The position numbers were made by a program, and so were the translations under genes. Below the pieces are notes generated by a model, which worked only from the letters and a program-made list of their open reading frames with translations, was not told the DNA's origin and searched no databases. Source: Chloroflexota bacterium (lineage in GTDB: Bacteria; Chloroflexota; UBA11872; VXOZ01). From it: a stretch of 64,000 nucleotides of DNA. Positions 1-64,000 of this stretch are shown in pieces. The stretch lies in assembly GCA_963662335.2 (NCBI GenBank), contig CAXXVD010000001.1, positions 608,001 to 672,000 on the forward strand. The letters are read 5' to 3'. Positions within the stretch are counted from its first letter, which is position 1, and every line of letters starts with the position of its first letter.

Positions 1-547
1 CAAGACCTTCACCTCCAGCGGAATGCTCAACCGCCTCGGCGAGCATTTCGACGTGCCGGTGCACGAAACGCCGGTGGGTTTCAAGTTCGTGGCCCCCAAG
101 ATGCTGGCGACCAACGCCCTGCTGGGCGGCGAGGAGAGCGGCGGCTACGCCTTCCGCGGCCACGTGCCGGAACGCGACGGCATCCTGGCGGGACTCTTCC
201 TGCTGGACTACGTGGTGCAATCCGGCCGCGCGCCGTCCGAACTGGTGGAGCACCTCTTCAACCTGGTCGGGCCGCACCACTACGACCGGCTGGACCTGGA
301 CTTTCCCCAGGAAGAGCGGCAAAACATCACGGCGCGCCTGCGGGCGCACGCGCCCACGAAACTGGCCGACGGCGCGGTCGCGCGGACCCGCGACGAGGAC
401 GGCTTCCACTATACGCTGGACGACGGCGCGTGGGTCTGCGTGCGCTTCTCCGGCACGGAACCGATCATGCGCGTCTACGCCGAGGCGGAGAGCGCCGCGC
501 GGGTGCAGGCTCTCATCCAAGCCGCGCGGGCGCTTTCAGGCGTGTGA
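1..547 (+). CDS. Phosphoglucomutase/phosphomannomutase family protein, C-terminal part (5' end outside window)
   Basis: Motifs ETPVGFK, GGEESGG and RFSGTEP-MRVYAE of alpha-D-phosphohexomutases; frame is open from the window start. Confidence 0.9.
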   Translation, partial: KTFTSSGMLNRLGEHFDVPVHETPVGFKFVAPKMLATNALLGGEESGGYAFRGHVPERDGILAGLFLLDYVVQSGRAPSELVEHLFNLVGPHHYDRLDLDFPQEERQNITARLRAHAPTKLADGAVARTRDEDGFHYTLDDGAWVCVRFSGTEPIMRVYAEAESAARVQALIQAARALSGV

Positions 548-627
548 GTCTTCTGCGGCAGGCTGCCGAGATTTCCGCGTGTGTTTACCGATTCATCGAC
601 AGTTTGCCACTCCGAGCGCGGCTTATA

Positions 628-697
628 TGTCATTCCGAGCGCAGCGAGGAATCTAGGATGCCGGCGCTTTAGATTCCTCGCTGCGCTCGGAATGACA
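628..697. repeat. Palindromic REP-like element, family 1 (TGTCATTCCGAGCGCAGCGAGGAATCT...AGATTCCTCGCTGCGCTCGGAATGACA)
   Basis: Long inverted repeat; related copies at 22566-22669, 37720-37794, 42984-43060, 49403-49478 and 62096-62203. Confidence 0.9.
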
Positions 698-731
698 TTC
701 GAGAGGTCTGGTGAACGAAAAGGGTACGTGG

Positions 732-1397
732 GTGAGTGACCGCATTGCAGAGGCGCCGCAGGGCATCTTCATCACGTTCGAGGGCGTGGAAGGTTCCGGC
801 AAGACCACCCAGGTTGAACGGCTGGCCGGGCGGCTCCGCAAGTCCGGGCGTACGGTGGTGACCGCGCGCGAGCCGGGCGGCACGCCCATCAGCGACCGCA
901 TCCGCGCCGTCGTGCTCGACCGGGGCAGCGCGGAGATCCATCCCCACACCGAGGCGCTGCTGATGTGCGCCGCCCGCGCGCAGCTTGTGCATGAAGTCAT
1001 CCGCCCGGCCCTGGCGCGCGGCGAAACGGTTATCTGCGACCGCTACAGCGATTCCACCTTTGCCTATCAGGGCTACGGGCGCGGCCAGGACCTCGCCACC
1101 CTGCGCGCGCTCAATCACTTCGCCACCGGCGGCCTGGTTCCCCACCTGACCATTTTGCTGGACTTGCCCGCTGCGGCCGGGCTGGAACGGCGGTTCGGCG
1201 CAAGCGACGGCGAATCCGTAGCGGCCAACCGCATGGACCGCCTCGACCTGGCCTTCCACCGGCGCGTCGCCGCCGGGTACCACGCCCTGGCGGCAGCGGA
1301 ACCAAACCGCTGGCGTCGCGTAGACGCGGCGCGCGGCATTGAAGACGTGGCCGCAGCAATTTGGAAAATTGCCGGCGCGCACCTGGGCATTTCGTGA
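732..1397 (+). CDS. tmk: Thymidylate kinase (dTMP kinase)
   Basis: FITFEGVEGSGKTTQ P-loop, REPGGT, CDRYSDSTFAYQG; start GTG 732 or 711. Confidence 0.95.
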   Translation: MSDRIAEAPQGIFITFEGVEGSGKTTQVERLAGRLRKSGRTVVTAREPGGTPISDRIRAVVLDRGSAEIHPHTEALLMCAARAQLVHEVIRPALARGETVICDRYSDSTFAYQGYGRGQDLATLRALNHFATGGLVPHLTILLDLPAAAGLERRFGASDGESVAANRMDRLDLAFHRRVAAGYHALAAAEPNRWRRVDAARGIEDVAAAIWKIAGAHLGIS

Positions 1398-1436
1398 TAC
1401 AGTCTACGCAAGTAGGCCATTGCCCGTTGCCCGCAG

Positions 1437-1558
1437 CGCCGTCTCCTGAGGGCGAGGCTGAGGGTGAGGGGTCGCTCCGCGTAGCGCGGGGGCTTGTCCC
1501 CCGCCTCTTGCGACGCAACGTACGTCCGGTGTAGGGGCGCGACATGTCGTGCCCTTAC
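1437..1558. repeat. Cluster of short palindromic repeats, including GTAG-headed REPs
   Basis: GTAGCGCGGGGGCTTGTCCCCCGC at 1481-1504, GTAGGGGCGCGACATGTCGTGCCCTTAC at 1531-1558, and a ..GAGGGTGAGGGG element at 1437-1472; each recurs elsewhere in the window. Confidence 0.8.
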
Positions 1559-1612
1559 ACCGGACGCGGCCTACCCACATGCAATCGGACTTTTCACTGG
1601 AGAGAAGAACCC

Positions 1613-2476
1613 ATGAGCGAGCCGGCCATTCGCGTAGACGGCGTCAGCTACGCCTACGGCGACGTGAAGGCCGTGGACAACGTCAGCTTCAGCGTCGCCC
1701 AGGGCGAGGTCTTGGGCTTTCTGGGGCCGAACGGCGCGGGCAAGTCCACCACCATCAAGCTGCTCACCGGCCAGATGCGGCCCCAGAGCGGCGCAATCGC
1801 CATCCTGGGCATGGACGTTGCCAAAGACCGCGACGCCATCCAGGGCCGCATCGGCGTCTGCTTCGAGGAGAAGAACCTCTACCTCAATCTCTCCGCCAAC
1901 GAGAACCTGCGCTTCTTCGCCCGGCTCTTCGGCATCCGCGACTTCGACCCCACGCCGCTCTTGCAGCGGGTCGGTCTGGCCGACCGCGCCGGCGACCGCG
2001 TCAAGGGCTTTTCCAAAGGCATGCAGCAGCGGCTCATGGTGGCGCGCTGCCTCATCAACGCGCCGGACATCCTCTTCCTGGACGAACCCACCGACGGCCT
2101 CGATCCGGTCTCCTCCCAGGCCATTCGCCGGGTCATCGAGGAGGAAGCCGCGCGCGGCGCGGCCATCCTGCTCACCACCCACGACATGGACGAGGCGGAC
2201 AAGCTCTCGGACCGGGTGGCCTTCATCAACGACGGCACGATCGCCGCCCTGGATACGCCGGAGAACCTCAAACTCGCCCACGGCCAGCGCGCGGTGCGGG
2301 TGCGCACCCGCGCGAACGGCGAGGTGCGCGAGCAGGTGGTGCCGCTGGACGCCAGCGATACCGGCGACCAACTGAAAGCCGTGGTAGGCGCGGAAGGCCT
2401 GCTGACCATCCACACGGAAGAAGCGACGTTGGAAGCCGTCTTCATCACGCTGACGGGCCGCGGGCTGCAAGAGTGA
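1613..2476 (+). CDS. ABC-2 type exporter ATP-binding protein
   Basis: Walker A GPNGAGKST, signature FSKGMQQR, Walker B LFLDEPT, TTH switch; SD-like GGAGAG upstream of ATG 1613. Confidence 0.95.
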   Translation: MSEPAIRVDGVSYAYGDVKAVDNVSFSVAQGEVLGFLGPNGAGKSTTIKLLTGQMRPQSGAIAILGMDVAKDRDAIQGRIGVCFEEKNLYLNLSANENLRFFARLFGIRDFDPTPLLQRVGLADRAGDRVKGFSKGMQQRLMVARCLINAPDILFLDEPTDGLDPVSSQAIRRVIEEEAARGAAILLTTHDMDEADKLSDRVAFINDGTIAALDTPENLKLAHGQRAVRVRTRANGEVREQVVPLDASDTGDQLKAVVGAEGLLTIHTEEATLEAVFITLTGRGLQE

Positions 2477-2541
2477 TGGGCCGCGGCTTGCAGGAATGAC
2501 GGGCCAAAGACCACAAGATTAATTGGTAGAGGAATTCAAGC

Positions 2542-3654
2542 ATGAGCGCCAGCGCCTCGCGCGCCGCCATCCTCTGGGCAATCATCCGCAAGGACTTGCT
2601 GGAATACCGCCGCGAGCGGTTCTTCGTCGTCATCACCGTCATCGGCATCGCGCTCTACGCCACCGCCTTCTGGCTGATGCCGAGCGACGTGGACGAATCG
2701 TTTGCCGTGGGCGTACGCCAGACCGGCATGGACGCCGTCTTTGCCCAGGCCATGGGCGACCAGGCTGCGGGCCTGGAAATCGTGCAGTTCGAGACCATTG
2801 AAGCGCTGGAGGCGGCGCTGGGCGTGGGCGGCGCGGAACCGGAGGAGCCGCTGGCGATTGGCCTGGCCTTCCCCGACGACTTCCTGCAACGGGTAGCCGC
2901 CGGCCAGCAGACCACGGTGCGGGTCTACGTGGACGCCAACGTGCCCGCCGAAATCCGGCGCGCCATGGCGAGTTTCGTGCGCGAGATCGCCTACGCCCTC
3001 TCCGGCAATCCCCTGCCGGTGGCCGAGCCTGACCGGGAAGTAATCGTGCTCGGTGAAGACCGGCTGGGCGCGCAGGTGCCGTTCCGCGAAAAGATGCGGC
3101 CCCTCTTTGCCTTCTTTGCGCTCATCATCGAGACCTTTGCCCTCAGTTCGCTGGTCGCCACCGAGATTCAGGCGCGCACGGTGACTGCCGTGCTGGTCTC
3201 GCCCACGCGGGTCTCCGACTTTCTAGCCGCCAAAGGCATCCTGGGCACGGGGATGGCGTTTGTCCAGGCCGTGCTCCTGCTGCTCATCATCGGCGCGTTC
3301 ACCACCCAGCCGCTCATCTTGCTCTGCGCGCTCCTGCTGGGCGCGGTGCTGGTGACCGGCTGCGGCCTGATCGCCGGCGCGGCGGGCAAGGACTTCATCG
3401 AGACGCTCTTCTACGGCATGGCCTTCATGGTGCCGCTGATGATTCCGGCAATCGCCGCGCTCTTTCCCGGCACCGCCGCGGCCTGGGTGAAAGTCCTGCC
3501 GTCCTACGGTCTGGTGCAGGCGGTGGTGCAGGCCAGCGCCTACAACGCCGGCTGGGCGGACGTGCTGCCGTACCTCGCCATGTTGCTGGCGTGGTGCGTG
3601 GTAGCCTTCGCGGCGGGATTGATAATCTTGAAGAGAAAGGTGGAGACGCTGTGA
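2542..3654 (+). CDS. ABC-2 type exporter permease
   Basis: N-terminal TM, large extracellular loop, five further TMs, E..ART..AVLVSP motif; operonic with the ATPase. Confidence 0.9.
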   Translation: MSASASRAAILWAIIRKDLLEYRRERFFVVITVIGIALYATAFWLMPSDVDESFAVGVRQTGMDAVFAQAMGDQAAGLEIVQFETIEALEAALGVGGAEPEEPLAIGLAFPDDFLQRVAAGQQTTVRVYVDANVPAEIRRAMASFVREIAYALSGNPLPVAEPDREVIVLGEDRLGAQVPFREKMRPLFAFFALIIETFALSSLVATEIQARTVTAVLVSPTRVSDFLAAKGILGTGMAFVQAVLLLLIIGAFTTQPLILLCALLLGAVLVTGCGLIAGAAGKDFIETLFYGMAFMVPLMIPAIAALFPGTAAAWVKVLPSYGLVQAVVQASAYNAGWADVLPYLAMLLAWCVVAFAAGLIILKRKVETL

Positions 3655-4718
3655 GCGGAATGAACACGTTGCACCTATTGCGCAAGGACCTGGGCGTCGG
3701 TCCGCGCTCGCCGATCTTCCTCTACGCCATCGCGCTGCCGGTGATTCTCACGCTGCTCATTCGCGTGGTGTTTGGCAGCCTCTTCGATCCCGCGCCCCGG
3801 CTGGGCATCGTGGATGAAGGCGACTCTCAGATTGTCGAGAACGCCCGCAATGTCGAGGGGGTCGAGATTAGATTTCCGGAATCCGCCGCCGCCTTGATGC
3901 AGATGGTGGAGAAAAACGACCTGGACGCGGGCCTGGTGCTGCCCATCGGCTTCGACGCGGCGTTGCGGGCGGGCCAGATGCCCAACGCGCAGTTCTTCTT
4001 CGGCGGCCAGAGCCTGGCCTCGAACCGCGTCGTGTTGGGCGTGACCATGGTTGACCTCATCCGCGAGGCGGCGGGGGCGCCGGCGCCCATCGACGTGGAA
4101 ACCGTCACCGTAGGCGATGGCGACGCGGCGCCGCTGGTAGCGCGGCTGTTGCCCTTGATCGTCCTCATGGCGGTGCTCATCGCCGGCGCGCTCACCCCGG
4201 CCACAAGCCTGGTGGAAGAAAAAGAGAAGCGCACGCTCACCGCGCTGCTGGTCACGCCGGCCCGGCTGGGTGACGTGCTGCTCGCCAAGGGCGCGTTGGG
4301 CTTCATCCTGGCCATGGCCACCGGCACGGTCACCCTGGCGCTGAACGGCGCGCTGGGCGCGAATACTGCCGCGCTGCTGTTGGTGCTGGTACTGGCGACC
4401 CTCATGGCGGCCGAGGTCGGCCTGATGCTCGGCTCGTTCGCCAAAGACACCAAAGCGCTCTACACCATCTGGAAGTCCGGCGCCATCGTCCTGCTCGCGC
4501 CCGTGATCTTCTTCATCTGGCCCAACCTGCCCCAGTGGATAGGAAAAATCTTCCCCACCTACTACTTCCTCTCTCCCCTCTTCGAGATCGCCATCCGCGG
4601 CGCCGGCCTGGCTGACGTGTGGCCGGAACTCGCCATCGGCTTCGGCATCTGCGCGGCGTTCCTGCTGGGCGTCTACGCCCTGGGGCGGCGCATGGAGTCA
4701 ACCCTGGCCGCGACATAA
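3651..4718 (+). CDS. ABC-2 type exporter permease (second subunit)
   Basis: EEKEKRTLTALLVTP motif, same topology; GTGA overlap with the upstream stop. Confidence 0.9.
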   Translation: MSGMNTLHLLRKDLGVGPRSPIFLYAIALPVILTLLIRVVFGSLFDPAPRLGIVDEGDSQIVENARNVEGVEIRFPESAAALMQMVEKNDLDAGLVLPIGFDAALRAGQMPNAQFFFGGQSLASNRVVLGVTMVDLIREAAGAPAPIDVETVTVGDGDAAPLVARLLPLIVLMAVLIAGALTPATSLVEEKEKRTLTALLVTPARLGDVLLAKGALGFILAMATGTVTLALNGALGANTAALLLVLVLATLMAAEVGLMLGSFAKDTKALYTIWKSGAIVLLAPVIFFIWPNLPQWIGKIFPTYYFLSPLFEIAIRGAGLADVWPELAIGFGICAAFLLGVYALGRRMESTLAAT

Positions 4719-4721
4719 GGA

Positions 4722-4781
4722 CGCCTGGATGATGAAGGCAGTCTCGTGTCCGCCCATCGGCCGCAGGCCAAATTGCGTTGA
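4722..4781 (+). pseudogene. Remnant 3' tail of a TolB-like array gene (RLDDEGSLVSAHRPQAKLR*)
   Basis: Translation matches the array-gene C-termini RIDDEGNLVPANSP and RLDDKGNLMPANPQ; starts right after the permease stop. Confidence 0.65.
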
Positions 4782-4885
4782 ACCCTAAACGGAATCTGTA
4801 TGTTACTGGGGATTCTCTAATCTGTTGGCCTCATCCGTTTGACATCATGGCAATATATGCGCTCTATCAGGTATATCACCCGTGA
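4778..4885 (+). other. Junction mini-ORF J0 (LNPKRNLYVTGDSLICWPHPFDIMAIYALYQVYHP*), putative metzincin C-terminal remnant
   Basis: Hand translation; open frame from a TTG overlapping the remnant stop; C-x-PHPFDI-AIYALYQ motif shared with five other junctions. Confidence 0.7.
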
Positions 4886-4904
4886 GTTAGCAAGGAGTGT
4901 CATC

Positions 4905-6227
4905 ATGCGGCGAGATTGGTCGACGCTGCGAAGGTTTCTCCTGCTGTTCACATTCCTGATCACTAGTGCTTGCAGTGGCAGCACATCTACTAGCGAGCCA
5001 GCCTACCCATGCGGGCCATTCTTCATTGGCGAGAGGGCATACAAACAATTCCCTCTCGAATGGACGCCCGACGGCAATCTTCTTATCTTTCGCGCAGGCA
5101 CAACCATTGGAGTAGTTGATGCCATAGGTACAAACCTGCGGACGCTTGCTGATGCGAATCCGGGAAACGAACTGATGTATGGCATTCATGTGGATATCTC
5201 ACCAGACGGTAGGCAGGTTGTTTACTCCAGTTGCGAATTCCCGACGGGAGGCGGGACAATACGACCCGCAAGGAAAGACTTCAACTATGAATTAGTCTTA
5301 GTCAACCTGGAAGGCACGGAAAAACAGCGTTTGACACTGAACACACATCTCGACCTCTACCCGGCGTGGTCACCCAATGGCAGCCGCATTGCCTTTGTTG
5401 CGAACCCGCGCAGCAGGCACGCGGAACTCTATGTTATGGCGGCAGATGGGTCAGATGTGCGGCAGGTAGCAACCACGCTCATAGAATCGGTTACCGAGAG
5501 ATACGGCAAGAGACTAGCGACAAACGCCCTACATACGCACTGGAAGAGAGGAGAGGGAGAAGATCTCAGCGATGACGAAGACGCGTGGTTGGGTGCCGTA
5601 GCCCTTGCGCCGCCGTTGTGGTCGCCCGACGGAAAGCGCTTGGCGTTCTTGGTCGAGGAAGGGGAGTATGGGCCGTATCAGAAGATCCTGTACTCGGTGC
5701 GCGCAGATGGAACAGACTTGAAGCGTGTGGCGGCGACGGAAGCTTTGCCAGCCTGGTCACCGGATGGGCAAAGGATAGCTCTGGTAACGTATGCCGGCGA
5801 TGATTTGGCGCTCTACACAATACTGGCAGACGGTTCTGACCCAAAGCTGATAACCACCGTAACAGAGAAGGAGACCTTCGAGCATCGGAACTCCCGATAC
5901 TTCAGCGCGGATTTTACTCTGTCGTGGTCGCCGGACGGCGCCCAGATACTCTATACCTGTGACTTTGGCGCGTGTGTAGTGAACGTAGGGAATAGCGAAG
6001 TTACTGTCTTGGTGGAGGGAACGACAAAGTGGGACGAAGAGACGTACATTGCAGCGTGGTCACCAGACGGTGCCCGCATTGCTCTGTACGTTCCCGGCAA
6101 TGACTACTACAACATACCGACCCAACTCTACACGATAGCCCGCGACGGCACCGACCGCCGCGACCTGATAGCCCTGGACACCAGCGGCAACCTGGCTCCG
6201 GCCAACCCACCGAAGGAGGCACCGTGA
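4905..6227 (+). CDS. TolB-like (PD40/WSPDG) beta-propeller lipoprotein, array gene 1 (C-terminal type A)
   Basis: AAGGAG SD then ATG 4905; lipobox ITSAC; repeated WSPDG blades; conserved YPCGP and SSCEF cysteines. Confidence 0.9.
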   Translation: MRRDWSTLRRFLLLFTFLITSACSGSTSTSEPAYPCGPFFIGERAYKQFPLEWTPDGNLLIFRAGTTIGVVDAIGTNLRTLADANPGNELMYGIHVDISPDGRQVVYSSCEFPTGGGTIRPARKDFNYELVLVNLEGTEKQRLTLNTHLDLYPAWSPNGSRIAFVANPRSRHAELYVMAADGSDVRQVATTLIESVTERYGKRLATNALHTHWKRGEGEDLSDDEDAWLGAVALAPPLWSPDGKRLAFLVEEGEYGPYQKILYSVRADGTDLKRVAATEALPAWSPDGQRIALVTYAGDDLALYTILADGSDPKLITTVTEKETFEHRNSRYFSADFTLSWSPDGAQILYTCDFGACVVNVGNSEVTVLVEGTTKWDEETYIAAWSPDGARIALYVPGNDYYNIPTQLYTIARDGTDRRDLIALDTSGNLAPANPPKEAP

Positions 6228-6321
6228 TGAACAGTGATCGGAAAATCCCTTATTTGCCAAGTTCCTTTCAAGAACCTGACTGTTCACCACACCCGTTTGA
6301 CATCCTGGCTATATATGCGCT
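6111..6321 (+). repeat. ~210 bp direct repeat spanning gene tail plus mini-ORF (copy 1)
   Basis: Near-identical to 7509-7718; tail part also matches ~10560-10681. Confidence 0.9.
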
Positions 6322-6340
6322 CTATCAGACAATTCCGTAA
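6227..6340 (+). CDS. Junction mini-ORF J1, 37 aa MNSDRKIPYLPSSFQEPDCSPHPFDILAIYALYQTIP (intact copy)
   Basis: ATG overlaps gene 1 stop (TGATG) and follows AAGGAGG; intact frame to TAA 6338-6340; motif conserved with synonymous changes across junctions. Confidence 0.6.
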   Translation: MNSDRKIPYLPSSFQEPDCSPHPFDILAIYALYQTIP

Positions 6341-6356
6341 GCAAAGGACTGTGAGC

Positions 6357-7625
6357 ATGCGACGATTCTGTTTGGCCGCATTGGGGCTGGCACTGGCCTT
6401 AAGTGTTGTCAGTTGCGGCCCACGGCAAACCGATGTATACGATGGAGACGCTTACCCATGTGGCCCGTTAGGGTTGGATGGCCCCTACCTCAATTTGGAA
6501 AGACATGTCCTTAACTGGACCCCGGACGGCTCTCAGCTCATTTTCCCCCACGATACAACCATTTGGATCGTTGACACCGCCGGAGTTCGGTTGAATGCGC
6601 TGGTTGACGTGAACCCGGACAACGAGCTTGGCTACGGCTTCCACGCCGATATTTCGCCGGACGGCACGCGCATGGTATATGCCACCTGCGAGTTCCACTC
6701 AAGCGACACCTTGTTTGTGCAACGAGATGACTACAATTACGAGATCGCCGTTATCAACCTCAATGGCACTGGTCGCCAGCGACTCACGACGAACCGAATA
6801 CTTGACTACTTTCCCGTTTGGTCGCCCGTCGGCAACCGTATCGCCTACATATCGAACCCTAGAGGAGCCAGCGACCACACCAACGAACTCTTCGCGATGG
6901 CAACGGACGGGTCGGACGTCCGGGACGTATTATCAAGTGCCACGCCTGCGAAAGTTAGCGATAGAAGACTGTATGGCAAGGTCGTGCTAGCGCCACCGAT
7001 GTGGTCGCCGCCAGACGGTAGCTACTTAGCATTTCTGGTGAATGAAGGAAGCAATATACCGTATCGGCACATTCTCTACACGGTGCACCTTGGTGCGATG
7101 GAGTTGACCCGGGTCGCAGAGGTGGCGGGTCTGCCGGAAGGCAGCCTTGTGCCAATCTTGCCGTCCTGGTCGCCGGATGGCGAACATCTTGCTTTCGTAA
7201 TGGCCGATGAGGAGGGTACGCCTGCCGGCGTCTACACTATCCGTCCAGATGCAACAGACCTGCGGCAGGTGCTGGAACCGCAAGCACCAGGTTGGAGAGT
7301 ATTCCACGTGGCTTGGGCGCCGGATGGTGCCGAGATTCTCGTCGTCACTGATCAGGGGTTGCATTTCATTCAGCCGGACGGTAGCGGTCTGCGCATGGTG
7401 GACCAGAGTACCGCGTTTCATGACTCCGTTGATAGCCTAGGGATTGCTGTGGCATGGTCACCTGACGGCACACGTATTGCGTTGTACTTACCAGGCGCTG
7501 CCTACAAGAACATACCGACCCAACTCTACACAATAGCCCGCGACGGCACCGACCGCCGCGATCTGATAACCCTGGACGCCGACGGCAACCTGGCTCCGGC
7601 CAACCCGCCGCAGGAGGCGCCGTGA
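6357..7625 (+). CDS. TolB-like beta-propeller lipoprotein, array gene 2 (type B)
   Basis: AAGGA SD, MRRFCLAAL... signal peptide, lipobox VVSC, WSPDG repeats, YPCGP and ATCEF. Confidence 0.9.
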   Translation: MRRFCLAALGLALALSVVSCGPRQTDVYDGDAYPCGPLGLDGPYLNLERHVLNWTPDGSQLIFPHDTTIWIVDTAGVRLNALVDVNPDNELGYGFHADISPDGTRMVYATCEFHSSDTLFVQRDDYNYEIAVINLNGTGRQRLTTNRILDYFPVWSPVGNRIAYISNPRGASDHTNELFAMATDGSDVRDVLSSATPAKVSDRRLYGKVVLAPPMWSPPDGSYLAFLVNEGSNIPYRHILYTVHLGAMELTRVAEVAGLPEGSLVPILPSWSPDGEHLAFVMADEEGTPAGVYTIRPDATDLRQVLEPQAPGWRVFHVAWAPDGAEILVVTDQGLHFIQPDGSGLRMVDQSTAFHDSVDSLGIAVAWSPDGTRIALYLPGAAYKNIPTQLYTIARDGTDRRDLITLDADGNLAPANPPQEAP

Positions 7626-7718
7626 TGAACAATGATCAGATTGCCCCTCATTACCAAGTTCCTTTCAAGAACCTGACTGTTCACCACACCCGTTTGACAT
7701 CCTGGCGATTTATGCGCT
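7509..7718 (+). repeat. ~210 bp direct repeat spanning gene tail plus mini-ORF (copy 2)
   Basis: Aligns with 6111-6321 with scattered substitutions and a 1-nt indel. Confidence 0.9.
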
Positions 7719-7734
7719 TTGTGAGACAAAGTGA
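7625..7734 (+). pseudogene. Junction mini-ORF J2 (MNNDQIAPH/PSSFQEPDCSPHPFDILAIYALCETK*), 1-nt frameshift
   Basis: ATG-to-TTTGAC distance is 68 nt versus 69 nt in J1; otherwise collinear. Confidence 0.7.
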
Positions 7735-7754
7735 CACTTGAGGACTCTATTGCT

Positions 7755-9119
7755 ATGGATTGGATCAAGCAGTTACCTATGTTCGTACTTGCCGCTGTAG
7801 TGTGTCTTGGCATGACTGCGTGTGCGCAAGAAAAGGGCGAAGGATCTGGCATGGATACACAGCCGACTTCCACGCCTTCAGTGCTGTCCACTCCGCTCAC
7901 CCCGCTGCCGACGCCAAGGGAAAAGGGGGACGAAACTTTGGTATTGCCCTGCGGGCCGACACCTCAGGAAGCAGGCGGTCATGATTTCTATGGCTTCGGC
8001 GATGTCTTTCTAGAGTTCACGCCAGATGGCTCCCAGCTAATGTTTTCTTACAGCACTTCCATTTGGATCGTTGATGTTGCGGGTACCCAATTGCGTATGC
8101 TGGTGAATGCCAATCCCCGAGGCAGCTTTGAATACGGCTTCCATGCCGACATTTCGCCTGACGGTACGCAGGTCGTCTTTTCGACCTGCGATTACCCTTG
8201 GGACGCTCAGAGTTTTGCCGCTAGGCATGGCAATGCATTGCTCTCACTGCCCGTATACTCACCTGACAAGTATGATATTGCCTTGATTGACATTGACGGT
8301 GACGCGCCACGGCGACTCACTAAGAGTCGATACTTGGACCACTTTCCGGCATGGTCGCCCGACGGAAGTCGCATCGCTTACATCCACTTCCTTGATAGTA
8401 CCCGCATGGGAATACCCCCCAGAACCATCCGAACGATGACGGCAAACGGCTCCGAGTGGCAGGAGGTTCAGAAGACTCGCAGTTTGGCAATTGCTGCCGC
8501 ACGGCTGGCGTGGTCGCCGGATGGGAAGAAGCTAGCATTCCTCGTACATGACTGGGAGAACTGGCCGCGTCAATATACCCTCTACACCGCCCTCGCCAAT
8601 GGCTCCGAATTGCGGAAAGTGGCTGAGAACGTTGTAAGCGACGCGGCATGGTCGCCGAATGGACAGCTTATTGCACTAGCAAGGCTCGTCGGCGAGGAAG
8701 TAGGGCTCTACACTCTGGCCGCTGACGGCTCCGACCAGAAGCTGATTGCTGCCATTAACGACATAGAGGGGTACCTGGACTGGTCTGTTGAATTCACATC
8801 TTTGTTGGTGAACTCGGAGGCGTGGTCGCCGGATGGCACTATGCTTCTCTATTCTTGTCTTGAAGGCGCATGCGTAATTGATGTCGAGAGTGGACAGAGC
8901 ATCGGGCTGGTATCCGACAGTGCAGTGAGGTATCGCCAACCTTTCATTGCAGCTTGGTCTCCGGACGGCTCGCGAATCGCGATCTATACGCCCGGGCACA
9001 CTTTTGACGGCGTACCGGCCCGGCTTTTCACAGTAGCCCGTGACGGAAACGACCACAGCGATCTGATACGTATAGATGACGAGGGCAATTTGGTGCCAGC
9101 GAACTCGCCAAGAGAATGA
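7755..9119 (+). CDS. TolB-like beta-propeller lipoprotein, array gene 3 (type A)
   Basis: GAGGA SD, lipobox MTAC, P/T-rich linker, LPCGP and STCDY, WSPDG repeats, YSCLEGAC motif. Confidence 0.9.
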   Translation: MDWIKQLPMFVLAAVVCLGMTACAQEKGEGSGMDTQPTSTPSVLSTPLTPLPTPREKGDETLVLPCGPTPQEAGGHDFYGFGDVFLEFTPDGSQLMFSYSTSIWIVDVAGTQLRMLVNANPRGSFEYGFHADISPDGTQVVFSTCDYPWDAQSFAARHGNALLSLPVYSPDKYDIALIDIDGDAPRRLTKSRYLDHFPAWSPDGSRIAYIHFLDSTRMGIPPRTIRTMTANGSEWQEVQKTRSLAIAAARLAWSPDGKKLAFLVHDWENWPRQYTLYTALANGSELRKVAENVVSDAAWSPNGQLIALARLVGEEVGLYTLAADGSDQKLIAAINDIEGYLDWSVEFTSLLVNSEAWSPDGTMLLYSCLEGACVIDVESGQSIGLVSDSAVRYRQPFIAAWSPDGSRIAIYTPGHTFDGVPARLFTVARDGNDHSDLIRIDDEGNLVPANSPRE

Positions 9120-9256
9120 ACCATGTTTAACTATCCCATATTTTCGCCTGACCCTCTGCTAGCCCATGGCAGACGCGAATCCTCGGCGTGCCTGACTGTT
9201 CACCACACCCGTTTGACATCCTGGCAATCTACGCTCTGTACCAGACGTTACCGTGA
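9116..9256 (+). pseudogene. Junction mini-ORF J3 (MNHV*...*...VPDCSPHPFDILAIYALYQTLP*), two in-frame stops
   Basis: ATG 9116 overlaps gene 3 stop and is in frame with the motif; stops at 9128 and 9149. Confidence 0.7.
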
Positions 9257-9266
9257 GGAAAGACTG

Positions 9267-10676
9267 TTGTTCCAGCGAATAGTTCGTGTAGGATTGCTTG
9301 TGCTTCTGACACTGGCTGTTGTCGCATGCCAGCAAGACTCGATCAGATCCCAACAAGAGACAACTATCGGTGAGAGGATTCAAGCTAATGCAAGTCCTTC
9401 GCCTATAGCCATCGTCGTACCAACGGCAACACCCTATCCGACTCCAGATACTGCGCCAGACGGTGAGCCAAGTTTTGATTGTGGCCCACTGGGCATGGCT
9501 GGGCCTCACGCAGCTTCAGAAAGACTGACTCTGGCGTGGACGCCGGATAGCACTCAGATCTTATTCAACTACGCGCCTACAGACAGACAGCAATATGATG
9601 GGAAACCGCTCTTCTTAAGTGCCTTTTGGATGGTGGACGCGGCCGGCACGAGGTTGCAGATGCTTGTGGATTCCAATCCCGGCTATTACTCCGCTTACGG
9701 ATATCACGCTGACTTGTCCCCGGATGGTAAGCGGATTGCATACACTACTTGCGAGTTTGCTCACGAAGGATTCCTAGGTTACCGCGGCGAAAACATGGAA
9801 CGAGCACGATTCCTGTACGAGATTGCTGTCATCAACCTAGACGGTACTGGTCAGGAGCGGATCACGGCGAATAGATATCTTGAGCACTATCCAGTCTGGT
9901 CGCCCGATGGTTACCGCATCGCGCTCATTTCAAACTCTGCCGGGCCACACAGAACCCTTCGAAACGGCCGTACTGTACTCTACACAATATCGGCAGACGG
10001 ATCCGATTGGCAACGGGTGTCGGTGCCTGAACAAACCGGCTTGGCACTCGCGCCGCCGGCGTGGTCTCCCGATGGAGTGTACCTAGCGTTCGTGGCAGAT
10101 GGAGGAGAAAACCTATCGAATAGGAGTGTTTTGTATACCGTGAGGGCAGATGGGTCAGAAGGAGGCAGAATTGCAGATATTGCGACCAAGTCAGGTCTAC
10201 TGTGGCACTTGCCAACGCTACCCAGTTGGTCACCGGATGGTAAACACCTTGCATTTGTGAAGGCTGCCGGCAATGGCAGGTCTGGCGGCATCTACTTGGC
10301 ACGACCTGATGGCTCAAACTTGCAACAAGTGCTGCAACCGCAAGAGCCGAACTGGAACATCACTCAAGTCTTGTGGTCGCCAGATGGCTCGGAGATTCTT
10401 GCAGTATCGGATCAGCGGCTTTACTTCTTCCAACCGGACGGTAGCAGTCTGCGGACGGTGGAACTGAGGGTTGAAGAATTCTACGGCCCTAAGCGAATAG
10501 TTGCATGGGCGCCAAACAGTACCCGTATCGCAATCTACACACTGTTAGACAGTAGCAGTAACATACAGCCTCAGCTCTACACAGTAGCCCGGGACGGTAC
10601 CAACCGCCGCGACCTGATAACCCTGGACGCCGACGGCAACCTGGCTCCGGCCAACCCACCGCAGGGGGCACCATGA
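9267..10676 (+). CDS. TolB-like beta-propeller lipoprotein, array gene 4 (type B)
   Basis: GAGGA SD then TTG 9267; lipobox VVAC; FDCGP and TTCEF; WSPDG repeats. Confidence 0.88.
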   Translation: MFQRIVRVGLLVLLTLAVVACQQDSIRSQQETTIGERIQANASPSPIAIVVPTATPYPTPDTAPDGEPSFDCGPLGMAGPHAASERLTLAWTPDSTQILFNYAPTDRQQYDGKPLFLSAFWMVDAAGTRLQMLVDSNPGYYSAYGYHADLSPDGKRIAYTTCEFAHEGFLGYRGENMERARFLYEIAVINLDGTGQERITANRYLEHYPVWSPDGYRIALISNSAGPHRTLRNGRTVLYTISADGSDWQRVSVPEQTGLALAPPAWSPDGVYLAFVADGGENLSNRSVLYTVRADGSEGGRIADIATKSGLLWHLPTLPSWSPDGKHLAFVKAAGNGRSGGIYLARPDGSNLQQVLQPQEPNWNITQVLWSPDGSEILAVSDQRLYFFQPDGSSLRTVELRVEEFYGPKRIVAWAPNSTRIAIYTLLDSSSNIQPQLYTVARDGTNRRDLITLDADGNLAPANPPQGAP

Positions 10677-10752
10677 TGAACCCTAGCCGGATTGTCCACC
10701 GCATGCGCTGGACATCCTGGCGATCTATGCACTCTGCCAAAGCCGCGACTGA
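10676..10752 (+). pseudogene. Junction mini-ORF J4 (MNP/*PDCPPHALDILAIYALCQSRD*), internally deleted
   Basis: ATGAAC overlapping gene 4 stop; TAG at 10684 where other copies have the Glu of EPDC; motif in frame 10687-10752. Confidence 0.7.
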
Positions 10753-10768
10753 GGATTGGAGTGTCAAA

Positions 10769-12220
10769 GTGGGACGTCTGTGGCTGGTTCTGTTGGTGCT
10801 ATTGCTGTGTCTGGCCGCTTGCGCGGAGGACAAAAGCGAGACCAGAAACAAGATCAATGAAGAGCAGGCACGTGAACTTGCGGAGCAGCGTCGTGAGCGC
10901 GACAGGATTGCCTATGAAGAGAAGCTAAAGGAGATTGAGGAACTTCGCAGGAAGCGCGACCAAGAGCTGATAGATAGCAATTTCGGGCATCCTCGCCTGC
11001 CGTGCGGAATGTCTCAGTTGGGCTATCCCCCGGTTGCCTACCACGACAATTTCTTGGTGTGGACGCCGGACGGTACACGTCTCATATTCGATGGAGGACC
11101 AGAGGCAATATGGGAGGTGAATACTGAAGGAACCGCGGTGAGAAGGCTCTTTGACATTAATCCAAATGGGAATCGACCCTACGTAGATGAGACTAAGTTA
11201 CCCTACGGCTTCTTTGCCGACGTTTCACCGAACGGAAAACTAATCGTCAGTGGCATTTGCAGGAATGACACTGGCAGGCCGATCGAACACTATGAGATCG
11301 CCGTATTCGACCTGCGCGATGGCGGGAGGCAGCTTCTCACGGACAATGCCATTCTCGACCGCTACCCGGTGTGGTCGCCGGACGGCAGCCGGATCGCCTA
11401 CGTTAGTTTCGCGAGATATTTTGGCTTACACCACCGACTCTACACAGTGGCAGCGGACGGGTCGGACAGGCGGATCGCGACTTCCGTGCCGGTTACGTTC
11501 TATCCGGCGCAAACTGCGGCTGAAGAGAAAGACGCAGCGGTACCCAAGTTAAGAGGAATTGCGCTGTTTCCGCCAGCGTGGTCACCGGACGGCAAGAAGC
11601 TGGCGTTCCTGGTATACGAAGAATCTGAAGTGAAGTACGATCCGCGTCGGAAGATACTCTACACCGTGCGGGCAGACGGTTCGGAGTTGGCACGGATAGC
11701 CGAGGATGTCGTAAGCGTGGCATCGTGGTCGCCGGACGGGCAACGGCTGGCGGTGGCCAAGTACGCCGGGGAAGCAAGAGAAGGCGTTGCGCTCTTCACG
11801 CTGGCAGCCGACGGTTCCGACGAGAAAGAGATTGCTACCATCACGGACAGCATCAGCGCATTCCGTAGCAGCTATGAGTGGAAAGTCCACACGGTGTCGT
11901 GGTCACCAGATGGGACACAGATCCTCTACTCCTGTGATGAGGGCGCGTGCGTTGTTACTTTGGAGGATGGGCAGGTGACCGGGTTGGTAACAGAACTGGA
12001 GTTGCGTGACAACGCGCCGTACATTGCAGCCTGGTCTCCCGATGGCACGCGCATCGCCGTATACGATCCAATTGGCCCCACAGCTAGCTATCCCGGCTAC
12101 GAGATGCCACCCGCGCTCTATACGGTGGCCCCAGACGGCACTGACCGTCACGATTTGCTACGCTTGGATGATAAGGGCAACCTGATGCCCGCGAACCCGC
12201 AACAATTAGAGGGATCATGA
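10769..12220 (+). CDS. TolB-like beta-propeller lipoprotein, array gene 5 (type A) with charged coiled-coil N-terminal stalk
   Basis: GGAG SD then GTG 10769; lipobox LAAC; EEQARELAEQRRERDR... stalk; LPCGM and GICRN; YSCDEGAC motif. Confidence 0.9.
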   Translation: MGRLWLVLLVLLLCLAACAEDKSETRNKINEEQARELAEQRRERDRIAYEEKLKEIEELRRKRDQELIDSNFGHPRLPCGMSQLGYPPVAYHDNFLVWTPDGTRLIFDGGPEAIWEVNTEGTAVRRLFDINPNGNRPYVDETKLPYGFFADVSPNGKLIVSGICRNDTGRPIEHYEIAVFDLRDGGRQLLTDNAILDRYPVWSPDGSRIAYVSFARYFGLHHRLYTVAADGSDRRIATSVPVTFYPAQTAAEEKDAAVPKLRGIALFPPAWSPDGKKLAFLVYEESEVKYDPRRKILYTVRADGSELARIAEDVVSVASWSPDGQRLAVAKYAGEAREGVALFTLAADGSDEKEIATITDSISAFRSSYEWKVHTVSWSPDGTQILYSCDEGACVVTLEDGQVTGLVTELELRDNAPYIAAWSPDGTRIAVYDPIGPTASYPGYEMPPALYTVAPDGTDRHDLLRLDDKGNLMPANPQQLEGS

Positions 12221-12345
12221 TGGAAGTCTACGAGATGTCCCCTGCTCTCGCAGATGTCTTTGGCGGCTGAATGGCATTCTGTGAGCCGGTTTGCACACCA
12301 CTCCGTTCGACTTCATGTCGATTTACGGCCTCTGTCCAATGCGTT
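12220..12345 (+). pseudogene. Junction mini-ORF J5 (MEVYEMSPALADVFGG*MAFCEPVCTP/PFDFMSIYGLC), decayed
   Basis: ATG overlapping gene 5 stop is in frame with EPVC; one stop, then a 1-nt deletion before PFD. Confidence 0.6.
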
Positions 12346-12353
12346 ATAAGGAA

Positions 12354-13733
12354 ATGGAGAGAAGGTTCGTGGATTTCGGACAAGAACAGACAAAACTGAC
12401 CCTGTTAGTAATTGTAATACTCGTCTTGGGTATGGTCGGCTGTGGGGAAGCAGCAGCACCTCCACATAAGCGAATAGTAAAGGATCATCCCGCATATCCT
12501 TGCGGTCCGTACTGGAACGGAGTTGGTTCCCTTGATGGTTTTCTCCATTGGATACCTGATGGCTCCGGTCTAATATTTGGACAGGAGGGGGAGATTTGGA
12601 CAACGGATAACAGCGGCAGTTCGCTGCGGCGGATTGCTCATTCCAGTTCCGACTACGAGTCTGCCATCGGCTCCTATGCGGATGTGTCGCCAAACGGCGA
12701 CAAGATCGTCTATGCGACGTGCGAGTATCGGACAGAAGAAGCCAGAGAATACGGATCAAATCCCGAGCGAAGCAAATACAACTTCGAGATCGCCGTTGTT
12801 GACTTGGCAAGCGGGGAAAAACAGCGGCTGACAACGAACGTGTACCTTGATCACTACCCGGTTTGGTCACCCGATGGCGCCCACATTGCTTTCATTGCAA
12901 ACCCACGCACTTGGGGCCGCTCCATAGGGGAAAACTCGGAAGTCTATATGATGAGGACGGATGGATCGGACGTGCGGCTGCTAGCTTCCACCTTAAACGA
13001 AGTGAGCACTGGGAGATGGGAAACAAACGCCATCGCAAACAGTCTGAAGAGATCCAAGGGAGAGAAGATTGAGGAATCTGTTGAGCCGTGGCTAGGCGCG
13101 GTAGCCTTGGCGCCGCCGGTGTGGTCCCCAGTCGGTGAGCACGTGGCTTTTCTGGTTGGAGAAGGTCCAGGCCCTAACTTACATGATCGGGCAGTTCTCT
13201 ATACGGTTCGGCCAGATGGATCGGAGTTGACACGGATTGCGGAAGCGATGTTCCCGCCGTCGTGGTCACCAGACGGCAACTTCCTTGTCTTCGTTAGGGC
13301 AGACGAGGAGGGCAAGGCCGCAGGCGTTTACACTGCCCGTCCCGATGGTACCGAACTAGCACAGATCCTGGCGACACAAGAACCTGAGTGGGTAATCACT
13401 CAAGTGCTGTGGTCACCGGATGGGCAGGAAATCCTTGCAGTCTCGGAGCAGCGGCTCGATTTTCTCCAGCCTGATGGCAGTGGTTTGCGAACTATCGACA
13501 TGGCGCTAGATCCAGAATCGCTCGCGGCTGGGCTCAGACCCAGCTTTGGGCTGATTGCCGCATGGTCGCCGGATAGCGCACGCATTGCCTTTTATGTCCC
13601 ACTTCACGAGCGCTATGAAGTGCCATTAACACTCTACACCCTGGCGCGAGACGGAAAAGACAGGCGCGACCTGGTCACTCTGGATGAAGACGGCAACCTG
13701 GCCCCAGCCAAGCCGCCACAGCAGTCCGAGTGA
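12354..13733 (+). CDS. TolB-like beta-propeller lipoprotein, array gene 6 (type B C-half, gene-1-like insert)
   Basis: Lipobox MVGC, YPCGP and ATCEY, WSPDG repeats; start is ATG 12354 or GTG 12369. Confidence 0.88.
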   Translation: MERRFVDFGQEQTKLTLLVIVILVLGMVGCGEAAAPPHKRIVKDHPAYPCGPYWNGVGSLDGFLHWIPDGSGLIFGQEGEIWTTDNSGSSLRRIAHSSSDYESAIGSYADVSPNGDKIVYATCEYRTEEAREYGSNPERSKYNFEIAVVDLASGEKQRLTTNVYLDHYPVWSPDGAHIAFIANPRTWGRSIGENSEVYMMRTDGSDVRLLASTLNEVSTGRWETNAIANSLKRSKGEKIEESVEPWLGAVALAPPVWSPVGEHVAFLVGEGPGPNLHDRAVLYTVRPDGSELTRIAEAMFPPSWSPDGNFLVFVRADEEGKAAGVYTARPDGTELAQILATQEPEWVITQVLWSPDGQEILAVSEQRLDFLQPDGSGLRTIDMALDPESLAAGLRPSFGLIAAWSPDSARIAFYVPLHERYEVPLTLYTLARDGKDRRDLVTLDEDGNLAPAKPPQQSE

Positions 13734-13814
13734 TGACCTATGCAATAGCACTCGTTGCATTTGTACCGCACGGGTTGTTGGGAGTGTCCCTTCTCCTTTT
13801 TCCCCTACTCCTAC

Positions 13815-15357
<1,543 letters not shown>

Positions 15358-15362
<5 letters not shown>

Positions 15363-16185
15363 GGTGGTCTACCCTGGGGCCGACTTCAAGCGCGCGCAGG
15401 TCGCGCACCATCTGCGCCAAGCCGCGCACCGCCGCCGCCAGGAACTTTTCGCCTTTTTCGGCAGTGGCCACCGTGGGATCGCCGCGAATGCCGGTCTTGG
15501 AAAACGTGCTCCAATAGGGCATGGCCGCCGCGTCGTTGGCGCCCTCCGGGCGGCCCGCCACCAGGTCGATCCATCCGCCCAGGCTCAGGGGCATTGCGGG
15601 CGGGATTTCCGCCGCCGCCTTATCCATGTAGACGTTCTCCGGGTCGATTGCCAGGTAGAGGCTCGTTTCGAATTCGCCGCCGTGGGCCATGCCGCCGTGG
15701 GGCGAATCGCGCAGTTCGGCCACCACCTTGCGCACCTCGGCGATGCCCCAGTGGTTCATGGCATACACTAGCCCGGCGCCGTCGGTCTCGATTACCGCCA
15801 GGCGCGCGGCAACCTCGGTAAAAGCGGTGTTGCTGCCGTGCCCGTTAAGGATGATGACGCGCTCGAAGCCGTGATGGATGAGCGATTTGCAAATGTCCAC
15901 CAGGTAGCGGATGAAAACGTGGCCGTCCACGTGGGTCACGCCGGGAAAGTCCAGGTGGTGCGGGTCGTAGCCGTGGGCGACCACGGGCACCACCACGCAC
16001 TCGTCCGGTATTGTCGCCCCTACGCGCTCGCAAATGGTCTCGGGCAGCAGCACGTCCACGTCCAGCGGCAGGTGCGGGCCGTGGTCCTCCACGCAGCCGG
16101 TGGGCAGCAAGGCCACCCGCTTCTGCGCCGCCGCTTCCTTGGTTTCCGGCCAGGTCATCTTGCCGTATAGGTATTTGGTTGCCAT
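15358..16185 (-). CDS. Creatininase/MftE family amidohydrolase
   Basis: [23 protein letters not shown] and HGGEFETS metal motifs. Confidence 0.92.
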
Positions 16186-16328
16186 GCGGTGGTCTCCCCT
16201 CTACTCATGGTCGCTCGTGGCGAATTGGTTGTGAGCGCGCAGCACACGTTCGATTATAGACTGTGCGGGGCGCGGGGTGTTTTTCTACGCGTGGTTTTCC
16301 CCGCTCTTGCGTCAGAGCGGGGCAAGAG

Positions 16329-16442
16329 GCGGGGGACAAGCCCCCGCGCTACGTTAGTGCGACAACATTGGGGACAAGCCCCCGCGCTACTGGAATTGCC
16401 GCGTCCGGGGAATCACAGAGGGCTGGCGCTCCGCCAGCCCTC
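16329..16442. repeat. REP-like palindromes (two reversed GTAGCGCGGGGGCTTGTCCCC copies plus a GAGGGCTGGC..GCCAGCCCTC hairpin)
   Basis: Direct inspection; the second hairpin recurs at ~16890-16915. Confidence 0.75.
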
Positions 16443-16495
16443 TTCTCTATCCTTACATTGCCTCTGCATTCTGCGCCGGAGGCGGCTTTCGCCCT

Positions 16496-16747
16496 CTATT
16501 CGGCGGAAGGTGGTGGAGATGCCGGAGGAATAGTCTGCCTGCCCATGAGCCAGCCCTCGATAGCGGAAACACGTTGCTCCAATCCGCCCAATCTGTTTTC
16601 GATCTGCGTAAACCGGTTGTCGACCCGGTTTTCAAATTGCCGAAACTCATCGCACAGCTTGTTCTGTCCATCGATAACAAAGCGGATGATGGTAAGCGCA
16701 GCGACTACTATTGCCGCAAGTGTCGCCCAAAACTCGTAGTTATCCAC
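16496..16747 (-). CDS. Small membrane-anchored coiled-coil protein
   Basis: GAGGAG SD; N-terminal TM followed by heptad-like FENRVDNRFTQIENRLGGLEQRVSAIEG. Confidence 0.7.
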   Translation of the reverse strand: MDNYEFWATLAAIVVAALTIIRFVIDGQNKLCDEFRQFENRVDNRFTQIENRLGGLEQRVSAIEGWLMGRQTIPPASPPPSAE

Positions 16748-16951
16748 TTTACATCTCCTCGCGCCAATGCAATCACGTACGCCTCCTAGCCCGATTATAC
16801 AGGAGGAGGCGGATGTATGCTACGGGAAAGCGACGTTGCCCGACTGCCGACACGTAACCTCTCGAGAATTGCGCGGCGCATTGAAGGACAGAGGGCTGGC
16901 AAGACGCCAGCCCTCCGTTCTTCCTATTCAGCCCAGTTGCGTCCAGGGAGA

Positions 16952-18226
16952 TTAGTCTACCGCGACCTCCTCCATGCGGACGCTCTCGATGCCGCCGCCG
17001 GCGTACTTCCACACCTCGATGGGCGTAGCCACGTCGCCGTTGGCGTCGAAGTCGTGGGCGCCGGCCGCGCCCTCGTAGTTGATGCTGTTACCGGCCCGGA
17101 TGGCCGCGATGGCCGCCTTCACGCCGTCGGCGCCGGCCGCCGCCGCGTCACCGCCGGGATTGGCAACCGTGCGCAGCATGTCGCGCACCGCAGCGGGCGT
17201 AACCTCCGCGCCGGAGACTTCCACCGCCAGCGCCGCCAGCGCCGCGATGACGATCGAGTCATAGACGTTGGTCATGAACGGCAACGGCGGCAATTCGCCG
17301 TACTTGGCCTGGTAGTCCTCAGTGAAGAGCGCCAGCGACGGCGTATCGGCGGAACCGGGGGCCGTGCCCAACATGCCTTCCAGATTCTCAGCGCCGACCG
17401 CCTCGATGATCTCCTGCGATTTGGTGCCGTCCACAAAGAGGAACGTCTTGATGAAGTCGTTCTCGATGGCCTCGCGCAGGTAGATGGTGGCGTGGCCGGC
17501 GTAGCTCAGCGCCAGCAGCGCTTGCGGCTCGCCCTCGATCGCCCGGCGCAGTTCCGCCACGTAGCTGGGGGCGTCGGCTTCATCGTGGGGCACGGCGGCG
17601 CTCACCGTGCCGCCGGCCGCCTCGAACGCCGCCTGGAAGTTATCCTTCAAGCCCTGGCCGTAGGGATTGTTCACGTAGAGGATGGCCACGTTCGTGTAGC
17701 CCTGCTCGATGGCCACGCCCGCCAACACCACGCCTTGCAGCGCGTCCGAGGGCGCAGTGCGGAAGAGGAAGTCCTGGCCCTCGTCGGCGGGCAAAATCGT
17801 CAGCAGCGGTGAGGTAGAGGCGTACGAAATCTGCGGCACGCCCTTGGGAATCGTCACCGCCTCGGCCACCGCCAGACTGGCACTGCTGGCCGCCGCGCCC
17901 ACCACCGCGTGCACCTGGTCTACGTCCACCAGTTTGCGCGCCGCTTCTACGGCTGCGGTGGGATTGGTCTCGGTATCGCCGTAGACGATCTCAACCGCGT
18001 AGCCGCCGGCCGCCAGGTGGTCCGCGGCCAGGTCCGCCGCCTTCTGGAAGGCCGCGCCAAATTCGCCCAACGGCCCGGTAAAGGGCAGCAGCACGCCAAT
18101 CTTGACCGGGGCCGCCGGTTCTTCTTCAACGGCATCCGGCTCCGCGGCCGGCGTGGTCGCGCAAGCTGCCAACAGCAAGACGCTTGCGCTCAGGTACAGT
18201 GTCAACGTTCGCAAAAGTCGCAACAT
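16952..18226 (-). CDS. Branched-chain amino acid type ABC substrate-binding lipoprotein
   Basis: GGAGGT SD, lipobox LAAC, KIGVLLPFTGPLG, SYASTSP, FRTAPSD. Confidence 0.92.
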   Translation of the reverse strand: MLRLLRTLTLYLSASVLLLAACATTPAAEPDAVEEEPAAPVKIGVLLPFTGPLGEFGAAFQKAADLAADHLAAGGYAVEIVYGDTETNPTAAVEAARKLVDVDQVHAVVGAAASSASLAVAEAVTIPKGVPQISYASTSPLLTILPADEGQDFLFRTAPSDALQGVVLAGVAIEQGYTNVAILYVNNPYGQGLKDNFQAAFEAAGGTVSAAVPHDEADAPSYVAELRRAIEGEPQALLALSYAGHATIYLREAIENDFIKTFLFVDGTKSQEIIEAVGAENLEGMLGTAPGSADTPSLALFTEDYQAKYGELPPLPFMTNVYDSIVIAALAALAVEVSGAEVTPAAVRDMLRTVANPGGDAAAAGADGVKAAIAAIRAGNSINYEGAAGAHDFDANGDVATPIEVWKYAGGGIESVRMEEVAVD

Positions 18227-18407
18227 TGCGATTACCTCCTCGCTAAGGTGTGCTCATCCGTCTAAGTCTAGGGTATAGCAGCCCACTTGTAGCGTCAACC
18301 ATTGCGGCGGGCACAACGAAAGACCGCCCGCATGACGACCCTGATTCTGGTAGCATACGCTAAAGTTGCATGTTTCTAAGCTAGCCGGAACGAGGGGGAG
18401 ACACGAC

Positions 18408-19412
18408 GTGCCGAAACCGGACGTATTCATTGCGATCACGCAGACGTTGCGGAGCAGCCTCTTTTCGCCGGAGAGTGAAGCGCGCCTGGCGGCGGCTTTC
18501 AATGTGCGCGGCGGTGACCACGACGAAAAGCTAACGAGCGCGGACCTGGCGGAACGAATTGGCGGCTGCACGGCGCTCATCACCGGCTGGGGCACGCCGG
18601 AGATTACGCCTGAAGTCTTGAGCGCCGCGAGCGACCTGCGCATTATCGCCCACAGCGCGGGCAGCGTGCGGCGGCTCATCCCCAAGGCGGCGCTGGCGCA
18701 AGGCATCGCCGTCACCCACGCCGCGCCCATGATTGCGGAAGCGGTGGCCGAGTTCACGGTGCTCGGCATGTTGCTGGGCTTGCGCTGGCCGCAGCGCCAG
18801 AACGCCTGGATGCACGCCGGCAAACCGTGGTCGGAGTGCCGCGCCACCGGCGGAAACCTGCTGGAAGCGCAGCGGGTGGGACTGATCGGCTGCGGCTACG
18901 TGGCGCAGCGCGTCATCGAGAAGCTAGCGGGCTTTGGGATGCCGATTAGCGTCTATGACCCGTATCTGCCGGACGAACGCGCGGCGGAACTCGGCGTGAC
19001 GCGGGTCTCATTGGCAACGCTCTTCAGCACGTGCCGCGTCATCGCCAATCACGCGCCCACCACGCCGGAGACGGACGGCATGGTGACGGCGGCGCACTTC
19101 GGGGCCATGCAAGACGGCGCGGTGTTCATCAACAACGCCCGCGCCAGGGCCATAGACCAAGACGCCATGACTGCCGAACTGGCCACCGGCCGCATCCGCG
19201 CCGTGCTGGACGTCTTCAATCCGGAACCGCTGGCTCCGGATAGCCCCCTGCGCGGCATGGAGAACGTCTTCCTGACCCCCCACATGGCGGGCCAGACCGA
19301 CGATACGCGCCTGCGCCAAGGCGCGGCCATGGTGGACGAGTTGGAAAGCTTCCTGAACGATGCGCCGCTGCGCTACCCGATTACGCTGGAAACCTACGAC
19401 CGGATGGCGTGA
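18408..19412 (+). CDS. D-isomer-specific 2-hydroxyacid dehydrogenase
   Basis: GLIGCGYVA Rossmann motif, catalytic R (NNAR), E (PEP), TPHMAG. Confidence 0.92.
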   Translation: MPKPDVFIAITQTLRSSLFSPESEARLAAAFNVRGGDHDEKLTSADLAERIGGCTALITGWGTPEITPEVLSAASDLRIIAHSAGSVRRLIPKAALAQGIAVTHAAPMIAEAVAEFTVLGMLLGLRWPQRQNAWMHAGKPWSECRATGGNLLEAQRVGLIGCGYVAQRVIEKLAGFGMPISVYDPYLPDERAAELGVTRVSLATLFSTCRVIANHAPTTPETDGMVTAAHFGAMQDGAVFINNARARAIDQDAMTAELATGRIRAVLDVFNPEPLAPDSPLRGMENVFLTPHMAGQTDDTRLRQGAAMVDELESFLNDAPLRYPITLETYDRMA

Positions 19413-19455
19413 GCGGGGCGTGAAAGGCAAGGAAGCCGCCAGCCGCGCGAGACGG

Positions 19456-19977
19456 TTAGGCTGACAGCAATTCGTCTCTCAGGACGATTGCCAAAACCGC
19501 TTCCACGTGCGCGCGCTCGATGCCCATCTCGTAAGCGCACACGGAAACGTGCCGTCGCCACTCGGCCGAGAGTCGGTTGGCTACGTACTCCCACGTAAAG
19601 TCGTTGACCTCAAAAGGCTCCAAGTTTTCGACTTCACGCAACAGTGGCGGCGCCAACTGCGTTGCCCAGCCGCGGGCGTTCAGTTTCGCCGCAATCTCCT
19701 CGCCAAACTCGCTCAGCCGATAGGGACTACTGCTCTCGATAGGCGAGCGGGGAGAAAGGTAGAGGAGTATTCGCTTGATGTCTTCTCTGACCTCTTTGGC
19801 GACGGTGGTGAACGCGGCCCGGTCTCTTTCCGCGTTTTCTTTCAAGCTGGCCAAGGTGCCGTCCACATTGGACGTCCAGCGGCTAACTTTCCATACAAAG
19901 ACAAAGACGCCAACGAGCGCTGAGCCGGCCGCCAAAGCCGCAATGACGATGAGAGGGGTGTTTAACCAGTCACCCAT
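19456..19977 (-). CDS. Hypothetical membrane-anchored protein
   Basis: N-terminal TM, short coiled coil, SSPYRLSEFGEEI segment; lower-GC codon use. Confidence 0.7.
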   Translation of the reverse strand: MGDWLNTPLIVIAALAAGSALVGVFVFVWKVSRWTSNVDGTLASLKENAERDRAAFTTVAKEVREDIKRILLYLSPRSPIESSSPYRLSEFGEEIAAKLNARGWATQLAPPLLREVENLEPFEVNDFTWEYVANRLSAEWRRHVSVCAYEMGIERAHVEAVLAIVLRDELLSA

Positions 19978-20061
19978 GATCCGCCCCATCCTGCATAGAG
20001 AGCACGTCAACTGAGAAGTCTAACCGCATCTGCAGTCAGAATAGCACAAGATTTCGCACTG

Positions 20062-20697
20062 GTGAAGAATATCGGGCGTAGAAACCGTTACAGGTTCCGG
20101 CGTCGCAGAGCGAGCGGCGCCGCAAGGCTTCTCGTGAGTAGGCGCAGCATTGCTGTGCTCGCTTGCGCGTTGCTCCTGCTTGTCGTTCTGCAAAGAACGT
20201 GCGGCGGCGACGGCGGCAGTGTGCGGTTTTTCTTGGATTCCCCGTCACCCCGGCCCTCTCCTGCGGGGAGAGGAAGCGACGGCTATCCGGTCGTTGCAGT
20301 GGTGGACGGCGATACCGTGAACGTGCGCGTGAACGGCACGGTCGAGCCGGTGCGCCTGATCGGCATCGACGCGCCGGAAGCGCGCGCGCCAGGGAGAACG
20401 GCGCAGTGCTACGGCCCGGAAGCGAGCGCCGGGGCCGAGGCGTTGCTGCAGGGAAAGACCGTGCGCCTGGAGTTCGACGCCTCACAGGGCCGGCGCGACC
20501 GCTACGACCGCCTGCTGGCCTACGTCTGGGTGGGCCATACGCTGGTCAACGAGTCGCTGGTTCGCCGGGGCTACGCGCGGGAGTTCACGTTCGACGAACC
20601 GTATCGCTACCGGCAGTTGTTCCAGGCGGCGGAGGCGGAAGCGCGCGCCGCCGGCCGGGGACTATGGGCAGCCGATACCTGCGGCGGCAGCCGGTAA
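20062..20697 (+). CDS. Thermonuclease (SNase-like) family secreted/membrane nuclease
   Basis: VVDGDT, VRLIGIDAPE, DRYDRLLAYV, GRGLW; N-terminal hydrophobic segment. Confidence 0.92.
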   Translation: MKNIGRRNRYRFRRRRASGAARLLVSRRSIAVLACALLLLVVLQRTCGGDGGSVRFFLDSPSPRPSPAGRGSDGYPVVAVVDGDTVNVRVNGTVEPVRLIGIDAPEARAPGRTAQCYGPEASAGAEALLQGKTVRLEFDASQGRRDRYDRLLAYVWVGHTLVNESLVRRGYAREFTFDEPYRYRQLFQAAEAEARAAGRGLWAADTCGGSR

Positions 20698-20716
20698 TCA
20701 TCGTCCTGATCAGGAA

Positions 20717-21412
20717 TTATCGGCCGGTGGCGGCGCTCTCCACCTCAGCCAGCAGTTCGCCGCAGCGCGCCGCCACCCGCTCCACGATCGCGTTCACGAT
20801 CATGGCGCCCAGTTCCGGCGAGGCGTGCACGGAGGGGTCTTCGCCGCCGCAGCCTTGTTCCTTCATGGTCAGGTCCGTGCGGTAGCGGCTCATGTCGGTG
20901 AGTTCCGGGTGCAGGTGCATGAAGATCGAGGTCTCCCACTTGCCCGCGTGGTCGCCGGTGTAGCCGAGGTCTTTCACCACCTCGTATTCGGGAAACGCCC
21001 AGACCCGCACGTGGGGATGCTGGCGCTGGTACCATTCGGCCACCTCTTTGAGTCCGCGCACGTGCAACGAGCCGTAGTGGCCGGTGATGATGACGATGAC
21101 CTTGAAACCCTCGTCGTCCAGTTGCTCGATGAACTCCCGCGCCAGCGTGCGCACGGTCTCGTCGCGGAACTCCAGGGTGTGCTTGAAACCGGCGTGGGGC
21201 TTCATGGTCTGGAAGCCGCACCACACCACCGGCAGCGAGAGCGCGCCGGCCGCCTCGGCGCAGCGGTCGGCGATGCCCTGCGCCTTCAGCGCGTCCTGGC
21301 CGATTGCCATGTGGTAGCCGTGCCACTCGAACGCGCCCCACGGCAGGATGGCAATGGGCCGCGTCCGCAGTTGTTCCTCGATCTCGGCGGGCAACATGCG
21401 CTCGTATCTCAT
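20717..21412 (-). CDS. Creatininase family protein
   Basis: PWGAFEWHGYHMAIGQD, TGHYG, DHAGKWETS. Confidence 0.9.
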   Translation of the reverse strand: MRYERMLPAEIEEQLRTRPIAILPWGAFEWHGYHMAIGQDALKAQGIADRCAEAAGALSLPVVWCGFQTMKPHAGFKHTLEFRDETVRTLAREFIEQLDDEGFKVIVIITGHYGSLHVRGLKEVAEWYQRQHPHVRVWAFPEYEVVKDLGYTGDHAGKWETSIFMHLHPELTDMSRYRTDLTMKEQGCGGEDPSVHASPELGAMIVNAIVERVAARCGELLAEVESAATGR

Positions 21413-21485
21413 AGAGATTCCTTTCTCATGGCCTGAATGGTAGCAAGCTGAACTGTTCTATTTCCATAGAATTAGCAATACCGGC

Positions 21486-21565
21486 TCCGTCATTCCCGCG
21501 AAAGCGGGAATCCATCTTGGTCGGGCGCGGAGAAGATGGATTCCCGCTTTCGCGGGAATGACGGA
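21486..21565. repeat. Palindromic REP-like element, family 2 (CGTCATTCCCGCGAAAGCGGGAATCCA...TGGATTCCCGCTTTCGCGGGAATGACG)
   Basis: Long inverted repeat; copies at 28684-28759 and 39765-39836, half copies at ~33973-34000 and ~58020-58047. Confidence 0.9.
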
Positions 21566-21646
21566 CAAGGAGCCTCAGCCCCTTCTTCACTCCCGTGCGC
21601 GGCTTGCGTTAAGGCGGAGAGGATTGCTCGCAAAGCGACGGCGCGC

Positions 21647-22330
21647 TCAATCCAACGCTTCCTGTCCCACCACCTGCGCCAGGGCCGCCGGCAGGCTGGC
21701 GATGTCGTCCGCCGTCACCCGCTCTTTAACCCGGTAGTCGGCCTTGCGCACGATCTCGCTCATCTGCTCCCGCACCGCGGCGATGCGCTTTTCCTGCACG
21801 CGCAGCAGGATATCCGTTGCCGCGCGCGCGGGCCGTGACGCAAGCACGGCGCGCAAGTGGAGCAAGCAAAGGCCGTCGGAATCCCCGTAGGTCTCCTGCG
21901 CTTCGCGGTCGCCGCGCAGCGTTTCCACCAGCAGGCCCAGGTGCCGTTGCTCGGCGTTGCTCTGCGCGTCGCAGCCCAGGCACGTGCCCTGCGGCGCCAG
22001 CCCCTTGCGCACCCGCGACGCCAGGCCGCGCAGAAAGCCCTGTTGCTCCTTGGCCGCGCCGATCTGCTGCGCCGCCTCGCCGAGGATGTCGAAATACGTC
22101 AAGGCCGTGCCCAGCGGGCTGTGCTTGTGGAAGAGCCGCCAGGTGTGGTGGTGGCAAAAGCCCTTGGCCGCGCGCACGAGTTCCCGGATCTCGATGTCGT
22201 TGACGTGCTCGTAGGAGTAGGTCTCCAGGAAGCGGTCGCCGCTGCGGATCGCCAGGCGGCAGACCGGACAGCCGGACTGGCGGACTGCCTCCAAGAGTTC
22301 ATAATAGGGAGTGTGCTTATCCGTAGACAC
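21647..22330 (-). CDS. DUF6062-like zinc-binding protein
   Basis: Duplicated CxxC...C-x-x-H motifs (CPVC/GFCHHH; CLGC/LCLLH). Confidence 0.75.
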   Translation of the reverse strand: MSTDKHTPYYELLEAVRQSGCPVCRLAIRSGDRFLETYSYEHVNDIEIRELVRAAKGFCHHHTWRLFHKHSPLGTALTYFDILGEAAQQIGAAKEQQGFLRGLASRVRKGLAPQGTCLGCDAQSNAEQRHLGLLVETLRGDREAQETYGDSDGLCLLHLRAVLASRPARAATDILLRVQEKRIAAVREQMSEIVRKADYRVKERVTADDIASLPAALAQVVGQEALD

Positions 22331-22565
22331 GGCTCATTCCAATGACGATGGCGCTCGCGGGACGCGGTGGTGCGAGTTCCCGTATAGAATAGCATGGACG
22401 CAAGTGGTTAGCGCGCCGGTGCGTAGCGAAGAAAATTGACTTCTGCCTACACGGGAGTTGTACGTGGCAGGCAATTCTTTGAAAGTCCTACGTAGAAAGA
22501 GCGGCGGACCAAGCGTCGCATTTACCAGTTCAAATCTCATGCCGAGTTGCATTGACAATTACGTC

Positions 22566-22669
22566 TGTCATTCCGAACGGAGCGCAGCGGAGTGAGGAAT
22601 CTAGAATGCTGCGGCCACTAGACCGTACGCACCGGTGGCGCTAGATTCCTCGCTGCGCTCGGAATGACA
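22566..22669. repeat. REP-like element, family 1
   Basis: TGTCATTCCGA...GAGGAATCTAG / CTAGATTCCTC...TCGGAATGACA. Confidence 0.85.
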
Positions 22670-22780
22670 TACGTTGTCAATACTTTCTGGCGTGCAGGAG
22701 ATACTGCCAGCGACGTGCTTGGCGCTTGCGGCAGTGACCAGGAACATCGTTCATCCATGGTATAAGGAGGACCAGCCCAC

Positions 22781-23854
22781 ATGCAGACGTATGAAATCGC
22801 CGTCATCGGCGGCGACGGCATCGGCCCGGACGTAATCGCCGCCGGCAAACAGGCGCTGGACGCCGCCGGCGCACTCACCGGCAGCTTTCGCCTGAACTAC
22901 ACCGATCTTCCTTGGGGCTGCGAATACTACCTGAAACACGACCGCATGATGCCCGCCGACGCGCTCCAGACCCTGGAGCAGTTTCAGGCCATCTATCTCG
23001 GCGCGGTGGGCTATCCCACGGTGCCCGACCACGTCTCGCTCTGGGGCTTGCTGCTGCCGATTCGCAAGGCGTTCCGGCAATACGTCAACCTGCGTCCCAT
23101 CAAGCTGCTGCGCGGCATCGACGGCCCGCTGCGCGGCAAGGGCCCGGCAGAGATTGACTTCGTCTGCGTCCGCGAGAACACCGAGGGCGAATACTCAGGC
23201 GTGGGCGGGCGCGTGCACGTGGGCGACGCGCATGAAGTGGCGGTGCAGTCAATCGTCTTCACCCGCGCGGCGGTGGAGCGCATCATCCGCTACGCTTTCG
23301 ACTACGCCCAGTCGCACGGGCGCGGCGGCGTCACCAGCATCACCAAGTCCAACGCCATGCAGTACAACATGGTCTTCTGGGACGAGGTTTTCTCGGAAGT
23401 GGCGGCGGACTACCCGGACATCGCGACGAGCAAATACCACGTGGACGCCGCCGCCGCGCGCTTCGTGACGCACCCGGAATCGTTCGACGTGGTAGTGGCC
23501 TCGAATCTCTTTGCCGACATCCTCACCGACCTGGGCGGCGCGTTGCAGGGCAGCCTGGGCCTGCCCCCCAGCGCCAACATCGACCCCACGCGCCGCTATC
23601 CGGCCATGTTCGAGCCGGTGCACGGCTCCGCGCCGGACATCCATGGCCGGAATATCGCCAATCCGCTGGCGGCAATCTGGGCCGGGGCGATGATGCTGGA
23701 CTACCTGGGCGAGCGCGAGGCCGGGCAACTGGTGATGGACGCCATGGAAACGGTGACGGCCGCCGGCGCCGCGCGCACGCCCGACCTAGGCGGCACGGCG
23801 ACTACGCAGGAGGTTACCAACGCCGTGGCGCGGGCCTTGCAGCAAGCGCGGTAG
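22781..23854 (+). CDS. Tartrate/D-malate dehydrogenase (decarboxylating), isocitrate/isopropylmalate dehydrogenase family
   Basis: AAGGAGG SD; GDGIGP, PDHVSLWGLL, RENTEGEYSG, TKSNA, FEPVHGSAPDI. Confidence 0.9.
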   Translation: MQTYEIAVIGGDGIGPDVIAAGKQALDAAGALTGSFRLNYTDLPWGCEYYLKHDRMMPADALQTLEQFQAIYLGAVGYPTVPDHVSLWGLLLPIRKAFRQYVNLRPIKLLRGIDGPLRGKGPAEIDFVCVRENTEGEYSGVGGRVHVGDAHEVAVQSIVFTRAAVERIIRYAFDYAQSHGRGGVTSITKSNAMQYNMVFWDEVFSEVAADYPDIATSKYHVDAAAARFVTHPESFDVVVASNLFADILTDLGGALQGSLGLPPSANIDPTRRYPAMFEPVHGSAPDIHGRNIANPLAAIWAGAMMLDYLGEREAGQLVMDAMETVTAAGAARTPDLGGTATTQEVTNAVARALQQAR

Positions 23855-23879
23855 CGCGTCCGGCGGCTGCGCGCACGCG

Positions 23880-24149
23880 CTACTTGCTCACGCGAACGGC
23901 AACGACGTCGATCCCATAGTATTTGCGGTGGCGCACCGAGGCCGCGTAGTGTTGCAGGATGCGCATCGAAAACTCCTGGGCCTCCTCAAGCGCGGCGTCC
24001 TCGTTGAGGTAGGCCAATTGGTCTTCGATGTTTCCCGTGACCGTATCGTCCGCAAAGACGACGAATTCAACCTCGGCGGTTTCTCCTTCCGGCTGCACGG
24101 TAGCTGCCACCGTACGCTTCGCTTGTTCCGCTTCCTCACCAGCGTTCAA
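23880..24149 (-). CDS. Short hypothetical protein, possibly 5'-truncated
   Basis: Protein-like composition and codon bias, but weak TTG start and no recognisable motif. Confidence 0.4.
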   Translation of the reverse strand: MNAGEEAEQAKRTVAATVQPEGETAEVEFVVFADDTVTGNIEDQLAYLNEDAALEEAQEFSMRILQHYAASVRHRKYYGIDVVAVRVSK

Positions 24150-24298
24150 AACTATCCATTGAGCACGATACGGTGTACGTCACCAAACTATACATCACTA
24201 CAAACCGTGCGGCGCAATACGCGCCGCCTTCCCTGTTTCCCTGGATAACCTACCCTTTCAGTGTCCCTGGGAGAAAGGGAAAGCTGCGCTGCGCTGCC

Positions 24299-25573
24299 CT
24301 AGAACGCCACCGGCTCGCGGAGGCCCGCCAGCATTTCAATTGCCGCCTGCCGGATCAGGGGTTCGCTGGCGGGCGCAATTGCCGCCAGGTTCGGTTCCAT
24401 GCCGCCCTGGTCGAAGGCTTCCGGCGTGGGCACGTAGGCCACCTCCCGCGTGGGACGGCTAATGACGACGGTGTGCCGGAACGGCGACGCCGCCTTGATC
24501 GCCAGCGCCGTATCGTGGAACAACTCGCCCGGCATGTGGATGAGCGCGGTATCGCCCAGCGTGACCGCCTTGATCGGGTAGCGGATGGTGGGATTGCGCT
24601 CGTACCACTCGTAGAGGAAGCGGTGGTAGCGGTTGTGCATGGCCTTGAAGTTGAAGCGCATCTCTTCCGGTTCTTCCGGCCACACCCGCGCCGGGACTTC
24701 TACTTCGCGGACGTGGACGTCCAGAGTTGGTGAACTATCCGGCCTAATTTGCTCGAAGACGTAGAGCGCCTGCGCGCCGACGGAGCGGCCGATCCGCCGT
24801 GCCGCCAGACCGTCGCGCTCGATGGGCACCACGTCGCCCAACCCGCCCTGGGCAAAGACGATCGGCAGTCCGGCCACCTCGCCAAAGACGTCCGCCACGT
24901 AGCGGGGATAATCGGCGGAGACGCCGCCGTACTTGTCGGTGGAGCAGAGCGCGTGGCAGCCAAAGTTGACGAACGCGCCAATGGCCTCACCGTCCAGCGA
25001 GTCAAAGCGCAGCACGCTCACCTCGTCGTCCTTGCCCTGCTCGCGCCACGCCGGGTCCGGCGGCGCTTCCTGGCGGTTGAAGACCATGTGCACCGTGCCG
25101 TCGGGCTTGATGAAGCGGCGGTTGTAGCACACGTCGGGCGCGTGCCCCCCACGAGAGGCCATCCGCACCGGCCGGAGCATACCGAACGCCTCCAGGATGC
25201 CGTCCGCGATGCGCGCGCTGATTTCGTCCTCATAGTCCTCGATGATGAGGTCCTGGGCGAAGATCATGATGTACGCGCCGTAGTTGGAGATGGGCGTGGA
25301 GCCGATGTGGGACGGACAGAAGAGCGTGGGAAAGGGCGCGATGCCGCGCGCCTGCAAGGCCGCGGCCACTTTTTCGTCGAAGCCGATGCCGAGTTCGAAG
25401 GCGTCCACCGCGACGATAGCGGCCGATTCGTCACCGTCTTGCAGCAGCAGAATCCGCGCCTTGAGCGGATCGTAGACCGGATAGCTGCGGCTCTTGCGCG
25501 TGCCGTTAGCCGCGGCGGCCTGGTCGGGCGTGATGTCTACGGCGGTAAATGCGGCGTGCAGGCGTGCGCTCAT
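24299..25573 (-). CDS. Neutral/alkaline ceramidase-like hydrolase
   Basis: AVDITP, DPLKARILLL, NRR, NFGCHA, SADYP, QGGLGD, PGELF motifs. Confidence 0.8.
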   Translation of the reverse strand: MSARLHAAFTAVDITPDQAAAANGTRKSRSYPVYDPLKARILLLQDGDESAAIVAVDAFELGIGFDEKVAAALQARGIAPFPTLFCPSHIGSTPISNYGAYIMIFAQDLIIEDYEDEISARIADGILEAFGMLRPVRMASRGGHAPDVCYNRRFIKPDGTVHMVFNRQEAPPDPAWREQGKDDEVSVLRFDSLDGEAIGAFVNFGCHALCSTDKYGGVSADYPRYVADVFGEVAGLPIVFAQGGLGDVVPIERDGLAARRIGRSVGAQALYVFEQIRPDSSPTLDVHVREVEVPARVWPEEPEEMRFNFKAMHNRYHRFLYEWYERNPTIRYPIKAVTLGDTALIHMPGELFHDTALAIKAASPFRHTVVISRPTREVAYVPTPEAFDQGGMEPNLAAIAPASEPLIRQAAIEMLAGLREPVAF

Positions 25574-25638
25574 GGGTGCTCTCCTCTCCATTGCGTGGGC
25601 GTACGTAGACAATTCTACTCCATCAGTACCAATTCCCT

Positions 25639-27390
25639 CTACGTTTCTGCCCCCTTTATGCCCTCATTCGAATCGTCGTGACTTGTGTCGGTATTCCCTT
25701 CATCACGCCCATTCCCAACCGGAACGAGCGCCGCTGCGATGCGATCTAGTTTCTCATGGACTTCCGGATGGATTTCGTCTACCTGCATGGCGTCGGCTAG
25801 CAGGTACATGTCCTTCTTGGGCGTCTCCTTACCCAATGACATCAGGAGCGGGCTCAAGAATTCGTCGCTCGCTTTGACGCGCACCAGCGAAACGTGGTCA
25901 CCGAATAACTCGGTTTCCGGCGGTACCTGTTTCCAAAACGCCGTATCGACCTGCTGGCCCAGCAGCGGATGCTTGGGGAAGGCAAAGCGCTTGATCGCCG
26001 CGGGATGCAAGAGGTAGTTCTCGATTTCGTAGCGGCGCCAGCGCAAAACAACCAGACCCGCGCGGGTCATCTCCTCATCATGCTCATCCAGGTTGTCGCC
26101 GTCCAGCAGACAGAGGCCGCGTATGTCTGGAAAGGCTGCCTGCATGGCAAAGAAGTGCGCTTTCGCTTCACGCAGGCTTCTGCCGCCAAGCCAGTGCACG
26201 AATGGCCTATCCAAGAACCGGCGCGCCGGGTGAGCGAGCGTGCGCGCCCACTCGCCCAGAATCTTCTCGTCCGACTCGCTCTCGACGTAGAGCACTCCCC
26301 CTACTTCCCGGGCCAGGAGTAGGTCGGTAGTGGTGAGCCGCTTGAGCGCCTCGCGGAGTTGGTCGCGCTCAGTTTGGCTGGCAAGGGCGCGGGGGGCATC
26401 CCCAAAGAATCCCAGCACTCGAGCCGGTTCCGTGGCATCGATAACGGCCTCGGAGTGGGTGGCCACGATGACCTGACCGCCCCGTTCGCGGGCAACCTTG
26501 CGAACCAGGTCATACACTTGCTTCTGCAAGATGACGTGCTGATGCGCATCCGGTTCATCGAGCAAGATGACGGTCGCCGGCCGCGCGTACAGGAACGCGA
26601 AGAGGAGGAGCACCTGGAGCGTGCCGCTGCCCGCATTGGAGAGGTCCAGGGGCCGCGCGCCCGCTCTTTCGCGGTATTCGCAGACGATGAACGGCTGGGC
26701 CGGCGCGTACACCGGCCTGACCAATTCAATGCCAAAGAGGTTGTGCACGTGCCCGGCGAGGGACCGCCAATTCTCTCCATCGTCACTGTCGGCGATTTCC
26801 AGCAGAAGATTCCGCAGGATGTCGCCCGGCCGGCCTTGCCCCACTAGCAAGTCCTGCATGCCGCGGTCGCGGCGGGGCTCGTCACGCTCGATTCCCGATA
26901 GCGGGGGAACGTGAACGATGTCAAGGCCTTTTGCCGTCTCCGCGGGAAATGCCAAAATGGCGTCGCGGTCAAGATTCTTAGCGCCATGCGGTCTCACGTA
27001 GACCATTTCGGGGCTCGTATATTGAAACTCGATGCCGCACGTCCACCGCTCGTCACCCGCCTGTCCCTCCAAGATGATCTCTATCAAGCGGGGCGTGCCG
27101 GCCATGCCTTTGGGTCCGGTGACCCGCCGATCCTCCCACAGCAAGTTCATCTCCCGCAGCGGCGCCGCGGTGAAGTCGGCGCGCGGTATGGCGACACCCG
27201 TGCGCCGCGCCGCCCGGCTGTCGCCCCGTTGCGATACCCAGCGGTCCAGGCCCACCTTCCAGGACGCGATCGCCTGCAGCAGCGTAGACTTGCCGGTGTT
27301 GTTCGGCCCGGCCAGCACGACCGAGTCCGCCAGAGCGAACGTCTGCTCGCGAAAGCGTTTGAAGTGCCTGATCTTTACGCGCTGAATCAT
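25639..27390 (-). CDS. OLD-family-like ATP-dependent nuclease (ABC/AAA_21 ATPase plus TOPRIM-like domain)
   Basis: IRHFKRF, GPNNTGKST, LSNAGSGT, LLDEPDAHQH, ATHS; C-terminal LYVESESD, LDGD, YEIENY. Confidence 0.8.
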   Translation of the reverse strand: MIQRVKIRHFKRFREQTFALADSVVLAGPNNTGKSTLLQAIASWKVGLDRWVSQRGDSRAARRTGVAIPRADFTAAPLREMNLLWEDRRVTGPKGMAGTPRLIEIILEGQAGDERWTCGIEFQYTSPEMVYVRPHGAKNLDRDAILAFPAETAKGLDIVHVPPLSGIERDEPRRDRGMQDLLVGQGRPGDILRNLLLEIADSDDGENWRSLAGHVHNLFGIELVRPVYAPAQPFIVCEYRERAGARPLDLSNAGSGTLQVLLLFAFLYARPATVILLDEPDAHQHVILQKQVYDLVRKVARERGGQVIVATHSEAVIDATEPARVLGFFGDAPRALASQTERDQLREALKRLTTTDLLLAREVGGVLYVESESDEKILGEWARTLAHPARRFLDRPFVHWLGGRSLREAKAHFFAMQAAFPDIRGLCLLDGDNLDEHDEEMTRAGLVVLRWRRYEIENYLLHPAAIKRFAFPKHPLLGQQVDTAFWKQVPPETELFGDHVSLVRVKASDEFLSPLLMSLGKETPKKDMYLLADAMQVDEIHPEVHEKLDRIAAALVPVGNGRDEGNTDTSHDDSNEGIKGAET

Positions 27391-27414
27391 CGCATAGCTC
27401 CCTGGTCTTTCCAC

Positions 27415-27504
27415 AGTATAGCAGTACAACTACCCGCCACCGCCGTGGTTTGCGCAGAGCGGCAGGGTAGATATGCCACACCCGCCGGGCCGCTCGCCTA
27501 TAAT
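27415..27504. promoter_or_regulatory. Divergent sigma70-type promoters
   Basis: Extended -10 TGCTATACT on minus strand (27423-27415) upstream of the ATPase; TATAAT at 27499-27504 upstream of dxr. Confidence 0.5.
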
Positions 27505-27543
27505 GAGAGGAAGCAATTTCACACTGGATGGGAAGAAGAACCT

Positions 27544-28755
27544 GTGCAGAAGCGCGTGTTGGTGCTGGGTTCCACCGGCTCGATCGGTCGGCAGACGCTG
27601 GACGTGATCCGCGCCAATCCGAGCGCGTTCACCGTGGCCGGCCTGGCGGCGGGCCGGAACGTGGACGCGCTGGCGGCGCAGATTGCCGAGTTTCAGCCGC
27701 CGGCGGCGTACTGCAGCGACGGCGGCGCGGCGGGACGCGTGAGCGACGGCACACGAATCTTTTCGGGCGCTGACGGCCTTACCCAGCTTGTGTGGGCGGT
27801 GGGCGCCGACGTGGTCGTGGTGGGCACGCCGGGCCTGGCCGCCGCGCGCGCGGTCATGGCCGCGTTGGAGCGCGGGCTGGACGTGGCGCTGGCGAACAAG
27901 GAAATCCTGGTCATGGCCGGTGACCTGGTGATGCAGACCGCCGCGGCCCACGGCGCCGCCGTCCTGCCGACCGACAGCGAGCACAGTGCCGTCTGGCAGT
28001 GCCTGCGCGGCGAGGACGAAACGGCAGTCCGGCGGCTCATCCTGGCCGCCTCCGGCGGTCCCTTCCGCACGGCTTCAGAGCGGGAACTGGCAGACGTGAC
28101 GCCGGCGCAGGCCCTGCAACATCCCACGTGGTCCATGGGCGCGAAGATAACCGTCGATTCCGCCACGCTGCTCAACAAGGGCCTGGAAGTCATCGAGGCG
28201 CACTGGCTGTTCGGCCTGCCGTATGCGCAGATCGAGGTGGTGATACACCCGCAGAGCATCGTGCACGCGCTGGTCGAGTTCGCGGACGGCGCGGTGAAAG
28301 CGCAACTGAGCCACCCCGACATGCGCTTGCCCATTCAACACGCGCTGAGCTACCCGGCGCGGCTGCCGACGCCCTGGGGCGGCCTGGACTTCGCCCGCGC
28401 GCCGGTGCTGGAGTTCTTTGCGCCGGATGACGGCCGGTTTCCCTGCCTCGCCCTGGCGCGGCAGGCGGCGGAAACCGGCGGCACCGCGCCTACCGCGCTC
28501 TGCGCCGCCGACCAGGCGGCGGTGGAACTCTTCCTGGCGGGCAAGATCGGCTTTCTGGATATTCCCCGCCTGATCGCGGGAGCGTTGGCTGACCACGCGA
28601 GCGCGCCGGTGGAGTCGGTGGACCACGTGCTGACGGTTGCTGAGGAAACGCGGCGGCGGCTCTTGGAAAGGGCGCGCGCGACTTCCGTCACGCCGGCGAA
28701 AGCCGGAGTCCAGGTTGCGCCCGGCGAGGATGGATTCCCGCTTGCGCGGGAATGA
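27544..28755 (+). CDS. dxr: 1-deoxy-D-xylulose-5-phosphate reductoisomerase
   Basis: LGSTGSIG, LANKE, PTDSEHSA, HPTWSMGAKITVDSAT, NKGLEVIEAH. Confidence 0.97.
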   Translation: MQKRVLVLGSTGSIGRQTLDVIRANPSAFTVAGLAAGRNVDALAAQIAEFQPPAAYCSDGGAAGRVSDGTRIFSGADGLTQLVWAVGADVVVVGTPGLAAARAVMAALERGLDVALANKEILVMAGDLVMQTAAAHGAAVLPTDSEHSAVWQCLRGEDETAVRRLILAASGGPFRTASERELADVTPAQALQHPTWSMGAKITVDSATLLNKGLEVIEAHWLFGLPYAQIEVVIHPQSIVHALVEFADGAVKAQLSHPDMRLPIQHALSYPARLPTPWGGLDFARAPVLEFFAPDDGRFPCLALARQAAETGGTAPTALCAADQAAVELFLAGKIGFLDIPRLIAGALADHASAPVESVDHVLTVAEETRRRLLERARATSVTPAKAGVQVAPGEDGFPLARE

Positions 28756-28849
28756 CGGAGGTCGGCATTCTAATCTCATAATAATCACCTTGGCCTAGCC
28801 CAGACCGCACATGGGCTCAACACGTGAAGGACATGACAAATGAAATCCC

Positions 28850-29060
28850 CTCTCTCCGTTCGTGCTGAGTGCTGCGCGAAGCCCTTGTCGAAGCATGAAC
28901 GGAGAGAGGGGCGGGTAGAGCCACCACCCATCTACGCCGCCGTTCACCCTTCGACGCCGCTCAGGGCGAACGGCTTGGTTAGGCTGCTTTCGCGGGAATG
29001 ACGGAGAGGTAGATACGGAAAAGGAATGACGGATAAACTATGACGGAGTGGAAATGACGC
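28850..29060. repeat. Cluster of palindromic repeats (CCGTTCG..CTGAG..TGTCGAAG..TGAACGG family and GGAATGACGG stutters)
   Basis: Two inverted copies at ~28856-28902 and ~28940-28973; related copies at ~31376-31408 and ~47696-47729. Confidence 0.75.
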
Positions 29061-29094
29061 AATCCGGATCTCAATACCAGGAGCGGTGTGAATA

Positions 29095-30123
29095 GTGGCG
29101 CTCACTATCCTTGCCTTCTTGTCCGTCCTCTCCTTTCTCGTGCTGGTGCATGAGCTTGGGCACTTCGTGGCGGCGCGGCGCGTGGGCATTCGCGTCGTGG
29201 AGTTTGGCATCGGCTGGCCGCCGCGGCTCGTCTCACGCCGGGTGGGCGACACTCTCGTCTCGCTCAACCTGCTGCCCTTGGGCGGCTTCGTGCGCATGTT
29301 TGGCGAGTTTGGCGGCACGGAGCCCGGCAGTTTCATGAGCAAGCGGCCGGCGGAGCGCGCGGTGGTCATCCTGGCCGGCGTGGCCATGAACTTCGCGATC
29401 GCGCCGGTGCTCTTTGCCCTGGCTTTCATGGTCGGGGAGCCGGTGTACACCGACCGCGTCTTCGTGGGGGAAGTGGTAGCGGATAGTCCGGCGGCCGCGG
29501 TTGACATCCAGGCGGGCGACCAAATCCTGACAATCAACGGGGCCGTCTTCACCGCGCCGGCGCAGATCAGCGTGGAGATCGAGCGCACGCCGGAGGGCGC
29601 GCCCCTACGCCTGACAATCGCGCGTGAGGGCCGCGAGCGCAGCCTGCGCGTCGTGCCCGCCTACAACCCGCAACTGGAACGCCGCACCATTGGCGTCGTC
29701 CTGCGGCCGGAGCAGACCGTCACCCGCCACCCGCCTTGGCAAGCGGCCTGGCTCGGCATTGAGCGCACCGGCTACGTCTTCAAGCTCATTGGCATCGGCG
29801 TCGCCGCCTTGATTAGCGGCGAGGAGGAAGCGGACCTGATAGGCCCGGTGGGAATCGCGTCCTTGACGGGGCAGATTGCCCGCGCCGGTCTCTACCAACT
29901 GCTGACGTTTACCGGATTCTTGAGCCTGAACTTAGGCATCATCAACTTGCTCCCGTTCCCCGGCCTGGACGGCGCCCGGTTCGTCTTCACCGTGGTTGAG
30001 ATGGTGCGGGGACGTCCGATCAATCCGAGACGTGAGGCGCTGATCAATTTGGCGGGCATCGTCATCCTGCTGGCGCTGATCGTGTTCATCACCTATCGTG
30101 ACATCGCGCGGCTGTTGGGGTAG
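29095..30123 (+). CDS. rseP: RIP metalloprotease (site-2 protease, M50) with PDZ domain
   Basis: HELGH, PLGGFVRM, AGVAMN, NLLPFPGLDG; follows dxr. Confidence 0.93.
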   Translation: MALTILAFLSVLSFLVLVHELGHFVAARRVGIRVVEFGIGWPPRLVSRRVGDTLVSLNLLPLGGFVRMFGEFGGTEPGSFMSKRPAERAVVILAGVAMNFAIAPVLFALAFMVGEPVYTDRVFVGEVVADSPAAAVDIQAGDQILTINGAVFTAPAQISVEIERTPEGAPLRLTIAREGRERSLRVVPAYNPQLERRTIGVVLRPEQTVTRHPPWQAAWLGIERTGYVFKLIGIGVAALISGEEEADLIGPVGIASLTGQIARAGLYQLLTFTGFLSLNLGIINLLPFPGLDGARFVFTVVEMVRGRPINPRREALINLAGIVILLALIVFITYRDIARLLG

Positions 30124-30130
30124 CGCGGTG

Positions 30131-30139
30131 TGCTACAAT
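30131..30139 (+). promoter_or_regulatory. Extended -10 element TGCTACAAT
   Basis: TGn-TACAAT about 50 nt upstream of the alcohol dehydrogenase gene. Confidence 0.45.
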
Positions 30140-30188
30140 GTGAGCGCCGTTTCACCGGCCGAGGGCGCAGCGCAGGGGTTCAAGGCGT

Positions 30189-31334
30189 GTGTCACAGGTG
30201 TTTTCCTTTCGGATTCCACAAGTCTTCCACGTCGGGCCCGGCGTTCACGCCCGCCTGCCGGAACTGGTGCGCGCGCATGAGCCTGAGCGCGTCCTGCTCG
30301 TCACGGATCCCGGCCTGGTGGCGGCCGGCATCGCGCCGGCGGTGGAAGGCGCGCTGACCGGCGCCGGCCTGGCGGTGGCGGTCTACCAGGACATTCCGCC
30401 GGAACCGCATCTGGCGGACGTGGAACGCTGCCGCGCCTTCGGCGCCGCGCAAGGCGCGAGGGTGGTGGTGGGCGTGGGCGGCGGCAGCGTGCTCGACGCC
30501 GCCAAGATCGTGAGCGGCTTTGCGGCGTGCGCCGGGCCGCTGGAGCGTTGGCTCGATAGTGAAGACGAGACCCTCCCGCCGGGATTGCCGCTCTTTCTGC
30601 TGCCGACGACGGCCGGTTCCGGCGCGGAAGCCACGGCCGGCGCGATCGTTACCCATCGAGAGCGCAAGCGCCGCCTGGTGGGACACTGCCCCTCGCCGGT
30701 GGTTGCCCTGATCGACCCGACGTTCACCCGCAGCCTGCCGCCCCACGTGACGCTGGCCAGCGGCCTGGACGCCCTGACCCACGCCATAGAATCCTATGCG
30801 GCCCGGCGCGCCAGCCCGATGAGCCAACTCTACTCGCGGCAAGCCTTTCGCCAGATCGTGGCGTGGCTGCCCCGCGCGCTGGCAGACGGGGACGATCTGG
30901 CCGCGCGCGGCAGCCTGGCGCAGGCGGCCTTGTACGCCGGCATCGCGGTGGCGAACGCCGGCGCGGGGGCGGTGCACGCGCTGGCCTATCCGCTGGGCGG
31001 CCAGTCTACCGCGCTGTCCCACGGCTTTGCCAACGCCATTCTGCTGCCGCACGTGCTGCGGCGGAACGCGGCCGCCTGCCCCGAAGCCTACGCGGGCCTC
31101 TGCGCTGCGGATACCGCGCCCGGCGCGCGGCCACAGGCCAACGCCGCGCTCGACGCGGTGCAGGCGCTGCTCGCGGCGCTCCGCGCGCCCGCGCGGCTTG
31201 CCGACTTTGGCGTCCAGCGGGCCGCCTTGCCCGCGCTGGCGCAAGAGGCCCACACCATCCAGCGGCTCCTGGATAACAACGTCCGCGACTTTAACATTGG
31301 AGAAATCGAAGCGCTCTACACAGCCGCGTGGTAA
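30189..31334 (+). CDS. Iron-containing alcohol dehydrogenase
   Basis: GGGSVLDAAK, PTTAGSGAE, DALTHAIES, VHAL, SHG. Confidence 0.92.
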   Translation: MSQVFSFRIPQVFHVGPGVHARLPELVRAHEPERVLLVTDPGLVAAGIAPAVEGALTGAGLAVAVYQDIPPEPHLADVERCRAFGAAQGARVVVGVGGGSVLDAAKIVSGFAACAGPLERWLDSEDETLPPGLPLFLLPTTAGSGAEATAGAIVTHRERKRRLVGHCPSPVVALIDPTFTRSLPPHVTLASGLDALTHAIESYAARRASPMSQLYSRQAFRQIVAWLPRALADGDDLAARGSLAQAALYAGIAVANAGAGAVHALAYPLGGQSTALSHGFANAILLPHVLRRNAAACPEAYAGLCAADTAPGARPQANAALDAVQALLAALRAPARLADFGVQRAALPALAQEAHTIQRLLDNNVRDFNIGEIEALYTAAW

Positions 31335-31462
31335 CCGCGCGACAGCCGCGCTACTCTCGTACTAGCAGTCAACCTCCGTTCGTTCTGAGCCGGTCGCGGG
31401 ATGAATGGATACACAGCACACATCCGCCACGTACACAGACACACCCATACGCATTGCCCAAT

Positions 31463-33820
31463 ATGACTGCCCAGCAACAGCGACCCTTCATCTTCGACGC
31501 CGCCGCCCTGGCGAGCTTTCTGCTCATCGCGCTGGTCTTCCTTTGGAAGTCGGTCCTGGGGCAGGGCGTAATCGCCAGCGCCGACCTGGTCTTGCTGTTC
31601 TACCCGTACAAGGCGTACGCGCGCGAGTTGCTCAGCCAAGGCGAGGCGCCCCTCTGGAATCCCCTCGTCTACTTGGGCGCGCCGCTGCTCGCCAACATCC
31701 AGGCGGGCATACTCTATCCGCCGAACGTGCTCTTTCTGCTCTTCTCGTTTCCTGCCGCGCTCACGTGGAGCGTGCTGCTGCACGTCTGGTGGGCGCTGGC
31801 CGGCATGTATCTCTTCTTGCGGCATGGGCTGGGCGTCACCGTCTTCGCGGCGTGGATCGGCGCGTTGTGTTTCGGCGCGGGCGGCTTCCTGCTGCCGCAC
31901 GTGGAGCAACTGAATCTGGCGCACACCGCCGTGTGGCTGCCGTGGCTGCTGCTCTGTGCGCGCCGCGCCAGCGTGCCGCCGGCCGCCGCGTGGCTGCTGT
32001 TGGGCGGTATCGTGACCGCCTTCAGCTTCACCGCCGGGCACATCCAGGAGTTCTACTACGCGTTTGCCGCGGTCGCGCTCTTCTGCGTGTTCCTGGCGTT
32101 CGCGCCCCCGGCCGAGCAGTCGTCGCGCTGGTGGCCGCTGCTGGTGCCGGCGCTCTTCCTCCTCATTGGCGGCATCCTGAGCGCGGCGCAACTCCTGCCC
32201 ACGCTGGAAGCCATAGCGCACTCCCAAGCGAGCGCCGCGCCAGTGCCGCCGGAACCGGCGGCGGCCGTGAACCGGCATGAGGTCGCGCTCGCGCTGCTGC
32301 CGCGCTACTGGGCCGCGCCCGGCGTCGCGATGGCCGGCTACATCGGCGTGGGCGGCGCGTTGCTCGCCTTCTTTGGCGCCGTGCAGATTGCGCGGCAGCG
32401 TTGGGCGGCGTTCTTCCTGCTGCTGGCCGTGTTCGGCTTCATCCTGGCCTTGGGCGCGGAAACGCCGTTCTTCGCGTTGCCGCACGCGATCATGCCGGGC
32501 GCCGCGGCTTTCGACGCGGCCGGGCCGTGGCTGCTCCTCGTCAACTTCGGCCTGGCGGCGCTGGCGGCGCTGGGCGCGGACCGGCTGCGGGACGACCTGC
32601 CGCCGGTGGAACGGCGCCGGCTTTCGCTGGCGCTCCTCTGCGGCACGGTGGCGACTCTGCTCCTCCTGCTCGCCCTCATGGGCCGCACGTACCTCGCCGG
32701 TTCGGAGCAGTCGTTGCCGGAGCCCGCCGTGGTGCTGCTGTGGAGCATTGTCGGCGTCATCGTCTACGCCGCGATTCTGCTGGTGCTCAACCACGGCATG
32801 GCCAACGTCTGGGCGTTTCTGCTGGTGGGCGGGATTGTCGTCGTCGAACTCTTCTTTGCCTCCCGGCCGTTGGCGCTCAACCAAGCCATGCCGCCGGAGA
32901 TCTACGCGCCCGCGGCCACCACGCGCCAACTCTCCCAACACTGGGGTAACGCGCGCTACGCCAGCATTGCCGCGGAGCGCTTTCCGTTAGAGAATGAAGC
33001 GGCGCGCGCGCAAACGCTCAGGGAGTCGCTGCCGGACGCCTGGGCGCGGCGCGCCATGGCGTATGCCAAGTACGACGAAGAGCTGCGCCCCAATCGCAAT
33101 CTGGCCGTGGGACTGGCCAGCGCCGGCGGCTACGACGGCGTCACGTTGCCCAGCCGCGACTACGCCGCCCTGCGCGCGGTCCTGCTCGGCGAGGCGGCGC
33201 TGCCGGCGCACGCCGGCTTGTCGGGCCTGGAGCCCGCGGCGCTGGACGCCGCGCTGTGGGGACTGCTCAACGTGCGCTACCTCGTGGCCGACCACGAACA
33301 ATCCGCGCCGGGGCCGGGCTGGGAACTGATCGGCCAGGCGCGGCCGGAAGGCCCGTTGCTCTACGAAAATACCGCCGCCTTGCCGCGCGCGTTCATCGTC
33401 TACGAGACGGTGGTGGACGCCGACCCCATGCGGCTGCGCACGATCGACGTGGCGCGCCAGGCGCTGGTGGCGCGGCCCATACCGGAACTCGTCGGCGCTA
33501 CCGGCGGCCCCATGGCCGCCACCATCGTCTCGGAGTCCGCGCTGCGCGTGGCAATCCAAGCCGCTACCCCGCGGCCGGGCCTGCTGGTGCTCGCCGACGC
33601 CTACTACCCCGGTTGGACGGCAACCGTCAACGGGGCGCCGGCAGAGGTGTACCGCGTGAACGCGGCCCTGCGCGGCGTGCTGCTGCCCGCGGGCGAGCAT
33701 ACCGTGGTCTTCCAGTACACGTCGCGCTGGTTTCAAATCGGCGCGATTACCAGTGTGATTGGTTGGCTGCTGGCGCTGATACTCTTCGTGCCGCGCGTCA
33801 TGCGCCGCAGAAGCCGGTGA
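31463..33820 (+). CDS. YfhO-family membrane glycosyltransferase (GT-C)
   Basis: D....FYPY, PLWNP.YLGAPLLANIQ...YPPN, many TMs, LVLADAYYPGW.A.VNG, GEHTV.F.Y. Confidence 0.88.
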   Translation: MTAQQQRPFIFDAAALASFLLIALVFLWKSVLGQGVIASADLVLLFYPYKAYARELLSQGEAPLWNPLVYLGAPLLANIQAGILYPPNVLFLLFSFPAALTWSVLLHVWWALAGMYLFLRHGLGVTVFAAWIGALCFGAGGFLLPHVEQLNLAHTAVWLPWLLLCARRASVPPAAAWLLLGGIVTAFSFTAGHIQEFYYAFAAVALFCVFLAFAPPAEQSSRWWPLLVPALFLLIGGILSAAQLLPTLEAIAHSQASAAPVPPEPAAAVNRHEVALALLPRYWAAPGVAMAGYIGVGGALLAFFGAVQIARQRWAAFFLLLAVFGFILALGAETPFFALPHAIMPGAAAFDAAGPWLLLVNFGLAALAALGADRLRDDLPPVERRRLSLALLCGTVATLLLLLALMGRTYLAGSEQSLPEPAVVLLWSIVGVIVYAAILLVLNHGMANVWAFLLVGGIVVVELFFASRPLALNQAMPPEIYAPAATTRQLSQHWGNARYASIAAERFPLENEAARAQTLRESLPDAWARRAMAYAKYDEELRPNRNLAVGLASAGGYDGVTLPSRDYAALRAVLLGEAALPAHAGLSGLEPAALDAALWGLLNVRYLVADHEQSAPGPGWELIGQARPEGPLLYENTAALPRAFIVYETVVDADPMRLRTIDVARQALVARPIPELVGATGGPMAATIVSESALRVAIQAATPRPGLLVLADAYYPGWTATVNGAPAEVYRVNAALRGVLLPAGEHTVVFQYTSRWFQIGAITSVIGWLLALILFVPRVMRRRSR

Positions 33821-34071
33821 CGGAGGGCGCCGACGGTCGCATCAGCCGCAAAGTCGCCGACGGCGCCAAACCTCCGAGCGAGACTTTTGCACAACCCCTT
33901 CCCTTCGAGGAAGAAGGTTGGGATGGGGGTGAAATGTCTCAACATCCCATCATCTCTAGCTGAACAAGTGCTCTGGATTCCGGCTTTCGCCAGAATGACA
34001 GAGTTATGCAAGGGTCTCCAAGCGGTGACACCGGCGCTGACAATTCATGCCCTCCGCCATCAGATCCTCCG

Positions 34072-35121
34072 TCACGTCCTCGTTATCAGTCTTGCCTCTC
34101 TATCGCCAAGCGGCAAGTCCACCCGCGCGCAGCCGCGCCGGTACGACTCGCGCATGGCGAGCGCAATCTCCAGGGCCGCATAGCCGTCAGCGCCGTTGCA
34201 GTCCGGCTCTTTATTGCTTTCCAGGCACGCAATCATATCGGCCACCGCGCCGGCGGTGGGACTGGGCAGCCGCTGTGGGCGCGGAAACGCCTCGCGTACC
34301 GGGCGGTCGCTCTTGCCGCTGCCGCCGCGCCGCCAGAGTTCGAACTCCCGGCCGCCGTCCAGCGCCCGGATGCGCCCGCGCGCGCCAATGACGTCCCATT
34401 CCTGCACCGCCGCGCCCGTGCCCATCATGCGCAGGTACCCGCGCACACCGTTTTCAAACGCGACGTAGGCGTTGCCGCCGTAGCGGTCCCGGTCGTCGTT
34501 GTGCGCCGCCGCGTCTCCTATCTCGCCCACCAGCCAGTCCACCGGCGCGTCACCGGCAAAGAAGCGCAACAGATCTACCCAGTGGCTGCCGTCGTGGGAG
34601 AGGGAGGAGCCGCAGTAGCCGGTGACTTGCAGCACGTCGCCAATTTCACCAGCATCGATCAGTTGCCTTGCCGCGCGGTAGAGGGGATGCCAGCGGCGCA
34701 GGCAGCCTACGCCCAGCTTTGCGCCGTATTCTCGGCAGGCCGCCAGCATCATCTGCGCCTCGCCCAGCGACCACGCCAGCGGCTTTTCCGCGAAGATCAC
34801 CTTTACGCCCGCCGCCGCGCAGGCGGCGACCACCGCCGGCCGTTCCTCAGTGCGGGTGCAGACGCTCACGATGTCCAATTGTTCGCGCTCTAGCAGGGCT
34901 TCATGCCTTTCATACATGCGCGCCACGCCCCAGCGCTCCTGGTAGGCCGCGCGTCTCTGCGGGTCCACGTCGGCGGCGGCAACCACGTGCGCGCGCGGCT
35001 CCTCCATATAGGCGGCCGTGTGCGCAAACGGCAGGATGACGCTGGAATTGCCTTGCACTTCGTCGTCAATCGTGCTGCCGATGCGGCCGCAGCCGATGAC
35101 CCCTACGCGATACGTTGCCAC
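34072..35121 (-). CDS. Gfo/Idh/MocA family oxidoreductase
   Basis: GVIGCGRIG, AEKPLA, HDGSHWVD; GGAGAG SD before GTG 35121. Confidence 0.9.
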   Translation of the reverse strand: MATYRVGVIGCGRIGSTIDDEVQGNSSVILPFAHTAAYMEEPRAHVVAAADVDPQRRAAYQERWGVARMYERHEALLEREQLDIVSVCTRTEERPAVVAACAAAGVKVIFAEKPLAWSLGEAQMMLAACREYGAKLGVGCLRRWHPLYRAARQLIDAGEIGDVLQVTGYCGSSLSHDGSHWVDLLRFFAGDAPVDWLVGEIGDAAAHNDDRDRYGGNAYVAFENGVRGYLRMMGTGAAVQEWDVIGARGRIRALDGGREFELWRRGGSGKSDRPVREAFPRPQRLPSPTAGAVADMIACLESNKEPDCNGADGYAALEIALAMRESYRRGCARVDLPLGDREARLITRT

Positions 35122-35222
35122 GATATGCGCTCTCCCGTGTGCGCGCCGCGCGCCTTGCGCAACGGCTGAAATCCGGCCGTGCCGGGGGCGGTGCGCCGCG
35201 GCTGCCCTCGGCCTATTGCATA

Positions 35223-35268
35223 GAGTAAAGAACAAGAAGCCAGCTAGTCTATCCTAGCTGGCTTCTTG
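35223..35268 (-). terminator. Intrinsic terminator downstream of the solute-binding protein gene
   Basis: Perfect 15-bp stem CAAGAAGCCAGCTAG / CTAGCTGGCTTCTTG with 6-nt loop, followed by TTCTTT on the minus strand. Confidence 0.65.
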
Positions 35269-35358
35269 CCAATCTTCCAGGCTTTGGGTTGACAGAGCGC
35301 CGTTAAACAGCGCTCTTGGCATTGGCGCAAGGCGTGCGCGGAAGAACCTCAGCCGTCA

Positions 35359-36747
35359 TTAGCCGCCCATGCGCGCGATGTCGGCCTCGAGCTGCACCTG
35401 GGCAATATCCTGCACGACCTTCATGCCCTCTTCCGCGGTCAACTCGCCGCGCCACACCTTGTGGAAACCTTCGCTGAAGAGTTCGCCCTGGAAACCGCGG
35501 TAACCGGACGGCAGGCCGGGGTAGCGGCCGCCGTTGGGCAATTCCGCCGCAAACGTGGCGTAGTCCGGGTCGTTGGCGATAAGGCCCTGATAGCCCTCGT
35601 GGTCCAGCACGGACTTGCTGACCGGCAGGTTGGTGCCGCCGGAAGCCCGGATGACGAAGACCTGGGCGTCAGCCGACACGGCGTACTGGGCAAACCGCAG
35701 CGACGCGTCCAGGATGTCGGCGTTTGCCTGCACGAACACGGCGATATTCTGGCCGCCGTTGGGCGCGTGGCGCTTGGTCTGCACCGGCGTGTGGATTGCC
35801 TTGAAGACGTCGCCGCGCTGGCGCAGCGTGGGCAGGCGGTAGGGGCCCTGGGACTCGAACACCGTCTTGCCGTCGTGGAACAACTCGCCGCCCCACTCGT
35901 CCTTATACGGCGCGAGTTGGTAGGCGTTCATCCAGTCGCTGATCATCTGCGTGGCCCAGATCGCCGCGTCGGAATCGAAGTTCCAGCGGGTCTGCTCCTC
36001 GTTCAGCCACTTGAAGCCGGCGCTGCCGGCCACCTGGTCCCAGCGGGTGATGCTGCGCGGGTGGTAGTCCCAACCCCACACCTCTGGCGGACTGGCCGCT
36101 TTCTGGGCCATTTCCAGCATGTCTTCCCAGGTCCAGCCCTCTTCCGGATCGCTAACGCCGGCCGTGCTCAGCAGGTCCGGGTTGTAGATCATGATGTTGT
36201 TGTTCGTATTGATCGGAAGGCCGGTGAGCTTGCCCTGCCAGGTGGTGCTTTCGGTCATGGGCTCGAAGTAGTCGGCGCGCTGCTCGGCCCAACTGGGGAA
36301 GCGCTTCAACTCTTCCTCATGGTCCACCGTCACGCCGGCGGCAAAGAAGTTGGTGCTGTCCGGCCACGCGTGCCAGTGCACGCCCGGCGGCACGCCGCCC
36401 GCGGCTGCGGTCTTGGCCTCGTCGGTGCCCTTGCCGGGCACGATCTCGACGAGGATGTTGTCCTCGTTCTCGGAGTTGTACTTGACAACCATGTCCGAAA
36501 GGCCCTGCACCTGCGGGTGCAGGCCGGCGGAGCCAAAACCGATGTACGACCAGAACGAAATGATGGTGCGCCCATCGGTCATGCTCATCGACTCTTCGGC
36601 TTGCGGCGCTTCTTCTTCGGCCGGCGCGTCCGCCGGCGCGGTGGCCGGGGCTACGCCCTGCCCGCACGCGGCCAGCACGGCCGAGCCAAAGCCGGCTACG
36701 GCGCTGCCATACAGAAACTTGCGTCGACTTATCCGCTGCACGTGCAT
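35359..36747 (-). CDS. Carbohydrate-type ABC solute-binding Tat lipoprotein
   Basis: AAGGAGG SD; SRRKFL twin-arginine, LAACG lipobox, A/P/E linker, YNPDL and WTWEDM motifs. Confidence 0.9.
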   Translation of the reverse strand: MHVQRISRRKFLYGSAVAGFGSAVLAACGQGVAPATAPADAPAEEEAPQAEESMSMTDGRTIISFWSYIGFGSAGLHPQVQGLSDMVVKYNSENEDNILVEIVPGKGTDEAKTAAAGGVPPGVHWHAWPDSTNFFAAGVTVDHEEELKRFPSWAEQRADYFEPMTESTTWQGKLTGLPINTNNNIMIYNPDLLSTAGVSDPEEGWTWEDMLEMAQKAASPPEVWGWDYHPRSITRWDQVAGSAGFKWLNEEQTRWNFDSDAAIWATQMISDWMNAYQLAPYKDEWGGELFHDGKTVFESQGPYRLPTLRQRGDVFKAIHTPVQTKRHAPNGGQNIAVFVQANADILDASLRFAQYAVSADAQVFVIRASGGTNLPVSKSVLDHEGYQGLIANDPDYATFAAELPNGGRYPGLPSGYRGFQGELFSEGFHKVWRGELTAEEGMKVVQDIAQVQLEADIARMGG

Positions 36748-36930
36748 TTCCTCCTTCGCACGTTACACAACAAATCGGGAGCGGCGCCGCATTCCGTTTC
36801 CACTCTATACCGGTCTTGCGCGACACCGCTCCGGAACGACTATCCAACTCTAATTCTAGGCGCGGGAGTGTCCTCAGTCAACCGCAGCGGTAGAATCATA
36901 GATACGGGCGTGACAGAGAGAGGACTTCAG

Positions 36931-37353
36931 ATGAGAGACACGGGCACGCAACAGGCGCAAGACAGGGGACTTCCAACCCGCCCGCGAGATGAGATTGCCC
37001 GCCTGGGCGACCAGATCTACGAGCGGGACATCCGTCCGCAGGTGGAGGCGGCCCATCGCGGAGAGATCGTCTCTATCGACGTGGACACCGGCAGTTGGGC
37101 CCTTGGCGGCAACCTCCTGGCCGCGGCGGATCGGCTGCGCGCGCAGCGGCCGGATGCCGTCAACGTGTGGTCCTTGCGGGTTGGCGTGCGGGCGGTATAC
37201 GCGTTTGGCGGCGGCTTGAGGCGGATAAATGAAACCACCCCAATGCGATTGAGGTGGTTGCGTGCCGAAAGTTATGCGAGCAACGCGCTGTCATCGCATG
37301 ACAGCGCAAGACCGGCCGGGCAAGCCATATTGACGGTGTTCGGAGGAATGTAA
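36931..37353 (+). CDS. Small hypothetical protein (DUF5678-like, EIARLGDQIYERDIRPQVE...IDVDTG...LRVG)
   Basis: GAGGA SD; family recognised from memory; last ~40 aa look like non-coding run-on. Confidence 0.65.
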   Translation: MRDTGTQQAQDRGLPTRPRDEIARLGDQIYERDIRPQVEAAHRGEIVSIDVDTGSWALGGNLLAAADRLRAQRPDAVNVWSLRVGVRAVYAFGGGLRRINETTPMRLRWLRAESYASNALSSHDSARPAGQAILTVFGGM

Positions 37354-37357
37354 GCCT

Positions 37358-37576
37358 CTAGCCGCCCATGGATTTGCGCACTTTGGCCTCGCGCCGGCGT
37401 TGGCGGCGTATCGCCCGCTGGAGCGCCAAGCGTTCTTTCTCCGCTTTCGAGCGGTAGAATCGCCGCAACCGGACTTCTCGCATCACGCCGGAACGGTTTA
37501 CCGACGAGCGAAATCGCTGCAAGAAGCTCTCGAAGCTTTCACCGTCGCGCAAGGTCACTGCTGACAAATCACCCAC
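37358..37576 (-). CDS. rpsU: 30S ribosomal protein S21
   Basis: VTLRDGESFESFLQRF...SGVMREVRLRRFYRSKAEK; basic 72 aa; AAGGAG SD. Confidence 0.9.
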   Translation of the reverse strand: MGDLSAVTLRDGESFESFLQRFRSSVNRSGVMREVRLRRFYRSKAEKERLALQRAIRRQRRREAKVRKSMGG

Positions 37577-37719
37577 ACTCCTTCTGTTTTCGCGTTTCTA
37601 CAGGCCCGAGCCGCGCGCTTGCGCGCCCGGCTACCTAGAATACCATACATCACGCTGCGCAACAATCCAAGAATCACGCGCAGTAAGAATCGCGCGCAAG
37701 CAGACCGCGCCGCCCGCTC

Positions 37720-37794
37720 TGTCATTCTGAGGAGCGCAGCGACGAAGAATCTAGCGCGGGAGCACGTAGATTCCTCGCTGCGCTCGGAATGACA
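37720..37794. repeat. REP-like element, family 1
   Basis: TGTCATTCTGAGGAGCGCAGCGACGAAGAATCT...AGATTCCTCGCTGCGCTCGGAATGACA. Confidence 0.85.
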
Positions 37795-37882
37795 GAGAAC
37801 TTCGGAATGACGAGGAACATCATGACGAAGAACATTAGACTGGGCGTGCACACCAATCGCGTCTTGGCGCCACGACTTGCGG

Positions 37883-38854
37883 TCACGCGGCCCCGCCGCC
37901 GCGCTCGCTTGCCAGATCGCTCTCCACCATCATCTTGACCAGCCCCGCAAAGTCCACGTCCGGCTGCCAGCCCAACTTCTCCCGCGCTTTGGCGCTGTCG
38001 GCGACCAGCAGATTCACCTCGGCCGGCCGCAGGAAGCGCGGGTCCGTGCGCACGTAGTCGCGCCAGTCCAGGTCCACCAACCCGAACGCCGCGGCGCACA
38101 ACACTTCGATGGAATGCGTCTCGCCGGTGCCGATCACGTAGTCGTCCGGCTCGTCTTGTTGCAGCATCAGGTGCATCGCGCGCACGTAGTCGCCGGCGTA
38201 GCCCCAGTCGCGCTTGGGGGTCAAGTCGCCCATGAGCAGTTCGGTTTGCTTGCCCAGTTTGATTCGCGCGACCGCATTCGTGGTCTTGCGCGTCACGAAC
38301 TCCAGACCCCGGCGCGGCGATTCATGGTTGAAGAGTATCCCCGAGCACGCGAACATGTCGTAGCTTTCGCGGTAGTTCACCGTGGTGTAGTGCCCGTAGG
38401 CCTTGGCCGAGCCGTAGGGGCTGCGCGGGTGAAACGGCGTGGATTCGCGCTGCGGCACTTCCCGCACCTTGCCGAACATCTCGCTGCTGGACGCCTGGTA
38501 GAAGCGGATGTCCCGGTTCACGATGCGAATGGCCTCCAGCAGCCGGGTCACGCCCAGGCCCGTGATTTCGCTGGTGAGCACCGGCTGCCGCCACGAGACC
38601 GGCACGAAGCTAATCGCGCCCAGGTTGTAGACCTCGTCCGGCTGGGTGATCTCCACGGCGGCGATGAGCGAACTCTGGTCCAGCAAATCGCCCTCTATCA
38701 ATTCGAGATTCGGAATGAGCCGCTGCACGGCCTCGGCTTTGGGGTTGTTCTGCCCCCGAATCAGGCCGTGCACCTTGTAGCCCAGGCCGATTAGGTACTC
38801 GGCGAGATACGTGCCGTCCTGGCCGGTGATGCCGGTGATGAGGGCTGTTTTCAC
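37883..38854 (-). CDS. gmd: GDP-mannose 4,6-dehydratase
   Basis: [51 protein letters not shown]. Confidence 0.96.
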
Positions 38855-38995
38855 GGCTGTTCCTTGCGCAATCGCGGCGCGCGGGTCTAGGGCATGTATT
38901 GAGGGAATTGCGAAAGTGGAAGGCCGCGCTCGGCGGCCGCCTACTAATGCTATCATATTGTGGCGGGCGCGTGCACGGGACGCGAGGAGAACACC

Positions 38996-39250
38996 ATGCC
39001 GGAAGAGCGGGAGCCACTGTCGTATAAGACCGAGACCGCGCGGGGCGTACGCGCGCTGGCGTTTCCCGACGAAATTGTGGCCCAGGGACGCGGCGTGCCC
39101 CGCACCGTCCGCTGCTACGCCGTGACCGACGAGGTGCGCATGGTGCGCATCGAGTCCCGCCGCGCCGGCGGCCTGCGCTTCACCGTGCTCGACGAGTATA
39201 ACCAGCCGCTGAACGACGCGCCGGTGCAATGGGAAATAATCTGGCGCTAG
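38996..39250 (+). CDS. Hypothetical protein
   Basis: GAGGAG SD, host-like codon bias, TATCAT -10-like element upstream. Confidence 0.65.
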
Positions 39251-39334
39251 CCGCGAGGCAGTCTCCGGCGTAGGGGCACGATATATCGTGCCCCTACGCC
39301 GGACAGACGCGCCGCGTCTGCGGAGGGAACGAAC

Positions 39335-39673
39335 GTGGTAAGGAATCCTGAAGAGTGCCGCGACATGCGGGATATCCGCGCCGAGATCGACCGTATCGAC
39401 CAGGAGGTTATTCGTCTGTTCGGCCAGCGCTTCGCCTACGTGCAAGCTGCGTCACAGTTCAAGACGAGCGCAACGAGCGTGCGCGCGCCGGAGCGCTTCA
39501 AGGCCATGCTCGCGCAGCGCCGTGACTGGGCGCGGGAGGCCGGCCTCGATCCCGACGTCATCGCGGGCGTCTACCGGGACCTGGTGAACTACTTCATAGA
39601 AGAAGAGATGAAGAAGTGGCAAGCGGAATCAACGAAGGATACCGCCGCGCCCGGTTCCGCTGACCGCGCCTAA
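39335..39673 (+). CDS. pchB: Isochorismate pyruvate-lyase / AroQ chorismate mutase family protein
   Basis: [35 protein letters not shown], close to PchB as I recall it. Confidence 0.8.
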
Positions 39674-39886
39674 GCGCCTGCACCCGACCGGTGTGCTCTT
39701 CCTAATCAACATGGCCCTGCTTAGGCTACCCAGTGTTATGGAGATTGGGGGCCGGCTGCCTGACCGTCATTCCCGCGAACGCGGGAATCCACTGCGTGCG
39801 CGGCGAAGATGGATTCCCGCGTTCGCGGGAATGACGCACTCAGTCGCGCTCTTTCTTGGCAATGCCAGATCAACCCTCATCAACAA

Positions 39887-40020
39887 GCCGTAGCGCGGGG
39901 GCTTGTCCCCCGCTTCTTGGTGTCATGCTAACAGGCCGTAGCGCGGGGGCTTGTCCCCCGCTTCTTGGTGTCATGCTAACAGGCCGTAGCGCGGGGGCTT
40001 GTCCCCCGCCCCTTGGTGTC
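39887..40020 (+). repeat. 48-bp tandem repeat, about 3 units, each carrying a GTAG REP hairpin
   Basis: GCCGTAGCGCGGGGGCTTGTCCCCCGC at 39887, 39935 and 39983 with identical intervening sequence. Confidence 0.9.
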
Positions 40021-40081
40021 CAGCGCAAACACCGTATTGGCCAAGGCGCATAGCGCCGTATCGTGTGCGAGGTTGCTTCCC

Positions 40082-40573
40082 GTGTCATCGCCAACAGCCG
40101 GCACGCTCCACCGGCGCATCGCGTCTAGTCTCACCGCCCGCCGCGAGACGCTCGCCTGCGTGGAGATCGGCAGCGGCGGCCGGATTTCCCAGGCCCTCAC
40201 GGCGGAGCCGGGCAGTTCCGCCTTCTTCACCGGCGCGCTCATCCTCACGCCGGATGCCGCCCTTTGGCCGCGCGCCATAACCGGGCGCGGCTGCTGGCAA
40301 GCGGAACCGCCCGGCAGTGAACCGCGCCTGTTCGGACTGGCCGCGGTGGCGCAGAAGCAGTTCGACGCGGACTGGGGCCTGGCCGTGGAGTGTGTGCCGT
40401 CCGCAACGCCGGTCGCGCTTCATCTCGCGCTGCGCAGCCCCGACTGCGGCGCTTGCTGCGAAACGGCGGCGCTGGCGGCAGATGCCGCGGAGCCGGACAG
40501 CGGACGACTGGCACAATGCGTTTTGGAGCGCCTGGCGGCGCGGCTGGAAGGCCGCGATGAGGCGCCGCCATGA
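40082..40573 (+). CDS. Degenerate CinA/PncC-like protein
   Basis: TLACVEIGSGGRISQALT.EPGSSAFF.G and F.ADWGLA resemble PncC; start uncertain. Confidence 0.65.
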   Translation: MSSPTAGTLHRRIASSLTARRETLACVEIGSGGRISQALTAEPGSSAFFTGALILTPDAALWPRAITGRGCWQAEPPGSEPRLFGLAAVAQKQFDADWGLAVECVPSATPVALHLALRSPDCGACCETAALAADAAEPDSGRLAQCVLERLAARLEGRDEAPP

Positions 40574-40830
40574 TGCGCATAACTCATGACCGCCCCGCGC
40601 TCCTGCTCCAGGTCGAACCGTACGACCTGGCCGGTGTCGACCACTATAAGCTGATGGTGGTCTGGCAGGAAGACCGCCACACCATCCACGAGGTGCACCT
40701 GCCCGCCAACACGGTGTATGCCAACCCGCACGCCGGCCAACGTGTCGTGATAACCTATCGCATGGACGAGCCCCTGCGCGTCAAACCCCTCTTGCAACCG
40801 CCTGGCGAGGAGCAACCATGCCCACCATAG
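40570..40830 (+). CDS. Hypothetical protein
   Basis: ATGA overlap with upstream stop; overlaps the downstream start; host-like codon use. Confidence 0.6.
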   Translation: MMRITHDRPALLLQVEPYDLAGVDHYKLMVVWQEDRHTIHEVHLPANTVYANPHAGQRVVITYRMDEPLRVKPLLQPPGEEQPCPP

Positions 40831-41948
40831 CGAACATCGAAGTATTCTCGTTCACGCTGCCGTTCAAGGGGCTGTTCCGCACCTCCAGGGGCACCGTGGG
40901 CAGCGCCGCCGCCGGCCGGCCAATTGTGCTCACAAAACTCACCGCCAGCGACGGCACGGTCGGCTGGGGCGAGGGTTCGCCCTCCCACACCTGGTCGCCG
41001 GAGACCCGTGAATCCGTGGTGAGCGCGCTCCAGGACCACTTCATTCCCGCCGTAATCGGCACGCCGCTGGCGGATTTCGACGGCCTGCACGCGGCGATGA
41101 ATGGGGCTATCGCCCCGCTCTGGGGACTGAGCATGCCGATTGCCCGCGCCGCGATCGACGTGGCCGCCCACGACGCCCTGGCCCGGCGCTACGGCGTGCC
41201 GCTCACCGACCTGCTCGGCCACCGGCGGGCGGACCGGGTGCGCCTGAGTTGGACCGTAACCGGCGGCACGCCTGAGGAAGTGGCGGACAGCCTGCGCGAG
41301 GCGGCGGAGCGCGGCTACACCAGTTGCAACGTGAAAGTCGGCGGCGCTATGGATTGGGACGTGCAACTCTGCGGGCTGGTGCGGCGCGCTTTCCCGGACG
41401 GCTTTCTCTGGGCCGACGCCAACGGCGGCTTTCCGCCCCACGAGGCGCGGCAGCGCATGCATGCGTTGGCCGACGCCGGCGTGGCCCTGCTGGAGCAACC
41501 GGTCGCGCCGGACCGGCCCGACGTGGCGGCGCGGCTGGCGGCGGAATCTCCCATCCCGGTGGCGCAGGATGAGGCTATTTCCGGCCCGGTGCCCTTGCTC
41601 ACCCTCATCAAGCAGGAGGCGCTGACGGCGTATACGTACAAGGTCACGCGCACCGGGGGCCTCTGGCCGGCCCATCTCTGCGCCGCGCTCGCCGACACCG
41701 CCGGCCTGATGCCGGTCATGAGCGGCCTGACCGAGTGCAGCGTGGCCTTTGCCGCCAGCGTGCACCTGGCCGCCGCCTGGGGCATCGCGCATCCCTGCGC
41801 GCTGAACGGCCCGCAGTTCCTGACCGACGACATCGCGGCAAAGACACTGCCCCGCGAGGGCGACACTGTGCTCGTTACGGACGCGCCGGGACTAGGCATC
41901 GAGGTGGACGAAGACAAGGTGCGTCATCTGGCCGCTCAGGAGGCGTGA
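40818..41948 (+). CDS. Mandelate racemase/muconate lactonizing enzyme (enolase superfamily) protein
   Basis: VGWGE, AAIDVA.HD, NVKVG, metal ligands ADAN/LEQP/QDE, PGLGIEVD. Confidence 0.9.
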   Translation: MPTIANIEVFSFTLPFKGLFRTSRGTVGSAAAGRPIVLTKLTASDGTVGWGEGSPSHTWSPETRESVVSALQDHFIPAVIGTPLADFDGLHAAMNGAIAPLWGLSMPIARAAIDVAAHDALARRYGVPLTDLLGHRRADRVRLSWTVTGGTPEEVADSLREAAERGYTSCNVKVGGAMDWDVQLCGLVRRAFPDGFLWADANGGFPPHEARQRMHALADAGVALLEQPVAPDRPDVAARLAAESPIPVAQDEAISGPVPLLTLIKQEALTAYTYKVTRTGGLWPAHLCAALADTAGLMPVMSGLTECSVAFAASVHLAAAWGIAHPCALNGPQFLTDDIAAKTLPREGDTVLVTDAPGLGIEVDEDKVRHLAAQEA

Positions 41949-41953
41949 CCGCT

Positions 41954-42967
41954 ATGAGCAAGCGCGCGCCCATTCGCTCCATTCACGTCGGCGTGGGCCG
42001 CCGGGGCCGCTGGCCGTTGGACGTGCTCACCGCAGACCCGCGCTTTCAACCGGCGGCCCTGGTCGACGTTTCGCCGCAGTTGCTGGCGGAAGCGCAGGCG
42101 GTGACGGGTTTGGACGAGTCGGCCTCTTTCTCGGGCCTCGACGCGGCGCTCGCCACGGTGCCGGCGGATGCGGTCATCATCTGCACGCCCACGGAGTTTC
42201 ACGCGCCGCTGGCCCGGCTGGCGTTCGCGGCCGGCAAGCACGTGCTGGTTGAGAAAGGCATGACGACCAACTGGCAAGATGCCATTGCGCTGGTAGCTGA
42301 TGCGGAAAGCGCCGGCGTGAAGTTCTGCGTCTCGCAGAACTACCGCTACCGGCCCGAAATCGTCACGCTAAAGGCGGCCGTTGACAGCGGCGACTACGGC
42401 ACACCCCACCTGATCGACCTCATTCACCACCGTCACCGGCCCGCGCCGCGCACGCTGGACTATCCCTTCGCCATGGTCTGGGACATGAGCGTGCACCACC
42501 TGGACAACCTGGTCTGCTGCTTTGGGCCGGTGGCCGAAGTTTCCGCGCGCAGTTTCACCGCGCCCTGGTCACAGTACCCCCACGACGCGGGCATAGCGGG
42601 CGCTCTGCAATTCGTGAGCGGCGCCGTTGCCACCTACGCCATGTCGTTTATCGCGAGCTTCAACGATTACCGCTTCGTCGTGCAAAGCGCGGCGGGCGCG
42701 CTGGCCTGGGACGGCGCCGGCTGGCAGTGGCAGCCAACGCCGGACGCGGACTCGGGCAAAGCGCCGCCGCCGCAACCCGTGCCTCACGCGCCGGCCCCGG
42801 CCCGCAGCGAACAAGCGGTGATCGACGACTTCTACCGCTACGTCGTAGACGGGATTGAACCCGAAGTCAGCGGGCGCAATAACCTGGAAGTCCTGCGCGC
42901 CTGCGAGATGCTCTGCCGCTCCAGCCAAACAGAGCGCACCGTGCGGCGGGATGACGTGCCGGAATGA
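41954..42967 (+). CDS. Gfo/Idh/MocA family oxidoreductase
   Basis: VGVGRRG, AGKHVLVEK, SQNYRY, DMSVHHLD. Confidence 0.88.
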   Translation: MSKRAPIRSIHVGVGRRGRWPLDVLTADPRFQPAALVDVSPQLLAEAQAVTGLDESASFSGLDAALATVPADAVIICTPTEFHAPLARLAFAAGKHVLVEKGMTTNWQDAIALVADAESAGVKFCVSQNYRYRPEIVTLKAAVDSGDYGTPHLIDLIHHRHRPAPRTLDYPFAMVWDMSVHHLDNLVCCFGPVAEVSARSFTAPWSQYPHDAGIAGALQFVSGAVATYAMSFIASFNDYRFVVQSAAGALAWDGAGWQWQPTPDADSGKAPPPQPVPHAPAPARSEQAVIDDFYRYVVDGIEPEVSGRNNLEVLRACEMLCRSSQTERTVRRDDVPE

Positions 42968-42983
42968 GTAGAGCCACCTTACG

Positions 42984-43176
42984 TGTCATTCCGAGCGCAG
43001 CGAGGAATCTAGTGGTCGCTGCGCCCTGGATTCTTCGTCGCTGCGCTCCTCAGAATGACAATCGATCAGTTCGTTCGGTTTGGACAGGTGACGCTCCGCG
43101 AGGCTGATCCGCCGCACGTGGACGTGGATATGACACAAGAGCAAAGAGGTAGGGGCACGGCATGCCGTGCCCCTAC
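42984..43176. repeat. REP-like elements (family 1 at 42984-43060; GTAGGGGCACGG..CCGTGCCCCTAC at 43149-43176)
   Basis: Direct inspection; lie between convergent genes. Confidence 0.8.
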
Positions 43177-43253
43177 CTGCCCCATGCGGAATTCCCTTAA
43201 CGCTCGCTGCGTAGCGCAGCACGACCCGTCATGCGAGATGCCGCGTGCTCAGG

Positions 43254-44645
43254 CTATTCCGACTTTTCCTTGTACTCAGCCAGCACCGCATCCATGCGCT
43301 TGGCGGCCTCGTTGAGGTTGGACTCCACCTCGCCGGGCGACTCGCCAAAGATAACCTTATGCGCCTCGCGCATGATGCCGCTGCATTCGCCGTACGTCGG
43401 CCAGTACTGGAAGTTGAACGCCAGGCCGTTGTACATGCGATTCAGCATGAAGTCGGTCTGAATTTGCGCCTTATCCGGCTCCAGGAAGCTGTAGTACTGC
43501 TCCCACAGCGCGCGGTCGGAAACCGGCAGCGGCTGGCCCTGGCCCAATGCCACCCACTGTTTCCAACCCTCGATACCGCCGATCCACTCGGCAAGGAGCC
43601 AGGCGGTGTCGTGGTCCGCATGGGACTCCGCGATCGACCACAGGTGACCTTGGGAAAAGTGCTTCTGGTCCATGGGTCCCGCGGGATACGTATGGGCCTT
43701 CCATTCGAACGGCACGTTGCCCTCGTTACGGAAGTTGACCCACCAGGGATCGTTGCCCCAGGCGTCCCACGTGGCATAGTACCCTTGATGGGCGCCGAGG
43801 CCGCTTTCCTGGGGATTGCCCGGCGTGGGTATGCTGCGGTCGGCATACGCCATATCTTGGTAGATGGTGTACATGGCAACCGGGCCCGGACCATTGACGA
43901 GCGACTTGGTCTGCTCTTCGTTCACCCAAAAGTGTTGGCCGTAGTTCCACATCACCGCAAAGTTGTCAGAGCCGGAGTTGTTCGCAAGATTCCTGGTGCC
44001 CCAGATGTTCTCCTCCCGATCGGCTGTGCGCTTCGCAACTTCGCGCAGGTCGTCCATCGTCCAGTCTTCGGCCGGCAATTCCAATCCGGCGTTCTGGAAG
44101 ATGGTCGCGTTGAGATAGATCAGGGTGCCGTTGAAGTCCTGCGCCGTGCCCCAGATGCGGCCCTGATACGACATGGCCTCACGCATCGGCTGGACGTAAT
44201 GCTCCAGGCTGGCAGTCGCGCTCGCTTTGACGCGATCGGTTACGTCAAGCACGATGCCGCGCTCGACGTAATTGGACTTGAATTGCGCCCACATGTTCCA
44301 GACGTCCGGCGGCACGCCCGCCGTAATCTGAGAAAGGAGCTTGGGGTTGTACTCGCTGAACGCCGTGATGGTCGCTTCCGCTTCATAGTCGCCGGCAAAG
44401 GTCTCGTTGAAGACACCGAGGACATTCACGTACCGCTCGAGCACCGCGGCGTTGCCATAGCTATGAATGGAGAGCTGCTGCACCTCTTTGGCCGGCGCCT
44501 CTTGGGCGGCCTCCTTGGGCGCTTCCTTCTCCGCCACGGCCTCTTCTTCGGCTGCCGGGGCCGTCTGCACCGCGCCACAGGCGGCGGCCACCAATGCCGT
44601 CGCCGCTACGCCGCTGAATCGGAGAAAGTCTCTACGGGTAAGCAT
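43254..44645 (-). CDS. Carbohydrate-type ABC solute-binding Tat lipoprotein
   Basis: TRRDFL, AAACG, AGVPPDVW, DWTMDDL. Confidence 0.9.
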   Translation of the reverse strand: MLTRRDFLRFSGVAATALVAAACGAVQTAPAAEEEAVAEKEAPKEAAQEAPAKEVQQLSIHSYGNAAVLERYVNVLGVFNETFAGDYEAEATITAFSEYNPKLLSQITAGVPPDVWNMWAQFKSNYVERGIVLDVTDRVKASATASLEHYVQPMREAMSYQGRIWGTAQDFNGTLIYLNATIFQNAGLELPAEDWTMDDLREVAKRTADREENIWGTRNLANNSGSDNFAVMWNYGQHFWVNEEQTKSLVNGPGPVAMYTIYQDMAYADRSIPTPGNPQESGLGAHQGYYATWDAWGNDPWWVNFRNEGNVPFEWKAHTYPAGPMDQKHFSQGHLWSIAESHADHDTAWLLAEWIGGIEGWKQWVALGQGQPLPVSDRALWEQYYSFLEPDKAQIQTDFMLNRMYNGLAFNFQYWPTYGECSGIMREAHKVIFGESPGEVESNLNEAAKRMDAVLAEYKEKSE

Positions 44646-44755
44646 CGTCCCTCTCCTTACCTGATTAGGGATGTTCGATCCCGCTGACCTAGGGGAAACT
44701 CTAATCTACATTGGAGAGCGTGTCAATTGACCGCGCTCCGCGCGCGGCCGGACGC

Positions 44756-45919
44756 CTAGACCGCTCTCCGCGAATTACGGGCACGGCGCAGCGGCTGCAA
44801 GCGGCCGTACGTAACGCTGCGCCACACCCACTCCGCCGGCCCGAATTGGAACCAACTCAGCCACGCCTGCGACCACCACAGTTGCAGCGCCCAGACCGCG
44901 AACACGAAGACCAAGACGGTGCTGCGGGTCACGAACGCCGCGTCGCTGAGCAGCGTGGTCAAGACGAGCACGCCCAAGACCGTTTGCGTCAGGTAATTCG
45001 TCAGCGCCATCCGGCCCACGGCGCGGAGCCGCCGCTTGAGCCGGCTATCCAGGCCGTTGTTCCACAGTATGATGAGGCTTGCGTATCCCAGACACGCGGG
45101 AATCGTGCCGAGATGGTTCGGTACCTGCCCAATGAGCGCCACGCCGCGCCCGTAGTCTCCCACCGCCGTAACCACTACGCCCAACGCGGCCAGTCCCAGC
45201 CCAATGCCCAGCCCCATGGCGGCCGTCAAGCGGTACGTCCGCGGCGACATGCCGCCGTCCAGGAAGCCCATGCGGAAGAGCGCGGCGCCAATGAGCACCA
45301 TCCCCGGCCCCCGCACGATGTATGAGACCCACGAGAGATAGCCCAGCGTGGCGTCTTCCGCTTCCGTGGTCGACCACGTGCCGCCCACCGGCGCGCCGGC
45401 GTTGACGAGGGCTTGCCCGTAGAGGTCGCTGGCGACGCACAGCATGAACACCGCCGCGCCCAGCGCCAGCAGCGCCCGGTCCGGCAGCTTGCGCAGCGAA
45501 ATCAGAATGAAGGCCGACATGGCGTAGATCCACAGCACGTCGCCGTACCAGAGCCAGAAGTGCGCGACGCCGATACCCAGCAGCAAGACATTGCGCCAGA
45601 GGCTCAGCAGCACGGCGCGCCCGCCTCTTTCGGCGGCGCGGTCGATGAACAGGATGATGCCCGCGCCGAACAAGAGCGAAAACATCCCCATGAACTTCTG
45701 GTCGATGAAGATTTCGCCGAAGATGCCGATGGCCCAGTCCAGCCAGGTGTCCGTGCCGCCGGCGCTCACGTTGTAGTAGGCCGCTTCGACGAAGGCGAAC
45801 GAGACCGCGTTCATGAGCGGAATGCCCAACACGGCAATCCCGCGTATCAAGTCGAGGCTGGTGATGCGCGCGGGCTCGCCTATGGGGCCGGCCTCAGTGG
45901 TCTGAAAGCGTGCGGCCAT
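44756..45919 (-). CDS. DUF418 (YeiB-like) membrane protein
   Basis: RITSLDLIRGIAVLGI, KFMGMFSLLFG, WYGDVL, GRMALTNYL, GPAEWVWRSVTY. Confidence 0.9.
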   Translation of the reverse strand: MAARFQTTEAGPIGEPARITSLDLIRGIAVLGIPLMNAVSFAFVEAAYYNVSAGGTDTWLDWAIGIFGEIFIDQKFMGMFSLLFGAGIILFIDRAAERGGRAVLLSLWRNVLLLGIGVAHFWLWYGDVLWIYAMSAFILISLRKLPDRALLALGAAVFMLCVASDLYGQALVNAGAPVGGTWSTTEAEDATLGYLSWVSYIVRGPGMVLIGAALFRMGFLDGGMSPRTYRLTAAMGLGIGLGLAALGVVVTAVGDYGRGVALIGQVPNHLGTIPACLGYASLIILWNNGLDSRLKRRLRAVGRMALTNYLTQTVLGVLVLTTLLSDAAFVTRSTVLVFVFAVWALQLWWSQAWLSWFQFGPAEWVWRSVTYGRLQPLRRARNSRRAV

Positions 45920-46025
45920 CGCATTGCGCTCCTCGAGCAAGTAATGGGGGGCCCTAAGTACCAGTATACGGTGAATGGGCGCGCGCGGGTGCGGCTGGCA
46001 TAGCAGGTAACGCCCCCGTAACGTT

Positions 46026-47606
46026 CTACCGGCGCAGGAACGGCAGGCGCCGCCACGCCGTTCTTGCTTCCGGCACGCCGAGAAGCAGCGCCGCAAGGAC
46101 GTATATGGCGAGCAACACACCCCCATAGACGCTGAGCCGCAGGATGGCGGGCCATGCGGCCAACGGAACCAGCCACTGGAGGCCGCCGCTCACGCCCGCG
46201 GCCAGCAGCGCGCAGAGCAGCAAGGGCGGCATACCCGCCAGGAAGCGAAATCCCGGCACGCGCCGCGCCAACAAGAGCCACAGCCAGACCGCCTCCAGCA
46301 ACACCGCCAGCGAAATGCCCAGCGCCAGGCCGCCCTGCGCCAGCGGCTCCCTGAGCAGCAGCGCCAGCGCAATGCCCACACCCATGCTCGCGATCCCGAT
46401 TAGCACCGGCGTGCGCGTATCCTGGAGCGCAAAGAAGCCCCGGTTCAGCACCTCCACCGCGCCGTGCCCGGCCAGGCCGACCCCGAAGAAGAGCAACGCC
46501 CAGGCGGTGAGGTCGGTGGAGGCGGCGTCGAATTCCCCGCGCTGGAAGAGCGCGGCGACCACCAGCGGCGCGAAGAGCATCAGGCCGGCGGCGGACGGCA
46601 GCAGGAAGAAGAGCACGGCGCGCATGGCCGTGGTGAGTTGGCGCGCCAGCAGCGGCGTGGGACCGGGCGCGGCGGCCGCGGCAAAGCGGGGAAACCACGC
46701 CCGCGCCACCGCCATGCCGAACACCCCCAGCGGCAGCATCATCAGCGTCCAGGCGTAGTGCAATGCGGCTACGGCGCCTGCGCCCAACGCCGAGGCCAGC
46801 GTGACCATGATGAACATCAGCGCCAGATGGACGCTGACCAGCCCGGCCATGCGCGGCGCGGCGGCGCGCACCAGGCGCGTGAGTTCGGGCAAACGGGGAT
46901 CGAGCGTCAGGCGATAGCCCGGTCCCAAGGCGCGAAAGGCGGGAACCTGCACCAGCAGATGCAGTCCCGCGCCGATTAACACGCCAAACGCCACGCCGTA
47001 GATACCCCAGCGCGCCGCCAGCGCGACAACCCCAACGATGATCGCCGCATTGTAGAGCAACGGCGCGATGGCGGGCAACAAGAAGTGCCGCCGGGTGTGC
47101 AGCGTGGCCGTGAGCACTTCGCTGGCGGCGAGCAGCAACGGCGAGAACGCCACAATGCCCAGCAGCGCCACGGTGAGTGTGCGCGTCTCGGCGTCGAAAC
47201 CCGGCGTAAAGAGCGGCACGATCAGCGGCGCGAGCAGAATGACCGCGACCGCGAAGAAACCCACCGCCATGATGACGGCGTTGAGCGCCGTGCTGCTGAA
47301 GGCGCGCGCGGCCGCCGGGTCGTCGCGCCCCAGCACCTCCCGGTAGAGCGGGATGTAGGCCGAACTCAACGCGCCGCCGGCAAAGAGCAGGAACGCCAGA
47401 TCAGGCAGCCGGAACGCCGCCACGTAGGCGTCAAACTCCGCCGATGTCCCAAACCGCGCGCTGATGGCAACCTCCCGCGCCAGTCCCAACACCCGCGAGA
47501 GCACGAAACTCGCCATCAAAACCGCCGCGCCGCCAACCACGCTGCCGCCCCCAATGCGCAGCCACCACCACCGGCGGGAGGGTGTCGGCTTTTCAGATGC
47601 GGACAT
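46026..47606 (-). CDS. murJ: Lipid II flippase
   Basis: SRVLGLARE, AAFRLPD, GGALSSAYIP, FQRGEF, FFALQDTRTPV. Confidence 0.95.
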   Translation of the reverse strand: MSASEKPTPSRRWWWLRIGGGSVVGGAAVLMASFVLSRVLGLAREVAISARFGTSAEFDAYVAAFRLPDLAFLLFAGGALSSAYIPLYREVLGRDDPAAARAFSSTALNAVIMAVGFFAVAVILLAPLIVPLFTPGFDAETRTLTVALLGIVAFSPLLLAASEVLTATLHTRRHFLLPAIAPLLYNAAIIVGVVALAARWGIYGVAFGVLIGAGLHLLVQVPAFRALGPGYRLTLDPRLPELTRLVRAAAPRMAGLVSVHLALMFIMVTLASALGAGAVAALHYAWTLMMLPLGVFGMAVARAWFPRFAAAAAPGPTPLLARQLTTAMRAVLFFLLPSAAGLMLFAPLVVAALFQRGEFDAASTDLTAWALLFFGVGLAGHGAVEVLNRGFFALQDTRTPVLIGIASMGVGIALALLLREPLAQGGLALGISLAVLLEAVWLWLLLARRVPGFRFLAGMPPLLLCALLAAGVSGGLQWLVPLAAWPAILRLSVYGGVLLAIYVLAALLLGVPEARTAWRRLPFLRR

Positions 47607-48019
47607 GGTGAGGTAGCGAGCGATTTCGGGGAGAAGCAGGAGAAGCTATCACTATCGCCAACTTGAGTGCTAACTTAAGCGTGCAAGAGAAGCAGCCGTT
47701 CGTCCTGAGCCTGTCGAAGGATGAACGGCTGCGAGATGCGCGTCGAACAGTCGCGGATACCGTGCCCGGCAGACTCCGCGCGCTATGTCTGTGAAATAGT
47801 GCGAAAAGAGAACGGGCTATGCCGAAATCTCCCTGCTCTTGCCAAGAAAGCCCGGAGTTTGGGGGAACTCCCACAGCAGAATCATACTAGCACAGTAGGC
47901 AATTGTGCCAGTACTAGGCTTGACCGAGAGAAGGGCGCGGTAGTCTAAGGAGCGGGGCCTGGGGCCGTTGAAGCGATCGCGATGCAGAAGTCAATATGGA
48001 TGTTACGAGCAAGCGAGAA

Positions 48020-48958
48020 CTACGCGCACTGGTAGGCGCGCTGCAGCAAGCTGCCGTAGTGCTTGTGATTGCGCAATGGCTCAAACGTCTCGGAATTCAA
48101 CATAAACAGCAAGCCCTTTCCGTGATCTCCGCACGTTAGCTCATCGTCTATGGTAGCGTCGAGATGGTGCAATGCGCCGTCCAGATCGCCGTGCTTCAGG
48201 CAATATTGGGCCTGCTGGTAGTTGAGCATGCAAAATTCGTCATCGAAGGCAATACCGGCGCGCACTGCCGCTTCCGCTTCCGCGTCTCTGCCGAGGTCTC
48301 CCAGAGTTTCGGCCAGACTGCTGTAGGCGGCTGCCATTGCCCGCTGCTGACCCCCGGCAAACCTCCACGACGACACCGGATGCGCTCGCAGACACTCCAA
48401 CGCGGCCTGCCGATGTGCCAACGCGCATTCTCGCTTGCTCTCTGCGGCCCGTTTGCGTGCCTCATAGCCATCGACATCGCCCGCTTGGGCACGCTTGACT
48501 CCCAACTTGAGTTCATGTTCTGCGCTGGCGCAATAGAGTGAGCCGAGCCTCTCGCAAACCAGCCAATTTGGCCCCTGTGCCGCTAGTTTTTGTTCTAGGC
48601 GCGCTATTGCTTCTTGATTCGGACCTCGTGGCGTTCGTTCGTAGCGCGCGAGAAAGCCGAGCGGGCCGTTTGGCGCTTGCGCAATCCACCTAACGAGTTT
48701 GTAGCCCCACAACGGAAGCAGCCACCTCTTGCCGAAGTGCGCGCGCAGCAATTCACGGTTGAGTTCATGGACCGAACCAAGGGCGGCCAGGGCTTTCCGC
48801 TCCGCGCGCCCTTGCTTGGCGCGGGCGGCCACCCGCTGCGCAACTGCGTCTTCCAGGTGCGCGCGGAGTTCGTCCCTAACCTCATTGCGTTTCGGGTTTG
48901 GCAGTCCCGCCACTGCCTTGCGCAGAAAGCGTTCCGTTTTCGGCTGTAAGCGCGCCAT
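48020..48958 (-). CDS. HAAS/permease-prefix domain plus TPR-like protein
   Basis: EVRDELRAHLEDAV...ALAALGSVHEL N-terminus; TPR-like helices (AYSSLAETLGDLGRDAEAE; YQQAQY..KHGDLDGAL). Confidence 0.7.
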   Translation of the reverse strand: MARLQPKTERFLRKAVAGLPNPKRNEVRDELRAHLEDAVAQRVAARAKQGRAERKALAALGSVHELNRELLRAHFGKRWLLPLWGYKLVRWIAQAPNGPLGFLARYERTPRGPNQEAIARLEQKLAAQGPNWLVCERLGSLYCASAEHELKLGVKRAQAGDVDGYEARKRAAESKRECALAHRQAALECLRAHPVSSWRFAGGQQRAMAAAYSSLAETLGDLGRDAEAEAAVRAGIAFDDEFCMLNYQQAQYCLKHGDLDGALHHLDATIDDELTCGDHGKGLLFMLNSETFEPLRNHKHYGSLLQRAYQCA

Positions 48959-49259
48959 CGATAGCCTCCACCAGTGTGCGCCAGTGTGCGCGGCGTTCGG
49001 CCAGCGCCTTGCGGCCCCGCGCCGTCAAGCGGTAGTACCTGCGCCGCGGCCCGCGCGGGCTCTCTTGCCAGTACGGCTTCACCAGCCCCTCGGCCGCCAG
49101 GCGGTGCAGCGCCGGATAGAGCGTGCCCTCTTTGAAGACTAGCACGCCGTTCGTGCGCTCCCGCAGCGCCTCGGCAAGTTCGAACCCGTACATGGGCCGG
49201 GTTGCCAGCAGATCGAGCAGCAGCAGGCTGGCCGTGCCTTTGCGCAATTCGCGTAACAT
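48882..49259 (-). CDS. PadR family transcriptional regulator
   Basis: ELRKGT, PMYGFEL, EGTLYPALHRL, RRRYYRLT.RG. Confidence 0.93.
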   Translation of the reverse strand: MLRELRKGTASLLLLDLLATRPMYGFELAEALRERTNGVLVFKEGTLYPALHRLAAEGLVKPYWQESPRGPRRRYYRLTARGRKALAERRAHWRTLVEAIDGALTAENGTLSAQGSGGTAKPETQ

Positions 49260-49402
49260 GTATATAGAATATCTAAGTAGCTGGCCGATGGCAAGGGGTA
49301 TGCTCATGAAATTCAAAAGATTCTAATGGAATCAGCAGTTTTGGGCCTGGGTTGGCCAAAGGTGTAACCGTGATCGTCCCTGGGCCCGAGCCAACTTTCA
49401 AC

Positions 49403-49512
49403 TGTCATTCTGAGGAGCGCAGCGACGAAGAATCTAGTGTAGGGTACCCTTTAGATTCCTCGCTGCGCTCGGAATGACGGGAACCGCTGCGCTCAGAATG
49501 ACAGGAACCGCC
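49403..49512. repeat. REP-like element, family 1, with a 24-bp terminal duplication
   Basis: CGCTGCGCTCGGAATGACGGGAAC followed by CGCTGCGCTCAGAATGACAGGAAC. Confidence 0.8.
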
Positions 49513-49666
49513 GCCTTGCAAGGGCTACAAGCCTGGGTCTACTTATTCCCAATTTTCTTTGTCACATCCGCAGAATCCATGCCGCACCTGTGCGCCGTGC
49601 CGTATAATGAGGGACAAGAGGATCCAGCGAGCGTGTGCGTTTCATTCAGCAGAGGAGGGACTGCCG

Positions 49667-51208
49667 GTGATACGGAACGATACCGCCGGGAGTGAGGGCA
49701 TAGCCACCACACTTGCGCCCTTGGCTCCCGCCAGCGACCCCGCGTCCAACGCCAAGTTGGTGAAGCAGGGGCTTACGTTCGACGACGTTGTGCTCATCCC
49801 CGACTATTCCGCCGTGCTGCCCAAAGACGCCGACACCCGCGCCTGGCTGACCCCGTCCATTGCCCTCAATATCCCGCTCGTTTCCGCCGCCATGGATACC
49901 GTGACCGAAGCGCGGCTGGCGATTGCCCTGGCGCGGGAAGGCGGCATCGGCGTGATCCACCGCAACCTGGAAGTGGACGTGCAGGCCGCCGAGGTGGACA
50001 AGGTCAAGCGCTCGGAAGCCGGCATGATCGTCGACCCCATCACCCTGGGCCCCAACGCCACCGTGCGCCAGGCCGTGGACCTCATGGAACGCTACCACAT
50101 CTCCGGCGTGCCGATCACCGAGAACGGCAAGCTGGTGGGCATCCTCACCAACCGCGACATCCGCTTCGAGGAAAACCTCGACCAGCCCGTGCAGAACGTG
50201 ATGACCAAGGAGAACCTGGTCACCGTGCCCGTGGGCACCACGTTGGAAGAGGCCAAGGAAATCCTGCGCCGCCACCGCATCGAGAAAGTGCCGGTGGTGG
50301 ACGACGCTTTCATGCTCAAAGGGCTTATAACCGTTAAGGATATTGCGAAGAAGATACAGTTTCCGCTGGCGACCAAGGACGAAAAAGGCCGCCTGCGCGT
50401 GGGCGCGGCCGTGGGCACCAGCGTGGAGGGCATCACCCGCGCCCGGGAGGCGGTTGCGGCCGGCGTGGACGTGCTGGTGCTGGATAGCGCCCACGGCCAC
50501 TCGGCGGGCGTGATCGAGACGCTGCGCAAGTTCAAGACGCTCTTCGACGTGCCCGTGATTGCCGGCAACATCGCCACGGCCGCCGCGGCGGCAGACCTGA
50601 TCGCGGCCGGCGCAGACGCGCTGAAAGTCGGCGTGGGGCCGGCCTCCATCTGCACCACGCGGGTGGTGACCGGCACCGGCGTGCCCCAGATTACGGCCAT
50701 CAGCGACGTGGCCGGCGTGGCCAACCAGCACGGCATTCCCGTGATCGCCGACGGCGGCATCCAATACGCCGGCGACGTGGCCAAAGCCATTGCTGCCGGC
50801 GCGGACACGGTGATGATCGGCTCGCTCTTCGCCGGCGTGGAAGAAAGCCCCGGCGAGGTGGTGCTCTACCAGGGCGAACAGTTTAAAGAATACCGCGGCA
50901 TGGGCTCCCTGGGCGCGATGAAGGCCCGCACCGCCAGCCGCGACCGCTACTTCCAGGACTACATCGGCGAGGAATCGAAGCTGGTGCCGGAAGGCATCGA
51001 AGGCCGCGTGCAGTACAAGGGGCCGCTCTCGGCCATGGTGACCCAACTGGTCGGCGGCCTGCGCCAGGCCATGGGCTACTGCGGCGCGCCCTCTATCCAG
51101 GACATGAAAACCCACGCCCGCTTCGTCCGCATGTCCCCCGCCGGCCTCCGCGAAGCCCACCCCCACGACGTGGTGCTGACCAAGGAAGCGCCGAATTACT
51201 CGCGGTAA
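49667..51208 (+). CDS. guaB: IMP dehydrogenase
   Basis: [18 protein letters not shown] pair, [23 protein letters not shown]; GAGGAGG SD and TATAAT upstream. Confidence 0.97.
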
Positions 51209-51263
51209 CTGCTCAAATGGGTACGATTGAGGATGCCCCACCCTTACAACCGGAGAACTTCTG

Positions 51264-52565
51264 ATGCTGGATGCACAGGATGCCACCCTGGTTGCCGACA
51301 CGTCGCTCTATGGTTCCTTTCGTGACAGCCTTCGCGCGCCGGTGCATCGGTGGTTCACGTATCCGGCAGGATTCTCGCATCGATTAGTCGAGCGAAAAAT
51401 CCATACCGCCGATGTACAGGCTGGCGATGTTGTTGGCGACCCCTTCGCTGGCACTGGCACAACATTGCTGGCGGCAAAGCTATTGGGTATTCGCTCAATT
51501 GGAACTGAAGCACACCCTTTTGTGCGTTGGGTTGCGGACACAAAGCTTCACTTGGATTTCGACTTGTCCCGTGTCAAGTCCGATGCAGAAGCGATAATTC
51601 GTTCCGCTGAAAGAAAGGCGCCGCAAACCGAATACTTGGGTCTGTGGCCGGACCTGATCTACAAGTGCTTCACCGCCAGCAACCTACAGCAGCTTGCCGC
51701 GTTGCGTGGGTCTATCCTTGATCTCGACTCGCAGCAGCCGGAAACACAGTTGCTAAAGTTAGCTTTGACTTCCACATTGCGGGTTGTTACGACTGCCGGA
51801 GCCGGCTGGCCGTACATTGCCCCAAGCAAGTATCAGGCGCGCACGGTGCATCGGGATGCCTGTCACGAGTTTCGCCGCTTTCTTGAATTGATGATTAGTG
51901 ACATTGAGACGACACGGTTTGTGGGACAGGATGCCCCGCACGTTTTGGTTCAGGGCGATGCCCGGCGCTTTGACGAATACTTTGAAAATGAGTCCGCGAC
52001 GCTGTTGGTTACTTCACCGCCATACATGAATAATTACGACTATGCCGATCGCACGCGGCTCGAGACATACTTCTGGGGTCTCTACTCTAGCTGGGGTGAA
52101 ATCACGACCCAAGTCCGCGATCACCTCATTATGGCGGCGACCACGCAAGTACGGATGCAGTCCATGAATGGTATTCGCGCGTGTCCGGGTATACGCCAGG
52201 CGGCGCCGGGCGTCTATGACCGCCTACAAGATATCATTGCGAGGCTAGGGGAGAAGCGCCGAATCAAGCGCGGCAAGAAGACCTATGATTTGGTCACCGC
52301 CGGTTATTTCGAGGACATGCTTCTCACACTTCAAGCCTGCTACAAGGTCTTGAAGTCGGGCGGTCAAATGGTCTTGGTGTTAGGCGATTCGGCGCCCTAT
52401 GGGGTCCATATTCCGACTGACGAGCTTATTGGGCAATTGGGCGAGAGTATAGGTTTTTCCGGGTACGAACTAGAGGTGTTGCGGCAACGCGGTGGAAAGT
52501 GGGGCCACAATTCCCAACGCCATAAGGTGCCGCTACGCGAGAGCATCGTGACACTGACAAAGTAA
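51264..52565 (+). CDS. Amino-DNA methyltransferase (probably N4-cytosine)
   Basis: HRWFTYPAGFS, motif I DPFAGTGTT before motif IV TSPPY; lower GC. Confidence 0.88.
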   Translation: MLDAQDATLVADTSLYGSFRDSLRAPVHRWFTYPAGFSHRLVERKIHTADVQAGDVVGDPFAGTGTTLLAAKLLGIRSIGTEAHPFVRWVADTKLHLDFDLSRVKSDAEAIIRSAERKAPQTEYLGLWPDLIYKCFTASNLQQLAALRGSILDLDSQQPETQLLKLALTSTLRVVTTAGAGWPYIAPSKYQARTVHRDACHEFRRFLELMISDIETTRFVGQDAPHVLVQGDARRFDEYFENESATLLVTSPPYMNNYDYADRTRLETYFWGLYSSWGEITTQVRDHLIMAATTQVRMQSMNGIRACPGIRQAAPGVYDRLQDIIARLGEKRRIKRGKKTYDLVTAGYFEDMLLTLQACYKVLKSGGQMVLVLGDSAPYGVHIPTDELIGQLGESIGFSGYELEVLRQRGGKWGHNSQRHKVPLRESIVTLTK

Positions 52566-52575
52566 GGGTTAATCA

Positions 52576-53313
52576 ATGGCCAACGATGCCAGTGCACTGG
52601 GAGAGGCTATTGGAAAGCAGTTTGAGACAGCGATAGTAGATGGCTTGAAGCCGACCGTAGCCAGGCATGGCTGTACGATAAAGCCCGCCCGTCTAAGAAA
52701 CGGTACCGGCAACGTTTACCAAATTGACGCTGTCATATTCGATGCTGATGAACGTCCCCTGGCACTCATTGACCCGAAGTACATCCGCTACACGAAGCAC
52801 AACCGGGATAAAGGGAGTTGGCTTTGTGTGGCTCATTACAATCTGCGGAAAACACACCTCAGTCTCCGGAAATCCATAGCGATTCTCGCCGGTCGGTGGT
52901 CCAAACCGTCAATTGCGCTGATCCGTAGTTTTGGCGTCGAGGTCTTCCAATTGCACTTTGACACTATGGTGGAAGTCCTTCGTGACTATGGTGTGGACTT
53001 TGAGTGGCGTGAAGGGGATCGCGAGACGCCACGGCTAGCCCTGGAGCGGTATCGGCAACTGAGCGAGAAAGAGCGTAGCGCACTTGGTAAACAGTTGGCA
53101 GGATCGGTTCTGCCGGATGTCTCTGAGGCTGTTGACACCGTCTTGGGATTGGATGTGGATTCGATTCCGCAGCGCGTGACCGAGGTAGAGGTGTTGCTCA
53201 AGACAAACCTCAATGAGATGAAGCTGATTAGCCGGCCAACAATTGCCGAAGCGATTGGCGAACTGGCTAGTCTGGTTCAGGATCGGACGAATATACTCGG
53301 TTCGACGGACTGA
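52576..53313 (+). CDS. Putative type II restriction endonuclease (PD-(D/E)xK-like)
   Basis: 10 nt after the methyltransferase, same low GC; E (KQFE), D (QIDAVI), DPK pattern. Confidence 0.65.
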   Translation: MANDASALGEAIGKQFETAIVDGLKPTVARHGCTIKPARLRNGTGNVYQIDAVIFDADERPLALIDPKYIRYTKHNRDKGSWLCVAHYNLRKTHLSLRKSIAILAGRWSKPSIALIRSFGVEVFQLHFDTMVEVLRDYGVDFEWREGDRETPRLALERYRQLSEKERSALGKQLAGSVLPDVSEAVDTVLGLDVDSIPQRVTEVEVLLKTNLNEMKLISRPTIAEAIGELASLVQDRTNILGSTD

Positions 53314-53432
53314 TGGCCAGAGCAAATAAGCGATAGTACAAGCATGGCTAGCAGAACCAAGCCCAGTTAGTCTTCCCCACTTCGGTACACAAATGGACAA
53401 TCCCCCTTCCAGATTGATGGTGGAGTCTTACC

Positions 53433-54782
53433 ATGCCGAGCACGAATCCTGTTAATCCGCCTTTGTGGTACGTCCCCCGCATTTCTGCCATAAGCCCCAC
53501 GGGCCCGGAGGTTGCGCTCGCGGTTGGCGAGGCGGTTGAACTGAGTGTAGAGATTGAACCCTGGCAGACGGTGCCGGCGGCGCAGGCGTGGCGGCGGCGG
53601 GCGGAGCCGGCGCTTTCCACTACGAACACCGTGCAGGACTGGTGCCGGGTGATGCTCTACATGCCGCGCGTCATCCGCGCCGACGGCATGTACAAGATGT
53701 GGTACGTGGGCACGTCCGGCCCGCCGCGTCCCGCCAGTTGCCACCTGGGCTACGCCACCTCCACCGACGGCATTCACTGGCAGGAATACCCCGGCAATCC
53801 CATCGTCACCGACGAGGCGCTGCGCGACGCCGGCGGCTGGGGCTGGTGCTTTCAAAGCCCGTTCGTGCTCTACGACCTGCAGCGGCGCGTCTACCGCATG
53901 TGGTTCTCCGCGCTCACCCACTGGGAGCAGACCGATGACGGCGAGTTGGTGGAGATGACGCAGCAGGTGGGCTACGCCGAGAGCCCGGACGGCATCGCGT
54001 GGGACATTCACCCGGCGCCGGTCACCCGCAGCGGGCGCTGCGCCTCCGTCATCCAGGAGGCGGACGGCAGCTTCAGCATGTGGGCGAACGCCCGGCCGGC
54101 CGGTGACCCGGACCCCAGTTCGATTTACGGCCACGTGATGCTCTTGCGTTCCGCCGACGGCATTCACTGGGAAGAAATCGCCGACGTGCTCCAACCGGCC
54201 GGCATCTACAAGTCGTGCGTCTATCCTCATGTCCTGCGCGACGGGCCGGGCCTCGTCATGTGGCACGGCGGCCACCGCGCTTCGCTGCGGGACGACGTGC
54301 GCTTCACCCGCGCCCAATTGGACGACGCCTACGGCGATTGGTTCGACCTCACTTTTGCCCGCTCGCATGACGGCCTGGCGTGGACCGACCGGCCCGGCCT
54401 GCCGGTCTTTCCGCCAAACCCGGACAAGGACGCTTTCGACGCCCGCTACACCTCCACGCCCCACGTGCTCAAAGAGCCGGGCCGCTACACGCTCTACTAC
54501 TCGGCCCGCGACATGCAGGAAGGCTGGCTGCAAGCCGACGGCACGCCCGGTCCCGGCCGCGGCTTCGCGTACCGCCATATCGGCTACGCCACGCTGGACG
54601 CTGCGGAGCACGAAGACCCGACGCTGCGTTACGAGTGGTCGGTTGACGGGGAGACGCTGCCAGAACGCGGCGGCGCGCTGCGCTTTGCTACCCAAGAGCC
54701 TGGCGCGCGCCACGTTACCTGCCGGGTCGCCAATGCCAACGGCGCGATCGCCTACACCTGGAAAATCGTCGTGGGTGTATAG
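53433..54782 (+). CDS. Five-bladed beta-propeller glycosidase-like protein with a split Ig-like domain
   Basis: Repeated Y(K/R)MW(Y/F) and GYA.S.DGI.W blades typical of GH32/43/130-like propellers; Ig-like strands at both termini. Confidence 0.75.
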   Translation: MPSTNPVNPPLWYVPRISAISPTGPEVALAVGEAVELSVEIEPWQTVPAAQAWRRRAEPALSTTNTVQDWCRVMLYMPRVIRADGMYKMWYVGTSGPPRPASCHLGYATSTDGIHWQEYPGNPIVTDEALRDAGGWGWCFQSPFVLYDLQRRVYRMWFSALTHWEQTDDGELVEMTQQVGYAESPDGIAWDIHPAPVTRSGRCASVIQEADGSFSMWANARPAGDPDPSSIYGHVMLLRSADGIHWEEIADVLQPAGIYKSCVYPHVLRDGPGLVMWHGGHRASLRDDVRFTRAQLDDAYGDWFDLTFARSHDGLAWTDRPGLPVFPPNPDKDAFDARYTSTPHVLKEPGRYTLYYSARDMQEGWLQADGTPGPGRGFAYRHIGYATLDAAEHEDPTLRYEWSVDGETLPERGGALRFATQEPGARHVTCRVANANGAIAYTWKIVVGV

Positions 54783-54912
54783 CCGGCTGCGAAACACTGT
54801 CGAGTTCGCGCGGGAGCCGCAATCCGCCACGGCCTACGCCTCGGTAGGGGCACGACATGTCGTGCCCCTACCGACGACGCAGGCCCCTCATCGATGGGTG
54901 CAAGGAAGGCGG

Positions 54913-55422
54913 TTATTGGCGGCGCGTGTCTTCCAGTTCAGACTGGATTTCCTGTATATCCGCCGGCCAGGTGCTCTTGATGTAGGCGAGGACGGCCCAG
55001 ATTTCCGCGTCGCTCATGGTTTCGCCAAAGCCGGGCATGTTGCTCATGTAGTCGTCGCCGACCACGGCGGTGGAGCCGTACTTGGTCACGTCGAAGAGCA
55101 GGGCGTCGGTATGGTGCCAGGTGTGGCCGGTGGCGTCGTGGGGCGGGGCGGGCAACATGCCGTCTTCATCGCGTTCGCGCCAGTTGGGCTGCCCTTCCAG
55201 GTTCACGCCGTGGCAACTGGCGCAGTGGAGTTGGTAGAGGGCTTCGCCGCGCCGCACCTGTTGCGCGTCGGTGGCGTCCGCCTGCCCGGACGCGCCATCG
55301 CTGCCGCCGCGCAGCCACAAGGCCGCCAGCACAACCGCCGCCGCCAGCGCGGCGGCCGCAAAGAGCGCCAGCCAGCGGTTCGGTATCGTGCCGGGCCGGT
55401 TTGACTTCTTGTTTCTGCTCAC
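54913..55422 (-). CDS. Monoheme cytochrome c
   Basis: TM anchor, CASCHG, APPHD.TGHTWHH.D, MPGF...SDAEIWAVLAYIKS.W. Confidence 0.92.
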   Translation of the reverse strand: MSRNKKSNRPGTIPNRWLALFAAAALAAAVVLAALWLRGGSDGASGQADATDAQQVRRGEALYQLHCASCHGVNLEGQPNWRERDEDGMLPAPPHDATGHTWHHTDALLFDVTKYGSTAVVGDDYMSNMPGFGETMSDAEIWAVLAYIKSTWPADIQEIQSELEDTRRQ

Positions 55423-55646
55423 CGCATTGCTCCACAATCGGTAGGCGTTGGATCCGGCAGCCGTTTTGCCAACGGCCGCACACGGCGCGCCGCGCGTGCC
55501 CCTGGACATTGTACTATGCCACTGGTAGAGCCATTGTCGAGAATAGGCGTGCTCTCCGACCGCGTGCGCACCGGGCGGGCAATGGCGTACTATACAGACA
55601 GCACGCACCATGCGGCGGTAGCGTCGAACGGAGAAAGCGAGCAACC

Positions 55647-56810
55647 ATGGCGAACACGAACGAACCGGTGGGCGTAGCCGTCATTGGCTGCGGCAGCATT
55701 TCCCATCCTCATTTTGACGGTTGGCAACGGCTTGAAAAGGCCGGCGAGGCCCGCCTGGAAGTGGCCTGCGACAGCCTCTTGGAACGCGCCGAGGGCCGGG
55801 TGCAGCAGTACGGCGCGCGGGCCGCGGCCACGGACTTTGCGGAAGTGGTGCGGCGCCCAGAGGTGCAGGCCGTGGACATCTGCCTGCCGCACCACCTGCA
55901 TCTGCCCGCGATTCTGGCGGCGGCTGAGGCCGGCGTGCACGTGCTCTGCGAGAAGCCGCTCGTGCTCGACATGGACGAGGCGGTGACCGCAATCCGCGCC
56001 TGCCGCGACGCCGGCGTCAAGCTCATGACCGCCGACCGCGACCGCTTCGAGCCGCCGGCCCGCGCGGTCAAGCGCATCCTGAACGCCGGGCTTGTCGGCG
56101 ACGTCTACCACGTGCTCGAGCGCCACATGCTGCACAAAGACGTGATCACGCAGGGGTCCCACGCCAACATGGGTTGGAAACTGGGCAAGGCCACGGCCGG
56201 CGGCGGCGCGCTGCACCGCGACGGCTGCTACTACATCGATACGCTCCTCTTTTGGGAAGGCAGCGGCGTCAAGCACGTCGCGGGCGCGGAGTTCGACAAC
56301 TTTCTCTGGGAAACGGCGGAGATCGAGACCACCTCGCACGTGCTCTTCCGCTTCAACAGCGGCGCGATCGGCGTCTTCGAGATGGTGTGGTGTTTGCAGG
56401 GGCCGCAGCACCGCGAAATCTTCGTGACCGGCAGCGAGGGCTACGTGAAGCTGGAAGGGGGCATCGGGCACGGCTCCGACGCCACGATAACGCTCTACAG
56501 CAACAAGCGGCCGTGGCTGGCATTCGACGATGCGCAGGTGGCGCAGGCGTTTGCCGATTGCACGTTCGAGCAGCCAAGCCGGAACAACCCGGAAATGGCC
56601 AACGAAAAGCTCGTGCTGCACGTGCCGTACGCGGGCGGCTTCACCGCCCAGGAGAAGGAACTCCTGGCCGCCATCCGGGAAGACCGCGAGCCGGAGTCCA
56701 GCGGCATCGACGGCGCGCGGTCGCTGGAGGTGGTGGAAGGCGCCTATATTGCCGCGCAAGAGGGACGGCGGATTGACTTTCCGCTGCGGGATTGGGAGTC
56801 TTTGCGCTAA
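55647..56810 (+). CDS. Gfo/Idh/MocA family oxidoreductase
   Basis: AVIGCGSIS, HVLCEKP, AGGGAL. Confidence 0.9.
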   Translation: MANTNEPVGVAVIGCGSISHPHFDGWQRLEKAGEARLEVACDSLLERAEGRVQQYGARAAATDFAEVVRRPEVQAVDICLPHHLHLPAILAAAEAGVHVLCEKPLVLDMDEAVTAIRACRDAGVKLMTADRDRFEPPARAVKRILNAGLVGDVYHVLERHMLHKDVITQGSHANMGWKLGKATAGGGALHRDGCYYIDTLLFWEGSGVKHVAGAEFDNFLWETAEIETTSHVLFRFNSGAIGVFEMVWCLQGPQHREIFVTGSEGYVKLEGGIGHGSDATITLYSNKRPWLAFDDAQVAQAFADCTFEQPSRNNPEMANEKLVLHVPYAGGFTAQEKELLAAIREDREPESSGIDGARSLEVVEGAYIAAQEGRRIDFPLRDWESLR

Positions 56811-56854
56811 CCTACGGCGCGCTAGTTTGATTGAAGTGTGAAAGGGAGCACGAA

Positions 56855-57862
56855 ATGCGCTATCGTCCGCTGGGGAACACGGGACACGACGTATCGGAAG
56901 TCGGGCTAGGCACGTATCCGTTGGGCGGCGCGCTCATTACGAGCGGCAGCTATTGGACGGGCCCGGCCACGTACGGCGCCGTTTCGCTCGAGACGGCGGT
57001 GGCGACCATCCATCACGGGCTGTCGCTGGGGCTCAACTTCATCGACACCGCGCCGGTCTACTCGGAAGCTGAAGTCTACATCGCCGAGGCGCTGCGCCGG
57101 CGGCCGCCGGCCCTCCAAGGAATGGAGGTGTTCGTAGAAACGAAAGGCGGCGAGCACGTGCGGCCGGTGGCAGATGGCGGGCCGCCGGTGCTGGCGCGTG
57201 ACTTTAGCCGCGCCGCCTTGCGCGCTAGCGTGCTGCGCAGCAAGGAGCGCCTGCAAACGGACCTTATCGAAGGCGTGCTGCTGCACAGTCCGGTCACGGA
57301 AGAATTGGCGGAAGACCCGCTGGGCCTGCTCGTCGAGATGCGCGCGGAGCGGCACGTCGGGCACATTGGCGTTTCCGCCAGCGACACAACGGAAGCCATC
57401 CGCCTCATCGAGGAAGACGGCCGCGCGGAGATCATACAAATCGGCTTCAGCCTGCTGGAACCCGAACCGGCCGAGCGGCTCTTGCCTCTGGCTGAAGAGC
57501 GCGGCGTCGGCATCGTGATCCGTTCGCCCCTGGCATCCGGCTTCCTTTCGGGCACGCTCACGGCGGACCATGAGTTTGGGCCGGACGACCACCGCAGCCT
57601 CATGCCGCGGGAACGGCTCGCCGCGCGGCTGCGAGAGGCGGAGTCCTTCATGTGGCTGGTGGACGAGGGCGTGGCGGAGAGCCTCAGCGAGGCCGCCCTG
57701 CGTTACATCCTCAGCTTTTCCGGGGTATCGTCGGTGATTCCCGGCGCCATGAACCCGGCTGAAATCGAGCAGAACGCGGCGATTTCCGACCTCGGCCCCC
57801 TGCCGGAAGCGGCGCTGGCGCGCGTGGCGGAGACGCAGCGGGCGTTGGGATTGCTGGCCTAG
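56855..57862 (+). CDS. Aldo/keto reductase
   Basis: YRPLGNTG..VSEVGLG, FIDTAPVY, TKGG, LHSP, IGVS, RSPLASGFL. Confidence 0.92.
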   Translation: MRYRPLGNTGHDVSEVGLGTYPLGGALITSGSYWTGPATYGAVSLETAVATIHHGLSLGLNFIDTAPVYSEAEVYIAEALRRRPPALQGMEVFVETKGGEHVRPVADGGPPVLARDFSRAALRASVLRSKERLQTDLIEGVLLHSPVTEELAEDPLGLLVEMRAERHVGHIGVSASDTTEAIRLIEEDGRAEIIQIGFSLLEPEPAERLLPLAEERGVGIVIRSPLASGFLSGTLTADHEFGPDDHRSLMPRERLAARLREAESFMWLVDEGVAESLSEAALRYILSFSGVSSVIPGAMNPAEIEQNAAISDLGPLPEAALARVAETQRALGLLA

Positions 57863-57935
57863 GGGGCGGAGCCGCCGTCTTGCCTCGCACGCTTGGGGCT
57901 CCGCCTGTGGTGGCGCTTTACACATGGGCAAAAGA

Positions 57936-58047
57936 GCGGGGGACAAGCCCCCGCGCTACGAATCGTCATGCCGGCAACAATTCGTCATGCCGGCAACAAT
58001 TCGTCATGCCGGCTGCGAATCGTCATTCCGGCGAAAGCCGGAATCCA
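57936..58047. repeat. REP hairpin plus 19-bp tandem repeat (TCGTCATGCCGGCAACAAT) running into a family-2 half element
   Basis: Units at 57963, 57982, 58001 and 58020. Confidence 0.8.
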
Positions 58048-58172
58048 TCTTGCCTTGGCAAAGGGCGTGTCCCGCTAGCAAAAGCGCCCTGCGCCGCAAT
58101 ACTCTTTGGCGCACCCGTCTTGCACACAGCCCACTCTGCCCACAACTATCAGGTTTGACTTCCACACGTGTA

Positions 58173-58201
58173 TTGCATCTAGGCAGCGTTCCCGCCATAA
58201 T
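58173..58201 (+). promoter_or_regulatory. Sigma70-type promoter
   Basis: TTGCAT-N17-CATAAT upstream of the solute-binding protein gene. Confidence 0.6.
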
Positions 58202-58372
58202 GCAGAGAACGGATTGCCCTCAGTTCATCGAGGTGAACGAAAGGAGGGTGACAACCAGGTAGACAACTCATGTGGGGGATCCGGCTGAGATTCCTTTGCT
58301 AATCGTTTGTGCACGAACAGTGCTCTTGGAGCAGCAAGGCTTGTCGTCATGGCAAGTTGGGAGGTTAAGCAC

Positions 58373-59761
58373 ATGAAGACCGGTGACGGTGAAACTCGTT
58401 TGACGCGACGCTCCGTGCTGTGGTTGGGCGGCGGCGCGCTCGGCGCAATCGCGCTGGCGGCCTGCGGCCAGGCGGCCATGCCCGCGGCGACGGACGAAGC
58501 GCCCGCGGCCGAAGAGCAAGAAGCGGAAGCCAAAGAGCCGGCGCCACAGGCGGAGCCCGTTGCCCTGGATTGGGCGCTCTGGGGCGACTCCACCTGGGTG
58601 GAAGCGGCCCAGGCCGGCGCCGATGCGTACACGGCGGACAACCCCAACGTCACGCTGAACGTCCTCGGCGTCAAGGACAGTCCGTCAGTCTACATTACGT
58701 CCTGGGTAGCCGGGTCCGGACCCGATATTGCGATGACGTGGGGCGTGAATCTCGTCCAGGCGGGACGGGACGGGCTGCTGCTCGACATGGATCCCTTCAT
58801 CAAGCGCGACAGCTTCCCCATGGACGACTACATTCCCTTCCAGCTTGGCGCAATGCGCTGGCCAGAGACGGGTCAGTACGGTCTGCCCATGTACATCAAC
58901 GTGTACGTGCTCTGGTACAACCGGCAGGTTTTCGATAAGAAGGGCATATCCTTCCCTGATGACAACTGGGGCTGGGACGAATACCAGGATGCGCTGCTCA
59001 GGCTTACCGACCGCCCCAACACCGTCTTTGGCGGCGTGGACGCGGGCTGGGGCCGCGGCATTTGGAAGATCGTGCAAAACGGCGGCACCGTCGTCGATCC
59101 GGAGAACGACCGCCACGCCACCTTCGATAGTCCGCAGGCCATCGAGGCCATGGAGTGGGTCCACGCCCGCTACCATCAGGACCGGAGCATTGTGCACGGT
59201 GAGGAGTGGGCGGCGCTGGACCGCGCCAAGGTGCAGGCCCTCATGCAGGGCACGCTGGCAACCTGGGAAGAAGGTTCGTGGGGGCCGGGGCAGTACTCGA
59301 TTGACTACCCCGATAACGTCGCGGACTGGGACGTGGTGCCGCTGCCGCAGGGCCCGGCGGCCCGCGCTACCCAAGGCTCCATCGACGCCTGGGTGGTCTG
59401 GGCCGGCACGAAAGACCCGGATACGGCGTGGGACTTCATGAAGTTCCTGCAGACCGATACGTATCTCGACCTGCAGTGCCAGATTGCCAGCATTCAGCAT
59501 CCGCGCGCCTCGCTGCAAGACCGCTACATCAGCATCATGAAAGAGAACTTCCCGGCGCTGGCGGATAAGAATCTGGACGCGTTCGCGCATCCGGTGCGGG
59601 GCAAGTACGCCTGGCCCAACGGCGGCCTCTTCCGCAAGGACGCCGAGGTCTTTGGGCTGCTGGCGGAGGCCTGGCAGACGTCGATCGTGGAGGACAAGAT
59701 CACGGTGGCGGAGGCGTTCACCGACGCCGCCGCGCGCGCCAACGCCCTGATGGCGGAGTGA
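58373..59761 (+). CDS. Carbohydrate-type ABC solute-binding Tat lipoprotein
   Basis: GGAGGT SD; TRRSVL, LAACG, AGSGPD, WYNRQVFDK.G...PDD.W.WDE. Confidence 0.9.
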   Translation: MKTGDGETRLTRRSVLWLGGGALGAIALAACGQAAMPAATDEAPAAEEQEAEAKEPAPQAEPVALDWALWGDSTWVEAAQAGADAYTADNPNVTLNVLGVKDSPSVYITSWVAGSGPDIAMTWGVNLVQAGRDGLLLDMDPFIKRDSFPMDDYIPFQLGAMRWPETGQYGLPMYINVYVLWYNRQVFDKKGISFPDDNWGWDEYQDALLRLTDRPNTVFGGVDAGWGRGIWKIVQNGGTVVDPENDRHATFDSPQAIEAMEWVHARYHQDRSIVHGEEWAALDRAKVQALMQGTLATWEEGSWGPGQYSIDYPDNVADWDVVPLPQGPAARATQGSIDAWVVWAGTKDPDTAWDFMKFLQTDTYLDLQCQIASIQHPRASLQDRYISIMKENFPALADKNLDAFAHPVRGKYAWPNGGLFRKDAEVFGLLAEAWQTSIVEDKITVAEAFTDAAARANALMAE

Positions 59762-59797
59762 TAGCAGCCCGCCGGCGGCAAAGACACGTCGCGGGTG

Positions 59798-59971
59798 GTA
59801 GGGGCACGACGTGTCGTGCCCCTACGCCAAGAAGTTGCTCCGGCATTGAGGTAGCGCGGGGGCTTGTCCCCCGCCGCTCTCGCATGAGGCCGGCAGGGGC
59901 ACAACGCGGTCTCCCCCGGTGGGGGCGCGACAATTGACCTGCGGTGGGGGCACGACATGTCGTGCCCCTAC
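59798..59971. repeat. Cluster of GTAG-headed REP hairpins
   Basis: GTAGGGGCACGAC..GTCGTGCCCCTAC twice and GTAGCGCGGGGGCTTGTCCCCCGC; also at 39270 and 54845. Confidence 0.8.
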
Positions 59972-60010
59972 CGGACGCGCGTAGCCGCATCGCACGATAG
60001 GTAGAATCGT

Positions 60011-61027
60011 ATGCTTGTCACCACCAGCGGCCGGTTTCCCATTGTCAGCAACGGCCAACATCCCTTGCGCGCCGCCGTGGAGGACTGGCGGGAGCGCGAG
60101 ACGCCGACGCCGGAGAGCGCGTGGCGGGATGAGGCGTTGCGCGCCGTCCAGGCCGCGACCCAGGTGGAACTGCTGGCGGCGCAAACCGGGGCCGGCGCGG
60201 ACATCCTGGAGCCGGGCTACGCGCCCGTCTACGACGAGTGGTTCCAGATGGCGCGCGTCGTGCCGGGGTTGGCAGTCGCCGCGCCTCTCCGGTATCTGGA
60301 CACCAACACCTACTACCACCACTGGGTCTTGGACAAGCCGCCTACGCGCGGGGCGGAAAGTCCCATTGTCAGCGCTTACCGCCACGCCGCCGCGCACACG
60401 CAGAAGCCCATCAAGCCCGCGCTCTTTGGGCCGTACACCGTCTGGGCGTACGCCGACCGGCAGGGCGACGGCGACACGCCGGCGGCTTTCGACGCGCTGG
60501 TGGACATCTGGGCGGCGGACGTGGCGGCTCTGGCTCAGGCCGGGGCGCGCTACATCCAGCTTGAAGAATCGGTCATTTTGCGTCCCAAGCACCGCGCCGA
60601 CTTTCCGCTGGTGGCGCAGGCCATCGAGCGCATCGCGCGCGCCGCGCCGGTCGCAACTCTCATCGTGCATCTCGCGTGCGGCGCGATTGGCGATATGCTC
60701 GAGCCCTTCCTCAAAATCCCCGGCCTGGGCGGGCTGGGCCTGGACTTCACCGACGCCTATCGCGCGCCCAACCTGGCTGCCCTCCCAGGCTGGCGCGGAG
60801 ATGCAATTCTGCAAGCCGGCATCGCCGACGCGCGCAGCATCCGCATCGAAACTGAGCCCGAATTACACGAAATCCTGCGCGAGATAGCCGCCGCCGTGCC
60901 TGCGGAAAATTGCTGGGCCGCCCCCAGCACGGCGCTGCTCCACTTGCCGCGCCACGCCGCTTTTGAGAAACTGGCAACGCTGGCGCGCGCCGCCCACGCT
61001 TTCAACGGTAAGGGGGAACAAGCATGA
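60011..61027 (+). CDS. Cobalamin-independent methionine synthase, N-terminal (folate-binding)-like half
   Basis: RYLDTNTYY, K..LFGPYT, AGARYIQLEE, GLGLDF, AGIADAR, LLHLP...AFEKL; lacks the Zn-binding Cys set. Confidence 0.75.
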   Translation: MLVTTSGRFPIVSNGQHPLRAAVEDWRERETPTPESAWRDEALRAVQAATQVELLAAQTGAGADILEPGYAPVYDEWFQMARVVPGLAVAAPLRYLDTNTYYHHWVLDKPPTRGAESPIVSAYRHAAAHTQKPIKPALFGPYTVWAYADRQGDGDTPAAFDALVDIWAADVAALAQAGARYIQLEESVILRPKHRADFPLVAQAIERIARAAPVATLIVHLACGAIGDMLEPFLKIPGLGGLGLDFTDAYRAPNLAALPGWRGDAILQAGIADARSIRIETEPELHEILREIAAAVPAENCWAAPSTALLHLPRHAAFEKLATLARAAHAFNGKGEQA

Positions 61028-62019
61028 GCGCCCTTCCGCTCCTACCGCTCTCCGGCATTGGCAGCCTGCCCAAGCCGCCCGACCTCTTCCAGGCGGAGAT
61101 GGCGCCGCTGGAACAGCAAGACCGCGCCTGGATGCGCCAACGTCAAGAGGCCGCAGTGGCCGAGTGGCTTGCGCTCCAGCAAGAGATTGGCATCGACGTG
61201 CCGGTGGACGGGGAGCAGTACCGGCGCTCCATGACCACCTATTTCCTGGAAGGCTGGGGCTGCGCCGACATCGATCCCGACCCGGTGTGGGTATTAGACA
61301 ACATGTACGGCCAGCGGGCGGTCATCAAGCGTCCCGCCACCGCGCCGCGCGCGTTGCTCGCGGACTGGTACCAATTCGCCGCCGCCCGCGTCCAGGGTGA
61401 CATCAAGGTCACCGTCACCGGCGCGTACACCCTGCGGGACTGGGTCTTCGATCTGCACTATCCCGACCGGCGCGCGGCGGTGCTGGCGCTGGCGGAATAC
61501 GTCCGCGAAGAGGCGCTGGCGCTGGTGGCCGCGGGCGCGCGTTACCTGCAAATCGACGAACCGGCGTTCGTCACCCGCTATGACCAGCCGGCCGAGCTTG
61601 ACACGGCGATTGCGGCCATGCGGCGCGTCTGCGACGGCCTGCCGGCGGACGTCACGGTTTTCACCCACATGTGCTACGGCGCGTTCCACGAGGTCTACCC
61701 CAAGATGCTGGAACTGCCGGCGCACGTCTTCTGCCTGGAACTTGCCCACGTCGCGCCGGAAATGCTGGAAATCCTGCGCCGGCATCCGTTTCCCGCCGAC
61801 CGCGCCATGGGCTACGGCGTTGTGGACGCGCAAGATCCCCGTGTAGAATCGGTGGAGGAGATCGAAGCGCGCATCCGGCTGGCGCTGGACTACTTCGCGC
61901 CGGAGCAACTCTGGATTAACCCGGATTGCGGCCTGCAGGCGATTCCGCACGAGGCGGCGGTCGCCAAACTGCGCAACCTGGCAACCGCCGCGCGCCGGGT
62001 GCGCCAGTTGCTCGTCTGA
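61024..62019 (+). CDS. metE: Cobalamin-independent methionine synthase, catalytic (Zn-binding) half
   Basis: IGSLPKP, VDGEQYR, QIDEPA, HMCYG, LE, WINPDCGL; ATGA overlap with the upstream gene. Confidence 0.85.
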   Translation: MSALPLLPLSGIGSLPKPPDLFQAEMAPLEQQDRAWMRQRQEAAVAEWLALQQEIGIDVPVDGEQYRRSMTTYFLEGWGCADIDPDPVWVLDNMYGQRAVIKRPATAPRALLADWYQFAAARVQGDIKVTVTGAYTLRDWVFDLHYPDRRAAVLALAEYVREEALALVAAGARYLQIDEPAFVTRYDQPAELDTAIAAMRRVCDGLPADVTVFTHMCYGAFHEVYPKMLELPAHVFCLELAHVAPEMLEILRRHPFPADRAMGYGVVDAQDPRVESVEEIEARIRLALDYFAPEQLWINPDCGLQAIPHEAAVAKLRNLATAARRVRQLLV

Positions 62020-62095
62020 CGGCGGCGATCGAGGCGCATGACCCCCTCTCCCCGGGAGAACTCACAGGGGTAGATACTCTACAATCGACTTCACC

Positions 62096-62203
62096 TGTCA
62101 TTCCGAACGGAGCGCAGCGGAGTGTCGAACCCTGTTCGCGGAATCTAGCGCAATGCCCCACAGAATTGGCAGCTCTAGATTCCTCGCTGCGCTCGGAATG
62201 ACA
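62096..62203. repeat. REP-like element, family 1
   Basis: TGTCATTCCGA...GGAATCTAG / CTAGATTCC...TCGGAATGACA. Confidence 0.85.
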
Positions 62204-62306
62204 TTTACCTACCCCTGTCAGCCAATGAGAGGGAACCGGAGTGCGGCTGCCGACGGGCGCCAATCAAACGACGAACGCGGTGTGTCCTTAACCGAGGAGA
62301 ACCCCA

Positions 62307-63971
62307 GTGCCAGCCACCAATGAAGCCTACTCCCCCCGGCCGATCAGCGAGATTGCCGAGCGTCTCGGCCTGCAGGACGGCGAATTCAGCAATTACGGCC
62401 CGCACATGGGCAAAGTGCGGACGAGCGTGCTGGAGCGGCTGGCGGACAAGCCCGACGGCAAGCTGATTCTCGTTACCGCCATCTCGCCCACCGCGGCCGG
62501 CGAGGGCAAGACCACCGTCACCGTGGGCCTGGCGCAGACACTCTACAGCATGGGCAAGAATGCGCTTTCGTGCACGCGCGAGCCGTCGTTGGGGCCGGTT
62601 TTCGGCATCAAGGGCGGGGCCACCGGCGGCGGCAAGGCCACGCTCGCGCCCGCGCTGGAGATAAACCTGCACTTCACCGGCGATTTCCACGCCGTCACCG
62701 CCGCGCACAACCTGCTCGCCGCCATGCTCGACAACCACCTGCACCAGGGCAACGCGCTCGGCATCGACCCCCGGCGCGTCACCTGGCGGCGTACGCTCGA
62801 CATGAACGACCGCGCCCTGCGCAACGTCGTCATCGGCCTGGGCGGACGCGCCGAGGGCGTGCCGCGCGAGAGCGGCTTCGACATCACGCCCGCGTCCGAG
62901 ATCATGGCGATTCTCTGCCTCTCCGGCGACCTGGCCGACCTCAAGCAGCGCCTGGGCCGCATCATCGTGGGCGAGACCTACGACCGCCAGCCGGTCACCG
63001 CCGCCGACCTCAAGGCCCACGCCGCCATGACAATCCTGCTGCGGGAGGCCATCCACCCAAATCTCGTGCAGAACATGGCCGGCGGGCCGGCGCTGGTGCA
63101 CGGCGGGCCGTTTGGCAACATCGCCCACGGCTGCAACTCGATCATCGCCACGCGGGCCGGGCTGAAACTTGCCGACTACGTGGTGACGGAAGCCGGTTTT
63201 GGCACCGACTTGGGCGCGGAAAAGTTCTTCAACATCAAGTGCCGTCGCGCCGGCCTGGCCCCGGACGCGGTCGTGCTGGTCGCCACCGTGCGCGCCCTCA
63301 AGCTGCACGGCGGCGTGCGTCCCGCCGACCTGGGGACGGAAAACACGGACGCCGTAGCAAAGGGCCTCGCCAACCTGGGGAAACACATAGATAACATCCG
63401 GCAGTTTGGCCTGAATCTCGTCGTGGCGCTCAACCGCTTTCCTTCCGACACCGCCAACGAGATGCGCGTGGTTGCGGATTTCTGCGCGGCGGCCGGCGTG
63501 CCCGCGGCGGAGACCGACGTCTTTGCCCGGGGCGTAGACGGCGGCCGGGCCTTGGCGGAAGCCGTCCTGCCCCTGGTAGAGAAGCCAGCGCCGGGCGCGT
63601 TCCGGCTGCTCTATGCCGACGACGCGCCGCTAAAGGAGAAGATCGGCACAATCGCCCGCGAGATCTACGGCGCGGCCAAGGTCAGCTACGCCCCCGCCGC
63701 CAACCGCGCCCTGCGCCAACTGGAACGCCGGGGCTTCGGCGGCCTGCCCATCTGCATGGCCAAGACCCAATCGTCGTTCTCGGACAATCCCCGCCGGCTG
63801 GGCGCGCCCTCGGGCTTCACCATCACCGTGCGCGACGTCAAGCTCTCAGCCGGCGCCGGCTTCGTCATTCCCATGACCGGCGACATCATGACCATGCCCG
63901 GCCTGCCCGCAACCCCGGCCGCGGACGGCATGACCATCGACGCCGCCGGTAACGTCGGGGGCGTGGATTAG
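62307..63971 (+). CDS. fhs: Formate--tetrahydrofolate ligase
   Basis: PTAAGEGKTT, REPSLGP.FG.KGGA.GGG, HGGPFGNIAHG, TEAGFG.DLGAEKF, CMAKTQ, TMPGLP. Confidence 0.97.
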   Translation: MPATNEAYSPRPISEIAERLGLQDGEFSNYGPHMGKVRTSVLERLADKPDGKLILVTAISPTAAGEGKTTVTVGLAQTLYSMGKNALSCTREPSLGPVFGIKGGATGGGKATLAPALEINLHFTGDFHAVTAAHNLLAAMLDNHLHQGNALGIDPRRVTWRRTLDMNDRALRNVVIGLGGRAEGVPRESGFDITPASEIMAILCLSGDLADLKQRLGRIIVGETYDRQPVTAADLKAHAAMTILLREAIHPNLVQNMAGGPALVHGGPFGNIAHGCNSIIATRAGLKLADYVVTEAGFGTDLGAEKFFNIKCRRAGLAPDAVVLVATVRALKLHGGVRPADLGTENTDAVAKGLANLGKHIDNIRQFGLNLVVALNRFPSDTANEMRVVADFCAAAGVPAAETDVFARGVDGGRALAEAVLPLVEKPAPGAFRLLYADDAPLKEKIGTIAREIYGAAKVSYAPAANRALRQLERRGFGGLPICMAKTQSSFSDNPRRLGAPSGFTITVRDVKLSAGAGFVIPMTGDIMTMPGLPATPAADGMTIDAAGNVGGVD

Positions 63972-64000
63972 GCGATGCGGCGGCGAGGCGCCGGCCCTGC

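Follow-up and report, generated by a model that had tools for sequence, protein, structure and literature searches.

What accounts for a run of six divergent lipoprotein genes, each preceded by the same short coding-like segment, between housekeeping genes of a Chloroflexota bacterium? In the window, i.e. the whole stretch of 64,000 nucleotides that was analysed, six tandem genes for PD40 (TolB-like) lipoproteins are located at 4.7-13.8 kb. The flanks encode thymidylate kinase, an ABC ATPase, two ABC-2 permeases, GMP synthase (guaA) and a creatininase. GC content is 0.53-0.58 over positions 4501-13500 compared to 0.63-0.70 in most flanking bins and 0.646 in the genome, and no integrase, transposase or tol/pal gene was found among the eight flanking ORFs scanned. 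A first-pass annotation had described the genes as tandem, divergent and TolB-like, and the block as lower in GC than its surroundings and devoid of such mobility and tol/pal genes; these descriptions were borne out. By origin and architecture, the six units of the block very probably form an orphan-cassette array that goes back to a two-gene protease-propeller module of Chloroflexota-lineage genomes.

The six cassettes

The propeller lipoproteins are encoded by plus strand ORFs at 4839-6227, 6234-7625, 7731-9119, 9123-10676, 10673-12220, and 12291-13733, and share 34-52% pairwise identity. All six carry a signal peptide leading to a lipobox-like Cys, and PD40 repeats were detected in genes 1, 2, 4, and 6, the four scanned with Pfam (E 1e-12 to 3e-25). 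The proteins resemble TolB of the Tol-Pal system in their PD40 repeats and in their best structural match (2ivz, E 8.4e-15), with S9 peptidases matching at TM 0.48-0.52. They differ from it in being lipoproteins, in the absence of tol/pal genes from the eight scanned flanking ORFs, and in not reaching the TolB equivalog TIGR02800 (window gene 2, 71.6 bits; paralog at 417 kb, 136.7 bits; cut-off 343). Their common tail is a 97-nt repeat family of six copies with 68-100% identity. The tail noted at first inspection is therefore real, but its pattern LYT.ARDG.DRRDL..LD..GNL.PANPP is exact only in genes 1, 2, and 4 and substituted in genes 3, 5, and 6.

Just upstream of each propeller gene lies the 3'-end of a protease gene, spanning Met-turn and C-terminal helix (PDCSPHPFDILAIYALYQ). 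Five of these segments form a 54-nt repeat family (72-100% identity) whose frame reads (E)PDCSPHPFDILAIYALYQ, and a sixth, degenerate copy was found by alignment. Variable sites in copies 1-5 number 6, 4, and 13 at codon positions 1, 2, and 3 (18 codons; Fisher p = 0.003), in agreement with the earlier view that the same coding-like segment precedes every lipoprotein gene. The features are as follows.

3591..4718, plus strand: ABC-2 permease gene bounding the variable site on the left, 82-89% identical in 12 congeners
4823..4885, plus strand: remnant 1, protease C-terminal helix alone (CWPHPFDIMAIYALYQVYHP and stop), without Met-turn and without start codon
4905..6227, plus strand: propeller lipoprotein 1, AAGGAG ribosome-binding site followed by ATG, lipobox TSAC, PD40 repeats, conserved tail
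6227..6340, plus strand: remnant 2, 37 codons (MNSDRKIPYLPSSFQEPDCSPHPFDILAIYALYQTIP and stop), the only copy readable without interruption between Met-turn Met and stop
6357..7625, plus strand: propeller lipoprotein 2, lipobox VVSC
7636..7734, plus strand: remnant 3, …FQEPDCSPHPFDILAIYALCETK and stop, invariant Tyr changed to Cys
7755..9119, plus strand: propeller lipoprotein 3, probable start MDWIKQ…, lipobox MTAC
9152..9256, plus strand: remnant 4, …VPDCSPHPFDILAIYALYQTLP and stop, with an intact homolog in the related locus L019
9267..10676, plus strand: propeller lipoprotein 4, probable TTG start, lipobox VVAC
10687..10752, plus strand: remnant 5, PDCPPHALDILAIYALCQSRD and stop, stop codon directly 5', invariant Pro and invariant Tyr lost
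10769..12220, plus strand: propeller lipoprotein 5, probable GTG start, lipobox LAAC
12285..12338, plus strand: remnant 6, degenerate (AGLHTTPFDFMSIYGLCP), in frame with gene 6, only 6.5 bits with the tip profile
12339..13733, plus strand: propeller lipoprotein 6, lipobox MVGC, starting at residue M17 or M22 of the ORF 12291-13733
13815..15329, minus strand: guaA (GMP synthase), right edge of the variable site

The ATG of remnant 2 overlaps the TGA stop of gene 1 by one base, and the protease profile matches this remnant at E 1.1e-11. The sequence 5' of remnant 1 shows no relation to the protease. The conserved Met-turn junction GTGATGAAC (7622-7630) is not in the frame of remnant 3. The Met-turn ATG of remnant 4 at 9123 (MFNYPIFSPDP…) is likewise located in another frame, which continues into gene 4. 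This ATG is where a gene caller would over-extend propeller lipoprotein 4, and over-extension through remnants is to be expected in several lipoprotein genes (here ORFs of 517 and 515 aa). A perfect TTGACA in remnants 1-4 had suggested a promoter; a consensus scan gave no plus strand site, and the hexamer corresponds to Phe-Asp-Ile codons. No sigma-70-like promoter was called in any remnant, and the 4 sites found were all on the minus strand, with 4.8 expected from shuffled sequences.

Assembly contigs from four runs of a single study, which probably represent the source sample and are not independent, covered all 400-base depth bins. These contigs span the junctions 3-to-4, 5-to-6, and 6-to-guaA, while junctions 1-to-2, 2-to-3, and 4-to-5 were spanned by none of those listed. 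Cassette junctions are break points of short-read assemblies. Among the listed sequencing runs containing the stretch, none is recorded as RNA.

The protease-propeller module in this genome and its relatives

Full-length proteins ending in the remnant motif are encoded in the same genome 190 kb from the array. They consist of a signal peptide, Pro/Thr linkers, FN3 repeats, and a C-terminal metzincin-fold domain. The protease gene at C1:406440-411437 (1665 aa) is followed by a gene for a propeller lipoprotein bearing the same tail as the window genes, and those at 414938-417067 (709 aa) and 425085-427263 (frameshifted) are each followed by a gene for a PD40+LRR lipoprotein. A propeller gene therefore directly follows the protease gene in 3 out of 3 cases. 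Two more remnant-plus-propeller cassettes were located at 419 kb and 421 kb. The motif had been expected at the C-terminus of large zinc proteases upstream of WSPDG-type lipoproteins, and this is where it was found, both here and in relatives. The accompanying assumption that the genome had kept only the lipoproteins was wrong, as shown by the three full-length or near-full-length protease genes.

In 19 aligned protease sequences H320, E321, H324, and G327 (HExxHxxG) as well as five Cys are invariant, and each of the three proteases encoded in this genome carries HExxHxxG. The Met-turn is of the D-S-V-M-x-Y type with Met in 17 of the 19. The HExxHxxGxxH zinc protease of the first-pass annotation was confirmed only in its HExxHxxG part: the position of the third zinc ligand six residues past the second His (HExxHxxGxxH/D) is unconserved (E, G, A, F, S, and others), and an invariant His (H341) is found instead 17 residues past the second His of the zinc motif. 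A displaced third zinc ligand is known in leishmanolysin. Structural comparison of model residues 120-379 (mean pLDDT of the protease model 66) by VIA-align resulted in matches to snapalysin (4hx3, Z 11.4, rmsd 3.0, 128 aligned), MMP-2 (Z 11.3), and alkaline protease (Z 10.9). All rows across the protease domain in ranks 1 to 20 were metzincins (Z 9-11 for snapalysin, MMPs, and serralysin), as were the top rows from Foldseek, which were weak (E 0.01-0.07). As modelled, the protease domain has the metzincin catalytic fold ending in a C-terminal helix. Pfam searches with two full proteins at E <= 0.01 returned fn3 and Pur_ac_phosph_N only and no metzincin family, NCBIfam returned no family for the protease at E <= 0.1, and the best hit of a PDB sequence search with the protease domain had an E of 0.95. 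The nearest language-model clusters were M57 and M10, whose scores of 0.81-0.87 are leads only. The domain comprises 676 cluster representatives. Its extreme C-terminus is the most conserved protease segment; N-terminal parts vary widely and protein lengths range from 207 to 2676 aa.

Related loci were collected with a 5-row protease alignment. From the 27 loci obtained, 26 were titled Chloroflexota, Dehalococcoidia or Tepidiformaceae. A propeller ORF follows 36 out of 41 protease ends in these loci (18 out of 21 full-length and 18 out of 20 short ends), hence propeller homologs are linked to proteases. A recognisable protease end lies at most 200 nt from the start of 52 out of 61 propeller ORFs; the other 9 have no recognisable remnant, e.g. 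three located back-to-back in locus L016. Relatives contain arrays in which a full protease and a propeller are followed by repeated units of remnant and propeller. Congener G005 carries 4 full proteases, 7 remnants, and 11 propellers within 31 kb, G003 carries 2 full proteases and 4 remnants, and G008 6 remnants with 6 intact propellers. Remnant arrays also occur in loci L003, L008, and L019. In G008, G011, and G096 (97-99% complete), all protease matches of a profile search at E <= 1e-8 were C-terminal fragments and no full-length protease was found, while the propeller ORFs are intact.

The site between the ABC-2 permease gene and guaA gains and loses cassettes rapidly. Among 11 congeners it is empty in 6. 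G003 holds a full protease and one propeller at this site, and propellers without a full protease are present in G005 (4), G011 (3), G008 (1), and G006 (2, fragmentary). Across 12 genomes of the genus the site thus contains 0 to 6 cassettes or a full module, and array content, rather than being invariant, differs between congeners. Best between-species propeller identity is 38-60% compared to 82-94% for the flanking genes, and no near-identical cassettes are shared. Comparison of the empty congener sites with the window edges revealed no attachment-site-like repeats, and homology was confined to the ends of the flanking genes.

Origin of the cassettes and role of the propellers

In the module the first gene encodes an exported protein with a C-terminal metzincin-fold zinc protease domain and the second, a few bases 3' of it, a PD40 beta-propeller lipoprotein. 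Arrays may have formed by displacement or deletion of protease genes with retention of the partner genes, followed by gene conversion and unequal crossing-over within the conserved junction that propeller tail and protease end form. These two are the best conserved DNA of the cassette. Remnants 2-4 are identical across 35 nt including synonymous sites, whereas the propellers are only 34-52% identical, which argues for gene conversion rather than selection on a peptide. The junction GTGATGAAC is common to cassettes 2, 3, and 5, indicating in-place duplication of one unit and not six displacement events. Recombination at the conserved junction would also leave the remnants with a coding-like appearance.

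The surface-anchored propeller lipoprotein may bind and neutralise its cognate protease, acting as inhibitor or immunity protein, and orphan propellers would guard against proteases of neighbouring relatives. We put the chance that the propellers neutralise cognate proteases a little short of even, and regard the explanation as a whole, orphan-cassette origin plus neutralising function, as evenly balanced. The metzincin inhibitors known to us are small proteins and not propellers of ~450 residues. A complex prediction with protease residues 85-379 and the cognate propeller gave no answer (score 0.00) and counts neither way. It is conceivable, though rather doubtful, that the modules constitute a Chloroflexota kin-conflict system, in which a Sec-exported stalked metzincin is directed against surface proteins of neighbours, PD40 propellers confer immunity, and orphan arrays serve as a defensive library. 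Such a system would need no dedicated secretion machine, and its arrays would be recombination-ready via protease end and propeller tail.

Lipoprotein partners of envelope proteases are also known as adaptors, e.g. NlpI-Prc and LbcA-CtpA. The propeller lipoprotein might likewise tether the protease to the membrane or recruit substrates without inhibition, with extra propellers widening the substrate range. We consider this unlikely, although adjacency and near-abutting genes fit a stoichiometric complex equally well as an inhibitor pair, and the closest structures to the propeller are peptide- and protein-binding platforms as well as the gating propellers of S9 peptidases and DPP-IV. This genome encodes 12 family propellers adjoining a protease end or remnant and 2-3 proteases able to use them, which would suit a widened substrate range. 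However, an adaptor would be useless in the three congeners that have intact propeller arrays and no full-length protease at E <= 1e-8, and the very fast turnover with 38-60% between-species identity fits conflict genes better than housekeeping adaptors.

It is improbable that the propellers represent an unrelated paralog expansion, i.e. surface proteins that bind nutrients or serve adhesion or envelope maintenance, independently of the protease. Equally improbable is the corollary that the protease end travels along merely as holder or neighbour of the ribosome-binding site and expression signals of the propeller gene. Proximity would fit, since in all window cassettes the remnant ends shortly before the assigned propeller start (17-23 nt in cassettes 1, 2, 3, and 5, less in cassettes 4 and 6), and so would the intact propellers where the protease is absent and the PD40 proteins without detected remnant at C1:125898 and C3:229662 of this genome. 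But no sigma-70-like promoter was called in the remnants, variation mainly at third codon positions is unexpected of an expression signal, and the linkage to full-length proteases (18/21) is too regular for chance.

The remnants themselves are not decayed: the tip-profile median is 40.6 bits for remnants (n=59) and 38.2 bits for full-length ends (n=29), so that a function of their own is possible. They could be mini-genes for peptides of ~25-40 residues or leader ORFs, with translation coupled to that of the propeller gene before them, as suggested by these equal scores, the mostly third-position variation, the intact 37-codon ORF of remnant 2 with its ATG on the upstream stop, and further intact short frames at C1:419166, in L008, and in L019. 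This is the least probable alternative, because five of the six window remnants are unreadable from Met-turn start to end (frame shift in 3 and 4, stop in 5, no Met-turn in 1, degenerate 6), three of the six lack residues that never vary in the full-length proteins (Cys for Tyr in 3, 5, and 6; Pro or Cys gone in 5 and 6), truncation points are spread over 7 to 212 codons, the 35-nt identity of remnants 2-4 covers synonymous sites, and in a metzincin the helix belongs to the folded catalytic domain.

Relation to known systems

Orphan arrays of the T6SS effector-immunity, Rhs, and CDI type show a full effector followed by its partner, partner arrays with 3'-remnants, and content varying between strains or species, and these three traits were found for the protease-propeller loci. 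Neutralisation of an effector that harms competitor cells, a further trait of such arrays, is putative here. Like the orphan modules of Rhs and CdiA-CT, the cassettes consist of a 3'-fragment of a large exported-protein gene plus the next gene, stacked downstream of or apart from the full-length gene. What polymorphic toxin cassettes retain is the variable toxin domain at the C-terminus, attached through a conserved pre-toxin motif. The cassettes of this study instead keep the best conserved segment of a single catalytic family, and it is the partner that varies; a variable C-terminal toxin on a conserved N-terminal part was not found. Consequently, and in contrast to Rhs/CDI orphans, no alternative 'toxin' is present in the cassettes. 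The searched text of Zhang et al. 2012 (PMC3482391) mentions neither PD40 nor TolB nor metzincin. That the retained end is the most conserved protease part, without a variable toxin tip, speaks against the proposed explanation, as do the undecayed remnants, the 9 propeller genes lacking a recognisable remnant, the small size of the known metzincin inhibitors, and the junction shared by cassettes 2, 3, and 5.

Some KLIKK peptidases are metzincins. The potempins of Tannerella forsythia are surface lipoproteins of 98-132 residues that specifically inhibit adjacent KLIKK peptidases and are encoded upstream of them, according to the abstract (PMC9890683). A secreted peptidase gene beside a surface lipoprotein gene is common to both systems, but the partner described here is a large propeller encoded downstream, and the potempin abstract contains no orphan arrays or remnants (PMC9890683). 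In Listeria monocytogenes a secreted metzincin gene is paired with a gene for a TIMP-like lipoprotein thought to be its inhibitor; as far as the available text describes it, this is a single locus without cassette array, and the lipoprotein is no propeller (PMC8235301).

A close parallel is found in the T6SS clusters of Vibrio cholerae, where, in the available text, effector displacement leaves arrays of immunity genes with shifted effector 3'-ends (Kirchberger et al. 2017, PMC5361080). Both systems show a full effector followed by its partner gene, leftover partners downstream, and varying content, and homologous recombination is invoked in both (PMC5361080). In contrast to the T6SS, no secretion-system genes lie near the modules of this study, whose metzincin-like protease is exported in Sec-type fashion, the partners are PD40 propeller lipoproteins of ~450 residues, the hosts are Chloroflexota, and toxicity and immunity are only putative. 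The first-pass annotation had regarded the architecture as undescribed. Arrays of effector 3'-remnants and partners are known from V. cholerae T6SS and Rhs/CDI, so this holds only for the families involved: literature searches, with subscription journals outside their coverage, yielded no description of a metzincin and PD40-lipoprotein module. The orphan-cassette architecture is of a known kind, and the protein families building it are undescribed according to these searches.

This study defines a sizeable unnamed protease domain family with a propeller lipoprotein as fixed genetic partner. The orphan-cassette logic of toxin-immunity systems in Proteobacteria is also found in uncultured Chloroflexota-lineage genomes (26 out of 27 related loci). 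Should the propellers act as inhibitors or immunity proteins, they would represent a new structural class of protease inhibitor and point to bacterial conflict independent of secretion systems. If the modules indeed serve kin conflict, no earlier system of this sort would be known from the phylum, and the propellers would be the first immunity family with a beta-propeller fold.

The lipoprotein array and its upstream segment

The array in the window consists of six ORFs of 462-517 codons, all on the + strand, located between two genes:

3591-4718, + strand: ABC-2 permease gene, left neighbour of the array
13815-15329, - strand: guaA, right neighbour of the array

PD40 repeats were found in all four array genes scanned against Pfam; gene 2 reached 71.6 bits against the TolB equivalog, far under its cut-off of 343. 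A signal peptide with a terminal lipobox-like Cys is present in all six, and pairwise identity among the six propeller lipoproteins is only 34-52%. Far better conserved than the gene bodies are the tail, LYTVARDGTDRRDL…GNLAPANPP, which forms the final ~97 nt of each gene (six copies, 68-100% identity), and a ~54-nt segment immediately 5' of each start, found in six copies, five of them clear and one degenerate. The latter reads PDCSPHPFDILAIYALYQ in one frame. Its variation is of the coding type, since the variable sites of copies 1-5 are concentrated at the third codon position (6, 4 and 13 sites at positions 1, 2 and 3; Fisher p = 0.003). The array block has a GC content of 0.53-0.58 versus 0.646 for the genome. 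The first-pass annotation, which described six tandem lipoprotein genes with a common tail, a coding-like upstream segment and low GC, was upheld in every respect.

With the single intact copy as tblastn query, the genome that holds the window yielded five further copies of the segment, located on the same contig and 181-197 kb upstream. Three of these five are C-terminal ends of large ORFs:

Protease ORF 1: 1665 aa, with signal peptide, Pro/Thr linkers and many FN3 repeats
Protease ORF 2: 709 aa
Protease ORF 3: ~780 aa, frameshifted

All three proteases show the order HE[AG]GHALG, His, a turn of the D-S-V-M-x-Y type, the motif and the stop codon, and a PD40 lipoprotein gene starts within a few bases of each one's 3' end. 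The lipoprotein after the 1665-aa protease carries the tail of the window genes; the other two have an extra C-terminal LRR region.

The final ~380 residues of the protease gave no sequence match in Pfam, NCBIfam or PDB. The domain has 676 cluster representatives at E <= 1e-3 and 153 at E <= 1e-30, and nearly always forms the extreme C-terminal part of its host proteins (207-2676 aa among the representatives). In an alignment of 19 sequences H-E-x-x-H-x-x-G, a distal His and five Cys are invariant, the Met of the turn is kept in 17, and C-x-P-x-P-x-D…Y ends the domain. An AlphaFold model of the domain (pLDDT 66) yielded weak Foldseek matches, mostly to metzincins. Exhaustive VIA-align comparison of model residues 120-379 matched snapalysin (Z 11.4), MMP-2 (11.3) and MMP-9 (11.1), and further alkaline protease (10.9), astacin (9.6) and ADAMs, with residues 1-100 forming an FN3-like sandwich. 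Language-model neighbours, which are leads only, belong to M57, M10 and reprolysin clusters. Compared with metzincins the family is atypical, as the usual +6 position does not hold the third zinc ligand. Because the segment ends full-length HExxHxxG proteins whose model matches metzincins, it is assigned to the end, from Met-turn to C-terminal helix, of the gene for a predicted metzincin-fold protease.

State of the remnants and further loci of the same genome

The protease-end remnants ahead of the six propeller genes differ in integrity. One of them runs uninterrupted:

6227-6340: remnant 2, open in a single frame between the Met-turn Met and the stop codon; its ATG and the gene 1 stop codon overlap by one base

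The GTGATGAAC junction (Val-Met-Asn of the turn) also occurs ahead of cassettes 3 and 5 (a cassette being one remnant and the following propeller gene), where the helix lies in a different frame or immediately after a stop relative to the junction. The Met-turn stretch of cassette 4 differs (MFNYPIFSPDP…, with an intact homolog in the related locus L019) and is likewise out of frame, cassette 1 retains the helix alone, and the remnant of cassette 6 is degenerate, scoring 6.5 bits on a profile of the protease tip. In remnants 3, 5 and 6 Cys replaces a Tyr that full-length proteins keep without exception. Over a stretch of 35 nt remnants 2-4 do not differ, even at synonymous sites; their propellers are 34-52% identical. 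In our reading the remnants are not peptide genes but leftovers that gene conversion or unequal crossing-over at the junction has refreshed. However, orphan ends score on the tip profile as well as full-length ends (medians over all loci 40.6 bits, n = 59, and 38.2 bits, n = 29); either they are young or something maintains them. Remnant 1 is cut within the helix and no protease heads the window array, consistent with deletion of a head-of-array protease.

For genes 4 and 5 the longest ORF (window 9123-10676 and 10673-12220, respectively) begins at the leftover Met-turn ATG and traverses the remnant in the wrong frame, which results in false N-terminal extensions of 30-50 residues under automatic annotation.

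Outside the window, this genome carries the system at a second locus (G000 C1:406440-429052; L001, L002) with three protease genes, the frameshifted one at 425085-426872 / 426703-427263. The extra LRR region of its propeller lipoproteins ends in …GLEYCE. Two LRR lipoprotein ORFs, 412903-415140 and 422996-425287, run with their Pro/Thr-rich 3' ends into the 5' ends of the protease ORFs that come next; a frameshift may have split a fusion here, or a repeat may have been misassembled. Also outside the window, at C1:464408-465754 (- strand), a single isolated propeller gene of this family matches the window profile at E 1e-124. The protease end ahead of it, DCSPSLIHSMPIFAIYQS, is decayed (tblastn E = 1.0), and the two form a thirteenth, older-looking cassette.

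Linkage and turnover among relatives

A scan of genome contigs yielded 27 related loci, 26 of which are titled Chloroflexota, Dehalococcoidia or Tepidiformaceae. The sole locus outside Chloroflexota, L029 from a Bdellovibrionales MAG, is a weak match (29% identity, residues 267-379, E 6e-4). A motif scan of the related loci found 42 protease ends, of which one lay at a locus edge and 41 were counted. A propeller-family ORF at -200 to +300 nt from the end, our measure of linkage, follows 36 of these 41 (18/21 full-length and 18/20 short ends), and at least two of the five unlinked ends (L004, L020) have a propeller barely beyond this range. A recognisable protease end was present at the start of 52 out of 61 long propeller ORFs; the nine others include three back-to-back genes in L016. 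Protease followed by propeller lipoprotein is a conserved module, and orphan cassettes keep the protease 3' end.

In a class-level sample the protease domain was present in 34 of 98 genomes and 4 of 20 genera, and was not found in 6 of 16 congeners. G008, G011 and G096 hold it only as C-terminal fragments at E <= 1e-8, together with intact propellers. Arrays resembling that of the window are common among relatives: in a 31-kb locus of G005, 11 propellers are accompanied by 4 full proteases and 7 remnants; in G003, 2 full proteases precede 4 remnant-propeller cassettes; and in G008 there are 6 such cassettes, whose remnants measure 57-201 codons. Turnover is rapid, and some genomes contain propellers only.

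In class-wide protease matches and the arrays L053-L056, remnant lengths cluster and are not evenly spread. Many remnants begin near profile positions 294-297 (just before HExxH), 342-349 (Met-turn) or 200-250, which suggests that recombination may occur at conserved sequence blocks.

The permease gene directly adjoins guaA in 6 of 11 congeners. At this site G003 carries a full-length protease (1047-codon frame) and one propeller, G005 four propellers, G011 three, G008 one and G006 two fragments. Between species the flanking proteins are 82-94% identical and the best propeller match only 38-60%. Given these identities and the variable occupancy, array content is neither invariant nor vertically inherited. 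The first-pass annotation had suspected a stockpiled library of lipoproteins, and array content, tested for invariance across related genomes, proved variable, the 11 congeners differing at the site. All family genes in the window's genome have a GC content of 0.53-0.59 (the whole 1665-aa ORF 0.63, its catalytic domain 0.555). Low GC thus goes with the module, not with the permease/guaA site.

At empty sites (L042, L044, L047, L050, L051, L052) the permease-guaA spacer of 300-445 nt contains two conserved repeat-like elements, both absent from the window: a perfect hairpin around GGGCACGACATGTCGTGCCC, and a palindromic unit of the CTCTCCCAAGACTGGGAGAGGGCCGGGGTGAGGGTTGA type, found twice in L044. 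Among the listed contigs of four public runs none spans 6094-6280, 7558-7677 or 10520-10741 of the window, each leading from a propeller tail to the next protease end; contigs stop and resume at both sides. In MAGs assembled from short reads, arrays of this kind are probably broken up or collapsed.

Possible role of the protease-propeller pair

The propeller model (pLDDT 83) structurally matches best TolB and the propellers of S9/DPP-IV peptidases, and the protein is probably tethered to the cell surface, where it would serve as a protein-binding platform. Most Chloroflexota are not known to have an outer membrane. The propeller lipoprotein may be an immunity protein or inhibitor of the protease. 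Of the readings weighed, this tentative one best accounts for propeller-only genomes and rapid diversification. Pairs of a protease and a lipoprotein inhibitor have been described, namely the potempins (PMC9890683) and a Listeria metzincin/TIMP-like pair (PMC8235301).

An adaptor or anchor for the protease would suit the close linkage and leave the propeller-only genomes unaccounted for; we consider it unlikely. That the propeller has an unrelated surface function, with the remnant a passive passenger, would agree with propellers that stay intact where no full protease is found and not with the linkage, and seems rather improbable. Remnants functioning as mini-ORFs, a role to which the scores of orphan ends might point and against which the lost frames speak, are very doubtful.

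This kind of architecture is already known; the pairing of these families apparently is not, as no description of a metzincin-fold protease/PD40 lipoprotein pairing, or of its occurrence in Chloroflexota, was found in the literature searched. The arrays probably form by displacement, by analogy with the model described for T6SS effector-immunity clusters of Vibrio cholerae (PMC5361080), and are probably reshaped afterwards by recombination at the junction of tail and protease end.

Follow-up and report, generated by a model that had tools for sequence, protein, structure and literature searches.

The window, a 64,000-nucleotide stretch of a Chloroflexota genome, carries six tandem genes for PD40 lipoproteins, and a block of about 57 nt ahead of each of them reads, in one frame, as ..PDCSPHPFDILAIYALYQ... 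The six peptide strings that the first-pass annotation had read by hand from these blocks (J0 to J5, called stumps in what follows) are all present on three-frame translation, in the frames given there. Contrary to its description, the blocks are not all strictly intergenic: J3 and J4 are crossed in another frame by the mechanical ORF of the downstream gene. This read-through of a stump accounts for the 5' extensions of PD40 genes 3 and 4 (the ORFs beginning at 9123 and 10673), which are artefacts.

4733..4885, + strand: J0 stump, open frame ..IALNPKRNLYVTGDSLICWPHPFDIMAIYALYQVYHP and stop (TGA 4883-4885); 19-codon core 4814-4870
4905..6227, + strand: PD40 lipoprotein gene 0, signal peptide with Cys; PF07676
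6227..6340, + strand: J1 stump, complete 37-codon ORF MNSDRKIPYLPSSFQEPDCSPHPFDILAIYALYQTIP and stop (TAA 6338-6340); 19-codon core 6272-6328
6357..7625, + strand: PD40 lipoprotein gene 1, start 16 nt past the J1 stop
7625..7734, + strand: J2 stump, junction ATG 7625-7627 as in J1, open tail frame 7636-7734, SDCPSLPSSFQEPDCSPHPFDILAIYALCETK and stop; 19-codon core 7669-7725
7755..9119, + strand: PD40 lipoprotein gene 2
9152..9256, + strand: J3 stump, PSASPWQTRILGVPDCSPHPFDILAIYALYQTLP and stop; 19-codon core 9188-9244
9267..10676, + strand: PD40 lipoprotein gene 3, likely TTG start, 10 nt past the J3 stop
10676..10752, + strand: J4 stump, junction ATGATGAAC, a deletion, TAG 10684-10686, then PDCPPHALDILAIYALCQSRD and stop at 10687-10752; 19-codon core 10684-10740
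10769..12220, + strand: PD40 lipoprotein gene 4, likely GTG start, 16 nt past the J4 stop
12271..12338, + strand: J5 stump, MAFCEPVCTP and PFDFMSIYGLC in two different frames; 19-codon core 12282-12338
12369..13733, + strand: PD40 lipoprotein gene 5, likely GTG start

Similarity among the copies peaks in the block, an island whose mean pairwise identity of 0.75 compares with 0.36 and 0.38-0.51 in its flanks. Queried with the J1 peptide, the 3.2-Mb genome returned 10 places (E 2.8e-22 to 2.4e-4), namely five of the six window copies (J5 was missed) and five in a second cluster; a six-frame regular expression found 11 places in the genome, all on the + strand of contig C1 and in the same two clusters.

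State of the individual copies

J1 is the only one of the six window copies with an intact ORF, that is, with an ATG, a Shine-Dalgarno sequence (SD) and an unbroken frame. Its ATG (6227-6229) overlaps the TGA of the upstream PD40 gene (6225-6227) by one base, with GGAGG 8 nt upstream, and is the counterpart of the Met-turn Met of the protease described below (compare AMNYDNKIPGGSFKEPDC in a full-length copy from genome G005). With a complete ORF and this overlap, J1 probably undergoes translation through termination-reinitiation, as a by-product. J2 matches J1 at 90% identity over 86 nt (family D8); its tail is out of frame with the junction ATG because of a 1-nt length difference from J1, an indel known from one assembly, the contigs of other assemblies breaking at 7558-7677, and the tail frame has no start codon. 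J3 shares 35 nt (CCTGAC..CTGGC) with both J1 and J2, followed by six synonymous differences from J1, and its sole start is a GTG without SD, 8 codons ahead of F.

The sole in-frame start of J0 is a TTG without a clear SD. Upstream of it lies a junction remnant, ATGATGAAG, out of frame; by eye, the L-N..C spacing of this copy is that of SVLNYD..PDC in a full-length copy, and a syntenic stump counterpart exists in G005. In J4 the TAG stands immediately ahead of PDC, the tail frame has no start codon, and the frame of the junction ATG reads on into the downstream gene. J5 is the most decayed copy (position-matrix score 4.6 vs 25-39 for the others): its two peptides fall in separate frames and hence mark a frameshift within the block, its second frame reads on into the downstream gene, and contigs of runs X1, X3 and X4 span 11909-12400 with zero differences. 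In summary of their state, J2, J4 and J5 are frameshifted or blocked, the frameshift calls depending on one assembly, and J0 and J3 have no credible start. Of the Met-turn codon, J1, J2 and J4 keep the Met, as their junction ATG, and J0 has Leu in its place; J3 and J5 retain sequence only from after the Met-turn. A functional small-protein gene would have a start, an unbroken frame and purifying selection in most of its copies; this is not what is found here, with one of six intact.

A protease C-terminus and its relation to the matrixins

The first-pass annotation had proposed that these segments run from the Met-turn to the C-terminus of a metzincin/matrixin catalytic domain, and had named metzincin profiles as the means of checking it. 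The proposal is supported, the same motif ending full-length HExxHxxG proteins in the same genome. About 200 kb away, large secreted proteins genuinely end in this peptide: three long ORFs (1665, 709 and 595+186 aa) close with it after HExxHxxG..H..VMxY, and carry HEAGHALG(I/L) or HEGGHALGL, a downstream His, and SVMSYE, AAMNYD or SVLNYD 13-17 residues ahead of the tail. A profile of the protease domain (the family being defined here by alignments A2 and A3) matches five of the six window blocks with E 1.4e-9 to 1e-3, at positions 255-297 or 276-297 of 298; the J1 match spans 6197-6334 (positions 255-297, E 1.4e-9), and J5 is recognisable solely by eye and by regular expression, with no profile match. 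The window blocks are thus found to be homologous to the last ~20-43 residues of a Chloroflexota family of C-terminal matrixin-like proteases, and the HExxHxxG zinc motif is absent from all six.

This family comprises 1025 representatives (clusters), and its tail serves as a protease C-terminus in 14 of the 40 relatives searched (15 of 41 genomes counting G000) and in 10 of the 16 other genomes of the genus. Across 13 aligned full-length domains, H, H, G and a third H are invariant, together with C, P, P, D, A, Y and Q of the tail, and the E of HExxH is found in at least 90%. The invariant third His lies, however, 13-60 residues past HExxHxxG in most of them, the canonical spacing, HESGHALGLDH, being found in one 88-aa remnant; a Met-turn, (S/A)(V/A)(M/L/V)(N/S)Y, is conserved 8 residues past the third His.

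In the profile search, matrix metalloproteinases came out on top (MMP-14, E 9.2e-4), followed by MMP-20, myroilysin, serralysins and archaemetzincin. The commonest weak Pfam match was PF00413 (Peptidase_M10), obtained for 15 of 25 family members, all sub-threshold (best E 3.1e-4); its gathering cut-off of 24 bits was reached by no member, the best standing at 18.7 bits (E 0.0017, P0017). For the copies of the window genome itself E was 0.033 and 0.31, and one 115-aa database relative has a precomputed PF00413 match. Residues 382-441 of 444 in one member align to positions 103-158 of the 159-position matrixin profile, so that the tail is the positional counterpart of the end of the matrixin domain, as the first-pass annotation had expected. 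These comparisons support the matrixins (M10) as the nearest relatives of the family, only below the Pfam cut-off.

The last helix of matrixins reads D-D-I-x-G-I-Q-x-L-Y-G, which the family's D-I-M-A-I-x-A-L-Y-Q resembles. Shared with the M10 enzymes (MMPs, serralysins, myroilysin) are also the HExxHxxG helix, the third His and the Met-turn 8 residues on, and an N-terminal stretch, TYxYRIC..W..I..A..W..AT, matches the opening strand and helix of MMPs collinearly. In contrast to the matrixins, most members have the 13-60-residue insert between HExxHxxG and the third His, an extra PDC(S/A)PHP loop is conserved, its Cys paired in position with FNxC, and the domain forms the very C-terminal end of long proteins rich in FN3 and PT linkers; the scores all lie under the Pfam cut-off, and the metzincin fold is putative.

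Codon-periodic variation and present function

The claim that variation among the copies concentrates at synonymous sites held up: minimal substitutions by codon position in J0-J4 number 7/6/21, that is, 21 of 34 at the third position (binomial P=6.4e-4), and the last 11 codons give 3/1/12, or 5/3/14 with J5 included (P=0.0035). This bias is genuine without being absolute; the replacements Y>C, Q>E, S>P, P>A and S>W occur as well. To speak of past selection was equally right, the stumps now being under relaxed constraint. Pooled pN/pS is 0.245 in stumps vs 0.187 in whole genes, and 0.34-0.57 in stump pairs sharing a junction; 23 stumps carry 17 private non-synonymous changes and 1 synonymous one, vs 4 and 2 in 21 longer copies; and 8 of the 23 stumps are altered at one of 6 positions invariant among longer copies. 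About half of all stumps are broken, and the junction ATG is in frame in about 10 of 24 (hand count). Decay of the stumps shows in frameshifts, a premature TAG, lost starts and the radical replacement of residues that do not vary among whole genes. Since they are richer in private amino-acid changes than whole genes, the synonymous pattern is probably for the most part an inheritance of past selection, to which short gene-conversion tracts would have been added.

It is possible that some constraint continues, or that stumps are converted from selected copies, given stump-pair pN/pS values below 1 and three stump pairs that, pooled by hand, gave 30.8 synonymous vs 51.2 non-synonymous changes (expected about 18 vs 64). 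Also counting against a reading as remnants are the variable N-parts of 13, 16, 22 and 23 codons that are in frame in about 10 stumps, a second-position entropy that is up only in the first 9 codons of stumps, and the tail's last 30 nt, where conservation across 8 cross-species unit pairs is at its highest (0.80, vs 0.56-0.63 in adjacent coding sequence), in a copy set gathered with a motif inside those same last 10 codons. An unbiased scan shows that decayed versions of the last 10 exist, e.g. DHMAIHALH followed by a stop, DIKAICALYQ and DFMSIYGLCP. The syntenic J0 stumps of G000 and G005 differ 4/3/10 by codon position and neither has a good start, so that independent truncation or conversion is needed.

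We consider it unlikely that the stumps are live small genes, each encoding a 20-45-aa peptide (in relatives, an ~87-aa 'mini-metzincin') from the stop-overlapping ATG and selected for itself or as a ribosome-relay ORF between lipoprotein genes. J1 and about 10 stumps in relatives do combine the TGATG overlap with a frame kept despite N-part length differences, but four to five of the six window copies cannot make the peptide, and the broken state of about half of all stumps and their excess of private radical changes speak against it, the pN/pS of stump pairs, and the 0.35 of a two-species 87-aa pair with all zinc ligands, speaking for it. This reading would also fit a stump stop that lies 10-19 nt ahead of the next start, often overlapping its SD, and an ORF from the junction ATG that in J2, J3 and J4, in another frame, still ends beside or enters the downstream start; yet a relay ORF needs no conserved peptide, and a spacing of about 20 nt is reported (PMC10666635) to almost abolish termination-reinitiation in E. 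coli and Haloferax. Moreover, a signal peptide is missing from the stump peptides although their parent proteases are secreted, and short forms seldom stand alone: 22 proteins of 47-153 aa turned up among 5.8 billion, vs 1025 whole-domain representatives, each of the 22 in 1-3 contigs and nearly all within this genus. Equally doubtful to us is that the protease tail was re-used after loss of the enzyme, as a short ORF (..DI(M/L)AIYALYQxx and a stop) whose ATG overlaps the upstream stop, whose stop lies by the next SD and which would be translated to set the translation of the next lipoprotein gene; the ~87-aa 'mini-metzincins' of sister species, with all zinc ligands and the Met-turn, may still work as minimal enzymes.

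A rival in which the block acts in cis on the downstream gene, as an operator, leader structure, recombination site or promoter whose TTGACA lies within the F-D-I codons, and in which the frame is incidental, is less probable still. TTGACA is perfect in J0-J3, but the hexamers 17 nt past it in J1-J3 (CTCTAT, CTTTGT, CTGTAC) are none of them -10-like, many relatives' copies have ATGGAC or CTGGAC in place of TTGAC, and in a consensus scan none of the tails showed a + strand promoter and none of the gaps between genes a terminator. The identity island lies 41-70 nt ahead of the start codon and 35 nt are identical across J1-J3, yet an Rfam search of the block gave 0 matches at E<=1, the consensus fold has -1.99 kcal/mol and no covariation, neither a spacer nor an operator explains variation at every third base, and the block is demonstrably homologous to coding sequence.

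Arrays in related genomes and the origin of the blocks

In this genus, such protease genes lie directly upstream of lipoprotein genes of the PD40 propeller or LRR type, and 39 of 46 lipoprotein genes scanned in such arrays are preceded by a protease tail, whole gene or stump. A hand count of 45 copies in 8 genomes gave 11 whole genes, about 10 intermediates (80-180 aa, keeping FNxC..HExxH..H..Met-turn) and 23 tail-only stumps; in all checkable copies a lipoprotein gene comes next, with -4 to 49 nt in between, mostly 10-19. Truncation that is recurrent or shuffled is supported: placed on a tree built from 32 PD40 proteins encoded downstream, the whole, intermediate and stump labels need 14 changes (shuffled mean 13.4), and near-identical PD40 genes have a whole protease upstream in one place and a stump in another. 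Similarity within arrays is only slightly raised (0.751 vs 0.732, reached by 12 of 2000 shuffles), and conversion is therefore not pervasive. Signs of it are the 35 nt common to J1, J2 and J3, past which the three copies show synonymous differences only, and the PD40 3' ends ahead of J1, J2 and J4, which are 90-93% alike vs about 50% for gene bodies.

We suggest that the six blocks are, with good probability, 3'-terminal remnants of secreted multi-domain matrixin-like zinc protease genes whose bodies were deleted, an ordinary kind of remnant. From the Met-turn or a later point, such a stump would run through the EPDCSPHP loop and the final helix, xDI(M/L)AIYALYQ, to a stop that follows after 2-4 further codons. 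The window array would have lost its protease bodies, only the tail joined to each lipoprotein gene being left, and these units of tail and lipoprotein gene would have been multiplied and shuffled via unequal recombination and short gene-conversion tracts; the codon-periodic variation would mostly have been gained while the tails belonged to working, anciently diverged protease paralogues. That the tail persists at nearly every junction may have two causes: its physical linkage to the ribosome-binding region of the downstream gene, and the use of its conserved sequence, together with the conserved 3' end of PD40 genes, as the homology for recombination.

Like 3' pseudogene fragments in arrays of tandem paralogues subject to unequal crossing-over and gene conversion, the copies are truncated, frameshifted and of graded length, species differ in copy number, and identity is mosaic with sharp tract ends; unlike them, the same gene end is retained at nearly every junction (the 39 of 46 above), and the stump start codon often overlaps the upstream stop. 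A secreted metzincin gene followed at once by a co-oriented gene for an exported protein also recalls the operon type of Mep72 and its neighbouring gene in Pseudomonas aeruginosa, a metzincin with an adjacent cognate small protein or lipoprotein (PMC4334185). In contrast, the window's protease partner is gone, and the pairing of proteases with PD40 or LRR lipoproteins is one of neighbouring genes.

For annotation, the six blocks would best be marked as protease gene remnants, neither genes nor regulatory motifs. They bring to light a large and so far unnamed family of matrixin-like proteases, encoded in Chloroflexota by genes that pair with lipoprotein genes, and would offer a clean case of codon-periodic variation in non-genic DNA, inherited and not current, which calls for caution in dN/dS- or RNAcode-style gene finding. 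They also make array turnover visible, with whole genes, intermediates and stumps together: at the one syntenic locus, ABC2-array-guaA, PD40 genes number 6 in the window genome, 4 in G005 and 3 in G011, and the second junction of G005 holds an 88-aa remnant with HESGHALGLDH..FIMNH.

A conserved frame ahead of the lipoprotein genes

Between positions 4700 and 13800 the window holds six paralogous PD40 (PF07676) beta-propeller lipoprotein genes (genes 0 to 5) in one shared orientation, flanked by two ABC-2 permease genes on one side and by guaA, on the opposite strand, on the other. A block of ~57 nt sits about 40-70 nt ahead of every lipoprotein start in the array (blocks J0 to J5). One of its frames translates to (E)PDCSPHP(F/L)DI(L/M)AIYAL(Y/C)Q, after which 2-4 further codons lead to a stop. 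The hidden conserved frame noticed in the first-pass annotation is confirmed in all six blocks, and the six peptide strings quoted there are all correct against the sequence. Mean pairwise identity is 0.75 in the block, 0.36 just upstream, 0.38-0.51 downstream and about 0.5 in the gene bodies. Our analysis supports the view that the blocks are what is left, in a state of decay, of the 3' ends of genes for matrixin-like proteases (tail-only forms are termed stumps here); the finding bears chiefly on annotation and on the dynamics of arrays that pair proteases with lipoproteins.

The differences between blocks are indeed concentrated at third codon positions, as the earlier reading held: the substitutions among J0-J4 are distributed 7/6/21 over the three positions (P=6e-4). 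Such period-3 variation argues against a promoter or RNA element as the reason for conservation, and neither is supported by direct searches. A consensus scan gave no plus-strand promoter sites at the tails and no terminators between the genes; the block had no Rfam matches at E<=1, and RNAalifold returned -1.99 kcal/mol with no covariation and no conserved fold. Coding on the reverse strand was rejected by eye on account of its stops.

Stumps and flanking genes in the window
2542-4718, ABC-2 permease gene pair: the ORFs as listed overlap by 64 nt (3591 GTG against the end at 3654)
J0 stump: only start is TTG
J1 stump, 6227-6340: complete 37-codon ORF, with GGAGG 8 nt 5' of the ATG
J2 stump: ATG as in J1; a 1-nt length difference puts the tail out of frame (frame break in one assembly)
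J3 stump: only start is GTG, lacking a Shine-Dalgarno (SD) sequence
J4 stump: deletion after the ATG and a TAG ahead of PDC (frame break in one assembly)
J5 stump: frameshift within the block; weakest match of the six

The second permease gene probably starts farther downstream than the 3591 GTG. The mechanical ORFs of the genes that follow J3 and J4 pass through the stumps in a different frame; judged from sequence, TTG 9267 and GTG 10769 are the more likely starts of these two PD40 genes, since each adjoins an SD and a lipoprotein signal peptide.

Contigs of four sequencing runs from one study were compared with the window. They break at the repeated junctions (6094-6280, 7558-7677 and 10477-10741), and they span J0 (4700-5078), J3 (9196-9595) and J5 (11909-12400) with zero indels. 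The sole indel among them is a 3-nt GAT insertion behind 6385, in the signal-peptide region of PD40 gene 1, found in three of the four runs. Past window position 7613 the contigs of two runs (X2 and X4) go on as ..GAGTGATGAACTATGC.., unlike the junction sequence of the window, which suggests that those samples include other variants of the array, from strains or paralogues.

A family of matrixin-like proteases

A search of the same genome with the J1 peptide returned five further copies about 200 kb upstream, three of which are genuinely C-terminal in long ORFs (1665 aa; 709 aa; and 595+186 aa, split). These ORFs read ..FNxC..VHE(A/G)GHALG(I/L)..H(H/A)P..D(S/A)(V/A)(M/L)(N/S)Y(E/D)..EPDC(S/A)PHPLD(I/V)(M/L)AIxA(L/I)YQ..*, and in the largest of the three the catalytic domain is preceded by about ten FN3-like repeats, along with Pro/Thr linkers and a signal peptide. 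In an alignment of 13 domains both His and the Gly of HExxHxxG, the later His, and C, P, P, D, A, Y and Q of the tail are invariant; the Glu of HExxHxxG is present in at least 90% of them, and S-V-M-N/S-Y lies 8 residues past the third His. In most members that His is preceded by an insert of 13-60 residues. One 88-aa remnant keeps the canonical HESGHALGLDH.

The block had been proposed to be the piece of a metzincin or matrixin domain that runs from the Met-turn to the C-terminus, and this is supported both by the motif ending long HExxHxxG ORFs and by profile alignment: residues 382-441 of 444 of one family protein (P0017) align with positions 103-158 of 159 of the matrixin profile, scoring 18.7 bits where the cut-off is 24, and the tail therefore corresponds to the end of the matrixin domain. 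In profile comparisons, the kind of check that had been suggested, matrixin and MMP-14 rank as the nearest matches, and all Pfam scores lie under the cut-off. The copies of this genome match matrixin at E 0.033 and 0.31, and 15 of 25 family members have sub-threshold matrixin matches (best E 3.1e-4), so that by Pfam's own criterion the family falls outside PF00413; NCBIfam gave zero matches. When a profile of 25 sequences was compared with PDB sequences, MMP-14 came first (E 9.2e-4), followed by MMP-20, myroilysin, serralysins and archaemetzincin. We conclude that the family would be one of divergent matrixin-like metzincins.

With a profile of the domain, the family was detected in 15 of the 41 genomes searched, this one included; among the rest, the positives comprise 10 of the genus's 16 remaining genomes and 4 of the 7 from a single further family in the class. 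In a library of 1.84 billion proteins, 1025 representative proteins match the profile (389 at E<=1e-30), nearly all with the matrixin-like domain at the extreme C-terminus, and the named relatives are Chloroflexota or Dehalococcoidia MAGs at 11 of 12 loci. Literature searches turned up nothing on these proteases, nor on stumps of protease genes ahead of genes for lipoproteins. The family is undescribed; 3' gene remnants are themselves a known kind of thing.

Outside the window, a second cluster (positions 406440-429052 of the same contig; tail loci L004-L008, L011, L026 and L040) has alternating matrixin-like protease and lipoprotein genes, one lipoprotein being of the PD40 type and four of a type ending ..GLEYCE or ..DLDYCE. 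One protease there is split (595 + 186 aa). Two LRR proteins of ~750 aa are encoded by ORFs that overlap the next protease ORF by ~200 nt in another frame, at a Pro/Thr-repeat; there may be two genes here, or a single one with a frameshift, or the repeat may have been misassembled.

Whole, intermediate and tail-only copies

Using the motif in the tail, we collected 45 tails from this genome and seven relatives: 11 whole genes, about 10 intermediates (80-180 aa) and 23 tail-only stumps. The intermediates, which start shortly ahead of FNxC, still contain HExxH, the third His and the Met-turn. Wherever the locus included the surroundings, a lipoprotein gene came next after the copy, with -4 to 49 nt between the two and in most cases 10-19. 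An unbiased scan that ignored the motif took in 54 lipoprotein ORFs, 46 of which were evaluated (8 were not evaluable), and found a recognisable tail upstream of 39 (score >=23.8; null maximum 16.4 in 500 draws); in at least 3 of the 7 low-scoring cases the scan window was misplaced, a tail being known there.

The start of J1, MNSDRKIP..SFQEPDC, matches AMNYDNKIPGGSFKEPDC of a whole protease in a relative (G005), and the profile matches of many stumps begin at positions 254-258; the J1 ATG is therefore the Met-turn codon. In the string GTGATGA this ATG overlaps the upstream PD40 stop. Intermediates of ~87 aa also start V-M-(S/N/Y)-(Y/F), with a conserved GTGATG junction, which was considered as a contradiction of a Met-turn origin and dropped, as MN(S/Y)D(R/N)KIP..SF(Q/K)EPDC matches a full-length copy. 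At two minus-strand loci in relatives (L046 in G008, contig C2; L043 in G005, contig C1) and in family protein P0151, ORFs of ~87-90 aa have an ATG overlapping the upstream PD40 stop, lack a signal peptide and, besides the tail, still have FNPC, HEAGHAxG, the third His and the Met-turn. A two-species pair of ~87-90 aa ORFs has a pN/pS of 0.35.

It could be argued that the stumps are a live family of small proteins. A 1-nt overlap at the start, as at the stump's start, is a classic coupling arrangement, and since the start of J1 overlaps the upstream stop in this way, J1 is probably translated. However, 4-5 of the six window copies are unable to make the peptide, and short stand-alone forms are rare (only 22 among 5.8 billion proteins), so that this reading is disfavoured for the window. 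Reinitiation over the 10-19 nt spacing would be weak, going by PMC10666635.

On a 19-codon core, pooled pN/pS is 0.187 in whole genes, 0.191 in intermediates and 0.245 in stumps. With pS at 0.65-0.77, near saturation, most of the synonymous divergence is old; the synonymous pattern thus stands as a mark of past selection, as first proposed, and the stumps show signs of relaxation. Private non-synonymous changes number 17 in 23 stumps against 4 in 21 longer copies; we rely on this per-copy rate because saturation biases a singleton test against third positions, and a Fisher test on synonymous and non-synonymous private changes in stumps and longer copies was not significant (P=0.14). Eight of the 23 stumps are altered at positions invariant in longer copies, about half, counted by hand, lack an in-frame junction start, and the unbiased scan turned up additional decayed tail versions.

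There are also signs of residual constraint: pN/pS is 0.34-0.57 in stump pairs at a shared junction, the N-parts of stumps differ in length yet stay in frame, of the bins compared over 8 cross-species pairs the last 30 nt are the most conserved (0.80), and two syntenic J0 stumps differ by 4/3/10 over codon positions. The apparent constraint on the last 10 codons is partly an artefact of motif-based collection, given the decayed versions that the unbiased scan revealed. Conversion from copies under selection could account for these signs, as could recent truncations that arose independently, or weak selection acting on a relay ORF.

Recurrent truncation or module exchange as possible histories

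At the syntenic locus between the ABC-2 genes and guaA there are six PD40 genes in this genome, 4 in G005 and 3 in another relative (G011); in G005, junction 1 holds a 20-codon stump and junction 2 the 88-aa remnant that keeps HESGHALGLDH. When the whole, intermediate and stump states are mapped onto a tree built from 32 PD40 proteins encoded downstream, 14 changes are needed, shuffled labels needing 13.4 on average, and near-identical PD40 genes lie in one case behind a whole protease and elsewhere, in two places, behind stumps. With states so scattered, either truncation recurs or modules are exchanged.

The mosaic of identity favours exchange. J1, J2 and J3 share 35 identical nt (CCTGAC..CTGGC), beyond which J1 and J3 differ at 6 synonymous sites, and the last ~100 nt of PD40 genes 0, 1 and 3 (6115-6211, 7513-7609 and 10564-10660) are 90-93% identical in genes whose bodies are about 50% identical, which looks like a conversion or recombination tract crossing the junction into the stump. 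As a full account of the pattern, concerted evolution was rejected: identity within the array is just 0.751 vs 0.732, too weak an effect by itself.

A minor feature of PD40 genes 0, 1 and 3 is that they end in tandem stops, TGA TGA, with a nested ATG (TGATGA), at 6225-6230, 7623-7628 and 10674-10679.
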